Shown one piece after another: positions 1 through 11,391 of a stretch of DNA of 11,391 bases (within the stretch, counting starts at the first letter, position 1; the number at the start of each line of letters is the position of its first letter). The position numbers were made by a program, and so were the translations under genes. Under the pieces are notes generated by a model. That model had not been told where the DNA came from. It ran no database searches and saw only the letters and a program-made list of their open reading frames with translations. This stretch comes from a virus. Taxonomy: Duplodnaviria; Heunggongvirae; Uroviricota; Caudoviricetes. The stretch lies in IMG/VR virus record IMGVR_UViG_2671180676_000005. The stretch is one strand, 5' to 3'.

Positions 1-40
1 TAAGTTAGCGCTTATGGGGATTTCTCCCCCGCCGGGTCTC

Positions 41-196
41 TTACTCCTCAGGTTCGTAAGCTGTGAAGACAGCGACCTCCGTCTGGCCGGTTCGGATTCG
101 TACCTCGCAGAGGTCTTTCCTCGTTACCAGTGCCGTCACTATGACGGTTAAACAGATGACGATCAGGGCGATTAACATCGCCTTTTGCTGCTTCAT
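41..196 (-). CDS. hokD: Hok/Gef-family type I membrane toxin (51 aa), HokD/RelF
   Basis: Not in the ORF track (<60 aa). Manual minus-strand translation gives MKQQKAMLIALIVICLTVIVTALVTRKDLCEVRIRTGQTEVAVFTAYEPEE, which matches my recall of K-12 HokD (RelF). Lies directly downstream of relE, as in the relBEF operon. Confidence 0.9.
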   Translation of the reverse strand: MKQQKAMLIALIVICLTVIVTALVTRKDLCEVRIRTGQTEVAVFTAYEPEE

Positions 197-267
197 AGCC
201 TGCTTCTCCTGTCAACGCAAAGCAGAAGTGTCACCTTCGGTGCGAAACAGAGATGTCATGCTTTGGT

Positions 268-555
268 TCAGAGAATGCGTTTGACCGCCTCGCTATATAC
301 TTCCGAGCGTTCTCTTTTCCCAACAGAAATCACGAAAACGACAACTTTCTCGTCTATAACCTGGTATACAAGGCGATAGCCTGAAGACCGGAGCTTAATC
401 TTGTAACAATCAGGCATACCACGGAGCTTGTTTGCTTCAATCCGGGGTGACTCAAGTACTTCAACCAGCTTCTTTTTCAACTGTTCACGTACCGTCGAGC
501 CCAGCTTTCGCCATTCCTTTAGTGCCCGCTCGTCAAAATCCAGAAAATACGCCAT
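268..555 (-). CDS. relE: RelE mRNA interferase toxin (95 aa)
   Basis: ORF track 95-aa protein MAYFLDFDERALKEWRKLG... is near-identical to recalled K-12 RelE (one E/D difference). Start ATG shares one base with the relB stop (TGATG). Confidence 0.95.
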   Translation of the reverse strand: MAYFLDFDERALKEWRKLGSTVREQLKKKLVEVLESPRIEANKLRGMPDCYKIKLRSSGYRLVYQVIDEKVVVFVISVGKRERSEVYSEAVKRIL

Positions 556-794
556 CAGAGTTCATCCAGCGTCACACGTACTGGCTTAGGATTACGAAGC
601 CGTTCTTTCACTATCTCCACAAGTTCAGCATCTTCATCACTCAGGAGTGTCTGTTTGAACGGCAAGCGTTCATTGTCAGCGATATACTCGAGCATGAGAC
701 GAAGCGCTTCAGAAGGAGTTACACCCATTTTTTCAAGCGCGGCGTAAGAACGCGCTTTAAGTTCATCGTCAATACGCAGGTTAATGCTACCCAT
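555..794 (-). CDS. relB: RelB antitoxin (79 aa)
   Basis: ORF track 79-aa protein MGSINLRIDDELKARSYAALEKMGVTPSEALRL... matches recalled RelB. AGGTG Shine-Dalgarno (SD) lies upstream. Confidence 0.95.
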   Translation of the reverse strand: MGSINLRIDDELKARSYAALEKMGVTPSEALRLMLEYIADNERLPFKQTLLSDEDAELVEIVKERLRNPKPVRVTLDEL

Positions 795-805
795 GTCTTA
801 CACCT

Positions 806-831
806 CTTGTAATTACAAATGTCATTACAAG
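806..831. promoter_or_regulatory. relO operator: TTGTAAT-type repeats including the 12-bp palindrome TTGTAATTACAA
   Basis: Sequence cttgtaattacaaatgtcattacaag sits 12-37 bp upstream of the relB start codon; it matches the known RelB/RelE operator motif. The promoter itself was not mapped. Confidence 0.7.
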
Positions 832-1124
832 TATCGCACTACAACATGCTTAGGGCAAGTCACGAAGGAAGTCAGAAAGTAGTCGTAAGAACGGTGATCA
901 CTGTCCGCTTTGTGCCAGGAGCAGCCATTGCTAAGTCCATCCTGTATTGTGCAGGTCAGCTCGTTTTTAAAGAGTCCGGCCATCATCTTACTGGTACAGA
1001 CACCATATACTTTGTGACGGTCAGGCTACATATGCACAACTCAACTTATTCATCTATTTTTTGCTTTAGCATGTCAGTGTTGCTTTCTCGTCGGCGGGTG
1101 AGCGGTGACCTGACCTGTCGATAA
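819..1124 (+). CDS. Hypothetical ORF in the position of K-12 ydfV (101 aa); doubtful as a real protein
   Basis: ORF of 101 aa between relB and flxA, where K-12 annotates ydfV. It overlaps the relBE operator region and its sequence is not protein-like; no SD was checked. Confidence 0.25.
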   Translation: MSLQVSHYNMLRASHEGSQKVVVRTVITVRFVPGAAIAKSILYCAGQLVFKESGHHLTGTDTIYFVTVRLHMHNSTYSSIFCFSMSVLLSRRRVSGDLTCR

Positions 1125-1276
1125 AGGAACGTAACACGTTTTATGCAACACCCGCATGCGGCAGAAAATTATTGCCGAACGTTTACCCCTGTCAACAAGC
1201 TTTACTTTCTGAGGCGCGCCAGCCCGCGAGGAAAACAATCTGAACATCAAACAATTAATGACACAAGAAATACGAT

Positions 1277-1303
1277 TAAAGATTTTTTTGTGCATGCCGA
1301 TAG
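1277..1303 (+). promoter_or_regulatory. Sigma-28 (FliA) promoter of flxA
   Basis: TAAAGATT (1277-1284), 11-nt spacer, GCCGATAG (1296-1303), against the class 3 flagellar consensus TAAAGTTT-N11-GCCGATAA. AAAAGGAG SD follows at 1313-1320. Confidence 0.75.
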
Positions 1304-1326
1304 TGCTTTTTTAAAAGGAGAAATCT

Positions 1327-1659
1327 ATGTCTGTCACAATTCAGGGAAATACCTCAACCGTTATTTCAAACAACTCCGCCCCGGAAGGAACATCAGAAAT
1401 AGCCAAAATCACAAGACAAATTCAGGTGCTGACTGAAAAGCTTGGGAAAATCTCATCGGAAGAGGGGATGACGACACAGCAGAAAAAAGAAATGGCTGCA
1501 TTGGTACAGAAGCAAATTGAAAGCCTCTGGGCTCAACTGGAGCAGTTGTTAAGGCAGCAGGCAGAGAAAAAGAATGAAGACGCGACAGTTCAGCCTGATA
1601 AAAAAGAAGAGAAAAAAGACGATACAAATACCGCTGGCACCATTGATATTTACGTCTAA
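1327..1659 (+). CDS. flxA: FlxA, FliA-regulated protein of unknown function (110 aa)
   Basis: ORF track 110-aa protein MSVTIQGNTSTVISNNSAPEG... matches recalled K-12 FlxA. Preceded by the sigma-28 promoter and a strong SD. Confidence 0.9.
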   Translation: MSVTIQGNTSTVISNNSAPEGTSEIAKITRQIQVLTEKLGKISSEEGMTTQQKKEMAALVQKQIESLWAQLEQLLRQQAEKKNEDATVQPDKKEEKKDDTNTAGTIDIYV

Positions 1660-1673
1660 GTGACAGCCGTATT

Positions 1674-1697
1674 GTGGCCCTCATCGGGCCACTTTTC
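1674..1697 (+). terminator. Rho-independent terminator of flxA
   Basis: GTGGCCC-tcatc-GGGCCAC perfect 7-bp GC-rich stem followed by TTTT, 15 nt after the flxA stop. Confidence 0.65.
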
Positions 1698-2095
1698 GCC
1701 ATCAGCCTTTTCTTTAAAGACATATTATCTTTGTATCATTTCTGATAGTTAACATTACAAGATATAAGTAATGGACGCACTCCCAATTAGTCTATTTAAA
1801 TCGCCACGAGTTTAACTGACAACCCATGATCAATTATGAATTGCAACTATTTCTGTAGTCACTTTTGTGGGGACAGTCCACAAAACTGCCAACTTCCGCT
1901 TCTTGCTCTTAGCGGACATTAGCATAGGCTATTTACCATAACGCCTCATTACGCGCACCGCCCAGACTGACTCAGCGCGTTTCTGGCATATCCCCGGTAA
2001 AACAAGTAACAAACCACCCGAAAATGAACACCAGAAACGCGACTTAAGAATCTACCCTATGAATGGATATGCACTCAACCGAATCGATCTTGGTT

Positions 2096-3409
2096 TCAAT
2101 CTTTTTTATCGGGATCAGGCTTCTTTTTAGGTAACTTCGGGGGCTTAACTTGCTGATGACTTTGCGTTCGGCGCGTAAGCCAGGGATGGTCAGCTTTAGG
2201 TTTAACATAGTATTTTGAGCGTAAATCAATACGGGCATTATCCACTCGTTCATGGACACTCTTTTCATCATCCAGTGGTATAGGCTCCGGGCCATCAACA
2301 TACTTTTCCCAGCCCAGCGCTTTCCCGTCATACAGAACGTTAATTTCACCGTCAAAGTTCTCGCATACAGTAACAACCGAATGCCTAAGTCGATATCCCC
2401 GGCCCTCACTGCGTACCTGAAACGCACTGCTTTTGTACTGGAAAGTGAGATTTTTAGACAGAACGCGCTTCGCCTGTAGGCTGAAGATATAACCCAGTTC
2501 CTCTTCAGAATGGTGCACATCAAGATGAGCATTATCAGTAGTACGAGGCGACGTAGCGAACCGGTTGTTATAGGCTTCAATAAAGGTCGGCAACCATGCA
2601 TTTGCTGTTTCAATATCACTGATATTCTGAAGCCGCATTTCTTTGACCAGCCTGTCCTGTAGTGTCTGATTGGCGCGCTCTACCCGCCCTTTTGCCTGCG
2701 GGCTGTTGGCATGGATTGGCTCGATGCCCAGTGTCTTTATCGCACGAGTGAACTGGGTCAGCTCACCTTCCCGCTCTGGGTTATTTACCCTGAATATACT
2801 GTGTCTATCAGAGTAGAGAGCGAGCGGTACGCCATGATCATTAAGGTAACCCCGGAGGGTTTCCATGTAAGCCCGGGTTGTTTCAGCAGGCACAAAACGC
2901 AACGCCATCAACGCACTGGTGGCATCATCAATGAAAACGATCAGTGTACATCTGGGGCCTCGATTTTCAAACCAGTCATGAGGTGAGCCATCAATCTGGA
3001 TCAGTTCACCGTAAGATGGTCGTCGCATGCGGCGTTGATATATACGGGCAATTTTACGACGGCGTTCACGCCATAACCCCTCTTCTATCATCCACTTTCT
3101 GAGAGTTTCAACGGATAAAGATAAACCGTGTATCTCGCGCAATTTTTCGCACGCAAACGTAGGTCCAAAATCAGCGTAACGGCCTTTGAGGAGTGAAATT
3201 ACTGTTGCTCTGAATTCAGTAGAAAAGGAATTATTAGGACGCTTTCCACGTCGGTGGGAAACCAGACCAGAAGGCCCTTCATTTCTATACCGTTGCACCA
3301 GACGTTTAACCTGCCGAATAGAAATGCCAATGCGTGCCGCAGCTTGTTCCTGAATAATCTGAAGTCGGTGGAGTTCCTTATGACTCATCGTAACAGTCTC
3401 TTTGATCAT
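2096..3409 (-). CDS. DDE (integrase-fold) transposase-like protein, 437 aa; N-terminal HTH; family not resolved (IS481-like or ISNCY/IS1202-like)
   Basis: ORF track 437-aa protein with an N-terminal HTH-like segment (ISIRQVKRLVQRY) and an integrase-core signature (KGRVERANQTLQDRL). Element boundaries are not defined. K-12 annotates an integrase fragment (intK/ydfW) at this position. Confidence 0.75.
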   Translation of the reverse strand: MIKETVTMSHKELHRLQIIQEQAAARIGISIRQVKRLVQRYRNEGPSGLVSHRRGKRPNNSFSTEFRATVISLLKGRYADFGPTFACEKLREIHGLSLSVETLRKWMIEEGLWRERRRKIARIYQRRMRRPSYGELIQIDGSPHDWFENRGPRCTLIVFIDDATSALMALRFVPAETTRAYMETLRGYLNDHGVPLALYSDRHSIFRVNNPEREGELTQFTRAIKTLGIEPIHANSPQAKGRVERANQTLQDRLVKEMRLQNISDIETANAWLPTFIEAYNNRFATSPRTTDNAHLDVHHSEEELGYIFSLQAKRVLSKNLTFQYKSSAFQVRSEGRGYRLRHSVVTVCENFDGEINVLYDGKALGWEKYVDGPEPIPLDDEKSVHERVDNARIDLRSKYYVKPKADHPWLTRRTQSHQQVKPPKLPKKKPDPDKKD

Positions 3410-3743
3410 GAAAAATCCCCCAGAGAATTGTCTGGGGACATTTTAGAATGGTTCAAAGGGGACATTACAGCTTGGTGTTAACAATAGCCTGCTTCTCCGT
3501 GCCTTTCGGCACGTAAGAGGCTAACCTACATGTGTCTAGCATGAAATTGGCCTCAGATTAATGTTAAGCGTCTTGCAGGACGCGTAATGTTAACTGGGGC
3601 TTTTCTCTATCTGCCGTTGGTGTCCATGCCCGAGGCAGATAGCCTCAAGCACCCGCAGTCATTCTACTTAACTAAGATTTCCCCGCAAACCGTTTTTGTC
3701 CAGCACAGTAAATATCCAACTAAACCAATGGAGTTCGCTGTAT

Positions 3744-3923
3744 TTACCGCCAGTATTCAATGCACATGACCGCCATGAACACCCCTAAAAAAAGGGCATT
3801 TATATATCCAAATATTAATATCAAAACATCAACTTTTTCCATATACCTTGCTGTGAAGATGATGGGCATACATGATGCGAACAACCAGAACGCAACAAAC
3901 AAAAACTGCAATGCGTTTTTCAT
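3744..3923 (-). CDS. Small hydrophobic two-TM peptide (59 aa), function unknown
   Basis: The ORF track 72-aa frame contains an internal ATG with a consensus AGGAGG SD 6 nt upstream (taggaggaataATG). Product MKNALQFLFVAFWLFASCMPIIFTARYMEKVDVLILIFGYINALFLGVFMAVMCIEYWR has two hydrophobic stretches. Confidence 0.5.
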   Translation of the reverse strand: MKNALQFLFVAFWLFASCMPIIFTARYMEKVDVLILIFGYINALFLGVFMAVMCIEYWR

Positions 3924-4107
3924 TATTCCTCCTACAATCAATGTGCAATTACATTTAAACACACCTCAATTTGGCCGGACATATAAATATCTAAACCAGA
4001 AAAAATCACTTACATAGCGTTACAAACTCTTTAGTCTAAAGGTTCATCGTAAAACATTCCCCATACTTATCAGTCCGTTCCGCGCCAGGTAGCTCATTGC
4101 CTTATCT

Positions 4108-4137
4108 GGCAACCTGTAATCAGGTTTCCGCTTTTTC
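4108..4137 (+). terminator. Candidate weak intrinsic terminator, or regulatory hairpin
   Basis: AACCTG-taat-CAGGTT stem-loop (4111-4126) followed by tccgcTTTTT. No obvious plus-strand gene upstream. Confidence 0.25.
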
Positions 4138-4947
4138 AGTTGGCTGGTCGTTTAACCGACATAGTTAATCCATTAATCTAGTTGCCGGATGTTGGTGGAT
4201 TTTCGCGTTTTAGTTGTTCATAAAAGTGCACAGCTTTAACCAGTTCTTCTGATGTAACTGGGACTGGTGAGGCAGTGAATAAGGCCTGAATTTGATAGTT
4301 CGGCCTGTCGTTACAATCCTCTTTTTTCGGTACATATTTCCAGTCACCAGACCACTACTTCCCCTGAAAGTCCGTAACGCCTTTTTTCACGTAGCGATAT
4401 CGCCATGCCACTGGTTTTGCTTGCCCCGCCGTTTCATGCCCTTCCTGATAATTAATCTCGCTCATTCATCGCCCCACTCATCACAATATGCTTCGACCGG
4501 AGTTTTTCCCGCTTCATAGTCATCACGCTAGGATTCGACATCAGCAGCACTTCCACCGCGTAACTCACCATAGTCCATTAATAGTTCATCCCGCTCTTCA
4601 AAACTGATGTTATATTTAGCTGAACAAAAATCAGCCACTTTGTTCTTCCTCATCGTCTTTTATTTCGTGGTATGAGTAATTGCAGTAGTTAAAGAAAATT
4701 TCTTATGCTCCGTCATGAATTTCCTCAGGTGTTGCGTCATCGTCCACTTCGAATACATCCTCAAAATCTCCACCAGCTATTCCCGTTTCAATAATAATTT
4801 TGAACTTTCGCATTTCACTACCGCCCTTTCGGGCGGCCTCCTGATGTTCTGAGGGTGCAGAAATCCATCCGGTTAAGTATTAAATTTTATTTACAGAACT
4901 GAATTTAATTATTCAGATATACGTATCTGTAGCCTTACGAATCTACT

Positions 4948-4997
4948 CACTGGATGCCTCTTTCATAAAAATAATCCAGTGGGTTTTATCGTTTTTT
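4948..4997 (+). terminator. Candidate hairpin plus T-tract (terminator-like)
   Basis: CACTGGAT (4948-4955) and ATCCAGTG (4974-4981) form an 8-bp stem with an 18-nt loop, followed by gguuuuaucguuuuuu. The large loop makes a terminator call uncertain. Confidence 0.25.
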
Positions 4998-5075
4998 CCC
5001 TGTTCGTTGACAGATAACAGGTTTTCTGTCTGTCAGTGCCAGAATCTGGCTTACCGGTATTTGCGTTTCATTCCA

Positions 5076-5432
5076 TTAAAAAATCAGAACGCCGTGCGGC
5101 CTCAACACCCGAAAGGCTTCTTTAAATCTCTGTCGCGAATCATCACGCCAGGCATCTTTATTCAGCCGTCCATATTTCTTTCCCATCCAGGCGTTATCAC
5201 CAACACTCTCAAGATGCGGAGGGTCTAATACAACCATCGAAAAAGATGCGTCTGCAAATGATAATGCACGAAAATCTGCGATAATGTCAGGGCTGATAAT
5301 CAAGCGTCTCCCATTGCGTAATGTGTATCCTTCTTTTCTGATATCGCTGAATATCGCCCGTTCGTCAGACTTATCGAACCAGAACATGCGGCTGCCACAG
5401 CACATATCAAGAATGGTTGCCGGTGCACTCAC
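5076..5432 (-). CDS. DNA methyltransferase-like protein (SAM-binding motif, then DPPH motif IV), apparently C-terminally truncated; possible pseudogene
   Basis: 118-aa ORF with LDMCCGSR (motif I-like) and VLDPPHL (motif IV-like). GTG start overlaps the upstream stop as GTGA. The in-frame TAA is followed by 31 more sense codons in the same frame. Confidence 0.6.
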   Translation of the reverse strand: MSAPATILDMCCGSRMFWFDKSDERAIFSDIRKEGYTLRNGRRLIISPDIIADFRALSFADASFSMVVLDPPHLESVGDNAWMGKKYGRLNKDAWRDDSRQRFKEAFRVLRPHGVLIF

Positions 5433-5851
5433 TGCGCCACGTCCTGAAAATTACCCTGATAGAAAGCCAGTATGCGCTGCATAACTTCGCTCTTCCGGCA
5501 CTCGCGACAGATTATGTTTAGGCGACTGTCGTAGCGACGTATTTCTCCGTCAGGTGATGACCAGATAAGGTCCGGATCAACCACAGCAGGTTTCTTCACC
5601 TTTGCCCTCGAGAGTTTTTTGCGGGCGTTTTGCCAGTCCTTACGCGCCTGTTCAGAGGGGAATAACCCGTAGCCGGAGTTGTATACATCGCCACTGGCTA
5701 CCAGCTCTCTGGCAAGAACGCTCATCAGATATCTAGTCGCACCTGTTTTAGCTTCCAGTTGCCGTAACGTCTCACGGCCGCTCTGGCGCACGAGTTCCAC
5801 CACCTGCCATTTAATTTTTTCCCGCTCTTCTTGTGTAAAAACTTTTGCCAC
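5429..5851 (-). CDS. Hypothetical protein (140 aa), basic, with a CxxC near the C-terminus; in the position of a lambdoid P-like or accessory replication gene
   Basis: ORF track 140 aa. GTG start with a strong AAGGGGGA SD 4-5 nt upstream. Translationally coupled to the downstream methyltransferase-like gene. Confidence 0.55.
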   Translation of the reverse strand: MAKVFTQEEREKIKWQVVELVRQSGRETLRQLEAKTGATRYLMSVLARELVASGDVYNSGYGLFPSEQARKDWQNARKKLSRAKVKKPAVVDPDLIWSSPDGEIRRYDSRLNIICRECRKSEVMQRILAFYQGNFQDVAQ

Positions 5852-5891
5852 AAGTCCCCCTTAAAATTACCTCATGACCTGAAATCAACAC

Positions 5892-6911
5892 TTATCCTCT
5901 GAAACCAGGCGGAATTTCTGTATCCGGTTCAGAAATATGATTAACACAACGCTGTACAGGTGAACGTCCCAGGCGGATGACCAGTTCGTCCCATTTTTCG
6001 CGGAGCTTTGACGGGCTCATGATGTTTTTTACCCAGAATGGATCTCGCTGAACCCGACCAAACATTTCGCAAATTTGTCTGTGGCTTCTGCCATCCAGCA
6101 TCCGCATTGTGCGCACGTCATTGGCCCAGGCAGTCCAGTTAGGCTCTTTTGGTCGCATGATCTCGCCATCATCACTGGCTGCCTGTTCGTAGAGACCCAC
6201 GATCCGCCCCCAGATCCACTGCGCACACGCCAAATCCTCCCTGCTACCCCACTGGCGTTTTTTCGCACTAAACACAACCGCGTCGGAGTTCCGGGTTAAA
6301 AAATCCTGTTCAGTCGTCTGCGGGTCCGGTTGCGAAGCTTCCGGACGAAAAGTGTTTTTATTCTCTGTAGTAATCTCTGTTGTATTCTCTGTAAGATCAT
6401 CAGGCCATTTTGACCCGATGACATTGGGTCGTTTTGAACCAATGGAGCGTTTCATTTTGACCTCTTCCATCGTGTCATTTTGACCTGATGGAGCGGCGCA
6501 TTTTGAACCGATGGATTCGCTCAATTTGCCACCATCTAAAAGCTCGCTCCCATAGTTGATCGTGTAGAAATTGGTCATATCGCGCTTTGATTTATTGAGC
6601 TTTTCACAACGCAAAAGCCCCAGCGTTTTCAGACTTGCAAACGCGCGCTTTAACGTTGACTCTGACCAGAATGGGAACTGTTCCAGCCATTGTTCCGTTG
6701 TGTTATAAATCCAGCGAACACCATCACATTCCATGCCGGAGTTGGTATCTCTCAACCAGTAGTGCAGTTGTTGCAAAACAATGGCTTCGTTTAAGCCAAT
6801 TTTCATTGCCAGCTGCGTGTTTATAACCAGTGGGCGTTCAGCAAAAAGAAGGCTCATAATTCCATCCAGCTTTTTGTTGGTATTGCTGTCGATACGCAAG
6901 TTTGAAAGCAA
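5892..6911 (-). CDS. Phage replication initiation protein (lambda O-like: N-terminal DNA-binding domain, iteron-encoded linker, C-terminal domain)
   Basis: ORF track 339 aa. Five 23-bp-spaced iterons lie inside the gene and encode repeated SIGSK/IGSK peptide segments, as in lambda O with ori-lambda. The start is uncertain: internal ATGs at 6857 and 6806 would reduce the overlap with the upstream gene. Confidence 0.75.
   Translation of the reverse strand: MLSNLRIDSNTNKKLDGIMSLLFAERPLVINTQLAMKIGLNEAIVLQQLHYWLRDTNSGMECDGVRWIYNTTEQWLEQFPFWSESTLKRAFASLKTLGLLRCEKLNKSKRDMTNFYTINYGSELLDGGKLSESIGSKCAAPSGQNDTMEEVKMKRSIGSKRPNVIGSKWPDDLTENTTEITTENKNTFRPEASQPDPQTTEQDFLTRNSDAVVFSAKKRQWGSREDLACAQWIWGRIVGLYEQAASDDGEIMRPKEPNWTAWANDVRTMRMLDGRSHRQICEMFGRVQRDPFWVKNIMSPSKLREKWDELVIRLGRSPVQRCVNHISEPDTEIPPGFRG
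6406..6515. repeat. Replication-origin iterons: five copies of CATTTTGA(C/A)C-N-(G/A)ATGGA at 23-24 bp spacing
   Basis: Copies start at 6406, 6430, 6453, 6476 and 6499, with a weaker sixth near 6522. Adjacent are three TCTCTGT repeats (6361-6393, 12-bp spacing) and an A/T-rich stretch. Confidence 0.7.
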
Positions 6912-7359
6912 TTGCTTTTTCTATAAGTTCGTCAGTTTCACGATCCACTACGGCAGGATCAGCAAAAAGCAGTCCGGACTCCACCACATCGCCATATTCT
7001 TTGTTTAACCCGGCGATCATGCACGTGATGCTTTTTCCGTCAGTAATTTCACGATACAACCTGAAATCATTAATCCGGATAGCCTCCATAATTGCAGGCA
7101 CTAGCGCCGTGAACTTTTCACGCTTATCCCTGGTGTCGATAGCCTTCCAGCGTTCAAATATCTTCACTCGATTAACGCCAAGCGCTCGCTGATCAATCGC
7201 GCCACCTTCATATGTGACACGCTGAACATCGATGTTCGGGCGCTCTTTCAAAGCCCAGAATGCTTCAGTGATTAATATCGTCGCCTGCTCCTGTGTCATT
7301 CCTGGTCGACATATCCAGGCATCCAGAGCCTCACGAGCCTGTTCAGGAGTGATTTTCAT
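6838..7359 (-). CDS. Hypothetical protein (173 aa) directly downstream of the cro-like gene dicC; positional analogue of YdaT/YdfX-type proteins
   Basis: ORF track 173 aa, overlapping the dicC stop by 17 nt. K-12 has the pseudogene ydfX at this position. Homology is not verified. Confidence 0.5.
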   Translation of the reverse strand: MKITPEQAREALDAWICRPGMTQEQATILITEAFWALKERPNIDVQRVTYEGGAIDQRALGVNRVKIFERWKAIDTRDKREKFTALVPAIMEAIRINDFRLYREITDGKSITCMIAGLNKEYGDVVESGLLFADPAVVDRETDELIEKAIAFKLAYRQQYQQKAGWNYEPSFC

Positions 7360-7573
7360 TGTTCAACCGCCCCGCCCGCTTCGTCTTACGATATTCATCA
7401 TAAACTTTGGGATCATACTGAAGCTCCCCGCCAGATGCCTCCTGTAGACGCATCGCGCGACCTTCGGGAACTAAATCCCCTTTCCAGCTATAAAGCGAAG
7501 CCAAACGAATACCTGCTGCTTGTGCAAGTTTTGTTTTTGAACCGAAATACAAAAGAGCGTCAGTTTTAAGCAT
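7343..7573 (-). CDS. dicC: DicC, Cro-like HTH regulator (76 aa)
   Basis: 76-aa ORF MLKTDALLYFGSKTKLAQAAGIRLASLYSW... divergent from dicA; length and sequence match recalled DicC. Sigma-70-like promoter on the minus strand: TTGACT (7629-7634), 17 bp, TATCTT (7606-7611). Confidence 0.9.
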   Translation of the reverse strand: MLKTDALLYFGSKTKLAQAAGIRLASLYSWKGDLVPEGRAMRLQEASGGELQYDPKVYDEYRKTKRAGRLNNENHS

Positions 7574-7589
7574 TTAAAACACCTTTATT

Positions 7590-7654
7590 GTTAGTCATAA
7601 CTAACAAGATAGATGTTAACAAAAACATAGTCAATACGATTTAGCATTAGCTAA
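7590..7654. promoter_or_regulatory. dicC-dicA divergent promoter/operator region with palindromic operator-like sites
   Basis: GTTAGTcataACTAAC (7590-7605), TGTTAACA (7614-7621), and TTAGCATTAGCTAA (7641-7654, containing the palindrome TTAGCTAA); the dicC promoter elements overlap this interval. Confidence 0.6.
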
Positions 7655-7656
7655 CT

Positions 7657-8064
7657 ATGGAAACAAAAAATTTAACTATCGGCGAACGCATCAGGTATCG
7701 TCGGAAAAACCTCAAACACACCCAAAGGTCTCTTGCTAAAGCCCTGAAAATCTCCCATGTGTCTGTATCACAATGGGAACGGGGTGATAGTGAACCTACA
7801 GGGAAGAACCTTTTTGCCCTCAGCAAAGTATTGCAATGCTCACCAACATGGATTCTATTTGGCGATGAAGACAAGCAACCAACACCACCTGTTGAGAAGC
7901 CAGTTGCCTTATCCCCCAAAGAACTAGAGCTCCTTGAGCTGTTTAATGCACTGCCAGAATCAGAACAGGATACCCAGCTCGCCGAAATGCGAGCTCGAGT
8001 AAAAAACTTCAATAAACTCTTTGAAGAATTACTAAAAGCCCGTCAGCGGACAAATAAAAGATAA
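7657..8064 (+). CDS. dicA: DicA, repressor of the division inhibitor dicB (P22 C2-like HTH, 135 aa)
   Basis: 135-aa ORF METKNLTIGERIRYRRKNLKHTQRSLAKALKISHVSVSQWERG... matches recalled DicA. Confidence 0.95.
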   Translation: METKNLTIGERIRYRRKNLKHTQRSLAKALKISHVSVSQWERGDSEPTGKNLFALSKVLQCSPTWILFGDEDKQPTPPVEKPVALSPKELELLELFNALPESEQDTQLAEMRARVKNFNKLFEELLKARQRTNKR

Positions 8065-8124
8065 CATCATCAATGAGTTATCTTTTACCACATCAATTAT
8101 GTTAGCTATAGCATACAAAATCAC

Positions 8125-8153
8125 TTGACCGATATGTTAGTCATGGCTAATCT
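8125..8153 (+). promoter_or_regulatory. Promoter of the ydfABC-dicF-dicB operon with embedded operator
   Basis: TTGACC (8125-8130), 17-bp spacer, TAATCT (8148-8153). The spacer contains TGTTAGTCATGGCTAA, which resembles the TTAGT/TTAGC operator half-sites of the dicA-dicC intergenic region. Confidence 0.6.
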
Positions 8154-8230
8154 TGTTTGCATCAACACACCGCACGGTGTTCTCAGCAAACAGTTCCGCT
8201 ACCCCAGCGTTAAGGGGAAATGAGGTCAGC

Positions 8231-8386
8231 ATGGATACTATCGATCTTGGCAACAACGAATCTCTGGTGTACGGCGTGTTTCCAAACCAGGACGGCACGT
8301 TCACCGCAATGACGTATACCAAAAGCAAAACGTTTAAAACCGAAAATGGTGCCCGTCGCTGGCTGGAAAGAAACTCAGGTGAGTGA
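8231..8386 (+). CDS. ydfA: YdfA (51 aa), Qin prophage small protein
   Basis: Internal ATG of the ORF track 77-aa frame with a GAGG SD. Product MDTIDLGNNESLVYGVFPNQDGTFTAMTYTKSKTFKTENGARRWLERNSGE; same position and length as K-12 ydfA. Confidence 0.8.
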   Translation: MDTIDLGNNESLVYGVFPNQDGTFTAMTYTKSKTFKTENGARRWLERNSGE

Positions 8387-8387
8387 T

Positions 8388-8516
8388 ATGGATTTCGACA
8401 CAATCATGGAAAAGGCTTACGAAGAATACTTCGAAGGCCTTGCCGAAGGCGAAGAAGCTCTCAGCTTCAGTGAGTTTAAACAGGCGCTTTCCAGTTCGGC
8501 AAAATCTAACGGCTGA
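8388..8516 (+). CDS. ydfB: YdfB (42 aa)
   Basis: Manual translation: MDFDTIMEKAYEEYFEGLAEGEEALSFSEFKQALSSSAKSNG. Starts 1 nt after the ydfA stop. Not in the ORF track (<60 aa). Confidence 0.75.
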   Translation: MDFDTIMEKAYEEYFEGLAEGEEALSFSEFKQALSSSAKSNG

Positions 8517-8545
8517 TAAGCGAAACAGCACCGCGAGGAATCAGT

Positions 8546-8764
8546 ATGCAGAAACGAGAACCCGTCATCATCGCGCCAGACTATACCGATGATGAACTTT
8601 ATGAGTGGATGCGCCAGAAAATTAATGCAGCGCAGGATCTGAAATGGGCTAATGAAGCCAGGGCTAAGCAGGCTGAAAATCTGTCCGCTCTGGAGCAGGA
8701 TATCACCAATCTGGAAAAAGCAGCGGCATTAAGCATTGCCAGAATGATTACATACCCGCGTTAG
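8546..8764 (+). CDS. ydfC: YdfC (72 aa)
   Basis: ORF track 72 aa MQKREPVIIAPDYTDDELYEWMRQKINAAQDLKWANEARAKQ..., in the K-12 order ydfA-ydfB-ydfC. Confidence 0.8.
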   Translation: MQKREPVIIAPDYTDDELYEWMRQKINAAQDLKWANEARAKQAENLSALEQDITNLEKAAALSIARMITYPR

Positions 8765-9104
8765 TAGCTAATCAACAAAGCTAAGGTTAGTAATTAAGGA
8801 GTTCTCCACGGGTGAGGTGGAGTGCGTGCGCCGGACACGGGTGCGCATCCGGAACTGACAGTTTACTGAAAGGATATTTCCCTGAAAAGTCAGACCATAA
8901 CGCGAAAGCGCACGGCGAGGTAGCTGGTTCATAGATAGCCTGTCGTTAAATTTTCGTCGACCGTGCGCTTCCGGTTGTGGCAACCCGCGAAATGGCGCGG
9001 CGGTAAGTATGGCGGGGTTATTCCTTCCCCGTTGAGGACACCGGGTTGTCAGGTTGACCATACGCTTAAGTGACAACCCCGCTGCAACGCCCTCTGTTAT
9101 CAAT

Positions 9105-9162
9105 TTTCTGGTGACGTTTGGCGGTATCAGTTTTACTCCGTGACTGCTCTGCCGCCCTTTTT
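9105..9162 (+). ncRNA. dicF: DicF small regulatory RNA (antisense inhibitor of ftsZ translation)
   Basis: tttctggtgacgtttggcggtatcagttttactccgtgactgctctgccgccctttt matches recalled DicF; ends in GGCGG...CCGCC plus a U-tract. Lies between ydfC and dicB. The 5' end is approximate. Confidence 0.8.
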
Positions 9163-9331
9163 AAAGTGAATTTTGTGATGTGGTGAATGCGGCTGAGCGC
9201 ACGCGGAACAGTTAAAACCAAAAACAGTGTTATGGGTGGATTCTCTGTATCCGGCGTTAATTGTTAACTGGTTAACGTCACCTGGAGGCACCAGGCACTG
9301 CATCACAAAATTCATTGTTGAGGACGCGATA

Positions 9332-11391
<2,060 letters not shown>

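What the first reader, a model, noticed from the sequence alone, without database searches (positions are those of the whole stretch)
3744..3923. Orphan 59-aa two-TM membrane peptide with a consensus ribosome-binding site
The gene has an AGGAGG SD at ideal spacing and encodes a very hydrophobic 59-aa peptide with two predicted membrane spans. It is flanked by about 330 bp (3410-3743) and about 370 bp (3962-4330) with no convincing ORF. Small toxic membrane peptides in prophages (Hok-like type I toxins, holin- or Kil-like proteins) have this shape. I could not recall it as any named Qin gene.
Basis: partly seen in the sequence, partly recalled or inferred. Interest (0 to 1): 0.55.

Follow-up and report, generated by a model that had tools for sequence, protein, structure and literature searches.

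The report
Unannotated small prophage membrane-protein gene
The 59-codon reading frame is a real, conserved gene for a tiny membrane protein of unknown function; it lies just upstream of a hok/sok toxin-antitoxin locus in Qin-type E. coli prophages, and nothing shows that it is itself a toxin.

Summary
The ORF is at 3923..3744 on the minus strand. AGGAGG lies 4 nt before its ATG, and it has two hydrophobic segments (residues 7-25 and 33-52).

It is a real gene. A 41%-identical paralog of exactly 59 codons sits in a prophage remnant at the ttcA/Rac site. Only this frame is open in both copies. dN/dS is about 0.19, and neutral drift would keep the ORF intact in only 0.3% of simulations.

The family occurs only in Escherichia and Shigella. 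It matches nothing in Pfam, PHROGs, NCBIfam, PADLOC or the PDB. It was unannotated in every RefSeq record sampled, although the Qin-type copy is in 1570 of 5426 complete E. coli genomes and the second type in 1044.

The flanks are not empty. Downstream is the 5' leader of a hok/sok locus (Rfam, 104 bits). A 3.27-kb IS1202-family element carrying flxA, ydfV and relBE separates that leader from its toxin gene, hokD. Upstream is a frameshifted gene.

Both paralogs sit directly upstream of a hokD-type hok. I found no antisense RNA, holin context or Hok similarity, so the toxin reading is unsupported.

Best reading: an accessory inner-membrane hairpin protein, or possibly a lipoprotein, of the phage early-right region. 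Interest is moderate to low.

The parts
3744..3923 (-). 59-codon CDS plus stop: MKNALQFLFVAFWLFASCMPIIFTARYMEKVDVLILIFGYINALFLGVFMAVMCIEYWR
   Evidence: ORF list. The 59-aa paralog is 41% identical with no gaps; only this frame is open in both copies; dN/dS about 0.19. A neutral-drift simulation kept the ORF intact in 0.34% of runs and gave both an intact ORF and the observed identity in 0 of 20000. The ORF is intact in 113 of 115 loci chosen by an upstream DNA anchor.
3928..3933 (-). Shine-Dalgarno AGGAGG, 4 nt before the ATG; polymorphic (AGGGGG in about half of the alleles)
4029..4041 (-). 13-bp perfect palindrome CTTTAGACTAAAG about 105 nt upstream of the ATG, inside a block that is invariant among Qin-type alleles
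   Evidence: Paralog B has CTTCAGTCTGAAG at the aligned position, a compensatory change on both arms. No variable column lies between 3998 and 4040. Function unknown.
3655..3743 (-). Spacer between the ORF stop and the hok mRNA 5' end. It contains a promoter-like TTGCGG (3688..3683), 16 nt, TAGAAT (3666..3661), placed 6 nt before the leader start.
   Evidence: Read directly from the sequence. The placement relative to the first position of the Rfam model is inference. The consensus scan did not call it.
3484..3654 (-). [quoted passage not shown] It is orphaned from its toxin gene.
   Evidence: Rfam RF01794, 104.1 bits, E 2.6e-24. It is contiguous with an intact hok in phage vB_EcoS-640R1, CFT073 and L039.
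210..3483 (-). 3.27-kb insertion splitting the hok locus: an IS1202-family (ISEsa1-like) transposase ORF (3409..2096) plus flxA, ydfV and relBE. It is bounded by imperfect inverted repeats and a 15-bp direct repeat, GGAGAAGCAGGCTAT (3498..3484 and 209..195).
   Evidence: Empty site in L039. Direct repeat and 19/26 inverted repeats; the best match to the left end anywhere in 150-2200 is at 210. RefSeq names the transposase 'IS1202-like element ISEsa1 family' in some genomes.
41..196 (-). hokD coding sequence, the toxin gene that belongs to the leader at 3484-3654
   Evidence: 100% amino-acid identity to the hok that follows the leader in vB_EcoS-640R1; the DNA is 98.9% identical from 10 nt upstream of the ATG.
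4210..4465 (-). Frameshifted remains of the upstream 85-aa early-region gene (pieces of 36 aa and 45 aa)

Best explanation
This is a genuine protein-coding gene for a 59-residue inner-membrane protein. It belongs to an uncharacterised family found only in Escherichia and Shigella prophages.

The gene lies in the rightward early (nin-like) region of DicA/DicC-immunity, Qin-type lambdoid phages. It sits between the replication/methyltransferase genes and Q, in the same orientation as that operon.

Shown: the gene is under long-term protein-level constraint; it has its own Shine-Dalgarno sequence; and it forms a conserved cassette with a hokD-type hok/sok locus immediately downstream.

Inferred: it is transcribed by read-through from the early-right promoter rather than from a promoter of its own. 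It inserts as an N-in/C-in helical hairpin with a short periplasmic loop of about 8 residues. It acts in the membrane through the residues invariant between the paralogs (W13, S17, C18, P20 in helix 1; G39, N42 in helix 2; E56, W58, R59 at the end), by self-association or by binding a host or phage membrane partner.

My best guess for its role is an accessory phage-host or phage-phage conflict factor, of the superinfection-exclusion or membrane-modulating kind. I do not think it is a dedicated toxin-antitoxin toxin or a lysis protein.
For: Coding constraint:
- An exhaustive phmmer search found one diverged subfamily (P0082/P0087: 59 aa, 41% identical, aligned 1-59 without gaps).
- Nucleotide identity by codon position is 58%, 71% and 47%. 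pN is 0.34 and pS 0.72, so dN/dS is about 0.19.
- All five other frames contain stops in one or both copies.
- A neutral simulation with the same 73 substitutions kept an intact ORF in 0.34% of runs, reached the observed identity in 2%, and achieved both in 0 of 20000.
- Paralog B has an in-frame stop 6 codons upstream of its ATG. This fixes the 59-aa start over the 72-aa GTG start used in many GenBank entries.

Maintenance:
- 113 of 115 IMG/VR loci chosen by an upstream anchor keep 59 codons.
- Intact forms occur on more than 1000 contigs each, disrupted forms on a few.

Membrane hairpin:
- Hydropathy and the AlphaFold2 model.
- Net charge is +1 or +2 at the N-terminus, and 0 (Qin-type copy) or -2 (paralog) in the loop.

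Context:
- The gene has the same orientation as cro, O and Q in PhiR42_1, vB_EcoS-640R1 and CFT073.
- The hok leader follows in 107 of 115 loci.
- Paralog B is followed by a hok 3' remnant about 80% identical to hokD.
Against: - There are no expression data of any kind. The consensus scan found no sigma-70 promoter upstream of either paralog, and paralog B sits in a remnant with no obvious operon promoter.
- Within the Qin-type lineage all of about 10 substitutions are nonsynonymous and none is synonymous. Recent purifying selection is therefore not demonstrated.
- Some alleles are frameshifted or interrupted by an IS.
- The functional role is pure inference. There is no informative homolog or structural match: best BFVD E-value 0.9, no PDB or PADLOC match, and only a weak match to phrog_6298, of unknown function, E 0.02-0.2.
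- Both paralogs also fit a lipoprotein signal-peptide pattern, so the hairpin topology is not certain.
Confidence: 0.55

Rival explanations
1. It is a small lipoprotein precursor. Residues 1-17 would be a signal peptide, signal peptidase II would cleave before Cys18, and the 42-residue mature peptide would be lipid-anchored at Cys18 and also held by the second hydrophobic segment. Its function might resemble the small phage exclusion or lysis-type lipoproteins.
For: Both paralogs satisfy the PROSITE-type lipobox rule as I recall it: {DERK}(6)-[LIVMFWSTAG](2)-[LIVMFYSTAGCQ]-[AGS]-C, with the Cys at position 15-35 and a K or R in the first 7 residues. The matches are LFVAFWLFASC and LCISIWIVISC, both with Cys18. 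Shuffled sequences match in only 0.7-1.8% of cases. S17 and C18 are invariant between paralogs that are only 41% identical.
Against: - The pattern is matched in about 9% of shuffles of the first hydrophobic segment alone, and it is known to give false positives in transmembrane helices.
- Phe at -3 in the Qin type is atypical.
- The stretch after Cys18 (MPIIFT) stays hydrophobic and is modelled as part of one continuous helix 3-24.
- A mature lipoprotein with a 23-residue transmembrane segment and only about 14 periplasmic residues is unusual.
Confidence: 0.22
2. One reading: a toxic membrane peptide. That means a type I toxin held in check by an antisense RNA, or a holin- or Kil-like killer whose expression arrests growth or lyses the cell.
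For: - It is a small, very hydrophobic, prophage-borne peptide with a strong ribosome-binding site.
- It is adjacent to another membrane toxin locus.
- A terminator-like hairpin on the opposite strand at 4111-4135 could end an antisense transcript.
- The Sok promoter fires towards the ORF on the antisense strand (inference).
- Many hydrophobic small proteins are toxic when overproduced (general knowledge).
Against: - No match to Hok/Gef or any toxin, holin or defence model.
- It has two helices rather than the single helix plus periplasmic Cys-containing tail of Hok.
- The scan called no promoter-like site on either strand in 3300-4600. The plus-strand terminator region does not align with the second-type copy (paralog B).
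- Paralog B survives intact in more than 1000 genomes where the adjacent hok leader and sok have been deleted and no regulator is evident.
- The gene is about 4.5 kb upstream of the end of the Q-homologue ydfT, while the lysis cassette lies downstream of Q (K-12 Qin order), and its C-terminus is only EYWR.
- Kil and DicB-type inhibitors are soluble proteins of the leftward operon, and dicB lies elsewhere in this window's prophage.
Confidence: 0.12
3. It is not a gene. The ORF would be a by-product of T-rich DNA that is conserved for another reason, such as a regulatory or recombination element of the hok/sok module.
For: - The segment is 37% G+C and T-rich on the coding strand, which favours hydrophobic codons.
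- RefSeq/PGAP does not call it.
- Within the Qin-type lineage the DNA is less diverged than both flanks, yet every change alters an amino acid.
Against: - Between paralogs A (the Qin-type copy in this window) and B (the second type, at the ttcA/Rac site) the DNA is only 59% identical, yet length, frame, start and stop are all preserved.
- The codon-position pattern is that of a coding sequence, and neutral drift would almost never keep the frame open.
- The antisense 85-codon frame that some phage records annotate is broken in paralog B.
Confidence: 0.04

Closest known systems
Hok/Gef type I toxins (hok/sok, e.g. plasmid R1 parB, E. coli hokA-E)
   Same: A small hydrophobic prophage-borne peptide of about 50-60 residues with its own ribosome-binding site. 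It is physically linked to a hokD-type hok/sok locus in both paralogous copies.
   Different: No sequence relation (no Pfam hit). It has two hydrophobic helices instead of one helix plus a periplasmic tail. There is no overlapping mok-like frame, no Sok-like antisense RNA and no leader structure. The neighbouring element is the hok locus, not this ORF.
Class II holins and pinholins (e.g. phage 21 S21-68)
   Same: Two transmembrane segments, about 60-70 residues, predicted N-in/C-in topology, lambdoid phage origin.
   Different: It is not in the lysis cassette: it lies upstream of Q, whereas essQ/rrrQ/rzpQ lie downstream of Q. It has no charged C-terminal domain (it ends EYWR), no dual-start motif and no PHROG or Pfam holin match.
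Small phage membrane proteins and lipoproteins of superinfection exclusion (T4 Imm; phi80/N15 Cor and T5 Llp lipoproteins). This comparison rests on my own knowledge.
   Same: Tiny membrane-anchored accessory proteins carried by phages, non-essential, narrowly distributed and fast-evolving. A possible lipobox at Cys18 would parallel Cor and Llp.
   Different: No detectable sequence or fold relation. No exclusion phenotype is known. The location in the early-right region differs from that of Cor, which is next to tail genes.
Uncharacterised predicted proteins already in GenBank and UniProt (e.g. A0A0J2DWW3_ECOLX 'Membrane protein', A0A1Q9L2W4_ECOLX; 'putative membrane protein [E. coli ATCC 25922]')
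   Same: These are the identical or near-identical sequence.
   Different: They are names only, with no function, family or experiment attached. Many entries use the 72-aa GTG start, which the paralog argues against.

Membership tests
Hok/Gef type I toxin | Sequence match to the Hok/Gef family model | tested here: not met
   No Pfam-A or NCBIfam hit even at E up to 10.
Hok/Gef type I toxin | One N-terminal transmembrane helix followed by a periplasmic tail with conserved Cys | tested here: not met
   There are two hydrophobic segments, 7-25 and 33-52, and a 4-residue tail.
Hok/Gef type I toxin | Structured mRNA leader with a mok frame and a Sok antisense RNA | tested here: not met
   The Rfam hit covers 3484-3654, downstream of the ORF, and belongs to hokD. 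Nothing was found over or upstream of the ORF at E up to 1.
Type I toxin-antitoxin system (generic) | A cis- or divergently encoded antisense RNA with its own promoter and terminator, conserved with the toxin | tested here: inconclusive
   The scan called no promoter-like site on either strand in 3300-4600. There is a plus-strand terminator-like hairpin at 4111-4135, but that region does not align with paralog B. Consensus scans cannot exclude a weak promoter, and no RNA data are available.
Type I toxin-antitoxin system (generic) | Toxicity of the peptide | not testable with these tools
   Needs inducible expression.
Class II holin / pinholin | Two transmembrane domains | tested here: met
Class II holin / pinholin | Located in the lysis cassette next to endolysin and spanin genes, downstream of Q | tested here: not met
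   The gene lies about 4.5 kb upstream of the end of the Q-homologue ydfT. In K-12 Qin the lysis genes essQ, rrrQ and rzpQ lie downstream of Q.
Class II holin / pinholin | Hydrophilic, highly charged C-terminal domain, and a holin family match | tested here: not met
   The C-terminus is IEYWR with net charge 0. No PHROG or Pfam holin hit.
Kil / DicB-type division inhibitors | Soluble small protein of the leftward early operon that acts on FtsZ or MinC | tested here: not met
   The peptide is strongly hydrophobic and lies in the rightward operon. dicB and ydfD are annotated elsewhere in the same prophage.
Bacterial lipoprotein | N-terminal signal peptide with a lipobox and an invariant Cys | tested here: met
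   Both paralogs match the PROSITE-type rule at Cys18; shuffles match in 0.7-1.8% of cases. This is a pattern match only.
Bacterial lipoprotein | Lipid modification and cleavage by signal peptidase II | not testable with these tools
   Needs globomycin or labelling experiments.
New family: 59-aa prophage membrane protein (Qin type plus ttcA-remnant type) | 59 residues; invariant M1, L5, L8, W13, S17, C18, P20, I21, I22, T24, L36, F38, G39, N42, A43, L44, I55, E56, W58, R59; located directly upstream of a hokD-type hok | tested here: met
   Alignment A3. Context.

The most novel reading that the evidence does not exclude
The 59-aa protein is a functional partner of the adjacent hok/sok locus. 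The two would form a conserved two-gene membrane cassette. The small protein might modulate Hok (immunity or potentiation), or act as a second effector whose expression is coupled to hok/sok by read-through transcription or by antisense read-through from the Sok promoter. The linkage has survived 60% amino-acid divergence between two prophage lineages.
Probability: 0.1. Interest if true: 0.65.

Novelty: new member of a known kind. Interest (0 to 1): 0.36.

Why it matters
It adds a bona fide but unannotated small membrane-protein gene. The Qin-type copy is in 1570 of 5426 complete E. coli genomes and the second type in 1044. RefSeq had no annotation in any record sampled, and some phage records annotate the wrong strand.

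Small prophage membrane proteins often turn out to be exclusion, defence or regulatory factors. The conserved position next to hok/sok gives a concrete hypothesis to test.

The context also clarifies a textbook locus. The 'relBEF operon' of K-12 appears to have arisen when an IS1202-family element carrying relBE landed between the hok/sok leader and the hokD coding sequence.

Tried and rejected
- Family searches with the peptide and with the two-subfamily alignment (Pfam, PHROGs, NCBIfam, PADLOC, PDB sequence search) gave nothing usable. The only hit was phrog_6298, of unknown function, E 0.02-0.2.
- A Foldseek search of the AlphaFold2 model against viral structures gave only generic helical hairpins, best E 0.9.
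- The word-seeded profile search and the exhaustive phmmer search found no third subfamily and nothing outside Escherichia and Shigella.
- A search for an antisense RNA found no promoter-like site on either strand. The fold of the plus strand 3924-4140 is not unusual (z -1.3), and Rfam at E up to 1 found only the hok leader.
- The antisense 85-codon ORF (3760-4017, plus strand), annotated as 'hornerin' or 'hypothetical protein' in phage records, is rejected because its frame is broken in paralog B.
- The 72-aa GTG start is rejected because paralog B has a stop 6 codons upstream of its ATG.
- A literature search for the peptide string found nothing. A CFT073 Ribo-seq preprint may cover the locus, but its tables are not held. 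A Hok survey preprint turned up nothing on an upstream ORF in a term search of its text.
- The within-lineage dN/dS test was uninformative: about 10 nonsynonymous and 0 synonymous changes.

Full report
**Where the window comes from.** The 1-kb region around the finding is 100% identical to many E. coli chromosomes. In ATCC 8739 it lies in a Qin-type lambdoid prophage. Reading the window's minus strand, the order is: dicC (cro-like), a ydaT-family gene, a replication gene, DUF977, a methyltransferase, two decayed small genes, then the region of interest, an 'ISNCY family transposase', ydfW, flxA/ydfV (opposite strand), relB, relE, hokD, rem, ydfU and ydfT (Q). K-12 MG1655 has a deletion between ydfX and ydfW and lacks the ORF. 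That is why no Qin gene name fits.

**Checking the observation.**
- The ORF is present at 3923..3744 on the minus strand: 59 codons with an ATG start.
- AGGAGG lies at 3933..3928, 4 nt before the ATG. There are only three AGGAGG in both strands of the 11.4-kb window.
- The spacing is at the short end of the functional range rather than ideal.
- In an unbiased sample of loci, 59 of 115 carry AGGGGG instead.
- The peptide has GRAVY 1.27 and two segments that pass simple transmembrane scales, residues 7-25 and 33-52.
- A single-sequence AlphaFold2 model gives two helices, 3-24 and 31-58, with pLDDT 82.6.
- Net charge is +1 at the N-terminus and 0 in the loop; in the paralog the values are +2 and -2. 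This favours an N-in/C-in hairpin (inference from the positive-inside rule).

**Is it a gene?** Comparisons among close E. coli alleles could not answer this. The ORF differs by at most 2% among them, and every one of about 10 distinct substitutions is nonsynonymous.

The decisive result came from the exhaustive phmmer search of 1.84 billion representatives. Apart from near-identical sequences, it found P0082 and its relatives: 59 aa, 41% identical, aligned 1-59 without gaps.
- This second type (P0087 and relatives) is on more than 1000 contigs.
- It lies between ttcA and uspF, in a short remnant with an integrase fragment. This is the Rac attachment region of strains that lack Rac (my identification from the neighbouring genes zntB, dbpA, ttcA, uspF, ompN).
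- The 441-bp locus query, which spans this copy and its flanks, is covered at 80% or more in 1044 of 5426 complete E. coli genomes, and every sampled row was unannotated.

The two ORFs align without gaps over 180 nt and differ at 73 positions.
- Identity by codon position is 58%, 71% and 47%. pN is 0.34 and pS 0.72, so dN/dS is about 0.19.
- Every other frame, on both strands, has stops in one or both copies.
- I placed the same number and spectrum of substitutions at random on the window's ORF. The frame stayed intact in 0.34% of 20000 trials and amino-acid identity reached the observed value in 2%. Both happened together in none.
- Paralog B has an in-frame TAA six codons upstream of its ATG. 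The 59-aa start is therefore right, and the 72-aa GTG start used in many GenBank entries is not.
- Among 115 usable IMG/VR loci chosen by a 24-nt anchor upstream of the ORF, and so not selected for ORF integrity, 113 keep 59 codons.

I conclude that the ORF encodes a protein, with about 0.9 confidence.

**What family?** None that is described.
- Pfam, PHROGs, NCBIfam and PADLOC give no significant hit. A PDB profile search gives none. The only trace is phrog_6298, of unknown function, at E 0.02-0.2.
- Foldseek against viral models returns only generic hairpins.
- A profile of both subfamilies finds no third subfamily.
- A scan of one genome per species finds the ORF only in Escherichia and Shigella.
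- GenBank and UniProt carry it as 'hypothetical protein' or 'membrane protein'. Every sampled RefSeq record leaves it unannotated.
- Two of the three phage records that contain it annotate the opposite-strand 85-codon ORF as 'hornerin', and one as a hypothetical protein. That frame is broken in paralog B.

**The flanks.**

*Downstream.* Rfam family RF01794 ('sok') matches 3654..3483 on the minus strand at 104 bits, covering the full model. The printed alignment shows that the model runs from the hok mRNA 5' end (GGGUGCUUGAGG...) to the hok AUG. It is therefore the hok leader on the hok-sense strand.

In phage vB_EcoS-640R1, in CFT073 and in IMG/VR locus L039, this leader runs straight into a hok gene. 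In vB_EcoS-640R1 the hok product is 100% identical to the window's HokD at 196..44.

In the window the two halves are separated by 3274 bp (210..3483). L039, which is 99.9% identical on the left and 100% on the right, is the empty site. The insert has these features:
- It is flanked by an exact 15-bp direct repeat, GGAGAAGCAGGCTAT.
- It ends in 26-nt inverted repeats matching at 19 of 26 positions. The best match to the left end anywhere in 150-2200 is exactly at position 210.
- It carries a 437-codon transposase ORF with HTH and rve_3 domains, named 'IS1202-like element ISEsa1 family' in some RefSeq genomes.
- It also carries flxA, ydfV and relBE.

*Upstream.* An 85-aa gene that is intact in vB_EcoS-640R1 is frameshifted here into pieces of 36 and 45 aa. 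PGAP marks a pseudogene there.

**Linkage to hok.** The hok leader follows the ORF in 107 of 115 anchor-selected loci; 83 have the intact hok ATG and 24 have the IS junction. In paralog B the ORF is followed after about 55 nt by a hok 3' remnant about 80% identical to hokD. The promoter, leader, sok and the 5' half of hok have been deleted there.

DNA homology between the two loci also extends about 150 nt upstream. It includes a 13-bp perfect palindrome with a compensatory change: CTTTAGACTAAAG in the window and CTTCAGTCTGAAG in paralog B. The ancestral module was therefore upstream element, 59-aa gene, then hok/sok. Whether the linkage is functional or merely inherited is not known.

**Mechanism.** What is shown is a constrained coding sequence, its own ribosome-binding site, membrane-type hydrophobicity, and co-orientation with the early-right operon of inducible phages.

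What is inferred is expression by read-through of that operon. The consensus scan found no promoter upstream of either paralog, although the scan also misses the hok promoter-like TTGCGG-16-TAGAAT.

Also inferred is insertion as an N-in/C-in hairpin, with action through the invariant intramembrane residues (W13, S17, C18, P20, G39, N42) and the C-terminal E56-x-W58-R59.

A competing topology is a lipoprotein. Both paralogs fit the PROSITE-type lipobox rule at Cys18. Whole-sequence shuffles match in 0.7-1.8% of cases, but shuffles within the first segment match in about 9%.

**The toxin reading.** I rate it low (about 0.12) for four reasons:
- There is no relation to Hok or to any toxin or holin model.
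- There is no conserved antisense element. The plus-strand terminator-like hairpin at 4111-4135 does not align with paralog B.
- The gene is in the wrong place, and has the wrong C-terminus, for a holin.
- Paralog B persists intact where sok is gone.

Toxicity on overproduction remains untested.

**Novelty and interest.** This is an uncharacterised, lineage-restricted small membrane-protein family. It is a new member of a well-known kind, the small accessory membrane proteins of prophages. The sequence already sits in databases as a hypothetical protein.

The useful outcomes are:
- proof that it is a real gene;
- the correct start and strand;
- its second subfamily;
- its conserved position next to hok/sok;
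- the correction of the 'orphan with empty flanks' picture.

Interest is 0.36. The most novel reading still open is a functional partnership with hok/sok (probability about 0.1).

Noticed in passing
window 210-3483 (direct repeats at 3484-3498 and 195-209): relB, relE, ydfV, flxA and an IS1202-family (ISEsa1-like) transposase form one 3274-bp unit inserted between the hok/sok leader and the hokD ATG. It has a 15-bp direct repeat (GGAGAAGCAGGCTAT), 19/26 terminal inverted repeats, and a sequenced empty site (L039). This suggests that the K-12 'relBEF operon' arose when a relBE-carrying transposable unit landed in hok/sok. ISEsa1 itself is listed as 1609 bp with no detectable target-site duplication (PMC10132070), so this would be a longer, cargo-carrying derivative. 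The full unit is in 760 of 5426 E. coli genomes, and 134 of the 1418 matching places are on plasmids; the two plasmid rows sampled match only the relBE/ydfV part.
   Followed up: partly
window 2096-2245 and 2096-3409 (minus strand): 'Protein YdfW' (49 aa), named in K-12 and by PGAP, is the last 49 codons of the 437-codon transposase ORF and uses the same stop at 2096. PGAP therefore annotates ydfW plus a transposase 'missing C-terminus' where there is one intact ORF. K-12 keeps only the tail because of its ydfX-ydfW deletion.
   Followed up: partly
window 3484-3654 (minus strand): This is an orphaned hok/sok leader with a mok-like ATG at 3542. Its frame runs into the IS end and stops there. 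The Rfam family named 'sok' matches on the hok-sense strand and ends at the hok AUG, so the model describes the hok leader rather than the antisense RNA strand.
   Followed up: partly
window 3760-4017 (plus strand); L002 5907-6158, L003 5907-6158: Phage GenBank records annotate the antisense 85-codon ORF, as 'hornerin' or 'hypothetical protein', instead of the 59-aa gene. That frame has stops in the paralogous locus and is probably a shadow ORF.
   Followed up: yes
L088 6001-6180 and 6235-6325 (E. coli CP042246.1; between ttcA and uspF): The second subfamily of the 59-aa protein lies in a degraded prophage remnant at the Rac attachment region. It is followed by a hok 3' remnant (about 80% identical to hokD) and fragments of an ABC-3 permease gene. 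It is in 1044 of 5426 complete genomes and was unannotated in every row sampled.
   Followed up: partly
window 4029-4041: The perfect 13-bp palindrome CTTTAGACTAAAG upstream of the ORF is kept as CTTCAGTCTGAAG in the paralogous locus, a compensatory change. It lies in a block (3998-4040) that is invariant among 28 haplotypes. It could be an operator or a hairpin in the 5' UTR.
   Followed up: no
window 4111-4135 (plus strand): A terminator-like hairpin (AACCTGTAATCAGGTT followed by TCCGCTTTTT) sits on the strand opposite to all neighbouring genes. It is polymorphic among alleles and does not align with the paralogous locus. It is unclear what it would terminate.
   Followed up: partly
window 3744-3923 across IMG/VR loci L007-L174: All of about 10 distinct substitutions within the Qin-type lineage change an amino acid (A16V, M28I, I31V, M37I, H40Y, A43V, L44I, V48G, V52G, M53T) and none is synonymous. 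Meanwhile the ORF DNA is several-fold less diverged than both flanks; the hok leader differs by up to about 10%.
   Followed up: partly
window 9106-9157 (plus strand): DicF small RNA (Rfam RF00039, 76.7 bits), as expected for a Qin-type prophage.
   Followed up: no
window 4210-4465 and about 4630-4815 (minus strand): Two small early-region genes are decayed here: an 85-aa gene split by a frameshift, and a DUF7167 gene with an internal stop. Both are intact in phage vB_EcoS-640R1.
   Followed up: no

Follow-up and report, generated by a model that had tools for sequence, protein, structure and literature searches.

Probable remains of five accessory genes in a hairpin-dense early stretch of a Qin-type prophage of E. 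coli

The window, by which we mean the whole 11,391-nucleotide stretch of DNA analysed here, is a Qin-type defective lambdoid prophage of E. coli, recognizable by its markers dicA/dicC, DicF, relBE-hokD and flxA. The records of E. coli W and of phage PhiR42_1 annotate dicA, dicC, a ydaT-like gene, an O-like gene, DUF977, the methyltransferase, relBE, hokD and flxA. The landmarks below were placed from record annotation and the list of open reading frames (ORFs), apart from the hok/sok leader, which is an Rfam match.

7657-8064, plus strand: dicA
7343-7573, minus strand: dicC
after dicC, minus strand: a YdaT-like gene, then an O-like gene
5429-5851, minus strand: DUF977 gene
5076-5432, minus strand: methyltransferase ORF as annotated
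3483-3654 (sok): hok/sok leader
beyond the hok/sok leader: ISNCY transposase, flxA, ydfV, relBE and hokD

The early-right operon is on the minus strand, and positions 3962-5075 are its accessory stretch. Lying downstream of the replication genes and upstream of hok/sok, this interval would be equivalent to the nin/ea regions of lambda. Comparison of the interval and its flanks with relatives yields the following features.

4958-5432, minus strand: class I SAM-dependent DNA methyltransferase pseudogene (tblastn and DNA alignment)
5076-5078, minus strand: premature ochre codon in the methyltransferase, K119 to TAA (alignment to O111)
4998-5000, minus strand: +1 frameshift in the methyltransferase tail, CCC against CC in O111 (DNA alignment and frame change)
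4909-4950, minus strand: putative 42-nt stump of an ead/Ea22-like gene (alignments)
4814-4908, minus strand: conserved intergenic linker and 5' UTR (comparison of relatives)
4631-4813, minus strand: DUF7167 (PF23768, phrog_1997) pseudogene, K37 to ochre at 4705-4703
4462-4638, minus strand: pseudogene of a 58-aa acidic protein (phrog_519), start ATG to GTG, W37 to amber at 4530-4528
4044-4465, minus strand: pseudogene of a 171-aa phrog_660 protein (PVAWRYRY... type; alignment to the intact EC931 gene, L090 2583-3098)
3963-4043: short intergenic spacer between the last relic and a 59-aa ORF, ~97% conserved in comparison with L003, L089 and L090
3744-3923, minus strand: unannotated 59-aa hydrophobic ORF adjoining the spacer

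The ancestral methyltransferase coding sequence is about 157 aa long, and the copy in the window is cut to 118 aa. In tblastn alignments, residues 1-146 of the intact O111 protein (L006 2646-3119) match 5432-4995 with 84% identity and a stop at codon 119, and residues 145-157 match 4999-4961 in another frame. The family match is to phrog_954 (1.7e-86), and the C-terminal KWNETQ...GKxDKTHWI is conserved in homologues from Klebsiella, Pectobacterium and Erwinia phages. The window copy lacks the full-length methyltransferase domain (phrog_954; Methyltransf_11/25): its N-terminal 118 aa are intact and homologous, and the C-terminal 39 aa are lost, to the ochre codon and then to the frameshift. Judged from these relatives, positions 4958-5075, which the first-pass annotation had treated as non-coding, are the apparently dead 3' third of the methyltransferase gene. 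PGAP describes the methyltransferase of strain NCCP 15734 as 'frameshifted; internal stop', and the truncated 118-aa ORF of E. coli W stands as intact in its annotation. Because PGAP annotates the fragment as an intact protein, some residual methyltransferase activity may persist.

Next to the methyltransferase, at 4909-4950, alignments point to a remnant of only 42 nt of an ead/Ea22-like gene. The ribosome-binding site and GTG start (4950-4948) are kept, as are the last codons, ...GAA TAA (4914-4909), and the interior is deleted. In phage Stx2c_EH0430, GGAGGCGGCCAGTGAGCAAGATTGAC directly 3' of the methyltransferase opens an Ea22-like ORF (VSKIDYQAL...). The Ea22-like gp17 of pPE4 ends ...CCTGAATAA, immediately 5' of the same linker that follows the stump here, and CTGAATAA in the window matches the last codons of that pPE4 gene.

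The DUF7167 relic is 88-91% identical to intact 57-60-aa homologues over their full length. An intact homologue matches the Pfam HMM with E = 7.9e-15 and 55.1 bits (cut-off 24.4), which establishes its family membership; in the window copy, the frame of ~57-60 codons is interrupted by TAA at codon 37. PGAP calls it a 'DUF7167 family protein, internal stop'. The first-pass annotation had noticed that the frame of the minus-strand ORF at 4703-4813 continues in sense codons past its stop, and that continuation is the DUF7167 tail. For the 58-aa relic, tblastn aligns pPE4 gp19 and 640R1 gp45 across 58 aa at 83% identity, an in-frame stop interrupting the match; an intact homologue matches phrog_519 at 4.5e-23, and the frame of the window copy is not intact. 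The two short acidic minus-strand ORFs on which the first-pass annotation had remarked, 4703-4813 and 4528-4653, are both present, but the 'MRK-K' start that they share is coincidental. The upstream ATG of 4528-4653 ('MRKNK') is a lineage-specific substitution inside the DUF7167 tail, and DNA alignment places the ancestral start of the 58-aa gene at the ATG at 4638, which is GTG in the window.

Lesions are most numerous in the phrog_660 relic. Codon 37 (4357-4355) is amber, 90 nt are missing between short repeats near 4190/4191 and another 4 nt at 4146/4147, and there are more stop codons besides. Intact homologues match the family at 6e-43 to 4.4e-49. PGAP labels the relic 'frameshifted; internal stop'. 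Its lesions are common to L089 and in part to L003, and they also occur in EC17CM6 and phage 640R1, where the DUF7167 and 58-aa genes stay intact, which indicates that the phrog_660 gene decayed first. The DUF7167, 58-aa and phrog_660 genes of functional relatives have overlaps of a few nucleotides, an arrangement seen in translationally coupled genes. In the E. coli W record that we examined, PGAP flags the DUF7167 and phrog_660 relics as pseudogenes; the methyltransferase tail, the 58-aa gene and the Ea22-like stump have no pseudogene annotation there.

At the other end of the interval, no record examined annotates a feature over the spacer at 3963-4043. A plus-strand ORF at 3760-4017, which appears as 'hornerin' in some phage records, was rejected as a gene because it is truncated in L089 and L090. 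The minus-strand 59-aa ORF opposite it is intact in all four sequences compared.

Positions 3962-5075 match 2,578 E. coli records. Identity reaches 99% or more in 500, and some 1,400 genomes form a clade at 90-95%. Among the records matched are E. coli W, ATCC 8739 and PhiR42_1, the phage record from ECOR13. The copies in E. coli W and PhiR42_1 differ from the window by one or two substitutions and carry the same lesions; the NCCP 15734 copy has 15 changes, yet its lesions are also the same. Intact gene sets are found in vB_EcoS-640R1, pPE4, ArgO145, EC17CM6 and EC931. The Qin prophage of K-12 does not contain the interval, its match to the window stopping inside a transposase remnant, and the relics are confined to non-K-12 strains.

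On the far side of the hok/sok leader, positions 210-3483 are a 3.3-kb ISEsa1-type transposon that carries relE, relB, ydfV and flxA together with an intact 437-aa transposase, which is ISNCY/IS1202-like and of the ISEsa1 family. Its ends are imperfect 28-bp terminal inverted repeats (21 of 28 positions matching), and it is flanked by an exact 15-bp direct repeat, ATAGCCTGCTTCTCC. The transposon interrupts the hok/sok locus at the hok ribosome-binding site; in EC931 and EC17CM6 this locus is contiguous. The same element, at 99.8% identity, is present on IncI and IncF plasmids of Salmonella and Enterobacter; every copy there has entered a hok-family gene of its own, at the Shine-Dalgarno (SD) sequence and start codon, and the 14-15-bp duplication differs from case to case. 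The hok ribosome-binding site is the insertion point in each of the three copies examined. That relBE has integrated into hokD is on record (PMC6379469), and in a survey of the IS1202 family ISEsa1 measures 1,609 bp and has no target duplication that could be detected (PMC10132070). A passenger-carrying, hok-targeting form of an ISEsa1-type element may be undescribed. This relBE toxin-antitoxin pair rides on a mobile element, an observation of more interest than the interval itself.

The first-pass annotation described the interval as packed with inverted repeats, and all of the repeats and ORFs that it listed are present at the positions that it gave. Its five repeats are as follows.

4111-4137: AACCTG-taat-CAGGTT plus a T-run, confirmed in the sequence
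4899-4916: CTGAAT-N6-ATTCAG, confirmed in the sequence
4914-4929: CAGATA-N4-TATCTG, confirmed in the sequence
4948-4981 (arms): CACTGGAT-N18-ATCCAGTG plus a T-tract, extending to 11 nt at 91%
4999-5021: CCTGTT-N11-AACAGG around TTGACA, confirmed in the sequence

We counted repeats with perfect 6-nt arms and loops of 3-20 nt, a long stem being counted several times, and compared the counts with 200 dinucleotide shuffles. Positions 3962-5075 hold 18 such repeats against 4.3 ± 2.3 in the shuffles, none of which reaches 18. Thirteen of the 18 lie in 4814-5075, where 1.0 ± 1.3 are expected from shuffling. The excess is thus beyond chance and concentrated in 4814-5075, though it is not unique to the interval, since a control window between dicA and ydfC is equally rich (15 against 4.9). 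The strongest hairpin, CCGCCC-GAAA-GGGCGG on the minus strand at 4821-4836, had been overlooked. The accompanying statement that neither strand has a protein-like ORF of more than 45 codons needs a caveat: a 75-codon plus-strand ORF exists at 4292-4519, but it is not protein-like and runs antisense to two of the gene relics.

The arms of the repeats fall on conserved codons (THWI, PVIxQRTG and KPDYRL). The ancestral methyltransferase coding sequence contains the repeats at 4948-5021 or has them at its end. CCTGTT-N11-AACAGG with its TTGACA hexamer encodes PVICQRTG of the methyltransferase. One arm of the 4948-4981 repeat encodes the methyltransferase THWI, and the adjacent T-tract is the complement of GKNDK; the second arm belongs to GGAGGCATCCAGTGAG, whose counterpart in Stx2c_EH0430 is the ribosome-binding site and GTG start of the ead/Ea22-like gene. 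The repeat at 4111-4137, with its T-run, encodes KKRKPDYRL of the phrog_660 relic. On these alignments, most of the inverted repeats appear to be coding sequence or gene-boundary debris, and the T-runs beside them are the complements of lysine codons. As a unit, the repeats would do nothing.

Decayed genes were one of two alternatives put forward in the first-pass annotation, and here they go beyond what was proposed: five consecutive gene relics fill 4044-5075. Alignment to intact relatives, suggested at the time as a way to find longer ancestral ORFs, reveals each stop and each frameshift at the level of the residue. Very probably, then, the interval consists of five dead genes and a linker, produced by ordinary prophage decay, and is not a regulatory RNA locus. 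Functional relatives are fully coding here, with a methyltransferase, an ead/Ea22-like gene, a linker of ~95 nt, DUF7167 (60 aa), and genes for an acidic protein of 58 aa and a phrog_660 protein of 171 aa. In the lineage of the window each gene would have been inactivated. We count four premature stops, with others besides in the last relic, two frameshifts, a deletion of 90 nt and the loss of nearly all of one gene. What is left would read as fragments of short acidic ORFs and 'non-coding' DNA, a neutral relic inherited vertically with the prophage. The interruptions make it probable that the relics have lost their function.

Within 4044-5075, only the linker at 4814-4908 is non-coding in intact relatives, and since it is conserved and portable, this small part of the interval may keep a function. 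On the minus strand the linker opens with stops in three frames, CTGAATAATTAA; the Ea22-like stump supplies the first 8 nt of this block, CTGAATAA, as its final codons and stop, so that the block straddles 4908/4909. There follow a weak hairpin (GAKGG-N9-CCCTC), the SD sequence AGGAGG (4842-4837), the strong CCGCCC-GAAA-GGGCGG hairpin (4836-4821), 7 nt, and the ATG at 4813, so that this hairpin sits between the SD and the start codon. The same linker of ~75-100 nt is found 5' of DUF7167 in the window, L003 and L004, 5' of an unrelated gene of 138/135 aa in L006 and L096, and 5' of DUF4014 in L095. The gap after the last paired base of the hairpin is 7 nt for DUF7167, 6 nt for DUF4014 and 11 nt for the 138/135-aa gene.

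One way to read this arrangement is as a functional, portable cassette in which three-frame stops are followed by an SD that is bridged to the AUG by a GNRA-capped GC hairpin. Folding could then cut the distance from SD to AUG from 23 nt to ~7 nt, making a 'split' ribosome-binding site. This reading is compatible with gene decay. It gains from the occurrence of the sequence 5' of three unrelated genes, from the survival of the hairpin in the ArgO145 type, in which other sequence stands in for the rest of the linker, and from the dominance of the hairpin in both the minimum-energy and the centroid fold. For covariation we used 80 viral-contig loci that encode DUF7167, all with identical protein and near-identical upstream sequence, of which 79 were informative. 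The linker is kept in 79 loci, where the only variants in the hairpin stem are one-sided C-to-U changes that retain G-U pairs; no true covariation is seen among these loci, whose near-identity leaves the comparison no statistical power. Conservation could reflect recent common descent alone, and the fold z-score of the 66-nt linker segment is just -1.83. In L012 and L045, moreover, the 5' arm and AGGAGG are replaced and the gene is still kept. Because both are replaced in these two locus types, an equally good reading is that GGGCGGU in the 3' arm could be the real SD, sequestered by the hairpin. The linker could also be a homology patch for modular recombination.

Background for both ideas exists in other phages. 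T4 genes 38 and 25 have 'split', or structure-bridged, SD sites, and the window resembles them in having AGGAGG 23 nt from the AUG with a stable 6-7-bp hairpin between, for an effective spacing of ~7 nt; it differs in that the SD-like GGGCGGU inside the hairpin offers an alternative, and the likeness would be one of analogy only. HK620 and related lambdoid phages carry conserved 'linker' or boundary sequences at module junctions. Like these, the window has a non-coding block of ~75-100 nt that is common to unrelated gene neighbourhoods, with mosaic breakpoints at the linker edges and at start codons; by analogy, a role in recombination may be suggested. On balance, we consider it unlikely that the linker is a functional portable cassette of the split-SD kind, and somewhat less likely still that it is a portable expression cassette reused by recombination for unrelated early genes, with its hairpin controlling translation.

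The regulatory or small-RNA alternative of the first-pass annotation fares considerably worse. On this view the hairpins in 4814-5075 would give the early-right operon an sRNA, an attenuator or a block of terminators resembling tR2 of the nin region. The nin terminators of lambda lie between the replication genes and the Q-like region, and the position of the interval between such genes would suit this reading, as would the excess of repeats in 4814-5075 and fold z-scores of -2.4 to -4.05. The Rfam 15 search was run with gathering scores over the whole window and with E <= 10 over 3700-5300. No Rfam family was found, prophage sRNA families included: over 3700-5300 there is no match below E = 1.6, and the sole match, Yfr17, scores 18.6 bits against a gathering score of 50. 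The search itself works, since it detects sok and DicF elsewhere in the window. Promoter-like sites are not enriched (4 against 4.3 expected), and there are none in 4814-5075 on either strand. Terminator-like sites number 3 against 0.9 ± 1.0 expected, which is not a significant enrichment; the two inside the interval (4111-4126 and 4619-4635) are plus-strand sites, on the strand opposite to the operon, and the only one on the minus strand, 5110-5087, lies in the methyltransferase coding sequence just before the premature stop. The hairpin at 4945-4984 has an 18-nt loop and a U-tract on the plus strand only; the hairpins with T-tracts are antisense to the operon, and their T-tracts correspond to lysine codons of the relics.

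Comparison with homologues also counts against this alternative, in the way that the first-pass annotation had named for its refutation. In relatives, ordinary intact genes contain within their coding sequences the repeats at 4111-4137 and 4999-5021, as well as one of the two arms at 4948-4981; repeats at 4999-5035 fall within conserved methyltransferase codons. The second arm at 4948-4981 is where the deleted Ea22-like gene has its ribosome-binding site and start codon. Methyltransferase homologues of Salmonella, Klebsiella, Pectobacterium and Erwinia lack the 3' arm of the repeat at 4948-4981. Two observations stay mildly unexplained: the plus-strand fold of 4940-5040 (z = -4.05), and a complementary double change in the 7-bp repeat at 5008-5035, which is TGACAGA/TCTGTCA in the window and TGACCGA/TCGGTCA in O111. 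The double change could reflect a maintained structure, but template switching at a quasi-palindrome in a dead gene seems to us no less likely than selection. Taken together, we judge it very unlikely that the hairpins form a regulatory RNA or terminator block.

It is still more improbable, to the point of being nearly negligible, that the truncated 36-aa and 41-aa ORFs are functional micro-proteins or that their stops are read through: the first stop falls at exactly codon 37 in all three small relics, an odd coincidence, and 36-aa DUF7167 fragments are called as proteins in the database (P0059 and P0065), but the three stops are different codons in unrelated contexts and of different age (that of phrog_660 is common to L089 and L003, and the other two are not), the phrog_660 relic has deletions and further stops as well, the 'MRKNK' start of the second ORF is a lineage-specific accident, and no recoding signal is evident. 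With codons, contexts and ages all differing, we rejected the three codon-37 stops as a recoding signal.

The ancestral genes may have encoded small acidic early accessory or host-takeover proteins. The suggestion in the first-pass annotation that they were of an acidic DNA-mimic or anti-restriction type stays a conjecture, since PDB sequence searches and fold searches gave no significant match. High acidity, ~20 Asp/Glu in 60 residues, is the only trait that the relics have in common with DNA mimics of the Ocr and ArdA type, from which they differ in that no relationship of sequence or fold was found. A phmmer search of the PDB returned nothing below E = 0.15, and PDB sequence searches with the three small proteins gave no meaningful match. 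An AF2 model of DUF7167 (pLDDT 77) has a beta-beta-alpha-beta fold, for which Foldseek found no match at E <= 0.001 in the PDB and BFVD. The best geometric match is T7 Gp2, a small acidic inhibitor of RNA polymerase; we did not adopt this likeness, which is geometric only (TM 0.62/0.70 but E = 1.4). Homologues of DUF7167 with at least 62% identity come only from E. coli (prophages), which makes their alignment shallow. Our literature search returned no paper mentioning DUF7167.

These relics fit two well-known groups of elements. The cryptic lambdoid prophages of E. coli (Qin, Rac and DLP12) share the Qin-type setting of the window and have decayed likewise by nonsense mutations, frameshifts, deletions and IS insertions that are fixed across hundreds of strains; they differ in that K-12 Qin has lost the interval. 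Among the lambdoid nin/ea accessory genes and the phrog_954 methyltransferases, intact members are 74-91% identical to the relics, and the order of genes and the overlapping start/stop architecture are as in 640R1, pPE4, ArgO145 and EC931; the difference is that every copy in the window is interrupted. The mechanism of decay is ordinary and already partly recorded by PGAP.

What the analysis offers is first a negative result: a stretch of prophage early DNA that looks non-coding and is dense in hairpins need not be regulatory. Intact relatives account for 4044-5075 base by base, and the short remainder, 3963-4043, is a spacer that carries no annotation. The comparison also corrects the annotation of this prophage, in which the 118-aa 'methyltransferase' is the truncated remnant of a gene, and two pseudogenes, those of the 58-aa gene and the Ea22-like stump, have gone unannotated.

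Three consecutive small pseudogenes in this prophage, a DUF7167 gene, a 58-aa acidic gene (phrog_519) and a 171-aa phrog_660 gene, all (3/3) have their first premature stop at codon 37:

4703-4705, TAA
4528-4530, TAG
4355-4357, TAG

The sequence contexts of these stops are unrelated to one another, and the stop in the phrog_660 pseudogene predates the other two. The shared position is most likely a coincidence, with a chance of ~1e-3, a figure that is a crude post-hoc estimate and not a calculated value.

The 118-aa methyltransferase fragment (5076-5432) is annotated by PGAP in E. coli W as an intact protein (WP_001310834.1). Since its homologues are 156-160 aa long and have a conserved C-terminus, the fragment is probably an unflagged pseudogene. 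The dead tail of the gene carries a 7-bp inverted repeat, TGACAGA/TCTGTCA, at 5008-5035, whereas the repeat in the E. coli O111 and Stx2c phage versions reads TGACCGA/TCGGTCA. This complementary double substitution could reflect either maintenance of the structure or quasi-palindrome template switching.

The following reading frame is unannotated:

3744-3923, minus strand, very hydrophobic 59-aa ORF, sequence MKNALQFLFVAFWLF...

This ORF is preceded by a strong Shine-Dalgarno sequence (AGGAGG, 3933-3928), is uninterrupted in all four of the versions compared and finds no match in Pfam, PHROG or NCBIfam. The block that holds it (3655-4043) is ~97% conserved, as compared to ~90% for the flanking genes. 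An overlapping plus-strand ORF, to which some phage records give the name 'hornerin', is cut short in two relatives' loci (L089, and L090 of EC931) and is probably spurious.

At the other end of the window, an IS21-type insertion follows the DicF small RNA gene and occupies the place that dicB and ydfD hold in E. coli W. The features of this region (9106-11305) are:

9106-9157, DicF sRNA (Rfam, 76.7 bits)
9628-10410, istB-like ORF
10475-11305, istA-like ORF, including a masked run of N

The relE, relB, ydfV and flxA genes, together with a transposase gene, form a single 3,274-bp transposon at 210-3483. Its imperfect 28-bp terminal inverted repeats match at 21 of 28 positions, and it is flanked by a 15-bp target duplication:

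195-3498, relBE transposon including direct repeats
195-209 and 3484-3498, direct repeats

The transposase, of the ISEsa1 family (IS1202-like/ISNCY), is encoded by an intact 437-aa gene at 2096-3409. In E. coli W, 'ydfW' is annotated across the final 150 nt of this gene, adjoining an ISNCY transposase pseudogene. In K-12, the match to the element stops at its position 2071, a point within the transposase gene where ydfW is annotated; 'intK' of K-12 is presumably the rest of the same gene.

ISEsa1 itself is given as 1.6 kb, without a target duplication (PMC10132070), and integration of relBE into hokD has been recorded with no mechanism given (PMC6379469). In the window, the transposon has inserted at the Shine-Dalgarno sequence and start codon of hokD, parting sok/mok (3483-3654) from hokD (41-196), and the 'relBEF' operon is the product of this insertion. 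IncI and IncF plasmids (L097, L098) carry the same element at 99.8% identity. There it occupies the corresponding position in two further hok-family genes, and its target duplications of 14-15 bp differ from copy to copy, which suggests that the relBE transposon prefers hok ribosome-binding sites as targets.

Follow-up and report, generated by a model that had tools for sequence, protein, structure and literature searches.

The repeats in the middle of the replication initiator gene very probably form the origin from which a Qin-like / mEp460-like lambdoid prophage replicates (probability about 85%). The origin would thus lie inside its own initiator gene. Positions refer to the window, the whole stretch of 11,391 nucleotides that was analysed. 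The origin interpretation adds a further case to the lambda-type design. The unexpected part is a 12-nt unit next to the iterons, which recurs across bacterial phyla.

Initiator gene and genomic context

5892-6857, minus strand: replication initiator gene, 321 aa plus stop
5429-5851, minus strand: downstream gene, DUF977 / LygF / "Ren-like" (Pfam DUF977, 5e-29; PHROG 142)
6838-7573, minus strand: genes upstream in the initiator's operon, cro/DicC (7343-7573) and a cII/YdaT-like gene (6838-7359)

The initiator is 100% identical to the "DNA replication protein O" of Escherichia phage PhiR42_1 and matches PHROG 391, "replication initiation O-like", at 1.3e-91. Searches against Pfam, the RepA_N and DnaD models included, yielded no family at E <= 0.01. 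A preliminary description of this DNA had located the repeats in an initiator ORF of 339 aa. The location inside the initiator ORF was correct, while the length is probably 321 aa, counted from the ATG at 6857. This codon is the annotated start in PhiR42_1, and the N-terminus MSLL is common to the homologues. The 339-aa ORF, which begins with TTG, is probably an over-extension.

Deposited phages with the initiator gene are PhiR42_1 (100%), HannyBb (98.5%) and mEp460_ev081 (97.2%). Among 5426 complete E. coli genomes, 1849 have the same or a near-identical gene, so that NCBI PGAP labels it "hypothetical protein" in roughly one complete genome out of three. A search of viral contigs with the N-domain alignment retrieved solely 100%-identical E. 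coli prophage copies. Matches to plasmids were considered as proof of autonomous replication and rejected, as they are mostly phage-sized circles. A 16-kb E. coli "plasmid" among them is a phage fragment carrying a different N-domain.

The cro/DicC and cII/YdaT-like genes read towards the origin, starting at a promoter-like site at 7606-7634. The promoter scan detected no such site in or near the repeats. A helicase-loader gene of the P, DnaC or DnaB type does not follow the initiator; DUF977/LygF comes next, and the genes downstream encode no P-loop or P-like protein. In the Qin prophage of E. coli K-12 MG1655, the flanks are identical and a 4.8-kb segment corresponding to 2281-7079 of the window is missing, the initiator and the origin with it. 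The contrast with the K-12 Qin remnant drawn in the preliminary description is thereby confirmed: K-12 Qin cannot replicate.

Iteron array

6514-6536, minus strand: iteron 1, first in gene order, degenerate (core 6521-6531, gene strand TGGCAAATTGA)
6491-6513, minus strand: iteron 2 (core 6498-6508), read as S-I-G-S-K
6468-6490, minus strand: iteron 3, near-palindrome CATC...GATG (core 6475-6485), read as G-Q-N-D
6445-6467, minus strand: iteron 4 (core 6452-6462), read as V-K-M-K
6422-6444, minus strand: iteron 5, near-palindrome (core 6429-6439), read as I-G-S-K
6398-6420, minus strand: iteron 6, near-palindrome (core 6405-6415), read as I-G-S-K

Six units of 23 bp, five good and one degenerate, occupy positions 6398-6536 at spacings of 23, 23, 23, 23 and 24 bp. 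The core on the plus strand is CATTTTGAC. Repeat finding and TRF identified the 23-bp family at 6398-6420, 6422-6444, 6445-6467, 6468-6490 and 6491-6513. With up to three mismatches, CATTTTGACCNGATG has five matches in 11.4 kb, all within one 108-bp stretch and in phase, 24, 23, 23 and 23 bp apart; shuffled sequences contained a mean of 1.45 scattered matches. No further iteron cluster was found elsewhere in the window. Five copies at a period of 23-24 bp had been described before. The period is borne out, whereas the count has to be raised by the degenerate unit at 6514-6536, which lies in phase, 23 bp from iteron 2. In relatives, iteron 1 is better kept (GAGGTCAAAGTGA).

Since 23 is not a multiple of three, the iterons are read as different peptides, with copies in all three reading frames. 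The earlier statement that the repeats encode an IGSK linker applies to three copies; the others read GQND, VKMK and GKL.

Three iterons follow the pattern CATYrGGyC-AAAAyG-rCCyrATG, with dyad symmetry around an A-tract centre, and the arms of the inverted repeat are 78% complementary. For 6350-6540, the minus-strand transcript has a better fold than any of 200 shuffled sequences (z = -3.4), and each palindromic iteron forms one hairpin in it. Such a fold would be expected from an RNA-level element, in which hairpins in the initiator mRNA control translation or stability and the 12-mers form an RNA motif. Dyad-symmetric protein-binding sites yield the same signal, however, and two of the five good units keep one half-site only and form no hairpin. 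Furthermore, no Rfam family matches at the repeats, the 12-mer array is predicted to be unpaired, and the homologous elements of lambda and RepA_N replicons act as DNA. An RNA element is consequently regarded as very improbable.

The 12-mer array

6356-6394, minus strand: array of three 12-nt units (repeat finding, TRF, stability, cross-phylum DNA conservation)

On the gene strand, the three units are ACAGAGAATACA, ACAGAGATTACT and ACAGAGAATAAA, with the consensus nCAGAGAnTACn. They encode the peptides TENT, TEIT and TENK. Repeat finding and TRF place the threefold 12-bp family at 6359-6394. The array corresponds to the three TCTCTGT repeats at 12-bp spacing of the preliminary description, which had also noted an A/T-rich stretch. 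Both observations hold: the units are 12 bp long, the GC content at 6360-6399 is 0.325, and no 41-mer within the gene is less stable than 6355-6395 (nearest-neighbour dG -45.6 kcal/mol; z = +2.4 versus the window). The array is probably a DNA unwinding or helicase entry element.

The complement of the array carries 5'-CTG-3', the preferred start site of E. coli DnaG, every 12 nt; a link with DnaG is conceivable. A full-text literature search for the 12-mer and its peptide (ACAGAGATTAC, TENTTE and variants) retrieved unrelated papers only; an earlier description is possible.

Constraint on DNA and protein

Conservation was analysed in 18 non-redundant, indel-free homologues with 72-97% nucleotide identity, which are not phylogenetically independent. 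The mean pairwise identities at codon positions 1, 2 and 3 are 0.87, 0.94 and 0.58 in the N-domain and 0.92, 0.93 and 0.87 in the iteron cores. In the 12-mers, the third-position identity reaches 0.95. The third-position difference between iteron cores and N-domain has a Mann-Whitney p of 3e-6, calculated on homologues that share ancestry, and none of 10,000 phased block sets in the N-domain reached the value of the iteron cores. At the amino acid level the order is reversed: identity is lower in the linker (0.68) than in the N-domain (0.86), yet the linker DNA is more conserved.

A codon test was performed on the array in protein-retrieved homologues, with the units defined by their peptide alone. 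Inside the array, 51 glutamates are encoded by GAG and one by GAA; the remainder of these genes has a GAG:GAA ratio of 454:587 (Fisher p = 6e-17). Every unit opens with an xCA codon (ACA 39, CCA 9, TCA 3, GCA 1); the amino acid varies while the third base is fixed. In some relatives (loci L131, L200, L187 and L170) the units are spaced by 10-11 nt, which changes the frame.

These comparisons of sequences indicate that the constraint on the repeats acts at the level of the DNA and not of the protein. The preliminary description had named synonymous scrambling of the DNA motif in homologues as an argument against its proposal; no scrambling was observed, and third positions are the conserved ones. 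A constraint on the protein alone, with IGSK and T-E-x-T as linker repeats and the DNA periodicity as a by-product, could explain that three iterons encode IGSK, that the 12-mers encode related tetrapeptides and that T-E-x-T recurs in relatives. It is at odds with the copies in three frames, with third-position identities far above that of the N-domain over a less conserved peptide, with the glutamate codon bias in arrays defined by peptide, with the invariable xCA despite amino acid changes, and with the frame shifts caused by the shorter unit spacing. This explanation is hardly credible, even less so than the RNA element.

Domains of the initiator protein

6534-6857, minus strand: N-terminal domain, aa 1-108, probable winged-helix iteron-binding domain
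6327-6533, minus strand: disordered interdomain linker, aa 109-177, containing every iteron and the 12-mer array
5976-6290, minus strand: C-terminal domain, aa about 190-294, homologue of the lambda O C-terminal domain as judged by sequence
5895-5957, minus strand: C-terminal 21 residues (vqrcVNhiSEPDteIPPGFRG), DnaT-like tail

AlphaFold2 (AF2) predicts an N-domain topology of H-H-b-b-H-H-b-b with a pLDDT of 54-76. The input was a shallow alignment of 14 close relatives, and the mean pLDDT of the model is 56. The best Foldseek matches of the N-domain are the N-domains of plasmid initiators and a Rep-DNA complex (4pql, 4pt7, 5kbj); with this model, they are weak (E 0.013-0.05, probability 1.0, TM of 0.56 on the target). 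Searches with tblastn located the N-domain in 155 phage records from several phyla. A comparison with lambda O by hhalign gave no relationship (probability 0.5%). According to the model, the N-domain is probably a winged-helix domain that binds the iterons. Residues 109-177 have an AF2 pLDDT of about 25.

In contrast to the N-domain, the C-domain aligns with lambda O in BLASTP (34% identity over 148 aa, E = 1e-26), which identifies it at the sequence level as a true lambda O homologue. The tail resembles a host protein. In a phmmer search against the PDB, the last 21 residues only matched the DnaT chains 2ru8, 6aep and 9zbt, and 14 of the 21 match the C-terminus of E. coli DnaT, SEPD and IPPGFRG included. 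The NCBIfam DnaT model gives a weak match (16.2 bits versus a cutoff of 201), confined to residues 320-339 of the 339-aa ORF. Apart from the tail, the initiator is unrelated to DnaT and shows no full-length similarity to this protein, which consists of an N-domain, an acidic linker and a three-helix ssDNA-binding domain. The label "Primosomal protein I" on relatives therefore derives from the tail alone. A 2026 preprimosome study and a study of DnaT 84-153 give no role for the extreme C-terminal tail of DnaT.

Relatives and the cross-phylum 12-mer

Among loci retrieved by the motif, each of the 21 N-domain clusters has 3-6 iterons of its own, and in every case the same array adjoins them directly downstream. 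Among relatives retrieved by protein, 27 of 49 contain at least two array units, and the same layout occurs in phages of Erwinia, Pseudomonas, Klebsiella, Staphylococcus, Bacillus, Flavobacterium and Burkholderia. From Enterobacteria to Bacillaceae relatives, the 12-mer nCAGAGAnTACn is kept beside family-specific iterons.

It is tentatively proposed, at somewhat worse than even odds, that this 12-nt unit, present two to five times after the iterons, is an unrecognised sequence-specific origin element of a superfamily of initiators from phages, prophages and some plasmids, ranging from Enterobacteria and Pseudomonas to Bacillaceae and Staphylococcus. The DNA of the unit would be kept, while iterons and C-domains are free to change. 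A conserved surface of the N-domain, or else a universal component of the replisome, would recognise the unit, probably in single-stranded form. In one branch, the mimic of the DnaT tail would replace the phage-encoded helicase loader.

Comparison with known replication systems

The origin of phage lambda is the closest model. Its annotated iterons lie at nt 349-433 of the O gene, followed by an AT-rich region; here, nt 326-452 of the gene hold the iterons and nt 466-501 the array. In both cases, the iterons sit within the initiator ORF, at similar codon positions. The units measure about 19-23 bp, show dyad symmetry and are centred on an A-tract of the CAAAAYG type (TCCCTCAAAACGAGGGA in lambda, GGGTCAAAATGGCC here); an AT-rich region directly follows them along the direction of transcription. 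The gene belongs to a cro-cII-O operon, and the C-domains are homologous. The ori-lambda architecture recognised in the preliminary description is thus supported. Differences exist in the N-terminal DNA-binding domain, which is unrelated in sequence and has no Phage_rep_O match, in the six iterons with a strict 23-bp period, and in the regular array of three 12-mers, which in lambda is an irregular purine-rich tract with one CAGAGA. The P gene is absent downstream, and the DnaT-like tail is extra. Lambda has four iterons, the Stx phages 933W and P27 have six (PMC7466680).

The RepA_N theta plasmids of Gram-positive bacteria (pSK41, pTZ2162) employ an N-domain which binds Rep boxes in the centre of the rep gene. 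The central domain encoded by the pSK41 origin is a flexible, dispensable linker. The C-domain is variable and host-specific, and modules have been swapped at the linker (PMC5703833). Likewise, the origin DNA described here codes for a flexible linker between N- and C-domain, and these initiators are the best, though structurally weak, fold matches of the N-domain. The initiator deviates from them by the lack of a Pfam RepA_N match, by the Gram-negative host and prophage location, and by the lambda O type C-domain.

Proteins annotated as "DnaD-like helicase loader" or "replication initiation protein" in phages of Staphylococcus (96, phiIPLA88), Bacillus and Listeria share 46-52% identity with the N-domain. 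Their genes contain their own iterons with a CAAAATG or CAAATTG centre, followed by CAGAGA-type units. The C-domains differ, and in most cases phage helicase or loader genes follow. Literature searches on replisome organisers and on iterons with DnaD yielded no origin mapped in these genes; they presumably carry in-gene origins.

Plasmid iteron arrays also serve control and incompatibility. The repeats could accordingly be binding sites that have no origin role and act in autoregulation of the operon, in copy control or exclusion by titration, or as a centromere-like site. Cloned lambda origin fragments reportedly inhibit rep-lambda phages (PMC3349717), and the computed evidence fits a binding site and an origin alike. 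However, the array is placed exactly as in the proven origins of lambda and pSK41, beside the least stable DNA of the gene, and is the sole iteron cluster in the window. The recurrence of the layout in all clusters, and of at least two array units in 27 of 49 protein-retrieved relatives, fits an essential cis element. The roles mentioned are, moreover, compatible with origin function. Sites devoid of an origin role are therefore judged unlikely, if slightly less so than the RNA element.

The 12-mers resemble the 13-mers of DNA unwinding elements (DUE). The initiator binds these in single-stranded form in oriC and RK2 oriV, and DUE repeats differ among replicons in length, spacing and sequence (PMC10797057). 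Both are short, strand-asymmetric repeats in the least stable DNA, adjoining the initiator sites. Unlike DUE 13-mers, a single motif, nCAGAGAnTACn, is kept here at a period of 12 across fully diverged iterons and host phyla.

Proposed mechanism and significance

The initiator would be made from the cro-cII-O operon. Its N-domain, probably dimeric, would bind the six 23-bp, partly palindromic, A-tract-centred iterons (6398-6536). The nucleoprotein complex may then destabilise the adjoining AT-rich 12-mer array (6356-6394), at which the host replicative helicase would be loaded. Since P, DnaC and DnaB genes of the phage are missing downstream, the lambda-O-like C-domain and the DnaT-like tail presumably recruit the primosome or helicase-loading proteins of the host directly.

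The origin interpretation assigns a function to a gene which PGAP calls a "hypothetical protein" and would show where a very common family of prophages starts its replication, which helps to judge which Qin-like prophages still replicate. The DnaT-tail mimic may provide a handle on what the tail of DnaT contacts in replication restart. Located in a disordered linker, the 12-mer is open to a clean test by synonymous recoding. If the proposal for the 12-mer is true, a fixed unit beside changing iterons would be a signature for the prediction of phage origins across phyla, and its conservation would suggest that the opening of the origin or the loading of the helicase includes a conserved, sequence-specific step.

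Repeats in the initiator gene

The replication region of the window is 100% identical to that of Escherichia phage PhiR42_1, an ECOR13 prophage. It comprises the following genes:

7657-8064, divergent from the minus-strand genes: cI/DicA-like repressor
7343-7573, minus strand: cro/DicC
6838-7359, minus strand: cII/YdaT-like gene
5892-6857, minus strand: O-like initiator
5429-5851, minus strand: DUF977/LygF gene

The initiator probably has 321 aa from the ATG at 6857, the start annotated in the PhiR42_1 record, and the resulting MSLL start is common to its homologues. The 339-aa ORF of the preliminary description, opening with TTG, is probably an over-extension of this gene.

A repeat search and TRF revealed two families in the initiator gene, a 23-bp repeat and a threefold 12-bp repeat. 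With up to 3 mismatches, CATTTTGACCNGATG has five matches in the 11.4-kb window, all in phase within 6406-6513. Alignment with relatives revealed a degenerate sixth iteron at 6514-6536, so that the series consists of six units spaced 23, 23, 23, 23 and 24 bp; of the five copies first described at a 23-24 bp period, period and phasing were confirmed and the number rose to six. Three iterons are near-palindromes (CATC...GATG) around an A-tract. The three repeats reported at 12-bp spacing were found again at 6356-6394, reading ACAGAGAATACA, ACAGAGATTACT and ACAGAGAATAAA on the gene strand. Their stretch (6355-6395) is the least stable 41-mer of the gene (z = +2.4 versus the window) and corresponds to the A/T-rich segment already noticed beside the iterons. 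Elsewhere, TRF listed short two-copy tandem repeats with periods 12 and 13 at 808-830 and 9336-9360, possibly due to chance, and 328 masked N occupy 10513-10840.

These features support a probable replication origin inside the initiator gene. Iterons serving as binding sites in another function, e.g. control or exclusion, would be compatible with an origin, and the computation does not tell the two apart; as the sole role this is less likely, given the position of the iterons and the adjoining unstable DNA. An action of the repeats at the RNA level is suggested only by predicted hairpins (z = -3.4), which any dyad-symmetric site would yield, and Rfam has no family match at the repeats.

Constraint on DNA and peptide

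Owing to the 23-bp period, the iteron copies cannot keep one reading frame. Three copies of the DNA core encode IGSK, as initially described for the repeats at large, while the others yield GQND, VKMK and GKL. Codon positions were compared in 18 non-redundant homologues with 72-97% nucleotide identity and an indel-free first 500 nt. Mean pairwise identities at positions 1/2/3 were 0.87/0.94/0.58 in the N-domain (aa 1-108), an ordinary coding pattern, 0.92/0.93/0.87 in the iteron cores and 0.97/0.83/0.95 in the 12-mers. At third positions, conservation of the iteron cores exceeded that of the N-domain (Mann-Whitney p = 3e-6), and none of 10,000 equally phased block sets placed in the N-domain matched the core value. 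The peptide is less conserved in the linker (0.68) than in the N-domain (0.86). Synonymous scrambling of the motif among homologues, named beforehand as the mark of repeats held at the protein level alone, is thus not what the third positions display, and the codon analyses contradict such a constraint. Judged from these alignments, iterons and 12-mers are clearly constrained as DNA.

Comparison with lambda and plasmid initiators

Gene O of lambda has its annotated iterons at nt 349-433, ahead of an AT-rich region; here, iterons at nt 326-452 of the initiator gene precede the 12-mer array (nt 466-501). Over aa about 147-294, the C-terminal domain shares 34% identity with that of lambda O (E = 1e-26). 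By sequence, layout and C-domain are lambda-like. The proposed ori-lambda architecture holds for these, but not for the N-domain, for which hhalign detected no likeness to lambda O (probability 0.5%). A Pfam search of the initiator gave no match. The AlphaFold model (mean pLDDT 56, moderate confidence) contains two folded domains and a disordered linker, 109-177 (pLDDT about 25), exactly the part encoded by iterons and array. The helix/strand order of the modelled N-domain fits a winged helix. Its Foldseek matches were weak, the best being N-domains of plasmid initiators and a complex of Rep with DNA (4pql, 4pt7, 5kbj; E 0.013-0.05). The N-domain is probably RepA_N/DnaD-like. The RepA_N plasmid pSK41 carries its Rep boxes in the middle of rep, and the central domain encoded by its ori serves as a linker that can be dispensed with (PMC5703833). 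Taken together, the lambda layout, the linker and fold comparisons and the pSK41 parallel assign the architecture to the known kind with an origin inside the initiator gene, an arrangement unsurprising to the specialist.

The 12-mer in phages and prophages

Scanning IMG/VR for the exact pattern of two neighbouring 12-mers retrieved at least 120 contigs with 111 usable loci. Among the matches listed, the array is located mid-gene in 111/111 usable loci, in ORFs of 220-450 aa, mostly 250-360 aa. The N-domains of these listed loci form one BLAST superfamily (109/111 linked) with 21 clusters at 60% identity, each having its own 3-6 iterons immediately upstream of the shared array; N-domains and C-domains occur in shuffled combinations. 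As this set had been retrieved by a DNA motif, the analysis was repeated on relatives found by protein alone, using tblastn against phages (L126-L139) and a genome scan with the N-domain alignment (L140-L219). CAGA[GT]A units 9-15 nt apart occurred at least twice in 27/49 and at least three times in 19/49 non-redundant genes; mononucleotide-shuffled genes gave means of 0.15 and 0, respectively. In arrays defined by peptide only, ([TSPA]E.[TS]) repeated at least 2 times, Glu codons are GAG 51 : GAA 1, compared with 454:587 in the rest of the same genes (Fisher p = 6e-17). Units always begin with a codon ending in CA (ACA 39, CCA 9, TCA 3, GCA 1): the amino acid varies, the third base is constant. 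In a few relatives, a 10-11 nt spacing changes the frame. Codon usage and frame shifts identify the 12-mer as a DNA motif.

The unit nCAGAGAnTACn, consensus (A/C)CAGAGAnTAC(A/T) with period 12, is kept as DNA beside family-specific iterons in the initiator genes of numerous phages and prophages from several phyla (loci L004-L219). The consensus is common to phages of Enterobacterales, Pseudomonas, Bacillaceae and others; CAGATA variants occur in Flavobacterium, Burkholderia and Bacteroides phages. Repeats of the DUE differ in sequence among replicons, and plasmid Rep proteins specifically bind DUE single strands (PMC10797057). By analogy, the array would be the unwinding or helicase-entry element, possibly read as ssDNA. 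A full-text literature search of incomplete coverage found no published description of the motif.

A true, ParA-bearing 15-kb plasmid of Candidatus Paracaedibacter acanthamoebae (L303, 5736-6992) encodes a 418-aa relative of the N-domain. Within the gene, two repeats of the CCGACAAAATGTCGG type precede an AT-rich stretch that includes the degenerate unit ACAAAGAATAC; the gene is probably the Rep and origin of this plasmid. The 16-kb E. coli 'plasmid' pZ1322PEC0161-2 (L302) is a phage fragment. It encodes an initiator that shares the C-domain and the DnaT-like tail but has a different HTH-type N-domain and an apparent in-frame stop; TTGACCCGTCAA iterons of its own are present, and a CAGAGA array is lacking.

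DnaT-like tail

Downstream of the initiator, the window has no gene for P, DnaC or DnaB. The last 21 residues of the initiator (VNhiSEPDteIPPGFRG; 5895-5957, minus strand) are nearly identical to the C-terminal end of DnaT, a primosomal protein of the E. coli host, and this tail alone accounts for the label 'Primosomal protein I' on relatives. Tails of the form [IV]P.GFR[GS] terminate several distinct C-domain types. Counted over non-redundant loci, 2/59 genes with the tail have a P-loop protein (180 aa or longer) encoded by one of the two ORFs that follow, versus 29/93 genes without it (Fisher p = 1.8e-5, kinship ignored). One exception, L096, carries both the tail and a DnaC-like gene. The anticorrelation suggests that, by means of the tail, the initiator engages primosome or loader proteins of the host directly. 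The DnaT literature examined states no role for the extreme C-terminal tail.

Qin of K-12 and distribution in E. coli

The Qin prophage of MG1655 is identical to the window over 17-2280 (100%) and 7080-9561 (99.9%). A clean 4.8-kb deletion, with its junction at position 6358/6359 of the MG1655 locus (L300), has removed 2281-7079, i.e. initiator, origin, DUF977, methyltransferase fragment, sok RNA and transposase; the contrast drawn earlier with a K-12 remnant is borne out. K-12 ydfX crosses the junction and therefore looks like what truncation has left of the cII/YdaT-like gene. Further features of the window are:

2096-3409, minus strand: 437-aa ORF
3483-3654, minus strand: sok antitoxin RNA (Rfam, 104 bits)
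5076-5432, minus strand: methyltransferase fragment, 118 aa (PHROG DNA methyltransferase profile)
9106-9157, plus strand: DicF small RNA (Rfam, 76.7 bits), present in K-12 Qin too

K-12 ydfW corresponds to 2096-2245, the 3' end of the 437-aa ORF, and stops just short of the junction. The PhiR42_1 record splits this ORF region into a transposase and a 'mobile element protein'; flxA and the replication module are thus separated by an insertion sequence. The sok RNA points to a second toxin-antitoxin locus of the hok/sok type, within the segment missing from K-12. The methyltransferase gene looks truncated, its match being confined to positions 52-165 of the 229-position profile.

The initiator gene is intact or nearly so (at least 80% covered) in 1849/5426 complete E. 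coli genomes, where PGAP names it 'hypothetical protein', without Pfam domain. This very common replication gene of prophages is thus a gap in current annotation, and its conserved 12-mer and mimic of the DnaT tail deserve follow-up.
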